This document shows positions 1 through 9,658 of a stretch of 9,658 nt of DNA, piece after piece. Positions within the stretch are counted from its first letter, which is position 1. The number at the start of each line of letters is the position of its first letter. The notes beneath the pieces are model-generated. The model worked only from the letters and a program-made list of their open reading frames with translations. It was not told where the DNA came from and did no database searches. The position numbers were made by a program, and so were the translations under genes. Source of the DNA: a virus (Duplodnaviria; Heunggongvirae; Uroviricota; Caudoviricetes); the IMG/VR virus record IMGVR_UViG_2695420589_000013; one strand, 5' to 3'.

Positions 1-30
1 AAACACTATCAATAAGTTGGAGTCATTACC
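1..30 (+). mobile_element. Partial IS1 terminus: last 30 bp of an IS1 copy, ending in its terminal inverted repeat
   Basis: Sequence AAACACTATCAATAAGTTGGAGTCATTACC matches, from memory, the right end of IS1 (reverse complement GGTAATGACTCCAACTTATTGATAGTGTTT is the IS1 inverted repeat). The window begins inside the element. Confidence 0.75.
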
Positions 31-162
31 AAACGGTTGAAATGTATGCCGCTACTTACGGGTCCTGTAATCCTCTGAATAAACCAGAGGGAAAAGATGA
101 TTTCGACAAAATTTACCGCTTCTTGGAGGACCGCTATATCAAAAGCTTAGAGGACGCAGGGA

Positions 163-540
163 TCAAATCCCCAGTGAAGTCACCATTGTCCTGAGAACTT
201 GCAGAACGTCATGATCATAACTTCCATCCAAACCGCGACGGCGAATTGCTTCTCGTATTACCGGAAGCAGTTCGCTGGAAATCTCGGTGCATATTTCACC
301 TGATAATACGCTTGGCTCAAGTGAGAATATTGGTGAACTTACGGTCTTGGTCTCGACAGTTTCAGAGTCAGTGCCAACATTATAAAGCTCAACGAAAGCG
401 GTCTTGATTTTCCGGGCCAGATCTTTTGCTGGCTCGCTTGCAATATCTTTCCCGATTTCTCGCAGCACAGAATGCAATGTATGAGCTGCTGTTTTCTGTA
501 CATCAGACGGTAAATCTTTAAATTCCATCGTCAGCCTCAT
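163..540 (-). CDS. Hypothetical prophage early-left protein (125 aa; 121 aa if translation starts at the internal ATG at 528, which has a GAGG Shine-Dalgarno)
   Basis: Intact ORF whose ATG at 540-538 overlaps the stop of the upstream small gene (ATGA-type overlap), suggesting coupling. No recognisable catalytic motif. Function unknown. Confidence 0.55.
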   Translation of the reverse strand: MRLTMEFKDLPSDVQKTAAHTLHSVLREIGKDIASEPAKDLARKIKTAFVELYNVGTDSETVETKTVSSPIFSLEPSVLSGEICTEISSELLPVIREAIRRRGLDGSYDHDVLQVLRTMVTSLGI

Positions 541-692
541 CAGTCAGTGTTTCTGGCTAACCAGCAACGCGCGCCAGATTCGGTTTTAAACGTTTTGCTT
601 TTGGTATACGTCATGGCGGTAAACGTTCCATCCTGGTTAGGGAACACGCCGCACACCAGAGATTCGTTGTTGCCAAGATCGATAGTATCCAT
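540..692 (-). CDS. Small prophage protein (50 aa from ATG at 692), possibly YdaF-like
   Basis: ATG at 692-690 is preceded by GAGGT at about 5 nt spacing. The longer 68-aa version starting at 746 has no ribosome-binding site. The position left of the immunity region matches the small genes next to racR in Rac-type prophages; the YdaF resemblance is from memory and not verified. Confidence 0.45.
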   Translation of the reverse strand: MDTIDLGNNESLVCGVFPNQDGTFTAMTYTKSKTFKTESGARCWLARNTD

Positions 693-873
693 GCTGACCT
701 CATTTCCCCTTAACGCCGGGGTGGCGGAACAAAAAACCTGCTGCATAGTTAAAGATTGAACCCTGCCGTCATGTTCTTACGCCTCGGGCTGGCTACTTAA
801 CCCCTGACCACTGTCTGGTAACTCGAAGTATTGCCCTGCATTCTGTGGGGCGGGGTGGGTTGACGCCTGAAAC

Positions 874-914
874 AATAGCATCATTATTTTTTTGATGTAA
901 ATAGCATCGCTATT
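874..914. promoter_or_regulatory. Left operator-like cluster: two copies of a 15-bp imperfect palindrome AATAGCATCNNTATT (874-888 and 900-914)
   Basis: Seen directly: aatagcatcattatt (874-888) and aatagcatcgctatt (900-914), centres 26 bp apart. The same motif recurs at 2011-2025. TTGACG at 860-865 and promoter-like hexamers on the minus strand overlap the sites. Confidence 0.5.
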
Positions 915-928
915 GTTTTTTGTTGGGG

Positions 929-954
929 CAAGAAAAAACCACCCTAAGGTGGTT
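929..954 (-). terminator. Rho-independent terminator closing the leftward regulator-antitoxin-toxin operon
   Basis: Perfect 7-bp stem (937-943 aaccacc / 948-954 ggtggtt) with a 4-nt loop. On the plus strand it is preceded by an A-run at 931-937, which is a U-tract after the hairpin in the minus-strand transcript. It lies 17 bp past the toxin stop at 971. Confidence 0.55.
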
Positions 955-970
955 CTGTCGGCGGGAATAA

Positions 971-1261
971 TTAACTGTTTTTGCCTGGATACTGTCTTCG
1001 AGAATGCACAATATTTACTACTTCTATGCTTGATGCTGTTACTCGGTAAAGGATGATGTAGTTAGGATGAGTTACAATTTCACGAAGACCAAGAACTCGC
1101 TCGCTTGGAGGATACAGGTAAGGATGCTCTGTGAGCGGCAAAACGGATGTTTCAATTCGAATTTTCATTCTGCGTGCTGCCGCGGGATTTTCTTTAGCTA
1201 TGTAGGCTACGATCTGGCGCAAATCATCACGAGCAGATGGTAGCCATAAAACGGGTAACAT
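971..1261 (-). CDS. parE: Type II toxin, ParE/RelE superfamily (96 aa)
   Basis: Size and conserved C-terminal pattern typical of ParE/RelE toxins (…HPNYIILYRV…IEVVNIVHSRRQYP). The start codon overlaps the upstream antitoxin stop by 1 nt (TAATG at 1263-1259). Confidence 0.8.
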   Translation of the reverse strand: MLPVLWLPSARDDLRQIVAYIAKENPAAARRMKIRIETSVLPLTEHPYLYPPSERVLGLREIVTHPNYIILYRVTASSIEVVNIVHSRRQYPGKNS

Positions 1262-1455
1262 TATTCACCTCTGTGAGTTGCAGCAGCAATTTGGGCAATA
1301 ATTTGTTCCATTTCCGCCATTACCTCATCATGCGGAATCGCCGGGCGGGGATCCGCGAGGCTTGCTGCTACTTTGGCCCGCAGCCATTCGTTGTAACTAT
1401 TTTCTTGCTCAACTGTCTCAAATTCTGAAACCATTGGGGAAAGGACTGTACTCAT
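1261..1455 (-). CDS. paaA: Small acidic antitoxin (64 aa), PaaA-like partner of ParE
   Basis: GAGGAG ribosome-binding site 9 nt upstream of the ATG at 1455. Lies immediately upstream of the ParE gene and overlaps it. Size (about 63 aa) and the regulator-antitoxin-toxin order match the PaaR-PaaA-ParE three-component systems described in E. coli O157 prophages. Assigned from architecture, not alignment. Confidence 0.6.
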   Translation of the reverse strand: MSTVLSPMVSEFETVEQENSYNEWLRAKVAASLADPRPAIPHDEVMAEMEQIIAQIAAATHRGE

Positions 1456-1474
1456 TTTACATATCTCCTCTGAT

Positions 1475-2005
1475 TTAGGCGCGACGGCCTTTTTGTGCAG
1501 CTAACCACCGCGCAACCGTACGATCCATTGATTCTTTTTTATCTTTCATCTCCTGAAGCATGTGTTCTTGATCTTCTTTCGGAAAAGCTCTGAACGTATG
1601 GATTAAATCTCGTTCCATCGGCTCTACGGCAAACGGTAGTTCATCCTCTGTTTGTTCTGTGTCTGCTGGTAATGCGACTATGTTATCTTGCTGTGGTTCT
1701 CGACAATACATCCTTGCAATTTGCAGCAAATCTACCATGTCTGGCCTGATTGACTCAGGGGGAACTTTCAGTAAGCCAGCAAACTTTAGAACAGCCTCAA
1801 GGTTTAGTGGGGTTTGACCATTTAGGTAGTGACTTACCGCCCCTTGTGTTGAAAACCCCATAATTTCCGCCGCACGTTCCTGAGTCAATCCCAACTGAGA
1901 TTTCTTTGCCATCCAGATTTCTTTCAGTCTTCTGGCGGCGTTGAGGTCGGTGTCTGACAATGATTTTCTTTTCATACATCCAATTCTAATAAGATTGCTA
2001 ATCAC
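1475..2005 (-). CDS. paaR: HTH (XRE/cI-type) transcriptional regulator, 176 aa (166 aa if it starts at ATG 1975). Candidate PaaR-like regulator of the toxin-antitoxin operon and/or RacR-like prophage repressor. No S24 peptidase domain
   Basis: N-terminal helix-turn-helix signature (LTQERAAEIMGFSTQGAVSHYLNGQ). Transcribed divergently from the Cro-like gene and followed 19 nt later by the antitoxin gene on the same strand. The C-terminus is acidic and helical with no Ser/Lys autoprotease motif. Confidence 0.75.
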   Translation of the reverse strand: MISNLIRIGCMKRKSLSDTDLNAARRLKEIWMAKKSQLGLTQERAAEIMGFSTQGAVSHYLNGQTPLNLEAVLKFAGLLKVPPESIRPDMVDLLQIARMYCREPQQDNIVALPADTEQTEDELPFAVEPMERDLIHTFRAFPKEDQEHMLQEMKDKKESMDRTVARWLAAQKGRRA

Positions 2006-2010
2006 TTTGA

Positions 2011-2050
2011 AATAGCATCACTATTTACTTTTAAAAATAACAGTGCTATT
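2011..2050. promoter_or_regulatory. Right operator-like cluster in the divergent intergenic region: AATAGCATCACTATT (2011-2025) and related AATAACAGTGCTATT (2036-2050)
   Basis: Same 15-bp palindrome as at 874-914 with similar spacing (centres 25 bp apart). Located between the divergent regulator and Cro-like genes in an AT-rich region where promoters are expected. Confidence 0.5.
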
Positions 2051-2086
2051 AATTATGCATTGGTAACACATCACATAGGGCGGATT

Positions 2087-2350
2087 ATGAATCTTGGAGA
2101 ATATTTGCATCATTTTCATATAACCCAGAGTTCATTTGCTGAGATTGTTGGCGCATCCCAAGGGATGGTCAGCCACGTTATAACGGGGCGTGCAAAACTT
2201 ACAGGAGAAAAAATATTACGTTGGTGTGAAGCAACGGGATGGGTGGTGACCCCACATGAGATTGACAGTAAAACCTACCCCAACCCAACTGACGGCTTGC
2301 CTGCTGAGTTTCAGGCTAACACACAACCATCGGCGGGGGTTGATTCATGA
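2087..2350 (+). CDS. ydaS: Cro-like HTH protein, YdaS family (87 aa from ATG 2087; the ORF track opens at a TTG at 2060)
   Basis: Helix-turn-helix motif (QSSFAEIVGASQGMVSHVITGR). Divergent from the regulator. Stop overlaps the next gene start (ATGA at 2347-2350). Matches the racR-divergent ydaS-ydaT arrangement of Rac prophage. Confidence 0.7.
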   Translation: MNLGEYLHHFHITQSSFAEIVGASQGMVSHVITGRAKLTGEKILRWCEATGWVVTPHEIDSKTYPNPTDGLPAEFQANTQPSAGVDS

Positions 2351-2772
2351 AAATCAAGCATGAACACATCCGCATGGCGATGAAAGCCTGGGCGCATCCG
2401 GACGGTGAAAAAGTTCCGGCAGCTGAAATAACCAGGGTTTATTTCGAACTGGGAATGACGTTTCCGGTTCTGCATAACGACAGCAAGCACAACACGCTTT
2501 ATCTCAACACCCAAAAGATTTTCCGTTGGCTGGATAAAGACACCCCTGACGCTGTTGAAAAAATTCAGGCGTTGTTACCTGCGATCGAAAGGGCAATGCC
2601 ACCTCCGCTGGTGGCTCGAATGCGCAGCCACAGTTCAGCTTATTTTCGGGAACTGGTGGAGACGCATGAACGACTGGTGAGAGACGCTGATGATTTTGTC
2701 GCAGTGGCAATCGCCGGTTTCAATCAGATGAACCGTGGTGGCCCGGCAGGAAATGCTGTGGCAGTACATTGA
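2347..2772 (+). CDS. ydaT: YdaT-like protein (141 aa), the reported toxic partner of the YdaS/YdaT pair
   Basis: Translationally coupled to the Cro-like gene. Size and position match YdaT of Rac prophage (140 aa). Family assignment is from context and memory, not alignment. Confidence 0.6.
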   Translation: MKIKHEHIRMAMKAWAHPDGEKVPAAEITRVYFELGMTFPVLHNDSKHNTLYLNTQKIFRWLDKDTPDAVEKIQALLPAIERAMPPPLVARMRSHSSAYFRELVETHERLVRDADDFVAVAIAGFNQMNRGGPAGNAVAVH

Positions 2773-2843
2773 CTGACAATAGCCATATCGAATCGCTCCC
2801 GGCAACTCGTGAGTAAAAAGATTCGGTATCAGAAGAGGTGAGT

Positions 2844-3920
2844 ATGGCTAACGCCTGGCTCAGATTATGGCATGACATGCCAAATGACCCTAAGTGGCGA
2901 ACAATTGCCAGGGTGTCAGGGCAGCCAATTGCAACAGTGATGGCAGTGTATATCCACCTCCTGGTGAGCGCGTCACGAAATGTCACGCGAGGTCACATTG
3001 ATGTCACGACAGAAGATTTGGCAAGTGCGCTCGACGTGACAGAAGAGGTAATTGATTCAATTTTGCAGACGATGCAGGGGCGGGTACNNNNNNNNNNNNN
3101 NNNNNNNNTACTTGATGGTGATTTAATCACTGGATGGGAAAAACGCCAGGTGCTTAAAGAGGACAACGGCAATATTTCGCAAACCGCAAAATCTCCTGCA
3201 GAGCGCAAGAGGGCGCAGCGAGAGAGGGAAAGAAAGCGGGAACAAAATGGCGATTGTCACGGCGCGTCACGAAATGTCACGCACATGTCACGACGAGTCA
3301 CGACAGATACAGATAAAGATACAGATAAAGAAGATCAAAACACTATGGTCCATGGCGTAAAAAACGCCACGAACCAGGCAGGGGATGTTCAGACCGTCAA
3401 TCCTGGTCAGCCAGCAGGCTCGACACCGGAAGCCGATTCAGCGTATGCGCTGAAAGCCGATTCGGGCGCTGTGCAGCAGGTGATGACCGCAAGGCCGGAG
3501 CAATCACTCCAACTGCAGCAGCCTGAAGCCGATTCCGCCATTCAGCGGGAAGCCGATCGGGTAGCCCCGGAAAACACCGGGCAGCCTGTGGGACGAGTGG
3601 ATTATCCGGATGTGTTCGAACAGGTCTGGCGGGAATACCCGTTGCGTGCCGGGGCAAACCCGAAGAAATCCGCATTCAGTGCCTGGAAGGCCAGATTGCG
3701 CGAGGGGGTGCCACCAGAGACCATGCTGGATGGTGTGAGGCGTTACGCGAGATACCTGGCGGCGACCGGGAAAGCGGGAACGGAATTTGTTCAGCGAGNN
3801 NNNNNNNNNNNNNNNNNNNNNNNNNNNNNNNNNNNNNNNNNNNNNNNNNNNNNNNNNNNNNNNNNNNNNNNNNTTTTGGGCCGGACCGGAATTTTGAAAA
3901 CCCCTGGTTGCTCCCGGTAA
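2844..3920 (+). CDS. Phage replication initiator (YdaU/DUF1376-like, lambda O analogue). Boundaries uncertain because the ORF crosses two N-masked runs; the true stop may lie inside 3799-3873
   Basis: AAGAGG ribosome-binding site before ATG 2844. The N-terminus (MANAWLRLWHDMPNDPKWRTIARVSGQPIATVMAVYIHLL) is typical of DUF1376 replication proteins. Contains internal iteron clusters. Immediately precedes the DnaC-like loader gene. Confidence 0.55.
   Translation: MANAWLRLWHDMPNDPKWRTIARVSGQPIATVMAVYIHLLVSASRNVTRGHIDVTTEDLASALDVTEEVIDSILQTMQGRVXXXXXXXXLDGDLITGWEKRQVLKEDNGNISQTAKSPAERKRAQRERERKREQNGDCHGASRNVTHMSRRVTTDTDKDTDKEDQNTMVHGVKNATNQAGDVQTVNPGQPAGSTPEADSAYALKADSGAVQQVMTARPEQSLQLQQPEADSAIQREADRVAPENTGQPVGRVDYPDVFEQVWREYPLRAGANPKKSAFSAWKARLREGVPPETMLDGVRRYARYLAATGKAGTEFVQRXXXXXXXXXXXXXXXXXXXXXXXXXXLGRTGILKTPGCSR
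2968..3040. repeat. Iteron cluster 1 inside the initiator gene: GTCACG/GTCACA at 2972, 2982, 2992 and 3003 (10-11 bp spacing), plus an inverted copy CGTGAC at 3035-3040
   Basis: Counted directly. The 21-mer gcgcgtcacgaaatgtcacgc (2968-2988) is repeated exactly at 3262-3282. Confidence 0.55.
3088..3108. other. Run of 21 N (masked or unresolved sequence) inside the initiator gene
   Basis: Literal n characters. Length is a multiple of 3 and the reading frame is preserved across it. Confidence 0.99.
3256..3330. repeat. Iteron cluster 2 (putative replication origin): five GTCACG copies at 3256, 3266, 3276, 3287 and 3297 (helical-turn spacing), followed by a perfect tandem 12-bp duplication ATACAGATAAAG x2 (3307-3330)
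   Basis: Counted directly. The arrangement of iterons followed by a more AT-rich segment inside the initiator gene parallels lambda ori within gene O. Confidence 0.55.
3799..3873. other. Run of 75 N (masked or unresolved sequence) at the 3' end of the initiator gene
   Basis: Literal n characters. Length is a multiple of 3. The C-terminus of the initiator and any stop codon are hidden here. Confidence 0.99.
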
Positions 3921-4003
3921 GCGGCACGAACAACCAGCGTTGTGTGAATCATATTTCTGAACCGGATACCGAAATTCCGCCGGGATTCAGGGGGTGATGT
4001 GGC

Positions 4004-4750
4004 ATGAAAAACATTGCGGCAGCCGGGGTTCTTGAACGTATTCACAGACTTGCACCACAGGGGGCGGTTCCACCGTACCGGACGGTGGAGGAGTGGCGGG
4101 AATGGCAACTTGCTGAAGGACGAAAACGCAGCGAGGAGATTAACCGCCAGAATCGCCAGTTGCGGGTGGAAAAAATCCTGAATCGTTCGGGCATCCAGCC
4201 TCTGCACAGCAAATGCTCGTTTGCGAATTATCAGGTGCAGAACGACGGGCAAAAATACGCGCTGAGCCAGGCCAAATCCATAGCTGACGAACTGATGACC
4301 GGGTGCACGAATTTTGTGTTCAGCGGTAAAACCGGCACCGGGAAAAATCACCTTGCAGCGGCGATGGGTAACCGGCTGATGGCGAAGGGGCGCAGCGTGA
4401 TTATCGTCACCGAGTCTGATGTCATGAGCGTGTTGCATGACAGCTACGACAACGGCAAATCCGGTGAAAAATTTTTACAGGAGCTTTGCGGGGTTGATTT
4501 GCTGGTCCTGGATGAAATAGGCATTCAGCGGGAGACGAAAAACGAGCAGGTGGTATTGCACCAGATAATTGATCGCCGGACAGCATCACTGTGCAGTGTC
4601 GGGATGTTAACAAACCTGAATCATGCCGCAATGAGCACGCTTCTTGGTGAGAGGATTATGGACCGCATGACCATGAACGGTTGTCGGTGGGTGACGTTTA
4701 ACTGGGATAGCTGGCGTTCAAATGTCAGCTTTCCGGGAGTTGTGAAGTAA
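4004..4750 (+). CDS. DnaC-like helicase loader / replication protein (IstB-like AAA+ ATPase, 248 aa; lambda P analogue, YdaV-like)
   Basis: Walker A motif (FSGKTGTGKNHLAAA) and Walker B motif (DLLVLDEIG). Size and position after the initiator gene match DnaC-type loaders of lambdoid and Rac prophages. Confidence 0.85.
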   Translation: MKNIAAAGVLERIHRLAPQGAVPPYRTVEEWREWQLAEGRKRSEEINRQNRQLRVEKILNRSGIQPLHSKCSFANYQVQNDGQKYALSQAKSIADELMTGCTNFVFSGKTGTGKNHLAAAMGNRLMAKGRSVIIVTESDVMSVLHDSYDNGKSGEKFLQELCGVDLLVLDEIGIQRETKNEQVVLHQIIDRRTASLCSVGMLTNLNHAAMSTLLGERIMDRMTMNGCRWVTFNWDSWRSNVSFPGVVK

Positions 4751-4771
4751 TTTTTGTTGGAGGATGTTTTA

Positions 4772-5497
4772 ATGGAAACTGTATTTGACGCACTGAAAGC
4801 ACTGAAAAGAGCCTCTTCACATGTGGTGGCGTCCCGCCTTGGAATCAGCCGTGAAGATGCGGTCAACGAACTGTGGAAACTGAAGCGCCGTGGTGAAGCG
4901 GATAACAAGGGTTCGATGTGGTGGCTGATTCAGGCTGGTGAAAGTGAACCAGTGTCACCGGTACCGAAAGTGACAGCGCAAATGCTGACTGAGGCGATTG
5001 AACAACATGGCCCACAAACGGCGGATGAGCTGGCACTGATGTTCGGGATTACCTCCCGCCGGGCGAATTCATCGCTGGCCATGGCAATCAGCAAAGGGCG
5101 TCTGATTCGCGTGAATCAGGGCGGTAAATTTCGGTACTGCATACCGGGCGCTGATTTACCGGCAGAGCCGAAAGCCGCATCCATAGCGGAAACGGATGGT
5201 AAAGTCTTTCCTCAGCCAGCAGGTGTTGCGTTACCGGTACAGGAAGCTGCAACACAGGAAGAAATTAAAACAGAAACTGTGGCGGACATTGTGCAGTCGT
5301 TGCCATCGTTCACCGAAACGCAAGCGGATGACCTGGTTTTACCATCGCTGCATATGGCAAACCGCGAACTGCGTCGGGCGAAAAGTCATGTCCAGAAGTG
5401 GGAGCGTGTCTGCGCCGCGTTGCGGGAGCTGAACAAGCACCGGGATATTGTTCGACAGATTGTCGATTCCTCCGGTCGTATTGTGTCGGAAAAGTGA
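4772..5497 (+). CDS. Hypothetical phage protein with two winged-helix-like segments (241 aa from ATG 4772; the ORF track starts at an upstream TTG at 4754)
   Basis: GGAGG at 4759-4763, 8 nt before ATG 4772. Continuous ORF with coding-like composition. No catalytic motif recognised. Confidence 0.65.
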
Positions 5498-5512
5498 TTG
5501 CCGGGGGCGCTT

Positions 5513-5935
5513 ATGGCAAAAGTATTTACACAGGAAGAGCGGGAAAAAATTAAGGGGCAGGTTGTTGAACTCGTACGCCAGAGTGGGCGCGAGACGTTAC
5601 GACAACTGGAAGCTAAAACCGGGGCGACAAGATATTTAATAAGCGTTCTCGCCAGAGAGCTGGTTGCCAGTGGGGATGTATACAACTCTGGCTACGGGTT
5701 ATTCCCGTCTGAACAGGCTCGTAAGGACTGGCAAAACGCCCGCAAAAAACTCTCGAGGGCAAAGCTGAAGAAACCATCTGTGGTTGATCCGGACCTTATC
5801 TGGTCATTACCAGACGGAGAAATACGCCGCTACGACAGACATCAGAACATAATCTGTCGCGAGTGCCGGAAGAGTGAAGTTATGCAGCGTGTACCGGCTT
5901 TCTATCAGGGTGATTTTCAGGAGGCGGTACTGTGA
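5513..5935 (+). CDS. Hypothetical phage protein (140 aa from ATG 5513)
   Basis: ATG at 5513 follows a G-rich ribosome-binding region. Tightly packed after the previous gene. Stop overlaps the next ORF's GTG. No recognisable domain by eye. Confidence 0.6.
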   Translation: MAKVFTQEEREKIKGQVVELVRQSGRETLRQLEAKTGATRYLISVLARELVASGDVYNSGYGLFPSEQARKDWQNARKKLSRAKLKKPSVVDPDLIWSLPDGEIRRYDRHQNIICRECRKSEVMQRVPAFYQGDFQEAVL

Positions 5936-5992
5936 GTGAAATTAGCTATCAGGCTTCAATTACCGCTGGCATTCGCATCAAAGGAGAGGAGC

Positions 5993-6349
5993 ATGGAAAT
6001 AAAACCAGAAGATGAGTTAAGCAATATTGTTTTATTTCCGGTAAAAGAGGATAACCCTCGTAATCAGGTTAATTTTCTTTATGAGCCATCGGAAAGACCA
6101 TATTGCCATCACGCTTCTGTCCGGGTTGACGAAAAAGAGCGTCAGGTCCGCTGTAAAATTTGCGGTGCAGTTGTGGAGCCATTTGACTGGATGCTCTCTG
6201 TGGCGAAAAGAGAAACCAGACTGGCAGATGATGTAAGGCTCTTGCGCCAGGAGGAGCGGGAAAGGCGAAAAAATATAGAAAAGCTAATCCAGATTGAGCG
6301 TAATGCGAAAGCGCGGATACGCAGGGTGACAAAATATAGCCCCGAATAA
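5993..6349 (+). CDS. Hypothetical protein with a putative zinc-ribbon (C-x16-C-x2-C) and a basic coiled-coil C-terminus (118 aa from ATG 5993)
   Basis: Strong ribosome-binding site AAAGGAGAGG at 5980-5989, just before ATG 5993. Cysteine pattern PYCHH…RCKICG. C-terminus rich in R/E/K (RLLRQEERERRKNIEKLIQIERNAKARIRR). Confidence 0.6.
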   Translation: MEIKPEDELSNIVLFPVKEDNPRNQVNFLYEPSERPYCHHASVRVDEKERQVRCKICGAVVEPFDWMLSVAKRETRLADDVRLLRQEERERRKNIEKLIQIERNAKARIRRVTKYSPE

Positions 6350-6563
6350 TCAAGGTTATTTCTGGAAGTCAAGTCGTGAGTGATGAGGACTAACAAATAC
6401 GGTGAACTCGATAAAGAGATTCAGGACGAACTGGAGGCCAGGAATGATTGACAAATCACCAAGTGAGTTCAGCTACAAAGATTTATTGTCATAACGGGTT
6501 ATGAGATCGACTTGGTGCGTGATATTCTTCGGGCCAGTTTGCTATGCGCCACCATGAGATGTT

Positions 6564-8396
6564 ATGGCCCGCATGTTTGATACATTAGGATTTTACATTA
6601 TGAATGTGCAACATTTTGATTTTTTTACAGATAATGAGTTTTCTAATCTGGAAAGATATCAAACTTGTAAAGCCATGGCCAAAGGTTATGCGGGCAATTA
6701 CAAAACCGGGCAGTCAAGGTTGATGCATGCCCGCTCATACTGCTTCAGCATCGTAGCTGCATATTGGGATACCCTTGCAAAAAAGCAAAAAAGCAGCATT
6801 AAAATGAGGGCAGTACCGCACACTGTTTACATAGAAGACATTCCATGTGATGCACGCGAGCTCGCTGAACGAACAGGTGAGCTTATTGCTCAATTTCCGG
6901 CGGAGGACGCTGGATATCTGATTGGGTCAATTTATACGGTAATGCTGCCATCCGCTTACCGTTCGGAATTGGGGGCTTACTATACCCCCCCACCTTTGGT
7001 AGCGCGTCTCTTGGACCTGGCTGAAAAGTCTGGTGTTGATTTTTCTCATGCATCGGTTATTGATCCTGCGTGTGGTGGCGGTGCATTTTTGGCACCAGTA
7101 GCCATTCGAATGTTAAAAAAAGACAAGGGGTCTTCCCCTGAATGGATGTTGAGGAGAATCAGTCGTCGTTTAAAGGGGATAGAAATCGATCCATTTGCGG
7201 CTTGGATGAGTTTGGTATTGCTCGAATCTGTACTAATGCCACTATGTGTAAAGGTAAAACGTAGATTGCCTGAAGATACAATTATTGTTGCTGATGCGCT
7301 TCAGCAAGATAAATTTTCTGGTTATGATCTTGTGGTAGGGAATCCGCCTTACGGACGTGTCACTCTCGATATTAAAACGAGAGAAAAATATTCTCGTTCG
7401 TTATTTGGTCATGCAAATCTATATGGATTGTTCACCGACTTAGCTGTTCGCATGGTTAAAGAGAAAACAGGAGTTATTGCATTTCTTACGCCAACTTCTT
7501 TTCTTGGTGGGCAGTATTTCACCGCGCTGCGAACCCTTTTGACCGAAAAAACTACTCCGTATGCCCTTGATTTCGTCACTGACAGGGATGGGGTCTTTGA
7601 CGATGTTCTCCAGGAAACAATGTTGACAGCATTCAAGGCGGGAGAACATAAAGTTCGGGCCCAGGTATCCTCACTTGTCCCTAAGGGGTTGAACAAAGCA
7701 AAAATTGAGAAAATAGGTAATGTTGATATAGAAAAAGGTGGAGCAACGTGGCTTTTGCCACGCGTTAAAGATGATGCCTGTTTTCTTAATGTATTAAAAC
7801 AGATGTCTACGCGTTTAGCTGATCTGGGATACTCAGTCTCTACAGGTCAGTTAGTCTGGAATCGATTTAAGTCGCAGTTGCGTACGACGAAAGGAAAAAA
7901 TAGCTACCCATTAGTCTGGGCGGAATCAATAACTTCAGCTGGTTTTCGTTTTAGTGCAGACAGAAAAAATCATGTTCCCTATATCGATATAACCCCACAA
8001 CAGGGTTTCCTTGTGACAAAATCTGAATGTGTGCTTGTTCAGCGGACAACATCGAAGGAACAGGACAGAAGGATTTTAGCGGCAATTTTACCTCAGGGAT
8101 TTATAGATGAAACTGGTGGCGTAGTAGTTGAAAACCATATTAATATTGTATATTCAAACGGATTGTTCTCTGCGGTTCGCCCTGATGTTATTGATATGCT
8201 ACTTAATTCGCATGTTGTCGATCGGGCGTTCAGGTGTATAAGCGGAAGTGTTGCTGTTTCGGCCTATGAATTGAATTCAATCCCGTTGCCTTCTCTGGAG
8301 CAGGTGATGGAGATTCAATCGTTAATTGATGCTGGCGTCCACAGACGGATTATTGAGAGAACTATCGCTGGTTTCTATGGAGTGATGATTGCATGA
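6564..8396 (+). CDS. N6-adenine DNA methyltransferase, gamma class (Eco57I/TaqI-like catalytic domain plus a C-terminal target-recognition region), 610 aa. Start codon uncertain (alternatives at 6600, 6675, 6723)
   Basis: Motif X GAYYTPPP, motif I (AdoMet binding) VIDPACGGGAFL, and motif IV NPPYG (nt about 7338-7355) occur in the gamma-class order X-I-IV. Long C-terminal half consistent with a target-recognition domain. Stop overlaps the downstream gene (ATGA at 8393-8396). Confidence 0.85.
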   Translation: MARMFDTLGFYIMNVQHFDFFTDNEFSNLERYQTCKAMAKGYAGNYKTGQSRLMHARSYCFSIVAAYWDTLAKKQKSSIKMRAVPHTVYIEDIPCDARELAERTGELIAQFPAEDAGYLIGSIYTVMLPSAYRSELGAYYTPPPLVARLLDLAEKSGVDFSHASVIDPACGGGAFLAPVAIRMLKKDKGSSPEWMLRRISRRLKGIEIDPFAAWMSLVLLESVLMPLCVKVKRRLPEDTIIVADALQQDKFSGYDLVVGNPPYGRVTLDIKTREKYSRSLFGHANLYGLFTDLAVRMVKEKTGVIAFLTPTSFLGGQYFTALRTLLTEKTTPYALDFVTDRDGVFDDVLQETMLTAFKAGEHKVRAQVSSLVPKGLNKAKIEKIGNVDIEKGGATWLLPRVKDDACFLNVLKQMSTRLADLGYSVSTGQLVWNRFKSQLRTTKGKNSYPLVWAESITSAGFRFSADRKNHVPYIDITPQQGFLVTKSECVLVQRTTSKEQDRRILAAILPQGFIDETGGVVVENHINIVYSNGLFSAVRPDVIDMLLNSHVVDRAFRCISGSVAVSAYELNSIPLPSLEQVMEIQSLIDAGVHRRIIERTIAGFYGVMIA

Positions 8397-9475
8397 ATCT
8401 GCCTGTTGTTCCCCCATTGAATGTTATCCGGGAAAGATTACAATTAATTTTCCCTGAAGGGACTGAGAATCGTGGATATTTAATTCGGGAAATAGCTGCA
8501 AAAACAATTTTTGTCATGTTTTATGCTGGTGCGGTTGAGGGGCTGGGGCGATGGATAAGGCCCAGCCAGGTTGTAAGTATGGGAGATTCGCAGGCTGCTC
8601 TTACTGATGATGCGTCCAGAGAAAGCTGGGTAAAGATGACTTTCTCTAAACAAAAGATAAGGCCTGCTGATGCATGGTATGCGGAAAATACGCGTGAGCC
8701 AATACGTGATGAAACTATAAAAAATGGCCTAATACCTTGCAATGCAATTGTTGAGCGTAAAGGTATACCCACCACATCCTCTCGTCCTCGTTACAGTTTG
8801 AATCGCTCTTTTGCAGCACTCTTTGATGCCGGGCTTGAAGGAGATTCGCTGCTGAGTGCAATAAGTTCCTGGCAAGAAAATCATTTGAACAAAGCCGCTC
8901 TTGCTAGGTTGCGTTTATTGAAATCAGGGGCAGTGATTGCTGCTGATGCCGTAGTCGTCACTTTCCCAAATGGAGAGAAGAGAACTTTAGCTCCGGGCCC
9001 GTCAAGTACAATAGCTAAGGCCGTCATCGAAGTTTTTGCTCCTAATTTTCTTAAGAATCCAACTGTGCTCTGGTTGTCTGAATCCGGGAATAAAGTTGTT
9101 GCTCAGGATGATGTATTGGCAAAAGCATTGGGGCTGAATATTGATGCCTCAAAAGCACTTCCAGATATTATTTTGATTGATTTGGGAGAGGACCGAACGG
9201 GTTCGGACATGCTTGTAGTTTTCACTGAAGTAGTTGCGACAGATGGGCCTATAAACAGGGAACGAAAAGTTACTCTCACTCATTTGGCTATTGACGCTGG
9301 GTTCAGCGAGAAAAATCTTGCATTCCTTACGGCATTTATGGACAGAAGTGCTCTGCCTTTTAAAAAGGCAATACCAGAATTGGCGTGGGGATCTTATGCA
9401 TGGTTTGCTTCTGAACCGGAGCACTTAATTGATCTTCGGGATGGTTATCCGGTAAAGATCAGCCAGAGAAAATGA
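8393..9475 (+). CDS. Methyltransferase-coupled partner protein, 360 aa. Putative restriction endonuclease, possibly BsuBI/PstI-like. Function not provable from sequence alone
   Basis: Translationally coupled to the methyltransferase by a 4-bp overlap. Same low-GC composition. Size is typical of Type II restriction subunits. No canonical PD-(D/E)xK, HNH or GIY-YIG motif identified by eye. The BsuBI/PstI family guess is from recalled gene-neighbourhood patterns only. Confidence 0.55.
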   Translation: MNLPVVPPLNVIRERLQLIFPEGTENRGYLIREIAAKTIFVMFYAGAVEGLGRWIRPSQVVSMGDSQAALTDDASRESWVKMTFSKQKIRPADAWYAENTREPIRDETIKNGLIPCNAIVERKGIPTTSSRPRYSLNRSFAALFDAGLEGDSLLSAISSWQENHLNKAALARLRLLKSGAVIAADAVVVTFPNGEKRTLAPGPSSTIAKAVIEVFAPNFLKNPTVLWLSESGNKVVAQDDVLAKALGLNIDASKALPDIILIDLGEDRTGSDMLVVFTEVVATDGPINRERKVTLTHLAIDAGFSEKNLAFLTAFMDRSALPFKKAIPELAWGSYAWFASEPEHLIDLRDGYPVKISQRK

Positions 9476-9627
9476 CCAAAGTTTGATATCCGCCACGCCC
9501 TGAAGGATGGGGGTTTTACGGTGCACTGGATAAAAAATCGGTTTCATAGATTTGCCCACCGTGGTATACGCCTGCGATAAAAACTTTATTGTCATCAACG
9601 GCAAAAGCAATAATTGTTCTGTGGCGG

Positions 9628-9658
9628 GGTGATGCTGCCAACTTACTGATTTAGTGTA
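9628..9658 (+). mobile_element. Partial IS1 terminus: first 31 bp of an IS1 copy, starting with its terminal inverted repeat
   Basis: GGTGATGCTGCCAACTTACTGATTTAGTGTA matches the IS1 left end from memory. Same orientation as the IS1 fragment at 1-30. Confidence 0.75.

What the first reader, a model, noticed from the sequence alone, without database searches (positions are those of the whole stretch)
1..9658. Whole window bracketed by IS1 ends in direct orientation
Positions 1-30 are the last 30 bp of an IS1 and 9628-9658 are the first 31 bp of an IS1, both in the same orientation. The segment is therefore either a contig delimited by a collapsed IS1 repeat, an IS1-flanked composite unit that can transpose or delete by recombination, or a circular molecule carrying one IS1. 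Either flank may have truncated a prophage gene.
Basis: partly seen in the sequence, partly recalled or inferred. Interest (0 to 1): 0.5.

Follow-up and report, generated by a model that had tools for sequence, protein, structure and literature searches.

The report
IS1-bounded prophage remnant of Shigella sonnei
The window is a draft-assembly contig of a well-known Shigella sonnei chromosome region, a 9.6-kb leftover of a lambda-like prophage lying between two full IS1 copies, and it stops in IS1 at both ends only because short reads cannot assemble through this highly repeated element.

Summary
Bases 1-30 are the exact last 30 bp of IS1 and bases 9628-9658 are the exact first 31 bp, both on the + strand.

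The same 9.6-kb interior, with both junctions identical over 180 nt, occurs in at least 17 finished or near-finished S. sonnei-type chromosomes, including the reference Ss046 (CP000038). There each end runs into a separate full-length 768-bp IS1, so the window is a contig broken at a repeat. It is not a circle.

The interior is the early region of a lambdoid prophage integrated at ydfJ (the Qin site). It carries a three-gene toxin-antitoxin (TA) module of the PaaR2/PaaA2/ParE type, cro/YdaT, replication genes O and a DnaC-like ATPase, DUF1627, DUF977 and an intact PstI/BsuBI-type restriction-modification pair.

- **Left IS1:** a simple insertion. Its 9-bp target duplication AAACGGTTG is intact in 7 genomes, and it splits a small ORF.
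- **Right IS1:** it cuts a second ParE-type toxin gene at codon 67 and joins it to a point 48 bp upstream of ydfI. There is no duplication, so it is a deletion joint that removed the late prophage genes.

No evidence supports composite transposition. Comparison of genomes does show that a neighbouring IS1-bracketed 1,244-bp segment was lost twice by IS1-IS1 recombination. This is ordinary and already known.

The parts
1..30 (+). Last 30 bp (right inverted-repeat end) of the left-hand IS1 copy, called IS1(A) here; the contig begins here
   Evidence: Exact match to L002 1501-1530. It continues into a full 768-bp IS1 in finished genomes, e.g. L005 960-1727.
31..39 (+). AAACGGTTG, the 9-bp target site of IS1(A); the second copy lies on the far side of that IS1 in several finished genomes
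   Evidence: L007, L010, L011 and L017, L023 have ...AAACGGTTG|IS1|AAACGGTTG... L019 and L022 are counted with them because they show the same three-IS1 layout.
31..194 (+). 3' part of a small hypothetical prophage ORF split by IS1(A)
   Evidence: The ORF is intact (201 nt, about 66 codons, WP_000159335.1) in E. coli ETEC4090, L003 3964-4164. Its first 15 codons lie left of IS1(A) in L010.
163..540 (-). Hypothetical prophage protein (121-125 aa)
   Evidence: exact protein present in S. sonnei genomes; no Pfam or NCBIfam family.
540..746 (-). DUF1391 protein
   Evidence: Pfam PF07151, E 3e-28.
971..2005 (-). Three-gene toxin-antitoxin module: ParE-family toxin (971-1261), PaaA2-type antitoxin (1261-1455) and an HTH regulator in the repressor position (1475-2005)
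   Evidence: Pfam PF05016, PF21217, PF01381; NCBIfam RelB antitoxin and a DicA-like C-terminus.
2060..2772 (+). cro-like HTH protein (2060-2350) and YdaT-family protein (2347-2772)
   Evidence: same order as in annotated E. coli prophages.
2844..3997 (+). Phage replisome organizer (O-like) gene, interrupted in the window by two runs of N
   Evidence: Annotated as 'phage replisome organizer' in L001. It is 354 aa in finished genomes. Window coordinates were derived from the L004 offsets.
3088..3108 (.). Run of 21 N; together with a repeated TAC it adds 24 bases relative to finished genomes. An assembly or masking artefact.
3799..3873 (.). Run of 75 N standing where finished genomes have the 10 bases CGACGACGTT; it breaks the O reading frame. 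An artefact.
4004..4750 (+). DnaC/IstB-like replication ATPase
   Evidence: Pfam PF01695, PF00308.
4754..6349 (+). DUF1627 protein, DUF977 protein and a small hypothetical protein with a weak (sub-threshold) zinc-ribbon match
6564..8396 (+). N6-adenine DNA methyltransferase of a PstI/BsuBI-type type II restriction-modification pair (610 aa, intact)
   Evidence: Pfam PF07669, PF02384; annotated in L001.
8393..9475 (+). BsuBI/PstI-family restriction endonuclease (360 aa, intact)
   Evidence: Pfam PF06616, PF17728. The identical protein is found in all ten loci returned (L004-L013).
9516..9627 (-). 3' remnant (last 36 codons plus stop) of a second ParE/RelE-family toxin gene, cut at codon 67 of 103 by the right-hand IS1
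   Evidence: The translation equals the C-terminus of the intact 103-aa toxin of L008 11124-11435.
9628..9658 (+). First 31 bp (left inverted-repeat end) of the right-hand IS1 copy; the contig ends here
   Evidence: Exact match to L002 763-793. It continues into a full IS1 at 11236-12003 of L004-L012.

Best explanation
The window is a short-read draft contig (a small scaffold) of the Shigella sonnei chromosome. It covers what survives of a lambdoid prophage integrated at ydfJ: the immunity and replication region plus a restriction-modification pair. In the real chromosome this remnant lies between two separate, full-length, directly oriented IS1 copies. S. sonnei carries IS1 in very many copies, so the assembler could only enter each copy by about k-1 bases, which gives the 30- and 31-bp IS1 stubs.

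The left IS1 is a simple insertion with a 9-bp target duplication. The right IS1 is a deletion joint. It entered a ParE-type toxin gene, and then everything from there to just upstream of ydfI was lost, either by IS1-mediated adjacent deletion or by recombination with a second IS1. The lost material includes ParD, DUF968, RusA, Q, the lysis and structural genes, and the ydfJ fragment.

Shown here: the IS1 identity, the two full copies, the target duplication, the truncations and the chromosomal context. Inferred: the type of assembler, and which of the two deletion routes made the right joint.
For: - **IS1 ends:** both ends are exact.
- **Junctions in finished genomes:** both 180-nt junctions are exact in the eight chromosome-scale records (>1 Mb) L004-L007 and L009-L012, and each leads into a 768-bp IS1 on the + strand. 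Nine further loci, L016-L024, give the same picture. Two of these come from the same records as L004 and L006, so 15 distinct records were inspected directly. They include CP000038 (S. sonnei Ss046) and CP104423, whose neighbouring accession is a plasmid of S. sonnei strain 1527837.
- **Interior:** sampled interior 200-mers are exact.
- **Left IS1:** target duplication read in L007, L010, L011, L017 and L023.
- **Right IS1:** its outer flank lies 48 bp upstream of the ydfI start, and its inner flank lies inside the parE-like gene.
- **Intact relatives:** intact prophages show the missing right arm (L001, L008) and a prophage late region abutting ydfJ'-ydfI (L015).
- **Contig sizes:** of the index blocks holding the 121-aa ORF, 1726 of 2372 have their longest contig in the 5-10 kb class. 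L025 is an independent 9,411-bp draft contig with the same interior that stops 4 and about 93 nt short of the two IS1 copies.
Against: - The source record of the window was not identified, so its assembler and k are unknown.
- The two stubs differ by one base (30 against 31). This is only loosely explained, by different chance sharing of flanking bases among IS1 copies.
- The two N runs are longer than the sequence they replace. This fits scaffold gaps or masking but was not proven.
Confidence: 0.93

Rival explanations
1. The segment is an active IS1 composite transposon of the Tn9 type, which moves as a unit using the outer ends of the two direct IS1 copies and carries the restriction-modification and toxin-antitoxin genes as cargo.
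For: Two full-length IS1 copies in direct orientation bracket the segment, and both have called transposase ORFs. This is the same architecture as Tn9 (established knowledge).
Against: - No 9-bp duplication lies outside the pair. The left outer flank is AAACGGTTG, CACGGGTCG or ACCGGAAA-type, and the right outer flank is CATATAACA.
- The left IS1 has its own duplication, so it inserted alone.
- The cargo is colinear with the intact prophage at the ancestral ydfJ site.
- No plasmid or complete E. coli genome holds 80% or more of the unit.
Confidence: 0.03
2. The window is a circular molecule, either a plasmid or an excised circle, that carries one IS1. The two stubs would then be the two ends of the same copy.
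For: - A contig that starts with the end of a repeat and ends with its start is what a circle with one repeat copy would give.
- The segment contains a phage replication module (O, a DnaC-like ATPase and iteron-like repeats at 3255-3331), so a lambda-dv-like replicon is conceivable.
Against: - The inner flanks AAACGGTTG and CTGTGGCGG are not a target duplication.
- Every chromosome-scale record examined places the segment in the chromosome between two IS1 copies with different outer flanks.
- No plasmid record covers the unit.
Confidence: 0.03
3. The window is a chimeric scaffold whose pieces, separated by the N runs, and whose ends are unlinked in the real genome.
For: Two internal N runs whose lengths do not match the real sequence.
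Against: The order, orientation and sequence of all three pieces match the finished chromosomes, and both junctions are exact.
Confidence: 0.01

Closest known systems
IS1 expansion in Shigella and IS-mediated genome decay (Hawkey et al. 2020, PMC7373316; Ss046 genome CP000038)
   Same: IS1 is the most abundant IS. It interrupts genes and mediates deletions between homologous copies, and short reads cannot assemble across it. The locus itself is present in the Ss046 reference.
   Different: Nothing of substance. This is one instance of the described process.
Tn9-type IS1 composite transposons
   Same: Two direct IS1 copies flank a cargo segment.
   Different: There is no duplication around the whole unit and no second location. 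One IS1 has its own duplication, and the cargo is native prophage DNA in its ancestral position.
Cryptic lambdoid prophages Qin and Rac of E. coli K-12 and related prophages integrated at ydfJ
   Same: Gene content and order: DUF1391, repressor/cro, YdaT, O, DnaC-like ATPase, DUF1627, DUF977. The position next to ydfJ/ydfI is also shared.
   Different: Here both arms were removed by IS1. The nin-region cargo is a PstI/BsuBI-type restriction-modification pair plus a ParDE module, of which only a toxin fragment remains.
paaR2-paaA2-parE2 three-component toxin-antitoxin module of E. coli O157:H7 prophages (recalled from the literature, not tested beyond Pfam)
   Same: A ParE-family toxin, a PaaA2-family antitoxin and an HTH regulator in the same order.
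   Different: Function was not tested. It is only a passenger of the segment.

Membership tests
IS1 (the terminal stubs) | Imperfect 23-bp terminal inverted repeats GGTGATGCTGCCAACTTACTGAT / GGTAATGACTCCAACTTATTGAT | tested here: met
   both repeats found at the two window ends, none elsewhere, 0 expected by chance.
IS1 (the terminal stubs) | Identity to an annotated IS1, and continuation into a 768-bp element encoding InsA/InsB | tested here: met
   (L002). Searches show full copies with Zn_ribbon_InsA, HTH_Tnp_IS1 and DDE_Tnp_IS1 ORFs in finished genomes.
IS1 (the terminal stubs) | 9-bp target-site duplication | tested here: met
   Left copy: AAACGGTTG on both sides in L007, L010, L011, L017 and L023. 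Right copy: none, because it is a deletion joint.
IS1 composite transposon (Tn9-like) | Two IS1 copies bracketing a cargo | tested here: met
IS1 composite transposon (Tn9-like) | 9-bp duplication immediately outside the two IS1 copies | tested here: not met
   The outer flanks differ in every configuration.
IS1 composite transposon (Tn9-like) | The same unit present at more than one genomic site or replicon | tested here: not met
   In every locus that carries the flanking IS1 copies the unit lies next to ydfI. No match of 80% or more in plasmids or complete E. coli genomes.
Lambdoid prophage integrated at ydfJ (Qin site) | Colinear early-region gene order shared with intact prophages | tested here: met
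   L001, L003, L008.
Lambdoid prophage integrated at ydfJ (Qin site) | Chromosomal neighbours ydfJ'/ydfI-ydfZ-rspR-ydfG-dcp on the late-gene side | tested here: met
   ydfJ itself is deleted in S. sonnei.
Lambdoid prophage integrated at ydfJ (Qin site) | Integrase, excisionase, and lysis and structural genes (a complete prophage) | tested here: not met
   They are absent from the window and from the S. sonnei flanks. This is a remnant only.
Type II restriction-modification system, PstI/BsuBI family | Adjacent methyltransferase and BsuBI/PstI endonuclease genes, both intact | tested here: met
   ORFs of 610 and 360 aa.
Type II restriction-modification system, PstI/BsuBI family | CTGCAG-specific cleavage and methylation | not testable with these tools
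   Needs a methylome or an enzyme assay.

The most novel reading that the evidence does not exclude
The 9.6-kb IS1-bracketed remnant may have survived the stepwise IS1 erosion around it because it carries addiction-type modules: an intact PstI-like restriction-modification pair and a ParE/PaaA2 toxin-antitoxin module. Recombination between its two direct IS1 copies could then release a 10.4-kb circle that still has a phage O/DnaC-type replication module, making it a lambda-dv-like replicon. The evidence here does not exclude this, and nothing here supports it directly.
Probability: 0.05. Interest if true: 0.4.

Novelty: already known. Interest (0 to 1): 0.08.

Why it matters
It matters little beyond housekeeping. 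It shows that this window's IS1 brackets are a consequence of repeat-limited assembly of a region already present in the S. sonnei Ss046 reference, and not a new mobile element or plasmid. The comparison of finished genomes gives a clean worked example of stepwise prophage erosion by IS1: a simple insertion, a deletion joint, and two independent IS1-IS1 recombination deletions of a neighbouring segment. The general process is already described for Shigella.

Tried and rejected
- **Searches for the source record.** Two exact-pattern scans of genome contigs found nothing. One looked for the left junction. The other looked for a hypothetical ancestral 'IS1 + CTGTGGCGG + rest of parE' junction that would prove a simple insertion at the right side. 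The source record and the ancestral right-hand insertion therefore remain unidentified.
- **Naming the organisms.** A paper search for six chromosome accessions returned nothing. Neighbouring-accession look-ups failed for three of four. One succeeded and tied CP104423 to S. sonnei. CP000038 was tied to Ss046 through the literature.
- **Whole-length alignment.** The Python sandbox did not receive the 'assemblies' loci. A full alignment of the window to a finished genome was therefore replaced by exact 180-200-nt probes and local alignments.
- **Structured RNA.** Rfam found none in the window.
- **Single-IS1 circle.** Considered and rejected because the inner 9-mers differ.
- **Composite transposon.** Considered and rejected on the duplication and location tests.
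- **Exact assembler k.** I considered inferring it from the 30/31-bp stubs and dropped the idea. With well over a hundred IS1 copies, chance sharing of flanking bases shifts the break point by a few bases.
Full report
**1. Observation.** The window starts with AAACACTATCAATAAGTTGGAGTCATTACC and ends with GGTGATGCTGCCAACTTACTGATTTAGTGTA. In an annotated IS1 (IS1B-family transposase, plasmid NZ_CP075482, locus L002) the element spans 763-1530. The second string is its first 31 bases and the first string is its last 30 bases, both on the strand that encodes the transposase. A degenerate IS1 inverted-repeat pattern hits only these two places in the window, with 0.00 expected in shuffles. Roughly a thousand plasmid records match just these termini, many under IS1 annotations.

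**2. What lies between.** The interior (31-9627) is the early region of a lambdoid prophage. Reading left to right it contains:
- the 3' part of a small ORF;
- a 121-125-aa hypothetical gene and a DUF1391 gene;
- a ParE-toxin / PaaA2-antitoxin / HTH-regulator module on the minus strand;
- a cro-like HTH gene and a YdaT-family gene;
- a replisome-organizer (O-like) gene and a DnaC/IstB-like ATPase gene;
- DUF1627, DUF977 and a small protein with a weak, sub-threshold zinc-ribbon match;
- an N6-adenine methyltransferase (610 aa) overlapping a BsuBI/PstI-family endonuclease (360 aa);
- the last 36 codons of a second ParE/RelE-type toxin gene.

Annotated E. coli prophages show the same order. They also show what is missing: integrase, excisionase, exonuclease, ydfD and dicB on the left (L003), and ParD, DUF968, RusA, Q, tRNAs, lysis genes and terminase on the right (L001 and L008). 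No complete E. coli genome, phage or plasmid record covers 80% or more of the window.

**3. Where it sits.** Exact-protein look-ups with the endonuclease and with the 121-aa ORF returned 17 chromosome-scale records of 4.78-5.03 Mb. Fifteen of them carry the IS1-flanked unit. L008 is the exception and holds the intact prophage. Among them:
- CP000038.1 is the S. sonnei Ss046 reference.
- CP104423.1 has as its neighbouring accession a plasmid of S. sonnei strain 1527837.

In eight of these records the two 180-nt junction sequences of the window are present without a mismatch. Sampled interior 200-mers are exact in most or all of them. In every one, each window end continues into a separate full-length IS1. 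All IS1 copies run in the same direction and have called InsA/InsB ORFs. So the physical structure is IS1 - 9.5 kb - IS1 on the chromosome, not a circle.

**4. Left junction.** In L007, L010 and L011, and in L017 and L023, the sequence reads ...TTTGATAAAACGGTTG | IS1 | AAACGGTTGAAATG... This is an intact 9-bp duplication, so IS1(A) is a simple insertion. It lies after codon 15 of a small ORF that is intact (201 nt, about 66 codons) in E. coli ETEC4090. L019 and L022 have the same three-IS1 layout, which gives seven genomes with this configuration.

**5. Right junction.** The inner flank CTGTGGCGG lies inside a 103-codon ParE/RelE-type toxin gene, which is intact in L008. The window keeps only RHRTIIAFAVDDNKVFIAGVYHGGQIYETDFLSSAP*. 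The outer flank, CATATAACAAAACATATAG..., is the region 48 bp upstream of the ydfI start.

In E. coli 90-3040, a lambdoid prophage's tail genes abut a truncated ydfJ, which is followed by ydfI, ydfZ, rspR, ydfG and dcp. S. sonnei has the same chromosomal genes to the right of the IS1. There is no duplication. The right IS1 is therefore a deletion joint that removed the late half of the prophage and the ydfJ fragment. Whether this was an IS1 adjacent deletion or recombination with a second IS1 cannot be told from the product.

**6. An erosion series next door.**
- **L023 (CP026802).** It has the window, then IS1(A), then 1,244 bp carrying a Rha/ASH gene, then IS1(B) with its own intact duplication TTTCCGGTT. 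After that come dicB, DUF1482, a ydfE fragment, an IS3-family element, ynfE' and ynfF.
- **L005 (CP032523).** A single IS1 joins the window directly to TTTCCGGTTTTATCTGG... This is the product of A x B recombination.
- **L017, L019, L022.** IS1(B) instead abuts a ynfF fragment, CGACCCGTGATGG....
- **Ss046 and the others** (L004/L016, L006/L018, L009, L012, L020, L021, L024). A single IS1 joins the window to that same ynfF fragment.

Recombination between direct IS1 copies has therefore deleted the neighbouring 1,244-bp segment at least twice. The 9.6-kb segment itself is retained in every finished genome I saw.

**7. [quoted passage not shown] Three IS1 copies occur within 21 kb of this locus alone.
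- Of the index blocks that hold the 121-aa ORF, 1726 of 2372 have their longest contig in the 5-10 kb class.
- For the endonuclease, 2158 of 4192 are in the 5-10 kb class and 1661 in the 2-5 kb class.
- L025 is an independent whole contig of 9,411 bp with the same interior. It ends 4 and about 93 nt before the IS1 copies.

A stub of about 30 bases is what a de Bruijn-graph assembler leaves at a repeat boundary, roughly k-1 bases. This is an inference. I could not identify the source record or its assembler.

**8. The N runs.** At 3088-3108 the window reads TAC-N21-TAC where finished genomes have one TAC. At 3799-3873, 75 N stand in place of CGACGACGTT, which shifts the O reading frame. The flanking sequence is otherwise identical and colinear. 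These are scaffold gaps or masking, not biology, and they further mark the window as a draft scaffold.

**9. Alternatives.**
- **Composite transposon.** It fails two defining tests: there is no duplication outside the pair and no second location. It also conflicts with the left IS1's own duplication.
- **Single-IS1 circle.** It fails because the inner flanks differ and the locus is chromosomal.
- **Chimeric scaffold.** It is excluded by colinearity with finished genomes.

The only non-trivial idea left is that the intact restriction-modification pair and the toxin-antitoxin module have protected this remnant from the IS1-mediated loss that removed everything around it. A related idea is that IS1-IS1 recombination could release a lambda-dv-like circle. 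Neither has support here.

**10. Verdict.** The finding is real but ordinary. It is a repeat-bounded draft contig of a region that is already in the S. sonnei reference genome and that has been shaped by well-described IS1 insertion and deletion. Novelty: already known. Interest: low.

Noticed in passing
window 3088-3108 and 3799-3873: Two runs of N inside the O-like replication gene are longer than the sequence they replace in finished S. sonnei genomes (net +24 and +65 bases). The first is flanked by a repeated TAC, and the second breaks the reading frame. They are probably scaffold gaps or database masking.
   Followed up: partly
window 3255-3331: Tandem 10-12-bp repeats (TGTCACGACA x5, AGATACAGATAA x2) inside the O-like gene. 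This is where lambdoid phages place their origin iterons.
   Followed up: no
window 971-2005 (minus strand): A ParE-family toxin, a PaaA2-family antitoxin and an HTH regulator form a three-gene module resembling paaR2-paaA2-parE2. The regulator sits in the position of the prophage repressor and has a DicA-like C-terminus.
   Followed up: partly
window 6564-9475; L006/L018/L020 and L010/L012/L017/L019: The PstI/BsuBI-type restriction-modification pair is intact in the window. In some long-read genomes the methyltransferase is called as 428+133 aa or as 598 aa while the endonuclease stays intact. This may be a homopolymer sequencing error or real inactivation of the methyltransferase.
   Followed up: no
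L004 20226-20994 (and the same place in L005-L012): A further IS1 in the same orientation lies 8.2 kb to the right of the right-hand IS1, just before a glycosyl-hydrolase gene. The ydfI-dcp block is therefore itself bracketed by direct IS1 copies.
   Followed up: no
L021 (CP049185.1) 11299-20366: After the ynfF fragment and a 37-aa ynfG stub, this genome continues into AntA, Bro-N and Ead/Ea22 phage genes instead of ynfH and dmsD. This indicates another rearrangement at this locus.
   Followed up: no
plasmid record NZ_CP148542.1 (15,977 bp): A small circular 'plasmid' record from a dog E. coli carries the lambdoid DnaC-like/DUF1627/DUF977 region at about 91% identity to the window. It could be a lambda-dv-like replicon or a misassigned contig.
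   Followed up: no
window 700-899: This 200-mer, which ends in a T-run, is exact in only 3 of the 8 finished loci, while other probes match all 8. The one-base coordinate offsets between loci suggest homopolymer length differences in long-read assemblies.
   Followed up: no

Follow-up and report, generated by a model that had tools for sequence, protein, structure and literature searches.

Within the 9658-base stretch of viral DNA analyzed here (hereafter, the window), a leftward three-gene operon coding for a repressor, an antitoxin, and a toxin lies between two intergenic regions that each carry a pair of short palindromes (Table 1). The right pair (OR) occupies the gap that separates the repressor gene from a divergent Cro-like gene, and the left pair (OL) over a predicted leftward promoter, PL, just past the operon terminator. 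The antitoxin and toxin reading frames overlap by one base (1261), with the antitoxin gene starting 20 bp past the repressor stop codon. Pfam recognized in the PaaA2-like antitoxin the toxin-binding stretch only, and no DNA-binding domain was detected in it. To the right, the Cro-like gene is followed by a CII-like YdaT gene, and the junction of the two bears a perfect copy of the YdaT operator, a site that has been defined elsewhere (PMC9986795) and that occupies the same position in prophage CP-933P. In a 99% identical locus from E. coli strain FDAARGOS_944, ydfA...dicB genes lie left of OL. PstI/BsuBI-type restriction-modification genes are also found nearby.

Table 1. Palindromes, predicted transcription signals, and genes of the region (coordinates of the window)
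Feature	Coordinates	Strand	Sequence or size	Details
OL1-like operator	874-888		AATAGCATCATTATT	2 mismatches; over spacer and -10 of predicted leftward PL
OL2-like operator	900-914		AATAGCATCGCTATT	perfect palindrome; abuts PL -35, with 2-bp overlap
OR2-like operator	2011-2025		AATAGCATCACTATT	1 mismatch; 2-bp overlap with PR -35; abuts PRM -35
OR1-like operator	2036-2050		AATAACAGTGCTATT	1 mismatch; over PR spacer and -10
Possible weak third site, OR3-like	1988-2002		AATAAGATTGCTAAT	3 mismatches; over PRM -10 and spacer
Predicted PL	872..901	-		-35 TTTACA 901..896; 18-bp spacer; extended -10 TGC-TATTGT 877..872
Predicted PRM	1983..2011	-		-35 TTCAAA 2011..2006; 17-bp spacer; -10 TAGAAT 1988..1983; consensus scan
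Predicted PR	2024..2052	+		-35 TTTACT 2024-2029; 17-bp spacer; extended -10 TGC-TATTAA 2047-2052
Intrinsic terminator of repressor-antitoxin-toxin operon	933..957	-		9-bp stem, then U run
ParE-family toxin	971..1261	-	96 aa	Pfam ParE_toxin, E 1.8e-17
PaaA2-like antitoxin	1261..1455	-	64 aa	Pfam PaaA2, E 3e-23; PDB 3zbe (PaaA2), E 1.4e-23
Repressor gene	1475..1975	-	166 aa	lambda-CI-like HTH N-terminal domain, linker, PaaR-type C-terminal domain
Cro-like HTH gene, ydaS type	2087..2350	+	87 aa	Pfam HTH_3; phrog_35 transcriptional repressor, E 7e-17
YdaT operator (perfect)	2340-2357		TTGATTCATGAAAATCAA	ydaS/ydaT junction; pattern TTGATT-N6-AATCAA
CII-like YdaT gene	2347..2772	+		PDB 3c4r, E 4e-79; 8bt1, E 3e-70

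The earlier note had placed a regulator between the two clusters, and its N-terminal domain proved homologous to the DNA-binding domain of lambda CI (phmmer against PDB 1lmb, E 2.5e-9, residues 12-91 of the 176-aa open reading frame). Residues 1 to ~90 of the protein make up the HTH domain, followed by a linker and by ~60 final residues of the PaaR type. In BLASTP comparisons, the final 44 residues of this C-terminal domain are 52% identical to EDL933 PaaR2 (E 5e-15), and 56% identity over 64 residues was scored with a second paaR-type protein of O157 (E 6e-23). Pfam reported only HTH_3 and HTH_31, and an S24/LexA-type autopeptidase domain is absent from the repressor according to the same search, so that RecA-dependent cleavage is not expected. 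A single-sequence AlphaFold model of the repressor was poor (pLDDT 57). The length of 176 aa proposed for this regulator, counted from a GTG at 2005, had to be revised: the protein is most likely the 166-aa product that starts at the ATG at 1975, as this is the length that NCBI gives for near-identical and related loci, the lambda CI alignment begins at this Met, and the -10 of the predicted promoter is downstream of the GTG.

Three sigma-70-like promoters were predicted around the palindromes. PL came out of a consensus scan with 9/12 matches and a TG ahead of its -10, and both of its elements are kept in relatives, whereas the two hexamers of PRM are invariant across 22 distinct relatives. 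PR, which points rightward toward ydaS-ydaT, was read directly off the sequence; it is kept in all relatives and is missing from the list of the scan tool because its -10 does not end in T. PR and PL are built alike (-35 TTTAC[T/A], 17-18 bp, TGC-TATT..), with weak -10 hexamers (TATTAA and TATTGT, respectively) that both depend on the TG extension. The predicted PRM start, at ~1975/1976, coincides with the repressor ATG, and the repressor mRNA would thus be leaderless; the -10 ends 7-8 nt from the ATG, and there is no Shine-Dalgarno sequence at a usable distance. From the coordinates, the center of the OR2-like site falls ~42-43 bp upstream of this start. The terminator folds as RNA at -15.1 kcal/mol (z-score -2.9), and its hairpin is kept in all relatives. 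Downstream of PL, the 5' untranslated region (686-866, minus strand) is long and conserved across immunity types; a structured RNA or nut-like element was considered there and rejected, given a z-score of +1.3 against shuffles, and an Rfam search of the window returned no RNA family.

All four palindromes are where the earlier note had located them (874, 900, 2011, and 2036), and the geometry that it described, with paired sites 25-26 bp apart and clusters ~1.1 kb from each other, was reproduced by measurement: start-to-start spacing is 26 bp in the left pair and 25 bp in the right pair, and 1137 bp separate the clusters. A scan of both strands of the 9658 bases with AATAGCNNNGCTATT, allowing for up to 2 mismatches, retrieved these four sites and no other, against a chance expectation of 0.41 in the window, and four sites were reached in 0 of 200 dinucleotide-preserving shuffles. 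The site consensus is the palindrome AATAGC-N3-GCTATT or, more precisely, AATAGCA-N-TGCTATT. In relatives, the outer AATA/TATT are near-invariant and the central base carries zero information; the central 'ATC' that had been taken as part of a 15-bp word does not belong to it, as the center varies among relatives. The copy at 2036, previously described as degenerate, is indeed imperfect, with 1 mismatch like that at 2011, but it is not the most degenerate of the set, since that at 874 has 2. Strong sites thus number two per cluster, left and right alike. The OR3-like candidate at 1988-2002 is doubtful, since ~4 matches with 3 mismatches are expected per window by chance, which leaves it at chance level, and this position is more degenerate in relatives. 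At the scale of a host genome, calculation yields about 190 single sites per 5 Mb at no more than 2 mismatches, but an expectation of 0.035 per 5 Mb for pairs of sites 24-28 bp apart. A full-text literature search with six operator sequences yielded no paper containing any of them.

The arrangement is preserved in all 45 related loci collected from viral contigs, whose repressors are 77-100% identical: the four sites occur at the same places, that is, at -75/-50 and ~+1048 to +1089 from the repressor start. Only one stray match to the motif was found in 221,847 bases of these relatives, against 8.8 in shuffles of the same DNA. The same four sites were also evident in the two intergenic regions of the three E. 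coli relatives examined (3/3), whose repressors fall in the same identity range. Where the repressor N-terminal domain differs, as in two relatives, the words are different too, though again held in common by the OL and OR of the same locus. An O157:H7 locus of this kind has ACAATAAAAAACTGTT in both regions, CP-933P likewise has its own shared words, and in an all-against-all table the longest OL-OR words lie on the diagonal. The ydaS gene co-varies with the repressor N-terminal domain across immunity types. In loci whose repressors are 99-100% identical, the OL pair is spaced by 24 to 28 bp, a spread that makes a strictly phased cooperative pair awkward; in this lineage a T5-T9 homopolymer, at 889-895 in the window, lies between the OL sites, and both operator spacing and PL spacer (16-20 bp) vary. 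Three further loci (L051-L053) were discarded as uninformative: despite an N-terminal domain with 51% identity, neither the motif nor the divergent gene layout is present in them. Searches of genome contigs with the repressor alone, and then with a 4-sequence alignment, delivered no confirmed relative. In a tblastn search of 50,697 deposited phage genomes, the best match to the repressor was lambda cI, at 31%, which indicates that no characterized phage among them has such an immunity.

The motif also occurs in unrelated phage contigs. As a pattern scan of viral contigs returns many single chance matches in AT-rich DNA, only contigs with extra sites were used. Among the matches listed, clusters of 2-3 AATAG-N5-CTATT sites adjoin a repressor gene in L054, L059/L086, L077, and L097, IMG/VR metagenome contigs of uncharacterized lambdoid phages, and the N-terminal domains of these repressors are 28-40% identical to that of the window. 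As in the window, the sites lie beside or around the repressor gene, at spacings of 21-29 bp in these contigs; unlike in the window, there are three sites per cluster and no toxin-antitoxin pair, and the CI proteins of L059 and L054 are full-length and have a C-terminal domain of the S24 type. In L059, such a classic cI gene, beside cro- and cII-like genes, is flanked by clusters on both sides. These comparisons of sequence suggest that the operator motif follows the repressor N-terminal domain.

Collectively, these data point to the four palindromes as operators in the immunity switch of a prophage that is lambdoid and probably cryptic, a reading to which we assign a probability of about 0.88. 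Gene content, promoter geometry, and the comparative data all fit the OL/OR-like pair bracketing a regulator operon that the earlier note had envisaged. The closest known counterpart is CP-933P/Sp12, a cryptic prophage of E. coli O157:H7 endowed with paaR2-paaA2-parE2, ydaS-ydaT, the operators OR1-3, and the promoter PL933P with OL1-3 (Jurenas et al. 2021, PMC8630535). There, footprints on OR were obtained with PaaR2, an octamer, and with YdaS, and either protein represses PL933P, the promoter with the OL sites; PRM933P is activated at low PaaR2, and the paaR2 transcript is leaderless by experiment (PMC8630535). CP-933P and the window have in common the order ydfA-type operon, OL/PL, terminator, parE, paaA, paaR, OR, ydaS, and ydaT, as well as divergent PRM and PR at OR, PaaA2 (E 1e-23), YdaT (E 3e-70), the repressor C-terminal domain, the lack of S24 in the repressor, and a YdaT site at the ydaS/ydaT junction; the leaderless start is a prediction in the window. 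In contrast, the repressor N-terminal domain of the window is lambda-CI-like, ~40 residues longer than that of PaaR2 and unrelated to it, the two YdaS proteins are only 23% identical, and the operator words are wholly different (AATAGC-N3-GCTATT in the window, GTTTAGTAA-type repeats in CP-933P). The number of strong sites also differs, with two per cluster in the window as opposed to three operators and four inverted repeats in CP-933P. Since the N-terminal domains do not align and the operator words differ, the window is judged to be related, but heteroimmune, to the immunity region with paaR2-paaA2-parE2. The finding is correct but ordinary, because this layout was already established experimentally in a related O157:H7 prophage.

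Lambda itself offers a more distant parallel. It resembles the window in its homologous repressor N-terminal domain (E 2.5e-9), divergent PRM and PR, operator pairs ~24-26 bp apart center to center, one site ~42 bp upstream of the PRM start, a leaderless repressor mRNA (predicted in the window), and a second cluster at PL, past genes that share the repressor transcript (rexAB in lambda, the toxin-antitoxin pair in the window). On the other hand, lambda CI has an S24 autopeptidase domain that the window repressor lacks, lambda sites are 17 bp long and of different sequence (15 bp in the window), with three instead of two clear sites per cluster, and the OL-OR distance is 2.4 kb instead of 1.1 kb; neither an N gene nor nut sites were found in the window. 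The cryptic lambdoid prophages Qin (DicA/DicC) and Rac (RacR/YdaS/YdaT) of E. coli K-12 also have repressors without an SOS-cleavable domain, which hold down a leftward operon of the ydfA-ydfB-ydfC-dicB type and a divergent Cro-like gene. DicA and RacR are nonetheless different proteins with different operators, and their repressor operons lack a toxin-antitoxin pair. This comparison draws in part on the mBio discussion.

From this framework we infer how the switch would operate in terms of binding, activation, competition, cooperativity, and looping. The 166-aa repressor, as a dimer, would use its lambda-CI-like N-terminal domain to recognize AATAGCA-N-TGCTATT; at 2036-2050 it would cover the -10 of PR and at 2011-2025 the -35 of the same promoter, turning ydaS and ydaT off. 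Moderate repressor at 2011-2025 would probably stimulate PRM, and hence its own leaderless transcript, as this site lies ~42 bp upstream of the PRM start like the activating site of lambda CI; the antitoxin and toxin genes would be co-transcribed with the repressor from PRM. The left pair would cover PL likewise and keep silent the ydfA-ydfB-ydfC-dicB...exonuclease-integrase operon, whose ydfA...dicB genes PL would drive leftward, to judge by its likeness to PL933P. The YdaS-type product is likely a second ligand of the same operators and, as a Cro-like protein, would most likely compete for them, rendering the switch bistable. Neighboring dimers, 25-26 bp apart center to center, probably bind cooperatively, and oligomers held together by the PaaR-type C-terminal domain may bridge OL and OR, closing a ~1.1-kb loop around the toxin-antitoxin operon. 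By analogy, cooperative binding and looping by the repressor are plausible; oligomerization through its C-terminal domain is assumed here from the PaaR2 octamer and the 52% identity of the last 44 residues.

The main competing explanation is that the palindromes are read mainly or only by YdaS or some other factor, with the 166-aa protein recognizing some other sequence of the two intergenic regions. This is compatible with the finding that operators and ydaS vary together, as do operators and the repressor N-terminal domain, with the presence of homologues of both proteins in L054, and with the situation in CP-933P, where PaaR2 and YdaS protect overlapping DNA and the precise recognition sequences were, according to the authors, not determined (PMC8630535). 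However, the same motif accompanies a homologous repressor N-terminal domain in L059/L086, L077, and L097, in which tblastn found no ydaS homologue, L059 has an unrelated Cro-like reading frame, and the window holds no alternative repeated word common to OL and OR. We give this explanation only a slim chance in comparison with repressor operators.

Two other origins of the palindromes appear far less credible still. In classical type II systems, the antitoxin-toxin pair regulates itself through palindromes at its own promoter (PMC8630535), and the sites in the window do flank a toxin-antitoxin operon. Yet autoregulation by a PaaA2-ParE complex is largely excluded, and very improbable in our estimate: PaaA2 has no DNA-binding domain according to both Pfam and the mBio discussion, antitoxin and toxin are ~75% conserved in DNA between immunity types whose operators are unrelated, and the motif surrounds cI genes devoid of a toxin-antitoxin pair, as in L059. 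It could also be argued that these are chance AT-rich palindromes, or promoter-associated sequence without a protein ligand, for the motif is AT-rich, overlaps promoter elements conserved in themselves, and would match singly ~190 times in a 5-Mb genome. Against this stand the shuffles, none of which (0/200) reached four sites, the rarity expected of pairs 24-28 bp apart (0.035 per 5 Mb), the retention of the palindromic outer bases while the center drifts, and the joint change of OL and OR between immunity types; at the level that sequence analysis allows, we regard this possibility as excluded. Replication iterons, as well as a link to the PstI/BsuBI-type genes, were rejected for the sites sit on promoters and co-vary with the repressor N-terminal domain.

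Taken as operators of the repressor, the palindromes would provide a second immunity specificity, so far uncharacterized, for PaaR/YdaS/YdaT prophage switches. Its importance is modest, and the current understanding of lambdoid switches is unchanged. The palindromic operator is nevertheless cleaner than the overlapping repeats of CP-933P; its conserved outer bases and free center are direct targets for mutagenesis and could help settle which bases are read by PaaR-type repressors and their Cro partners. Comparison of immunity types shows that the DNA-binding domain, ydaS, and the two operator clusters are swapped as a set, whereas the PaaR tail and the ParE toxin-antitoxin pair stay in place. 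This is relevant to a published proposal (mBio discussion), according to which such a pair stabilizes the immunity region against recombination. The lineage carrying this repressor is widespread in Shigella sonnei: the exact protein is encoded on at least 1000 contigs named from this species, and it therefore probably controls the operon of a dicB-type cell-division inhibitor in a common pathogen.

We also entertained, as a rather unlikely but more far-reaching proposal, that the repressor is a natural hybrid in which a lambda-CI-type DNA-binding domain has been joined to a PaaR oligomerization tail and tied to a ParE toxin-antitoxin pair, with the T run in OL serving as a dial. As part of this proposal, the AATAGCA-N-TGCTATT operator type is otherwise seen with SOS-cleavable cI genes of uncharacterized phages. 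Because the T5-T9 run alters both operator spacing and PL spacer, its slippage could, if this were true, dial expression of the dicB operon and OL-OR cooperativity. The lineage carrying this repressor is widespread in Shigella sonnei: the exact protein is encoded on at least 1000 contigs named from this species, and it therefore probably controls the operon of a dicB-type cell-division inhibitor in a common pathogen.

We scanned both strands of the 9658 bases for AATAGC-N3-GCTATT with up to two mismatches, which returned only four sites, exactly where the earlier note had located them; shuffled controls averaged 0.41 sites, and none of 200 shuffles contained four. Start-to-start spacing is 26 bp in the left pair (OL) and 25 bp in the right pair (OR), with 1137 bp between the clusters. 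The site at 2036-2050, formerly described as a degenerate copy, is not especially degenerate, as its perfect half merely lies on the opposite side. Left and right clusters alike hold only two strong sites. A candidate third one, AATAAGATTGCTAAT at 1988-2002, carries three mismatches, has its centre 23 bp from that of OR2, covers the -10 element and spacer of PRM, and may represent a weak OR3; chance alone would give about four matches as good as this per window, and this one is more degenerate in relatives.

Coordinates of the operators, predicted promoters, terminator and genes, and of related operator regions in other contigs
Feature	Position	Strand or direction	Details
Operator OL1	874-888		AATAGCATCATTATT; 2 mismatches to AATAGC-N3-GCTATT
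Operator OL2	900-914		AATAGCATCGCTATT; 0 mismatches
Operator OR2	2011-2025		AATAGCATCACTATT; 1 mismatch
Operator OR1	2036-2050		AATAACAGTGCTATT; 1 mismatch
PRM (predicted)	2011..1983	leftward	TTCAAA, 17 bp, TAGAAT; promoter scan
PL (predicted)	901..872	leftward	TTTACA, 18 bp, TATTGT, TG before -10; promoter scan
PR (predicted)	2024-2029 and 2047-2052	rightward	TTTACT (2024-2029), 17 bp, TGC-TATTAA (2047-2052); read from sequence
Terminator hairpin	~933-957	-	9-bp stem, then U run; ends three-gene operon just before OL
Repressor	1475-1975	-	Pfam HTH_3; lambda CI DNA-binding domain match E 2.5e-9 (N-terminal domain)
PaaA2-type antitoxin	1261-1455	-	Pfam E 3e-23; PDB 3zbe E 1.4e-23
ParE toxin	971-1261	-	E 1.8e-17
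Cro-like HTH gene (ydaS type)	2087-2350	+	
YdaT (CII-like)	2347-2772	+	PDB 8bt1 E 3e-70
Replication-organiser (O-like) gene	2838-3920	+	right of YdaT gene
DnaC-like loader gene		+	right of OR
DUF1391/ydfA gene	left of OL		
Metagenomic contig operator regions	L059 2918-3846; L097 3967-5905; L054 5954-6018		AATAG-N5-CTATT type, in clusters of three, around cI genes

The two clusters flank the repressor, antitoxin and toxin genes, all of them on the minus strand. We take the repressor to be 166 aa rather than the 176 aa formerly assigned to it, on the basis of the NCBI annotation of E. coli FDAARGOS_944, whose locus is 99% identical, and of ~78% identical relatives; the lambda CI alignment starts at the Met encoded at 1975. 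At least 1000 contigs, named from Shigella sonnei, encode this exact protein, which carries no annotation beyond 'helix-turn-helix domain-containing protein'. In FDAARGOS_944, ydfA is followed by ydfB, ydfC, dicB, exonuclease and integrase genes, the last adjoining a tRNA-Ser gene. Taken together, the genes between and on either side of the clusters mark the window as a lambdoid prophage's immunity region. Masked sequence (N runs at 3088-3108 and 3799-3873) falls within the replication-organiser gene. A restriction-modification pair at 6564-9475 (610-aa Eco57I/N6_Mtase-type methylase and 360-aa BsuBI/PstI-type endonuclease) is missing from the FDAARGOS_944 locus, whose immunity locus is otherwise 99% identical.

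The predicted PR and PL share the same build. At each, the distal operator has 2 bp in common with the -35 element, and the proximal one lies over the spacer and the initial four bases of the -10 element. PR was missed by the promoter scan, the last base of its -10 element being A. With 7-8 nt between the end of the PRM -10 element and the repressor ATG, the repressor mRNA is predicted to be leaderless; the predicted PRM start lies 42-43 bp downstream of the centre of 2011-2025. All three promoters and the terminator are kept in relatives, across 22 distinct sequences for OR and 31 for OL. A rightward promoter-like match at 860-887 on the plus strand (TTGACG, 16 bp, CATTAT), antisense to parE and overlapping OL1, has a -35 element that relatives do not keep, and promoter-like hits in this region are at chance level. 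The ~170-nt 5' untranslated region between PL and ydfA (686-866, minus strand) is highly conserved even across immunity types; it showed neither excess RNA structure (z-score +1.3) nor an Rfam match.

Using an alignment of four repressors as query, we recovered 45 viral-contig loci (repressor 77-100% identical), all of which carry the four sites, at -75, -50 and ~+1048 to +1089 from the repressor start, with a single stray hit in 221,847 bases versus 8.8 in shuffles of the same DNA. All four sites also recur in the three E. coli relatives, within the two intergenic regions of each. A comparison of 35 distinct sites shows a nearly invariant outer AATA/TATT (a score somewhat inflated by the scan threshold), moderate conservation of G5 and C6, a purine at position 7 and no information at the central base, as would be expected of a dimer contacting two 7-bp half-sites. 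Across loci L006-L014 and L174, with repressors 99-100% identical, the T run between the OL sites (889-895; T7 in the window) varies from T5 to T9, so that the OL sites stand 24-28 bp apart and the spacer predicted for PL is 16-20 bp long; slippage or errors in homopolymer sequencing may account for this.

The nearest known counterpart is the paaR2-paaA2-parE2/ydaS-ydaT immunity region of the O157:H7 cryptic prophage CP-933P. There, experiments have shown that PaaR2 and YdaS footprint OR, that a PL promoter with OL sites is repressed, that the paaR2 mRNA is leaderless, that a PRE promoter depends on YdaT and that the system is bistable (PMC8630535). Systems of this kind are well understood and experimentally characterised. 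The O157:H7 locus L004 and CP-933P itself (EDL933, L005) have the antitoxin, toxin and repressor C-terminal part in common with the window, and differ in the repressor N-terminal domain and ydaS; DNA similarity to them extends from parE as far as 1602, inside the repressor gene's C-terminal part, and no further. The repressor is a domain mosaic, its lambda-CI-like N-terminal domain being joined to ~60 last residues common to PaaR2 and another O157 paaR-type protein (52% identity to PaaR2 over the last 44). A single-sequence structure model was confident only for a helix-turn-long-helix (residues 119-165) after a disordered linker. Operators co-vary: L004 has its own word, ACAATAAAAAACTGTT, and L005 its own TTTAGT/ACTAAAC-type repeats, each common to OL and OR, and in an all-against-all OL-OR table the longest shared words lie on the diagonal. 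The window matches the CP-933P family in its antitoxin-toxin pair, its repressor C-terminal domain and its divergent ydaS-ydaT genes with a YdaT operator, and departs from it in the N-terminal domain and operator sequence; since these differ, it is, judged by sequence, a heteroimmune member. It resembles lambda in its homologous DNA-binding domain and its operator and promoter geometry, whereas its repressor lacks the S24 domain. This repressor was in none of the deposited phage genomes searched, and the operator sequences were printed in none of the papers searched. Of most use are two by-products of the analysis: for PaaR-family work, a palindromic operator that is clean, and for the repressor itself, its hybrid domain structure.

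Gene content, promoter overlap, conserved placement and co-variation support the earlier proposal of an OL/OR-like pair bracketing the regulator operon, and a lambda-type switch is the best reading of the region. From the observed presence, placement and co-variation of the sites we infer binding, activation, competition and looping as follows. Repressor dimers at OR1 and OR2 would occlude PR, with OR2 suitably positioned to stimulate PRM; PRM933P is activated at low PaaR2 levels (PMC8630535). Occupancy of OL1 and OL2 would block PL, keeping dicB and the recombination genes off, and the Cro-like protein would probably compete for the same sites. YdaT would act, as in CP-933P, from its own perfect operator, TTGATTCATGAAAATCAA at 2340-2357, which lies at the ydaS stop/ydaT start junction, in the same place as the CP-933P high-affinity OM site and PRE-like promoter (PMC9986795). 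Cooperative binding and a ~1.1 kb OL-OR loop are plausible given the PaaR2-like C-terminus, as PaaR2 reportedly forms octamers (PMC8630535).

The matches listed in a scan of viral contigs for pairs of AATAG-N5-CTATT-like sites included the known loci, many single chance hits and several unrelated contigs in which two to three sites cluster. In L054, L059/L086, L077 and L097, the cluster adjoins a gene encoding an N-terminal domain with 28-40% identity to the one in the window repressor, which argues from sequence that the motif tracks the DNA-binding domain rather than the toxin-antitoxin pair or ydaS. L059 has two three-site clusters on either side of a 235-aa cI gene, followed by cro- and cII-like genes, and L097 has two clusters 1.9 kb apart around its repressor gene; the cI proteins of L059 and L054 carry an S24-type C-terminal domain. 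L059, L097 and L054 look like part of a wider, uncharacterised immunity group.

Follow-up and report, generated by a model that had tools for sequence, protein, structure and literature searches.

A regulator with a lambda cI-like DNA-binding domain and a PaaR-type C-terminal domain as the probable repressor of a lambdoid prophage carrying a PaaA-ParE toxin-antitoxin pair

Does the regulator encoded ahead of the ParE toxin-antitoxin (TA) pair in this DNA serve the pair alone, or is it also the repressor that maintains a prophage? For CP-933P it has been published, and tested, that a PaaR-type regulator acts as repressor of the prophage while ParE and its antitoxin stand where lambda has rexAB, and the earlier note on this sequence had proposed the same double role here. 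The window, by which is meant the whole stretch of 9,658 nucleotides that was analysed, probably contains the immunity region of a lambdoid prophage of the Qin/CP-933P type from Shigella sonnei or E. coli, and this is the overall explanation favoured here. About 9.7 kb of the prophage, which may be cryptic, are visible.

Gene order and the toxin-antitoxin pair

The genes of the region are the following.

540-746, minus strand: ydfA-like gene (Pfam DUF1391, 3.3e-28), the first one read from the PL-like promoter
971-1261, minus strand: ParE-family toxin, 96 aa (Pfam ParE_toxin, PF05016, 1.8e-17; PDB ParE2, 5cw7_B)
1261-1455, minus strand: PaaA-family antitoxin, 64 aa (Pfam PaaA2, PF21217, 3e-23; NCBIfam NF050103, 3.3e-27)
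1475-1975, minus strand: regulator and probable repressor, 166 aa, with a lambda cI-like N-terminal domain (NTD, roughly residues 1-90), an acidic linker that is disordered (92-111) and a helical C-terminal domain of PaaR/DicA type (CTD, 119-165)
2087-2350, plus strand: Cro-like HTH protein at the YdaS position, 87 aa (phrog_35 transcriptional repressor, 8e-17)
2347-2772, plus strand: YdaT, a CII-analogue activator, 141 aa (Pfam YdaT_toxin, 5e-9; phrog_163 CII-like activator, 3e-40)

In the list of open reading frames (ORFs) the minus-strand genes follow one another in the order regulator, antitoxin and toxin, before a terminator at 930-956. Regulator and antitoxin are separated by 19 nt (1456-1474), while the antitoxin stop codon and the toxin ATG overlap by 1 nt at base 1261. 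This succession, from the regulator through the 19-nt gap, the 64-aa antitoxin and the 1-nt overlap to ParE and the terminator, had been described in the earlier note and is borne out by the ORFs and by RNA folding. The three genes lie on the same strand with tight spacing and thus display the layout of a PaaR-PaaA-ParE operon. They are predicted to form one operon, running from a PRM-like promoter to the intrinsic terminator and giving a single transcript repressed by the regulator. The proposed likeness to the PaaR-PaaA-ParE architecture holds for the gene order, the toxin and the antitoxin, but in the regulator it is confined to the CTD.

The 96-aa protein was aligned to ParE/RelE toxins, as had been suggested, and matches Pfam ParE_toxin with 64.1 bits (cut-off 23), residues 4-91 covering profile positions 1-89 of 89. 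It also matches NCBIfam RelE_StbE (29.3, cut-off 27.9), and residues 1-93 match the ParE2 structure 5cw7_B with an E-value of 6.7e-37, the identity to ParE2 being 67% over 92 aa. By sequence it is a ParE toxin of the RelE/ParE superfamily, for which toxicity and neutralisation by the antitoxin are predicted. Similarly, the alignment check on the 64-aa protein placed it in the PaaA2 family, with 81.9 bits to the Pfam PaaA2 toxin-binding motif (cut-off 27), an E-value of 1.4e-23 to PaaA2 in PDB 3zbe and 75% identity to PaaA2. Pfam and NCBIfam gave no HTH, RHH or AbrB family for the antitoxin at E up to 0.1, which leaves it without a DNA-binding domain of its own.

On the opposite strand the Cro-like gene most probably starts at ATG 2087, giving 87 aa, and not at TTG 2060; homologues are annotated with the same 264 nt. 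Its product reaches 20.5 bits with Pfam HTH_3, which is under the cut-off. YdaT is 77% identical to its counterpart in L004, a locus of PaaR2 type, 81% to that in L003 and 87% to that in L002. Scans of the window against Rfam and for tRNAs gave no matches. A PstI-type restriction-modification (R-M) cassette also lies inside the window, and a second ParE gene, truncated, is found at its right end.

Start codon and domains of the regulator

The longest regulator ORF, 1475-2005 on the minus strand, begins with GTG and encodes 176 aa, the length given in the earlier note. The start is most likely ATG 1975, and the length is corrected here to 166 aa, as annotated for homologues in RefSeq. ATG 1975 is invariant among relatives. 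GTG 2005 was rejected as the start because it is replaced by GAG in a sister clade of 78-80% identity and because it would leave no room for the promoter. A conserved -10-like hexamer, TAGAAT, ends 8 nt before ATG 1975 and therefore suggests that the regulator mRNA is probably leaderless; both paaR2 and cI offer a precedent (PMC8630535).

The NTD of the regulator matches the NTD of lambda cI in sequence with an E-value of 2.5e-9, and the structure model superposes on it with a TM-score of 0.81-0.93, an rmsd of 1.1-2.0 A and an identity of 37-40%. The basic N-terminal arm of lambda cI, STKKK, has its counterpart in MKRKS, and lambda cI residues E34 and D38 align with E33 and E37, acidic in both proteins. 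By sequence and model comparison the NTD is a true homologue of the lambda cI NTD. The CTD is of a different kind. In the model, residues 119-165 form one helix followed by one long helix, and no Peptidase_S24 match was found in Pfam at E up to 0.1. The comparison thus sets the regulator outside the lambda cI/LexA autocleaving family; since an S24/LexA-type CTD is lacking, RecA-mediated autocleavage is not expected. The last 44-64 residues align instead with PaaR proteins (E 4e-15 and 6e-23), with 52% identity to PaaR2 in 44 aligned residues and 56% identity to the O157:H7 paralogue in 64, whereas the NTD cannot be aligned with theirs. The CTD also matches positions 74-130 of the 135 of the DicA model. 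A search of the phage collection gave no near copy of the regulator, the top match being lambda cI with 31%, and a scan of genome contigs with the regulator found no relative.

Operators, promoters and terminator

The control sites predicted around the operon are the following; palindromes carry no strand.

872-901, minus strand: PL-like sigma-70 promoter, -35 TTTACA (901-896), TG, -10 TATTGT (877-872), from a consensus scan; both OL sites overlap it
874-888: OL operator-like palindrome AATAGCATCATTATT, from a pattern search; half-sites conserved and centre variable across loci
900-914: OL operator-like palindrome AATAGCATCGCTATT, from a pattern search and conservation
930-956, minus strand: intrinsic terminator (hairpin 956-935 and U-run) at the end of the regulator-antitoxin-toxin operon
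1983-2011, minus strand: PRM-like promoter, -35 TTCAAA (2011-2006), -10 TAGAAT (1988-1983), from a consensus scan
2011-2025: OR operator-like palindrome AATAGCATCACTATT, centred at about -43 relative to the presumed start of PRM
2024-2052, plus strand: presumed PR, -35 TTTACT (2024-2029), 17-nt spacer, -10 TATTAA (2047-2052), identified by eye
2036-2050: OR operator-like palindrome AATAACAGTGCTATT; shares bases with the -10 hexamer of the presumed PR
2340-2357: predicted primary site of YdaT, TTGATT-N6-AATCAA (OM site of the PRE analogue), at the cro/ydaT junction; one exact match in the window

The predicted operator is a 15-bp palindrome, AATAGC-N3-GCTATT, present as two pairs (874-914 and 2011-2050) that lie over conserved promoter-like hexamers. 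A search with AATAGNNNNNCTATT at no more than one mismatch returned these four sites as its sole matches in the window, against 0.24 expected by chance, and four were reached in 0 of 200 shuffles. Across 18 variants of OR and about 29 of OL, half-sites and promoter hexamers are kept and the variation falls on the central 3 bp. [quoted passage not shown] Each cluster has two clear operators. A third, ATTAGCAATCTTATT, over PRM at about 1990-2004, matches at 10 of 15 positions and is not claimed because the palindrome is not conserved, its left half reading ATTAAT in the sister clade.

The promoter scan of the window gave 4 matches against 3.0 expected from shuffles, a number that by itself is not above chance. 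Both hexamers of the PRM-like promoter are invariant (18 of 18 distinct OR variants), and those of the PL-like promoter are kept in the window-type OL variants. The consensus scanner for promoters and terminators called neither PR nor the operon terminator; the presumed PR has the same layout as PL and is conserved in 18 of 18 OR variants. In the folded RNA of 972-920 (minus strand) a 9-bp hairpin precedes a U-rich run (-15.1 kcal/mol, z -2.84), 3 of 200 shuffles folding equally well, and every window-type locus keeps the ACCACC..GGTGG hairpin and the T-run. For the PL leader (747-866, minus strand), which is highly conserved, the predicted fold is not better than that of shuffles (z +1.04), and therefore no RNA element is proposed there.

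Related prophages and the probable role of the regulator

The closest characterised system is paaR2-paaA2-parE2/ydaS-ydaT of the cryptic prophage CP-933P in E. coli O157:H7, in which PaaR2, besides regulating the TA pair, is the analogue of cI, YdaS of Cro and YdaT of CII, with operators at OR and OL, bistability and addiction (Jurenas 2021, PMC8630535). PaaR2 represses both PR and PL, and DNA binding, the leaderless start and post-segregational killing were demonstrated by experiment, while ParE2 activity was not detected in either transcriptional state (PMC8630535). The motif and position of the YdaT site were footprinted in the same prophage (Prolic-Kalinsek 2023, PMC9986795), and its TTGATT-N6-AATCAA recurs here exactly. 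Strands and order agree, ydfA-parE-paaA-regulator facing cro-like-ydaT-replication genes, and toxin, antitoxin and YdaT are 67%, 75% and 77% identical. Operators occur at OR and OL in both, the intergenic region is of similar length at about 100 bp (111 bp against 97 bp), both regulators are without S24, and the repressor start is probably leaderless here too. In contrast, the regulator NTD cannot be aligned with that of PaaR2, its homologue being the NTD of lambda cI instead; the regulator has 166 aa against 123 aa and includes a disordered acidic linker of about 20 residues. The Cro-like proteins are not alignable, and two clear 15-bp operators per cluster stand against four 18-bp GTTTAGTAA-type palindromes in CP-933P. 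With a different NTD, different operators and a different Cro, the immunity specificity therefore differs from that of CP-933P, to which this prophage would be a heteroimmune relative.

The closest TA pair (toxin 86%, antitoxin 77% identical) belongs to the second O157:H7 paralogue, L003 of strain ATCC 43894. Its DNA is homologous to the window over 549-1602 and 2276-2770, and in the regulator CTD the identity reaches 56% over 64 aa, yet the NTD is another one (133-aa regulator), the operators are ACAATAAAAAACTGT and Cro is merely 36% identical. L003 is presumably paaR1-paaA1-parE1 of CP-933M; this assignment is by inference, since no paper detailing the paralogue paaR1/CP-933M was found in the open literature. 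As in lambda cI-rexA-rexB, the repressor gene comes first in a leftward operon and is followed by passenger genes and a terminator before PL, with palindromic operators at OR and OL, one of them centred near -43 of the PRM-like promoter. Unlike in lambda, the regulator has no S24/LexA-type CTD, the passengers are a ParE TA pair and not RexAB, OL and OR lie 1.1 kb apart, and Cro and CII are replaced by the unrelated YdaS-position and YdaT proteins. DicA of the Qin prophage of E. coli K-12 shares the CTD and the leftward neighbourhood (ydfA, ydfB, ydfC, dicB) but differs in its NTD; to our knowledge, the annotation of Qin shows no TA genes from dicA to ydfA.

A scan of the viral contig collection with the regulator gave 51 related loci. 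All of them (51/51) have the order regulator-antitoxin-toxin with divergent cro and ydaT, and all three ORFs are intact. The DUF1391 gene, which also adjoins annotated E. coli loci, neighbours the module in every related locus except L027, L050 and L051; the last two have tandem regulators, a PaaR2-like one beside cro and a PaaR1-like one directly before the TA pair. Three immunity types were distinguished, each with its own repeat common to OL and OR, and as a positive control the comparison of repeats in the PaaR2 type recovered the published footprinted consensus GTTTAGT..ACTAAAC. The DNA mosaic breaks over 1603-2275 and around 863-990, that is, in the NTD, OR, cro and OL parts, with a recombination junction at about 1602, inside the coding sequence of the regulator. 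Between prophages, NTD, cro, OR and OL are thus exchanged as a set, while the regulator CTD, PaaA and ParE stay as a block.

For this variant, gene content, homology, operator statistics, conservation and co-variation were computed, and the functional steps that we infer are as follows. Repressor dimers would bind the 15-bp operators through the lambda cI-like NTD, at the OR pair between the repressor and Cro-like genes and at the OL pair 1.1 kb away over the promoter facing ydfA. With the operators occupied, both early operons, the rightward one (cro-ydaT-replication) and the leftward one, would be silenced, and the repressor promoter itself could be stimulated from the site centred near -43. 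Oligomerisation and cooperativity between OL and OR presumably come from the short helical CTD, which PaaR1, PaaR2 and DicA have as well. YdaT acting at 2340-2357 would drive establishment transcription of the operon. The TA pair would be transcribed solely together with the repressor, so that loss or replacement of the region would stop the resupply of labile antitoxin and free ParE, which would make the module addictive. A further idea, which we hold to be unlikely, is that the shared CTD docks PaaA-ParE on the repressor oligomer; TA stoichiometry would then co-repress the lysis-lysogeny switch, and the pair could police immunity swaps with any DNA-binding domain.

Beyond annotation the significance of the locus is small. 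What is added to the published system is a heteroimmune member with a recognisable DNA-binding domain of lambda cI type, PaaR2 having no sequence similarity to cI, together with a clean predicted operator and, from the comparison of loci, evidence for joint movement of the repressor CTD with the TA genes while NTD, Cro and operators are exchanged. The loci offer a natural domain-swap set for the role of the PaaR/DicA CTD in repression and TA control.

The regulator might be a dedicated transcription factor of the TA pair, with immunity provided by another repressor. PaaR was initially described as the TA regulator (Hallez 2010), and the tandem regulators of L050 and L051 indicate that each role can have a gene of its own. 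That division is highly improbable for the present locus: no second HTH gene lies between ydfA and cro in the window, operator palindromes also cover the PL-like promoter 1.1 kb away and outside the TA operon, the NTD is homologous to that of lambda cI and is swapped jointly with cro, OR and OL, and PaaR2 represses PR and PL (PMC8630535). The proposal that the regulator doubles as prophage repressor and couples lysogeny to the TA pair is thus supported by the cI-like NTD, the predicted operators and the CP-933P experiments (PMC8630535).

The earlier note had also offered abortive infection as a function of the pair. Several TA families act as phage defences, the pair occupies the rexAB position of the repressor operon and the R-M cassette in the window is another defence system, all of which would suit a mainly rexAB-like exclusion of superinfecting phages in place of addiction. 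We nevertheless regard such a function as quite improbable and this part of the proposal as unsupported, PADLOC having given no match for toxin, antitoxin or regulator at E up to 0.001; the CP-933P homologue acts by post-segregational killing, and no phage phenotype was reported for it (PMC8630535). Least probable of all is a module in decay, left over from a cryptic prophage and without function. CP-933P and most lambdoid prophages of O157 are defective, and the truncated second ParE gene would fit such decay, but in 51 of 51 loci, from lineages with regulators diverged to 77-80% identity, all three ORFs are found intact and collinear, and the variation of neighbouring bases spares the operator half-sites and the promoter hexamers. 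Furthermore, the one phage with a related ParE in the phage collection, Evi, carries a module of PaaR2 type in a 40-kb record.

Predicted leftward operon and its products

The earlier note placed a regulator, an antitoxin, a ParE toxin and a terminator in leftward order, and the ORF list, the sequence and the hairpin fold agree on this arrangement.

971-1261, minus strand: toxin ORF, 96 aa (ORF list and sequence)
1261-1455, minus strand: antitoxin ORF, 64 aa (ORF list and sequence)

In the sequence, the antitoxin and toxin ORFs overlap by one base (TAATG) on the minus strand, while the ORF list and sequence leave a 19-nt gap between the antitoxin ORF and the helix-turn-helix (HTH) regulator ORF, which ends at 1475 on the same strand. 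RNA folding locates a terminator-like 9-bp hairpin (956-935) with a U-rich run after it, 14 nt past the toxin stop, with a fold of -15.1 kcal/mol and a z of -2.84 against shuffles. The HTH gene is present as described, although its proposed length of 176 aa most probably does not stand. The corresponding GTG start at 2005 adjoins the operator and is GAG in a sister clade, and the start was placed at ATG 1975, which is invariant among the compared loci, unlike GTG 2005, and from whose equivalent the homologues are annotated in RefSeq as 166-aa proteins. The Cro-like gene most probably starts at ATG 2087 (87 aa).

The identities proposed for the two smaller proteins are confirmed. The 96-aa protein is a ParE toxin: its match to Pfam ParE_toxin is full-length (64 bits against a cut-off of 23), and it also hits the solved structure of ParE2 from E. 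coli O157:H7 (E 6.7e-37). It shares 67% identity with ParE2 and 86% with the second O157:H7 paralogue. The 64-aa protein is a PaaA antitoxin (Pfam PaaA2, 82 bits, cut-off 27; PaaA2 structures, 1.4e-23) and is devoid of a DNA-binding domain.

Residues 1 to about 90 of the regulator are homologous to the lambda cI N-terminal domain (NTD; E 2.5e-9), and when the AlphaFold model (18 relatives) is superimposed on cI NTD structures, TM is 0.81-0.93, rmsd 1.1-2.0 Å and identity 37-40%. Residues 92-111 are predicted to be disordered and residues 119-165 comprise one short and one long helix. Alignment with PaaR2 (52% over 44 aa) and with the other O157 regulator, of locus L003 (56% over 64 aa), is confined to this C-terminal part, which also aligns with the DicA model over the latter's C-terminal half; a Pfam profile search found no S24 peptidase domain in the regulator. 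Lambda positive-control residues E34 and D38 align with E33 and E37, which are their putative counterparts. Relatives of 240-255 aa (P0013-P0023) combine the window-type cI-like NTD, a complete second PaaR1-type HTH and the common C-terminal domain (CTD). The window regulator corresponds to this form with precisely the second HTH missing, seen as a 79-column gap in the alignment; the family is strikingly modular.

Predicted operators, promoters and YdaT site

The two operator-like clusters pointed out previously, OL and OR, both resolve into copies of one 15-bp palindrome, AATAGC-N3-GCTATT. Matches with at most one mismatch number four in the 9.7-kb window, all within the two clusters, where 0.24 are expected by chance and none of 200 shuffles reaches four. 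Operator and promoter names follow lambda by analogy.

874-888 and 900-914: palindrome copies, OL
2011-2025 and 2036-2050: palindrome copies, OR
2011-2006 (-35 TTCAAA) and 1988-1983 (-10 TAGAAT), minus strand: PRM-like promoter directly upstream of the regulator (promoter scan)
901-896 (TTTACA) and 877-872 (TATTGT), minus strand: PL-like promoter reading into the DUF1391/ydfA gene (promoter scan)
2024-2029 (TTTACT) and 2047-2052 (TATTAA), plus strand: presumed PR, laid out as the PL-like promoter (by eye)

Promoter-like matches in the window are not enriched over shuffles, and support for these sites lies in their conservation across loci; the presumed PR is absent from the scanner calls on the window. 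Across the window-type set (distinct sequences: 18 for OR, about 29 for OL) the half-sites AATAG(C)/(G)CTATT are conserved, as are the promoter hexamers and the terminator hairpin, and the three central operator bases are free to vary. Fixed half-sites around a variable centre are what would be expected of a dimeric HTH operator. The PL-like promoter is overlapped by both OL sites. The operator at 2011-2025 adjoins the PRM-like -35 and is centred ~43 bp upstream of the presumed PRM start, which is the geometry of lambda cI at OR2. Since the ATG lies only 8 nt past the -10, the regulator mRNA would be leaderless, a property demonstrated for lambda cI and paaR2 (PMC8630535). Between the PL-like promoter and ydfA, the leader (703-862) is 90-96% identical across immunity types, above the neighbouring toxin-antitoxin (TA) genes; its RNA folding is not unusual (z +1.04) and it has no Rfam match.

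Rightward, the genes encode the Cro-like HTH protein, YdaT and, further right, replication proteins. YdaT has hits to Pfam YdaT and, in PHROG, to the 'CII-like activator' family, and it shares 77% identity with its counterpart in L004, the PaaR2-type locus. The YdaT site TTGATT-N6-AATCAA has one exact match in the window, at the cro/ydaT junction (2340-2357), equivalent to its footprinted position in CP-933P (Prolic-Kalinsek et al. 2023, PMC9986795). Runs of N at 3088-3108 (21 bases) and 3799-3873 (75 bases) lie within the O-like replication gene (2838-3920), whose translation is therefore incomplete.

Immunity exchange and the role of the regulator

In the 51 loci collected from IMG/VR viral contigs with the regulator as query, regulator, antitoxin and toxin always share one strand and a divergent YdaT or Cro-like gene is always present (both in 44); the toxin is followed by ydfA in every locus except three. 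Compared with L003 DNA, homology spans 549-1602 (ydfA, both TA genes and some 43 codons at the 3' end of the regulator gene) and returns at 2276, at the cro end, followed by ydaT; against L004 it is additionally interrupted around 863-1013, the OL region. Exchange has thus affected the NTD, OR, most of cro and OL. Every immunity type carries a repeat of its own, common to OL and OR: the window has AATAGC-N3-GCTATT, L003 has ACAATAAAAAACTGT and L004 has GTTTAGT..ACTAAAC. The last is the consensus from PaaR2 and YdaS footprinting (PMC8630535), and its recovery served as positive control for inferring operators from such repeats.

The proposal of a regulator-antitoxin-ParE module in the prophage-repressor position is correct in kind and is a rediscovery of the arrangement already published for the O157:H7 prophage CP-933P. 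There, PaaR2 acts as a functional cI analogue and its mRNA is leaderless (Jurenas et al. 2021, PMC8630535), PaaR2 and the Cro analogue YdaS bind overlapping operators in a 97-bp intergenic region and also the PL/OL analogue, and YdaT activates the PRE analogue; the locus is bistable and the whole region stabilises plasmids by post-segregational killing (PMC8630535). PaaR2 is without an autocleavage motif, mitomycin C gives no response (PMC8630535), and work cited in that paper describes its octamerisation. The window locus is a heteroimmune relative of this known and experimentally characterised kind.

Homology and conservation make it likely that the 166-aa protein acts as prophage repressor at OR and OL, with PaaA and ParE as addictive passengers. 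Dimers of the cI-like NTD would occupy the palindromes and shut PR and PL, probably modulating PRM too, the PaaR/DicA-type CTD would give higher-order oligomerisation, and co-transcription of PaaA and ParE would render the immunity region addictive. A regulator serving the TA pair alone is disfavoured, as the OL sites cover a promoter that is not part of the operon, and NTD, cro and operators are exchanged together. Intact genes and purifying patterns in the 51 loci likewise argue against a dead remnant. That the TA pair forms a rex-like exclusion system is a less likely rival account of the passengers, for which PADLOC gives no match. In the compared loci the CTD is never separated from the TA genes, so that a functional coupling of the CTD to the PaaA-ParE complex is conceivable, at low probability. 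Loci L050 (3821-4625) and L051 carry two regulators with the same CTD in tandem before PaaA/ParE, a PaaR2-like 123-aa protein adjoining cro and a PaaR1-like protein directly before the antitoxin; they may represent an intermediate in which immunity repressor and TA regulator are still separate genes.

Distribution and the right end of the window

Of 5426 E. coli complete genomes, 72 contain the 2-kb core over 80% or more of its length at 81% identity or more, and 842 contain a related TA pair. Shigella sonnei has the exact window regulator among its annotated proteins. A PaaR2-type module is carried by one phage record of 40 kb, phage Evi (L005, LR597642.1); its ParE2-like toxin gene (4001-4276) is unannotated, the upstream PaaR2-like and PaaA2-like genes being annotated.

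Within the early-right region of the prophage lies a complete type II restriction-modification pair (6564-9475, plus strand), comprising a 610-aa N6-adenine methyltransferase (Eco57I/N6_Mtase; PADLOC MTase_II 1.8e-300) and a 360-aa endonuclease of the BsuBI/PstI family; other genes occupy this position in relatives such as locus L001. Beside it, at 9516-9641 on the minus strand, a second RelE/ParE toxin gene is left as a 3' remnant; the gene appears truncated because an in-frame stop lies just upstream. Over 32 aa the remnant shares 84% identity with the C-terminal end of an L001 toxin that has a ParD partner.

Follow-up and report, generated by a model that had tools for sequence, protein, structure and literature searches.

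Gene 38 of phage SPP1 holds the validated origin oriL, in which direct repeats along with an AT-rich unwinding element are bound by gp38 (PMC6316719). Likewise, lactococcal phage replisome organizers bind repeats inside their own genes, and these repeats serve as ori (PMC8965321); examples from the P335 group are TP901-1 ORF13, Tuc2009 Rep2009 and r1t ORF11, the latter with the DnaC-like ORF12. In lambda, ori is situated in the middle of gene O, and lambda and Stx phages feature iterons and an AT-rich tract in the initiator gene of a pR-type early operon, with the gene of a helicase-recruiting partner following it (PMC7466680). An active origin, oriJ, is also known from Rac (PMC3945230). The location of an origin inside the gene of its initiator is a known kind of arrangement, not previously described in the initiator family considered here; no rep_origin feature is annotated under the match in any of the phage records matched, and no paper on the origin of this family was found in the literature.

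Lambda iterons are about 19 bp long, possess internal dyad symmetry, lie about two helical turns apart and are bound by O dimers. In RepA_N plasmids of Gram-positive bacteria (pSK41, pAD1), the origin repeats occupy the middle of the rep gene, where the linker is encoded, and SaPI origins consist of two sets of short hexamer-type iterons and an AT-rich region. The window, i.e., the whole 9,658-nt stretch of DNA analysed here, contains clustered GTCACG repeats and an adjacent AT-rich repeat which, as judged from the comparison of homologous loci, are real and kept by selection on the DNA itself. We infer that this element is probably an iteron replication origin of a lambdoid prophage, situated inside the gene of its own initiator.

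The initiator gene and its neighborhood

The initiator gene (2844-3997, plus strand) is called 'phage replisome organizer' or 'DNA replication protein O' in RefSeq and phage records and belongs to a module in the order cI/cro/YdaT, initiator and DnaC-like AAA+ helicase loader (4004-4750, plus strand; IstB_IS21, E 3e-19; NCBIfam PRK12377, E 2e-150; DnaC, E 2e-88). It is found in approximately 46% of complete E. coli genomes, and phages of Pseudomonas, Aeromonas and Ralstonia, along with cyanophages, possess relatives of the initiator. Within the window the frame is broken by a run of 75 N (3799-3873), which corresponds to 10 nt in the homologues, the frame shift being present only in the window as given; intact homologues comprise 356-372 aa and end in ...IPPGFRG. 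At an earlier run of 21 N (3088-3108), the window features 24 extra bases made up of the N and a duplicated TAC, and close homologues are continuous across this site. The sequence-only reading had suggested recovering this masked segment to look for more repeats; probably none are hidden in it, as the homologues have no sequence there.

Regarding its affiliation, the initiator matches PHROG 3729 ('replication initiation protein') at E 9e-255 and PHROG 'replisome organizer' families at E 2e-9 and 9e-8, while Pfam at E <= 0.01 yielded nothing but a spurious match to TFIIF. Homology to lambda O was rejected, with no match to Pfam Phage_rep_O. The same applies to the earlier assignment to DUF1376/YdaU, as PF07120 matches K-12 YdaU at E 2.7e-26 and the window protein not at all, and the BLASTP similarity to YdaU comprises the last 19 aa and the linker only. 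An identity with DnaT (primosomal protein I) was also dismissed: PF17948 gave no match, and similarity to the C-terminus of DnaT is limited to the last 24 aa, scoring 18 bits compared to a cutoff of 201 (NF002770). PF17948 occurs as an alternative C-terminal domain in 12 of 44 homologues of the N-domain. Neither the initiator nor these 44 homologues match PF09681 (Phage_rep_org_N), and profile alignment by hhalign with L101, a member of that family, was collinear over 136 columns at E 0.003 and a probability of only 10%; G38P of SPP1 was aligned at E 0.61. The weak, non-significant structural matches obtained by Foldseek (E about 1) included RepA N-terminal domains (4pta, 4pql), and no sequence relation of the initiator to RepA_N or SaPI proteins was found.

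The N-terminal winged-helix domain is encoded at 2877-3152 (plus strand; residues 12-95 of intact homologues), a span lengthened by the 24 extra bases at the first N-run, and its predicted structure superposes on solved winged-helix domains. It is followed by a basic helix (AKSPAERKRAQRERERKREQ; 3186-3251, plus strand), which is predicted by AF2 at residues 110-128 and represents a candidate DNA-reading element. The C-terminal tail RCVNHISEPDTEIPPGFRG (3938-3994, plus strand) is shared with K-12 YdaU, weakly matches the C-terminus of DnaT and is a candidate contact for the DnaC-like loader. Among 13 homologues read for this tail, L026 combines it with a DnaC/IstB-like loader, L045 features a weaker PAGF form and L020 possesses such a loader without the tail.

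Iterons and the adjoining AT-rich array

GTCACG occurs nine times in the window, compared to 3.1 expected copies, and none of 200 shuffles reached this number. All copies are confined to the initiator gene and lie within two phased clusters (2972-3040 and 3256-3302), with starts on the plus strand at 2972, 2982, 3003, 3256, 3266, 3276, 3287 and 3297 and one copy on the minus strand at 3035-3040. The two clusters, the inverted copy and the five copies of the second cluster had been described correctly in the sequence-only reading; the fourth direct copy of cluster 1 turned out to be the variant GTCACA at 2992. Cluster 1 in the strict sense (2972-3008, plus strand) therefore consists of four direct cores spaced 10/10/11 nt and overlies codons 43-55, with which a helix of the winged-helix domain ends and the next loop is formed. 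The inverted copy reads CGTGAC on the top strand and encodes D-V-T, and cluster 2 (3256-3302, plus strand), with a spacing of 10/10/11/10 nt, lies in the coding region of a disordered linker. The cores occupy all three codon phases. Hence, at least three direct repeats of a short motif are present inside the initiator ORF above chance, as is typical of an embedded iteron origin. The 21-mer GCGCGTCACGAAATGTCACGC reported previously is indeed exactly duplicated at 2968-2988 and 3262-3282, with 0 such duplications expected by chance, and is slightly shorter in other strains, e.g., in L001, where GAG replaces GCG; the protein also contains the repeated peptides SRNVT... and DTDKDTDK noted at that stage. 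The search for further origin signals revealed no DnaA boxes within one mismatch, and Rfam gave no match in the window.

Cluster 2 is adjoined by a GATA-type AT-rich hexamer array with an AT-rich tail (3303-3346), a candidate DNA unwinding element. Its repeats (ACAGAT/AGATAA; ATACAGATAAAG twice) extend over 3303-3331, and the tandem 12-mer that had been claimed was recovered by Tandem Repeats Finder at 3305-3331 with a period of 12, 2.2 copies and a match of 100%, along with a period of 6. The GC content drops to 0.37 at this tract, and positions 3307-3346 are the least stable 40-mer within 2060-4750 (-43.2 kcal/mol vs. a window mean of -54.3), so that an easily melted, AT-rich tract is located directly beside the iterons, which is a further feature of embedded iteron origins. 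The length of the array differs among E. coli strains. Directly downstream, a 13-nt inverted repeat with a 5-nt loop (3346-3376; z = -2.3) is terminator-like on the minus strand. It could suggest a conserved palindrome as in lambda, yet it recurs in only about 8 of 31 array-bearing homologues and is thus not counted as a defining part of the element.

Selection on the DNA of homologous loci

A set of 59 homologous loci from hosts with 34-69% GC was compared, and the two-cluster layout persists across them. In 24 loci, again covering 34-69% GC, the GTCAC pentamer occurs near gene positions 128/138/148/159 and near 386-417; the hosts of this class range from Enterobacteria to Betaproteobacteria. 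The position and phasing of cluster 2 are kept in the homologues, and the majority of GTCAC-class loci have the inverted copy at an unchanged place in the gene (+192). The homologues thus carry repeats, and the absence of repeats from related initiators, which the sequence-only reading had named as evidence against itself, did not occur.

A possible objection is that the repeats merely encode recurring peptides (SRNVT/VTT, DTDK) or a linker of low complexity, with the DNA repetition as a by-product. The peptides A-S-x-N-V-T-R-G-H and D-V-T do belong to the most conserved ones of the family, the D-K/D-T repeats could form a flexible charged linker and the length of the array is variable between strains. 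Nevertheless, the core is read in three frames, so that one DNA motif gives different peptides, and the spacing of 10-11 nt is no multiple of 3. Moreover, the synonymous positions within the cores are frozen: in 22 homologous loci, Ser44 of cluster 1 is encoded by TCA in 21, Val47 by GTC in all 22 and Thr48 by ACG in all 22, and Val65 in the inverted copy is GTG in 19 of 19, while equally conserved residues outside the iterons use 3-6 codons. For conserved four- and sixfold codons, the effective number of codons amounts to 1.1 where the third base falls within an iteron and to 3.7 elsewhere (Mann-Whitney p = 1.4e-5). The array behaves likewise. Its codon choice in the homologues is GAT 101:2 and AAA 73:3, compared to about 1:1 elsewhere, and the (GATAAA/GATACA)n array is present 3' of cluster 2 even in GC-rich hosts (55-69% GC), in which GAT and AAA remain near-exclusive (52:1 and 31:1), the ratios outside the array being 110:158 and 75:136 within the same genes. 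A reading of the repeats at the protein level is therefore already strongly disfavoured and would be very surprising.

The sequence of the core differs by lineage, the classes being GTCACG, GTAACG, CGAACG(C) and GTGACG, and both clusters switch together: both are phased in 39 of 55 loci, and 35 of these 39 share the same 5-mer. The motif of the basic helix varies with the iteron class, which is to be regarded as a lead only, because this pattern is confounded by phylogeny; the covariation of iteron class and protein clade is confounded in the same way. Specificity for the iterons via the canonical recognition helix was discarded as an explanation, since this helix (residues 67-77 in the winged-helix model) has an acidic and hydrophobic character and lacks any iteron-class pattern. 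A conserved host factor might alternatively bind the hexamers in place of the phage initiator, and the trinucleotide ACG common to the cores of all iteron classes would fit such a protein. This is improbable in view of the GTCAC-class hosts, which extend from Enterobacteria to Betaproteobacteria at 34-69% GC, of the change of core between initiator clades, sometimes within one host genus, and of the restriction of the repeats to the initiator gene in the window.

An origin is also favored over a partition (centromere-like) or packaging site by the company which the repeats keep. Two clusters of about five repeats at a distance of one helical turn would suit a site of this kind; parC of plasmid R1, for instance, features 11-bp repeats. 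Among the 24 GTCAC-class loci, however, the N-domain of the initiator is retained in 24, and the other five window proteins checked (repressor, cro-like, YdaT-like, loader and DUF1627) in at most 2 each, so the repeats always travel with the replication initiator domain and never with other neighbors. In addition, the element is an integrated lambdoid prophage, and no ParA/ParM-type or terminase-type gene was recognized when ORFs covering most of the window were compared to Pfam. A role in partition or packaging is accordingly highly improbable. The repeats are hence kept by selection at the DNA level and co-vary with the initiator, as is characteristic of an embedded iteron origin.

Cluster 1 is missing in L030, L033, L044, L046 and L057 and is thus not essential for the initiator family, and iteron-bearing insertions are found at the same loop of the winged helix in L005, L029 and L045. 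The distance between the clusters varies from 250 to 350 nt and is not helically conserved, by which a helical phasing between them was rejected.

Proposed function

The reading as an origin is supported because the hexamers are conserved as DNA, occupy three codon phases and switch their core in concert, the adjoining array is the least stable 40-mer of the operon and a DnaC-like loader is encoded next to them. Upon derepression, rightward early transcription would provide the initiator (2844-3997) and the DnaC-like loader (4004-4750). Several initiator molecules may then bind side by side to the 6-bp GTCACG cores, one per helical turn, making contact through the winged-helix N-domain and the basic helix next to it. 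The presumed sites are cluster 2 with its five copies (3256-3302) and cluster 1 with four copies and an inverted one (2972-3040). The resulting nucleoprotein complex would destabilize the adjoining purine-rich, AT-rich array of GATA hexamers (3303-3346), and the C-terminal part of the initiator might subsequently recruit the loader with host DnaB. In this scheme, the initiator is the candidate binder of the iterons, the array the candidate site of melting and the C-terminal tail the candidate contact with the loader. Points that speak against this reading are the lack of DnaA boxes, the acidic and hydrophobic recognition helix, the dispensability of cluster 1 in some members, the variable distance between the clusters and the confounded covariation of iteron class and protein clade.

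Instead of an origin, the clusters could constitute a cis-regulatory operator or roadblock at which binding of the initiator or another phage protein autoregulates the operon of initiator and loader in its transcription or translation, with the true origin located elsewhere. Binding sites clustered within a gene could serve as roadblocks, cluster 1 is positioned early in the gene and dispensable in some members, and a weak antisense promoter-like match (3280-3253) is made up of iterons. Yet promoters and terminators around the candidate origin occur at chance level, with 2 promoter-like matches compared to 1.9 expected. Furthermore, cluster 2 is always coupled to the AT-rich array, which is under strong selection at the DNA level and not needed for regulation, and the same layout is present in SPP1 gene 38, the site of a validated oriL. 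Regulation in place of an origin is therefore unlikely, albeit the most plausible of the alternatives weighed here; regulation and origin function are not mutually exclusive.

Significance

With a probable origin located, a concrete fragment (approximately 2950-3400) becomes available for prophage-derived replicons, and the induction-driven in-situ replication of EHEC-type prophages could be read accordingly. From the iteron class, it could further be predicted whether co-resident prophages are incompatible in their replication or cross-activate one another. The initiator family is also a clean natural example of dual coding, in which one stretch of DNA represents both a protein sequence and a protein-binding array, and the respective signatures, i.e., frozen synonymous sites, reading in three frames and concerted switching of classes, could reveal hidden origins elsewhere.

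GATA-type arrays are also present in three unrelated initiator families. Tentatively, and with more doubt than confidence, it can be proposed that the GATAAA/GATACA array is a specific ancient origin signal and not a generic AT-rich unwinding tract. It would then be common to at least four initiator families with unrelated N-domains (the present one, Phage_rep_org_N, DUF6291 and DUF1376/YdaU), in each case after iterons of their own and encoded as D-K/D-T repeats, and be accompanied here by a second iteron set overprinted in three frames on an expandable surface loop of the DNA-binding domain. Due to this overprinting, the gene of the origin binder would have a portion of the site to which its product binds written into the fold of that product. 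The array could be read single-stranded by the initiator or the loading machinery and, if specific, would indicate that otherwise unrelated phage initiators have a step of origin melting or helicase loading in common. The array-bearing initiator families occur in phages of very different hosts.

Comparison with known systems

The lambda and Stx phages share with this locus the iterons as well as the AT-rich tract inside the initiator gene of an early operon with the partner gene following it. In both cases the number of iterons varies between relatives and adds amino acids, the E. albertii and O157 alleles of the present initiator being longer by 7 residues on account of two extra iterons. The lambda O/ori arrangement assumed in the sequence-only reading is backed by the comparative data as far as origin-type iterons in an initiator gene are concerned, and fails with regard to the protein, as the initiator is no homologue of lambda O. 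Lambda-type dyad iterons of about 19 bp with a partner of the lambda P type were rejected as a model as well: the core here measures 6 bp, recurs once per turn (10-11 nt) in direct orientation and is accompanied by a DnaC/IstB-like AAA+ loader, and a second cluster lies in the region encoding the DNA-binding domain.

The K-12 Rac prophage (ydaS-ydaT-ydaU-ydaV) displays the same gene order with a YdaT-family gene upstream, its loader YdaV is 80% identical to the one described here and the initiators have the C-terminal tail in common. Moreover, ydaU contains short repeats (GATGTTCAA-like) followed by AAAGATACAGATAAAGAT. However, the N-domain of YdaU is DUF1376, unlike that of the window protein, and only the tail and the linker can be aligned. 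SaPI origins differ in being located outside the rep gene and in having the AT-rich region between the two iteron sets. Among Phage_rep_org_N (PF09681) proteins, the viral-contig members L101 and L142 likewise have short repeats followed by an identical 20-mer, GATAAAGATACAGATAAAGA, in the linker, and GATA-type arrays were found in 14 of 56 distinct linkers among the relatives of L101, compared to 2 in 367 kb outside the gene; the repeat period in these relatives is often 12 nt and thereby in frame, as opposed to the locus described here. ORF13 of TP901-1 belongs to a different family (DnaB_2/HTH_36) and lacks a GATA array.

In SPP1 gene 38, as read here, repeats of 10-11 nt (AGAAACGACA, CGAAAAAGACA) and then an AT-rich tandem repeat, (AACAATGAT)n, are located in the linker-coding region directly after NYEKWQ. 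This succession is collinear with GWEKRQ, cluster 2 and the GATA array of the present gene, and in both phages the origin, here a candidate one, lies within the initiator gene and the gene of the helicase loader follows. The layout of the G38P type, with repeats and an AT-rich repeat in the linker after the winged-helix domain and the loader gene downstream, is thus present here. Differences concern the lack of significant sequence similarity between the initiator and G38P, the C-terminal domain Phg_2220_C of G38P, which has no counterpart here, and the loader, which is of the G39P type in SPP1 and of the DnaC/IstB type here. Additionally, no obvious iteron cluster is found within the N-domain coding region of SPP1, which possesses a second origin, oriR, elsewhere. 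Unusual in the present locus are the iteron cluster overprinted on a DNA-binding domain that is folded, and the GATA array, which is specific and shared widely. Given its iterons with a period of 10-11 nt and without internal dyads, it is SPP1 G38P/oriL, and not lambda, that comes closest to it in architecture.

Repeat Architecture of the Initiator Gene

Judged from its sequence, the repeat region within the initiator gene (2844-3997, plus strand) is best read as an iteron origin, composed of two repeat clusters and an adjoining AT-rich array. All nine GTCACG hexamers of the 9658-nt window belong to these clusters. The four at 2972-3040 comprise three in direct and one in inverted orientation, and the five at 3256-3302 are all direct. 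Shuffled versions of the window are expected to hold 3.1 copies, and none of 200 reached nine. Cluster 1 is completed by a GTCACA variant at 2992, and the spacings of 10/10/11 nt in cluster 1 and 10/10/11/10 nt in cluster 2 place one copy on each helical turn. In addition, the 21-mer GCGCGTCACGAAATGTCACGC is present in exact copies at 2968 and 3262, and at 3303-3331 Tandem Repeats Finder detected 2.2 copies of a 12-mer without mismatches, built on a period of 6 nt. The sequence-only reading had described these clusters, the 21-mer and the tandem 12-mer correctly, and its interpretation as an origin inside the initiator gene is supported, once the family assignment is corrected. Directly after the AT-rich tract, a 13-nt inverted repeat follows at 3346-3376 (fold z-score -2.3), which on the minus strand scans as an intrinsic-terminator-like hairpin that precedes a T-rich run; among homologues, comparable hairpins come after the array in some cases only (L013, L020, L032, L038).

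The repeat-bearing ORF starts at 2844, and intact homologues code for 356-372 aa ending in ...IPPGFRG. In the window as given, the gene is distorted by N-runs at 3088-3108 and 3799-3873, the lengths of which are not faithful. Close homologues feature 10 nt at the latter run, which artificially shifts the frame in the window only, and the ORF seems to stop at 3920 instead of 3997. At 3088-3108 they have no bases and differ by -3 nt from the window (a duplicated TAC flanks the run), and nothing points to additional repeats under this masked segment.

Selection on the Repeat DNA

An alignment-driven scan with one genome per species yielded 59 homologous loci encoding the N-terminal domain, with hosts among the Gamma-, Beta- and Alphaproteobacteria as well as some MAG contigs assigned to other phyla, and with a locus GC from 33% to 69%. 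The pentamer GTCAC was present in 24 of the 59 at shared gene positions (approximately 128/138/148/159, inverted at 192, and a second run at approximately 386-417), while being rare in the flanks of these loci. In a codon alignment of 22 GTCAC-class genes (GC3 0.33-0.82), conserved residues with the third base inside a hexamer were compared to equally conserved ones outside. Inside, codon use was nearly invariant (Ser44 TCA in 21/22; Val47 GTC, Thr48 ACG, Gly50 GGT and Val54 GTC each in 22/22), whereas residues outside used three to six codons each; at 4- and 6-fold sites, the effective codon number was 1.1 versus 3.7 (Mann-Whitney p = 1.4e-5). Moreover, the iteron core occupies all three codon phases, and thus one DNA motif encodes different peptides, e.g., TCGAACGCAACCGAACGCGGCCGAACGCA of the CGAACG class is translated as S-N-A-T-E-R-G-R-T. 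Selection therefore acts on the repeat DNA and not on the protein. The alternative that the repeats exist for the sake of the protein is essentially excluded by this frame and codon evidence.

In distant homologues, the two-cluster layout is kept and the core is replaced: by GTAACG in L024, L026, L032, L037, L043 and L045, by CGAACG(C) in about 15 loci, by GTGACG in L056 and by ACTACG in L046 and L057, where the downstream cluster alone was detected. In the GTAACG, CGAACG(C) and GTGACG classes, the core is altered in both clusters together. Repeats were phased in both regions in 39 of 55 loci, 35 of which shared the same phased 5-mer.

The AT-Rich GATA Array

Cluster 2 adjoins ...CAGATAAAGATACAGATAAAGA... 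in nearly all members, irrespective of host GC and of the iteron class used. No other 40-mer in the whole right operon of the window is as unstable as 3307-3346 (-43.2 kcal/mol versus a window mean of -54.3, sd 4.0), the top strand of which is 72% purine. Codon choice is biased within the arrays, with GAT for Asp at 101:2 and AAA for Lys at 73:3, compared to about 1:1 in the remainder of these genes; for loci with a GC content of 55% or more, the ratios are 52:1 and 31:1 inside the arrays versus 110:158 and 75:136 outside. Among E. coli strains, the array is polymorphic in length and changes from allele to allele by increments of 6 or 12 nt: the region matching a 301-nt query measures 295, 301, 307, 319, 331 or 343 nt depending on the genome, and the allele of the window is one hexamer shorter than the commonest one.

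At least 120 viral contigs contain the 20-mer GATAAAGATACAGATAAAGA, and 101 of them belong to the initiator family of the window. It also occurs in the linker-coding region of Phage_rep_org_N (L101, L142) and DUF6291 (L130, L174) proteins of viral contigs, each time just after the gene's own short direct repeats. In ydaU of K-12 (DUF1376; L003 5590-5620), AAAGATACAGATAAAGAT follows GATGTTCAA-type repeats. The initiators sharing this element have unrelated N-domains (Phage_rep_org_N, DUF6291, DUF1376). A strict array is present in 14 of the 56 distinct linkers of L101 relatives, compared to two arrays in 367 kb outside the gene.

The Initiator Protein and Its Family

The earlier assignment to DUF1376/YdaU was wrong, as the window protein matches no Pfam family and YdaU of K-12 is the DUF1376 member; homology to YdaU was rejected, the similarity being confined to the last 19 residues and the linker. 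Neither the window protein nor 44 homologues matched PF09681 (Phage_rep_org_N), for which hhalign against a member gave a collinear alignment with E 0.003 and a probability of 10%; hhalign against G38P gave no significant match. The literature searched yielded no account of an origin in this family, and none of the phage records with a match annotates an origin at the initiator gene.

An AlphaFold2 model built on 44 homologues (confident for residues ~12-95) predicts helices at 16-25, 29-45, 56-63 and 67-77, followed by a beta-hairpin and a basic helix at 110-128, the rest being disordered. According to this model, cluster 1 codes for the end of helix 29-45 and the loop after it, and cluster 2 for the disordered linker. 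The cluster 1 loop is expandable, as alleles of E. albertii (L005, gene nt 128-180) and E. coli O157 (P0016) comprise six iterons and not four, due to a 21-nt insertion of two iterons or seven codons (TCHGVSL) that leaves the frame unbroken. Larger iteron-bearing insertions occur in L029, L045 and L024/L026/L028, and some members without iterons read A-S-x-x-E-E-R-G here, which together suggests a loop tolerant enough for the cluster 1 iterons to have been overprinted on it.

Helix 67-77, the canonical recognition helix of the model, is acidic. The basic helix, which comes after the winged-helix domain, reads SAERAKxWRE with CGAACG, SxxRVKxYRE with GTAACG and SAAERKRxQRERE with GTCACG iterons; across L004-L059 (residues ~100-125), the class-tracking residue is W for CGAACG, Y/F for GTAACG or GTGACG and Q for GTCACG, with the exception of L028 (Y-type helix, CGTCACG iterons). 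This apparent tracking of iteron class is confounded by phylogeny and serves as a lead.

The C-terminal tail (...EPDTEIPPGFRG; window 3938-3994) is common to YdaU of the K-12 Rac prophage (L003 5921-5977) and, weakly, to the C-terminus of host DnaT. Among 13 homologues, L026, where a DnaC/IstB-like loader follows, carries the tail, L045 has a weaker PAGF form, L020 features such a loader without the tail, and those followed by a different kind of gene (DUF6475, a weak G39P-like match, unknown) lack it. The tail may represent a portable loader-docking motif. Several phages of Pseudomonas aeruginosa have the match annotated as a pair of hypothetical proteins, and the 160-aa P0034 (source named as P. 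aeruginosa) stops shortly past the D-K region; hence, in some lineages the N-domain and origin may form a gene separate from the C-terminal part.

Genomic Neighborhood

The surroundings correspond to a lambdoid early region, with a divergent HTH_3 repressor gene (1475-2005, minus strand), a cro-like gene (2060-2350), a YdaT-family gene (2347-2772) and, after the initiator gene, a DnaC/IstB-like AAA+ loader (4004-4750) that shares 80% identity with YdaV encoded by the Rac prophage of K-12. The HTH_3 regulator occupies the expected place of the prophage repressor, divergent from the cro-like gene. Beside it, a ParE toxin (971-1261, PF05016) and a PaaA2 antitoxin (1261-1455, PF21217) are encoded on the minus strand, a group (971-2005) reminiscent of the paaR2-paaA2-parE2 module in cryptic prophages of O157:H7. 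The AT-rich cargo at 6564-9475, downstream of the replication genes, is a prophage-carried type II restriction-modification system, in which an N6-adenine methyltransferase gene (Eco57I/N6_Mtase domains, 6564-8396) overlaps that of a BsuBI/PstI-type restriction endonuclease (8393-9475); the relative L001 features DUF4406, Ea22-like and other genes in its place after the DUF977 gene.

The initiator gene, labeled in databases as 'phage replisome organizer', 'DNA replication protein O' or 'primosomal protein I', is mostly covered by at least 80% identical DNA in 1645 complete E. coli genomes, with any match in 2519 of 5426, and is present in phages such as Tritos and Evi. In close E. coli relatives, it is paired with different immunity regions. 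A tblastn search with six window proteins (repressor, cro-like, YdaT-like, loader, DUF1627, initiator N-domain) revealed that the initiator N-domain alone accompanies the iterons in the 24 GTCAC loci, each of the others being found in at most two. Because of this and the varied immunity regions, the initiator itself is the most economical candidate for the binder. Rival explanations regard the repeats as a regulatory operator only, as a partition or packaging site, or as a site for a host factor.

Proposed Mechanism and Comparison With Known Systems

For the iteron origin as the best-supported reading, we infer the binder of the repeats, the start site of melting and the loader contact as follows. 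Early transcription would provide initiator and loader, initiator protomers would occupy the phased cores in both clusters, aligned along one face of the DNA, and the nucleoprotein complex would melt the adjoining GATA array. The C-terminal part of the initiator would then recruit the DnaC-like loader with host DnaB.

Although a specialist would expect an origin at this gene, the comparative signatures are of unusual clarity and lend themselves to direct testing. Origins inside initiator genes are a well-known kind: lambda carries its ori, with iterons and an AT-rich tract, midway in gene O (PMC7466680), the repeats bound by lactococcal replisome organizers belong to the organizers' own genes and serve as ori (PMC8965321), and Rac carries the active origin oriJ (PMC3945230). 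At oriL, which lies within gene 38 of SPP1, gp38 binds direct repeats that adjoin an AT-rich unwinding element (PMC6316719). Read directly, gene 38 (L184 7930-8025, nt ~355-445) shows the same order as the window: an NYEKWQ motif, for which the window protein has the similar GWEKRQ, is directly followed by repeats (AGAAACGACA and CGAAAAAGACA) with a period of 10-11 nt and then by an AT-rich (AACAATGAT)n tandem repeat coding for N-N-D-N-N-E-N-N-D-N. It is the closest architectural match. Two features go beyond the textbook picture, namely an iteron cluster in three frames within a predicted folded DNA-binding domain and a putatively sequence-specific GATA-hexamer array common to unrelated initiator families.

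Follow-up and report, generated by a model that had tools for sequence, protein, structure and literature searches.

A putative two-gene BsuBI/PstI-family Type II restriction-modification system of long form at the edge of a lambda-like prophage remnant

We describe here a pair of adjacent genes near the right-hand end of a 9,658-nucleotide stretch of viral DNA, which we refer to as the window. Both of the open reading frames named in an earlier note on this DNA exist, and both lie on the plus strand. The first (M, positions 6564–8396) codes for a 610-residue gamma-class N6-adenine DNA methyltransferase belonging to the M.PstI/M.BsuBI-like group as its long form, and the second (R, positions 8393–9475) codes for a 360-residue BsuBI/PstI-family Type II restriction endonuclease that we place in a corresponding long-form subfamily. 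Direct reading of the sequence bears out the ATGA overlap at 8393–8396 on the plus strand, which holds the start codon of R (ATG) and the stop codon of M (TGA), and the pair is situated, as had been reported, downstream of the phage replication module, with its replisome organiser (2838–3920) and DnaC/IstB-like ATPase (4004–4750) genes. The pair had also been called compositionally foreign, and its GC content is indeed lower than that of the rest of the window (43.6% versus 49.2%), although the effect is only moderate; GC3 is 36–37% in the pair as against 50–62% in three replication-module genes (O-like, DnaC-like, and DUF1627), and 44% in orf137, which adjoins the pair. Upstream of M we found neither a sigma-70-like site on the plus strand nor, in a search for a controller gene, any plus-strand open reading frame of 50 or more codons, the short reading frames there being 22–30 residues long.

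The right-hand flank departs from the earlier description, in which IS1 was said to follow the pair directly. The R stop codon and the IS1 repeat are separated by 152 bp, and within these lies what IS1 has left of a RelE/ParE-family toxin gene, a 3' stump of about 37 codons (9516–9627, minus strand). The IS1 terminal inverted repeat comes next (9628–9658, plus strand) and the window ends inside the element; the stump and the repeat are neighbors that lie outside the restriction-modification system. At the corresponding position, E. coli FDAARGOS_943 (NZ_CP065615) and a second related locus (L012) are annotated with the toxin gene intact and a ParD antitoxin gene after it, and the similarity of the window to these two loci ends at 9627. 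Among 5,426 E. coli genomes, 4,308 hold matches to the repeat, at 56,622 places in all, an annotated copy of it adjoins an IS1B transposase, and at two other related loci (L009 and L013) an IS1 transposase comes next. In S. sonnei-type genomes the prophage is absent beyond IS1. We also note that the prophage carrying the locus is decaying and has suffered much IS1 damage.

The assignment of M as a gamma-class enzyme, made previously on the motifs YYTP, DPACGGGAFL, and NPPYG, holds in full, and the catalytic residues are kept on alignment. The conserved YYTPPP motif upstream of the SAM-binding site (residues 139–144; 6978–6995, plus strand) aligns with 'ETPPEV' of M.TaqI, and its Y140, T141, P142, and P143 are invariant in long-form M proteins. 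Motif I, the SAM-binding site DPACGGGAFL (residues 167–176; 7062–7091, plus strand), aligns with 'EPACAHGPFL' of M.TaqI, and D167, G171, and G173 are invariant in both long and short forms. The same is true of N260, P261, P262, and Y263 in the catalytic motif IV, NPPYG (residues 260–264; 7341–7355, plus strand), which aligns with 'GNPPYG' of M.TaqI. The order of the motifs, with I before IV, and the C-terminal location of the target-recognition region are those of the gamma class, and the Pfam profiles Eco57I (PF07669, 51.4 bits, cut-off 25.3) and N6_Mtase (PF02384, 37.6 bits, cut-off 20.4) both match above their cut-offs. M is also collinear, at 21–23% identity, with the methyltransferases that accompany short PstI-like endonucleases, and the M protein of a 99.9%-identical E. 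coli locus is WP_000113425.1.

The 360-residue partner had been described as having no recognizable nuclease motif, but it contains the PD...E core of its family, with P257-D258 at 9161–9166 and E279 at 9227–9229 (plus strand). The BsuBI_PstI_RE profile that the earlier note had proposed for the search proves to be the right one, and the profile search returned above-cut-off matches for both proteins. In R these cover an N-terminal helix-turn-helix DNA-binding domain (residues 10–172; 8420–8908, plus strand; PF17728, E = 1.2e-30, 106.6 bits, cut-off 27, profile positions 2–136 of 140) and a C-terminal catalytic domain (residues 188–349; 8954–9439, plus strand; PF06616, E = 9.3e-45, 152.2 bits, cut-off 27, profile positions 2–152 of 154). 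Our alignment (A2) of R with six short-form PstI-like members and two long-form homologues has 24 columns that are invariant between the long-form members and the six short ones, and R keeps every one of them; the residues kept include R101, E102, R105, K234, P257, D258, E279, V281, G285, P286, R291, W332, W337, P342, and H344, the first three of which lie in the 'NTREPIR' segment of the helix-turn-helix domain. The structure prediction that had been suggested as a check finds in R the fold of SdaI (PDB 2ixs), a winged helix plus a restriction-endonuclease core, and SdaI, which R matches by sequence with E = 1.8e-16, is the sole solved family structure returned by sequence and fold searches. 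The AF2 model of R has high confidence in the helix-turn-helix domain but only moderate confidence in the catalytic domain (pLDDT mostly 45–80).

The active site of R is non-canonical in one respect. A canonical PD-(D/E)XK lysine is not assignable, the E-x-K position being occupied by an invariant valine, and the SdaI-type variant (PD...E-x-x-K) is not found in R either. SdaI has E-A-V-K, with its lysine (reportedly K251) three residues past the catalytic glutamate, whereas R, which is about 40 residues longer, has E-V-V-A, so that A282 falls in the SdaI lysine column; this alanine is invariant in 45 long-form homologues. The six short-form members have threonine or serine in that column, and the SdaI-type lysine is therefore specific to SdaI rather than family-defining. 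The PD...EVVA(T/S)DG motif is invariant across the 45 long-form homologues, which come from many genera, and we take this invariance to reflect purifying selection on the active site.

The two genes also behave as a pair. PADLOC calls them a Type II MTase plus a Type II REase, and its profiles match M over residues 7–608 (MTase_II PDLC03338, E = 1.8e-300) and R over its full length (E = 2.8e-128), values that exclude chance open reading frames. On at least 1000 contigs, the greater part of them from Shigella sonnei, RefSeq holds the exact M and R proteins under the BsuBI/PstI family name, as a methyltransferase and a 'BsuBI/PstI family type II restriction endonuclease'. As in orthodox Type II systems, M is encoded by its own gene beside that of R, and the two have been conserved together; M and R being separate open reading frames, the organization is not that of the fused Type IIG/IIS enzymes (Eco57I, MmeI type), the MmeI_Mtase profile scores M at 19.6 bits, under its cut-off of 27, and matches to the PADLOC IIG profiles are confined to the methyltransferase core (E about 1e-9 to 1e-12). 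The pair is an ordinary one of the known PstI/BsuBI-family kind, already so labelled in public databases, and is not an undescribed defence system. With a probability of roughly 0.85, we favor the reading that the locus is a two-gene BsuBI/PstI-family Type II restriction-modification system that a lambda-like prophage remnant carries as accessory cargo at its right-hand edge; this is the Type II branch of the alternatives offered in the earlier note, and it is supported by the full-length membership of R in a known endonuclease family.

A plausible scheme for how such a system would act in vivo can be drawn from these features. Using SAM, M would methylate an adenine at N6 within a short target site on each strand of the host DNA, and R would bind the same site when unmethylated through its N-terminal helix-turn-helix domain and cut it with the magnesium-dependent, PD-(D/E)XK-type catalytic domain at its C terminus, such that unmarked incoming phage or plasmid DNA would be destroyed. 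The system as proposed has no separate controller protein; with the M gene first and its stop codon overlapping the R start, the two would be translationally coupled, and every message that gave rise to R would give M as well. The pair probably helps to keep the prophage remnant in the chromosome, since its loss would leave behind a long-lived nuclease while new DNA went unmarked.

The slightly unusual aspect of the pair is that it represents a divergent long-form subfamily of the BsuBI/PstI family. Both genes belong to the same protein families as PstI/BsuBI and the short-form plasmid pairs, of which we sampled six (C. perfringens, Pandoraea, E. coli pG5A4Y413, L. sakei, Acinetobacter, and Vibrio). 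Five of these six are co-directional with M before R, three of the five with a 4-nt overlap, as in the window. However, the short forms have R proteins of about 310–325 residues and M proteins of 475–510, and the window proteins are larger, the N-terminal DNA-binding domain of R containing an insertion of roughly 28 residues and M being extended at its N terminus by about 110. Identity between the window and the six short-form pairs is 19–24% for R and 21–23% for M, with 24 columns of the R alignment and 42 of the M alignment invariant; over all sampled short forms, including the phage-borne EcoGIII type, the ranges are 19–29% and 21–26%. The long-form module, M then R with a 4-nt overlap, is also present on Burkholderia, Xanthomonas, and Rhodopseudomonas plasmids, and these plasmid pairs, which span three proteobacterial classes, are 67%, 53%, and 55% identical in R and 59%, 42%, and 45% in M, a pattern of parallel divergence. 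The long form is absent from all 50,697 phage-collection records searched, and we found no biochemically characterized long-form member (R of about 360 and M of about 600 residues).

The closest parallel in setting is EcoGIII. This PstI-like pair is carried by the Stx2a lambdoid prophage of E. coli O104:H4, O145:H28, O111, and others; CTGCAG is the sequence that it both methylates and cuts, and it confers protection from other lambda-like phages (PMC3893438, PMC6602927). Like EcoGIII, the window pair is a two-gene BsuBI/PstI Type II system of the same Pfam families, carried as lambdoid prophage cargo in the E. coli/Shigella lineage. The prophage is nonetheless a different one, non-Stx and truncated by IS1, and the pair is of the long form (610 plus 360 residues), unlike EcoGIII; R is 26–28% identical to its EcoGIII counterpart over residues 78–348, and M about 26% over residues 248–584. 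Close kinship with EcoGIII was rejected on this low identity of 26–28% and on the absence of the long form from the phage records.

PstI and BsuBI cleave CTGCAG, and we consider the odds roughly even that the pair recognizes either CTGCAG or a related sequence built on a TGCA core. Searches of the literature on S. sonnei, Xanthomonas, and Pseudomonas methylomes, EcoGIII, and XphI/XorKII did not yield the recognition sequence, and no activity reports for the window protein pair were found in the literature searched; the motifs in a Xanthomonas methylome paper are not linked to the long-form gene, and a CTGCAG system of P. syringae is of the short form, being only 2,423 bp long. CTGCAG occurs twice in the window against 3.4 expected and five times in a related 21-kb prophage against 7.3 expected; sequences of this length are too short for such counts, or for site-avoidance statistics on palindromic hexamers generally, to be informative. 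The strongest competing model, to which we assign a little less than an even chance, accepts the pair as a genuine restriction-modification system but has the long form depart from PstI in specificity or cleavage mode, recognizing for example another palindrome or a longer, SdaI-like site. The low identity to the CTGCAG-type short forms (R 19–29%, M 21–26%) is consistent with this, as are the insertion in the DNA-binding domain of R and the extra N-terminal region of M, and SdaI, which recognizes the 8-bp site CCTGCAGG, shows that the family is not confined to CTGCAG. On the other hand, the DNA-binding 'NTRExxR' segment (R101/E102/R105) is invariant across long and short forms, and a long-form pair is carried on plasmids of Xanthomonas phaseoli, the species from which the PstI isoschizomer XphI comes, although XphI is not known to be linked to the long-form gene. 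We advance tentatively the more specific proposal that the long form recognizes a sequence other than CTGCAG and has a rearranged active site, with the lysine supplied by, for example, K234 or R291/K292; if so, the S. sonnei enzyme would have a new restriction specificity, in a protein that is identical in every assembly retrieved.

A less probable model, and in our view an unlikely one, is that M is active and R is catalytically dead or unexpressed, leaving an orphan prophage methyltransferase with an epigenetic role and no part in defence. The unassignable catalytic lysine, with A282 in the SdaI lysine position, would fit such a model, as would the failure to find a promoter upstream of M and the location of the locus in a decaying prophage full of IS1 damage. 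However, R keeps all of the family-invariant residues, its PD...EVVA(T/S)DG motif is invariant in the 45 long-form homologues, and the sampled short PstI-like members likewise do without an SdaI-type lysine; the idea of a nuclease dead for want of that lysine was dropped on these grounds. The R reading frame, too, argues against this model, being intact and coding for exactly the same protein in all six assemblies retrieved; the public collection lists this exact protein in 4,192 blocks, most of them from S. sonnei. A near-identical pair is present in five of five Shigella sonnei-type chromosomes examined. Seven genomes differ by 0–3 substitutions over 3.3 kb of the locus, plus one 1-nt indel, which frameshifts M beside an intact R in a single assembly (L011). 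A broken M next to a functional nuclease would be tolerable only if R were harmless, but this assembly carries four homopolymer indels in 17 kb (a sister assembly has six), and the frameshift is therefore probably a sequencing or assembly error. A C7 homopolymer does lie within the YYTPPP codons of M (6985–6991); in view of the homopolymer errors in that assembly, phase variation at the C7 tract was rejected as an account of the frameshift, together with a harmless R.

The remaining alternative, in which the methyltransferase and a non-canonical effector together form a novel defence cassette that does not work by restriction, is very improbable and in this form is refuted, since its basis is a weak, sub-threshold similarity to the BREX PglX and MADS Mad2 profiles that is confined to the methyltransferase core (NCBIfam 16–37 bits versus cut-offs of 400–900), whereas PglZ, BrxC, BrxL, and other Mad genes are absent from the window and from the flanks of related loci, the pair itself belongs to neither BREX nor MADS, and R is a full-length, RefSeq-annotated BsuBI/PstI endonuclease by sequence, conserved residues, and fold.

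With the locus read as a BsuBI/PstI-family Type II system, the part of the window that had seemed most likely to hold a novel defence system becomes a textbook Type II restriction-modification pair, one that annotation pipelines have named correctly. If active, the pair would stand in the way of S. sonnei phage therapy candidates and would impede plasmid uptake and genetic manipulation of this pathogen, and it would place a species-wide m6A mark on S. sonnei DNA. To learn its recognition sequence would extend REBASE-type knowledge in a modest but useful way.

[quoted passage not shown] The two open reading frames lie precisely where they had been placed, at 6564..8396 (+) for the 610-residue M and 8393..9475 (+) for R, and positions 8393-8396 read ATGA, the R start codon overlapping the M stop codon. 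In the profile search that had been proposed, R matches both domains that define the family, the N-terminal HTH domain (PF17728, E = 1.2e-30, 106.6 bits) and the catalytic domain (PF06616, E = 9.3e-45, 152.2 bits), for each of which the Pfam cut-off is 27 bits. A PADLOC Type II REase profile covers R end to end (E = 2.8e-128), and SdaI (2ixs), the sole solved family structure found by our searches, matches it at E = 1.8e-16. Although no nuclease motif had been recognised in R by eye, the PD...E core of the family is present (P257-D258 and E279).

R departs from SdaI in having E-V-V-A at the position of the SdaI E-A-V-K, the lysine of which is the catalytic K251 of the SdaI structure. We aligned the window R with two homologues from long-form pairs (R of about 360 and M of about 600 residues) and six distant members from short-form, smaller PstI-like pairs, found on plasmids of Clostridium, Pandoraea, E. 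coli, Latilactobacillus, Vibrio and Acinetobacter. Because all six short forms have Thr or Ser in place of the lysine, the lysine is a peculiarity of SdaI rather than a family feature. The window R keeps all 24 columns that are invariant across both forms, including R101, E102 and R105 in the DNA-binding domain together with K234, P257-D258, E279, V281, G285-P286 and R291. Across many genera, 45 homologues of the long form share the invariant motif PD...EVVA(T/S)DG, a pattern that points to purifying selection at the active site.

The assignment of M to the gamma-class N6-adenine methyltransferases stands, with motif I preceding motif IV and the variable region at the C-terminus. YYTPPP occupies M residues 139-144, and motif I (DPACGGGAFL, residues 167-176) and motif IV (NPPYG, residues 260-264) align with M.TaqI. 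M exceeds the curated Pfam cut-offs for both Eco57I and N6_Mtase, and the PADLOC Type II MTase profile matches residues 7-608 (E = 1.8e-300). It is collinear with the methyltransferase partners of short PstI-like endonucleases, the C-terminal target-recognition region included, at 21-23% identity, and 42 columns are invariant, those of motifs I and IV among them; only the long form has the additional N-terminal region, about 110 residues in length. BREX PglX, MADS Mad2 and Type IIG were rejected as identities for M, since the matches are weak, lie far under the cut-offs and reflect the shared methyltransferase core only, and no other genes of BREX, MADS or Type IIG systems were found in the window or related loci. 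The stretch that encodes the conserved TPPP in M contains a C7 homopolymer (6985-6991). One S. sonnei-type chromosome (L011) has C6 there, which splits M into 133- and 428-residue pieces beside an intact R; this frameshift is probably a sequencing error, because the same assembly has several other homopolymer indels, although real slippage is possible.

The long-form pair is a conserved mobile module, in which co-directional genes with a 4-nt overlap encode M of about 595-609 residues and R of about 356-364 residues. It is also present on plasmids of Burkholderia pyrrocinia, Rhodopseudomonas palustris and Xanthomonas phaseoli, to which the window proteins are 67, 53 and 55% (R) and 59, 42 and 45% (M) identical respectively, in parallel divergence. 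A large protein collection holds 3,724 R homologues at E ≤ 1e-5, the nearest being in Kluyvera, Citrobacter, Serratia, Klebsiella and Enterobacter, with a clear identity gap between the long form (at least 50% over the full length) and the short PstI-like enzymes (19-29%, over residues ~96-348 only). On the Xanthomonas phaseoli plasmid pA, a small ribbon-helix-helix gene (L017:1523-1717) overlaps the methyltransferase gene start and may encode a controller-like regulator. The window has no equivalent gene, and neither a controller-protein gene nor a clear sigma-70 promoter was found upstream of M.

What is already established for Type II systems and for the BsuBI/PstI family gives the most likely mechanism. 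M would mark an adenine of the recognition site on both strands, and R would recognise that site with its winged-helix domain, cutting it when unmarked; the M-first order and the overlapping stop and start codons would make R production depend on a transcript that encodes M as well. The closest described analogue, EcoGIII of Stx2a prophages, methylates and cleaves CTGCAG and defends its lysogens against other lambda-like phages (PMC3893438, PMC6602927), yet it is only 26-28% identical. The conserved 'NTRExxR' segment that R has in common with CTGCAG-type enzymes suggests that the recognition sequence is CTGCAG or a relative. Xanthomonas phaseoli, which carries a long-form pair, is the source of the PstI isoschizomer XphI and so points the same way. 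A different site is compatible with the low identity and with the additional segments of M and R, and neither literature searches nor site-avoidance statistics gave an assignment.

The pair lies downstream of a phage replication module, as had been noted, and the module is lambdoid, with a replisome organiser (2838-3920), a DnaC/IstB-like ATPase (4004-4750) and DUF1627, DUF977 and zinc-ribbon proteins. The pair is compositionally foreign, as described, though only to a moderate degree: its GC content is 43.6%, compared with 49.2% in the remaining window, and GC3 is 36-37% against 50-62% in three replication-module genes, with 44% in the adjacent orf137. Masked runs of N at 3088-3108 and 3799-3873, both within the replisome-organiser gene, appear as X in ORF translations and affect the composition values of that stretch. 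The ORF directly upstream of M (5936-6349) codes for a small protein bearing a CxxC...CxxC zinc-ribbon signature, with a weak, sub-threshold match to Zn_Ribbon_TF (21.1 bits, cut-off 29), and RefSeq has a shorter, 118-residue hypothetical protein at this position. It is conserved beside the pair in all E. coli and Shigella loci and is probably phage backbone rather than a regulator of the pair, because it is missing beside the plasmid-borne long-form pairs.

IS1 does not follow the pair directly, as had been thought; its terminal repeat forms only the final 31 bases (9628-9658), and the 3' stump of a RelE/ParE-family toxin gene (9516-9627, -), cut by IS1, intervenes after the R stop codon. The repeat has 56,622 matches in 4,308 E. 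coli genomes, and annotated copies adjoin IS1 transposase. In two E. coli copies (L001 and L012) the pair lies within a complete lambdoid prophage, with the replication genes on one side and, on the other, a ParDE toxin-antitoxin pair and then DUF968, RusA, Q, lysis and terminase genes; accessory cargo is usually found at this place. In all five S. sonnei-type chromosomes examined (L009-L011, L013 and L014), and therefore in the window, the parE-type gene is cut by IS1. Host genes follow IS1 directly (mannitol-dehydrogenase family, YdfZ family, GntR-family regulator, short-chain dehydrogenase and M3 peptidase), so that the cognate ParD antitoxin gene is missing together with all of the late region from DUF968 to terminase, both of which are intact in E. 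coli FDAARGOS_943 and L012. The pair thus survives as the last cargo, on the right-hand edge of what remains of the prophage. The DUF1627 gene (4754-5497, E = 3.9e-93), between the DnaC-like and DUF977 genes, is shared with the S. sonnei-type loci and absent from the FDAARGOS_943 and L012 prophages, whose immunity region also differs (LexA/S24-type repressor and P22 Cro), which shows lambdoid mosaicism upstream of a near-identical cassette.

A second toxin-antitoxin pair in the remnant is intact, with a ParE-family toxin (971-1261, -; PF05016, E = 1.8e-17) and a PaaA2-type antitoxin (1261-1455, -; PF21217, E = 3e-23) directly beside a CI-like repressor gene (1475-2005). The remnant thus has two kinds of potential addiction module, toxin-antitoxin and restriction-modification, and general restriction-modification biology suggests that post-segregational killing by the latter would stabilise it.

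The pair is already known, and the undescribed defence system hoped for in the earlier note gives way to an endonuclease family that public annotation names correctly ('BsuBI/PstI family type II restriction endonuclease', beside 'N-6 DNA methylase / HsdM family methyltransferase'). Identical M and R sequences occur on at least 1000 contigs of a public collection, Shigella sonnei predominating. The locus is present in only two of 5,426 complete E. coli genomes; that of FDAARGOS_943 is 99.9% identical and annotated alike (WP_000113425.1, WP_001053102.1). Across seven genomes the 3.3-kb locus has 0-3 substitutions, L011 having one additional 1-nt indel. The system retains some interest for the uncharacterised specificity of its long-form subfamily and for the recurrence of that subfamily in Shigella sonnei genomes.
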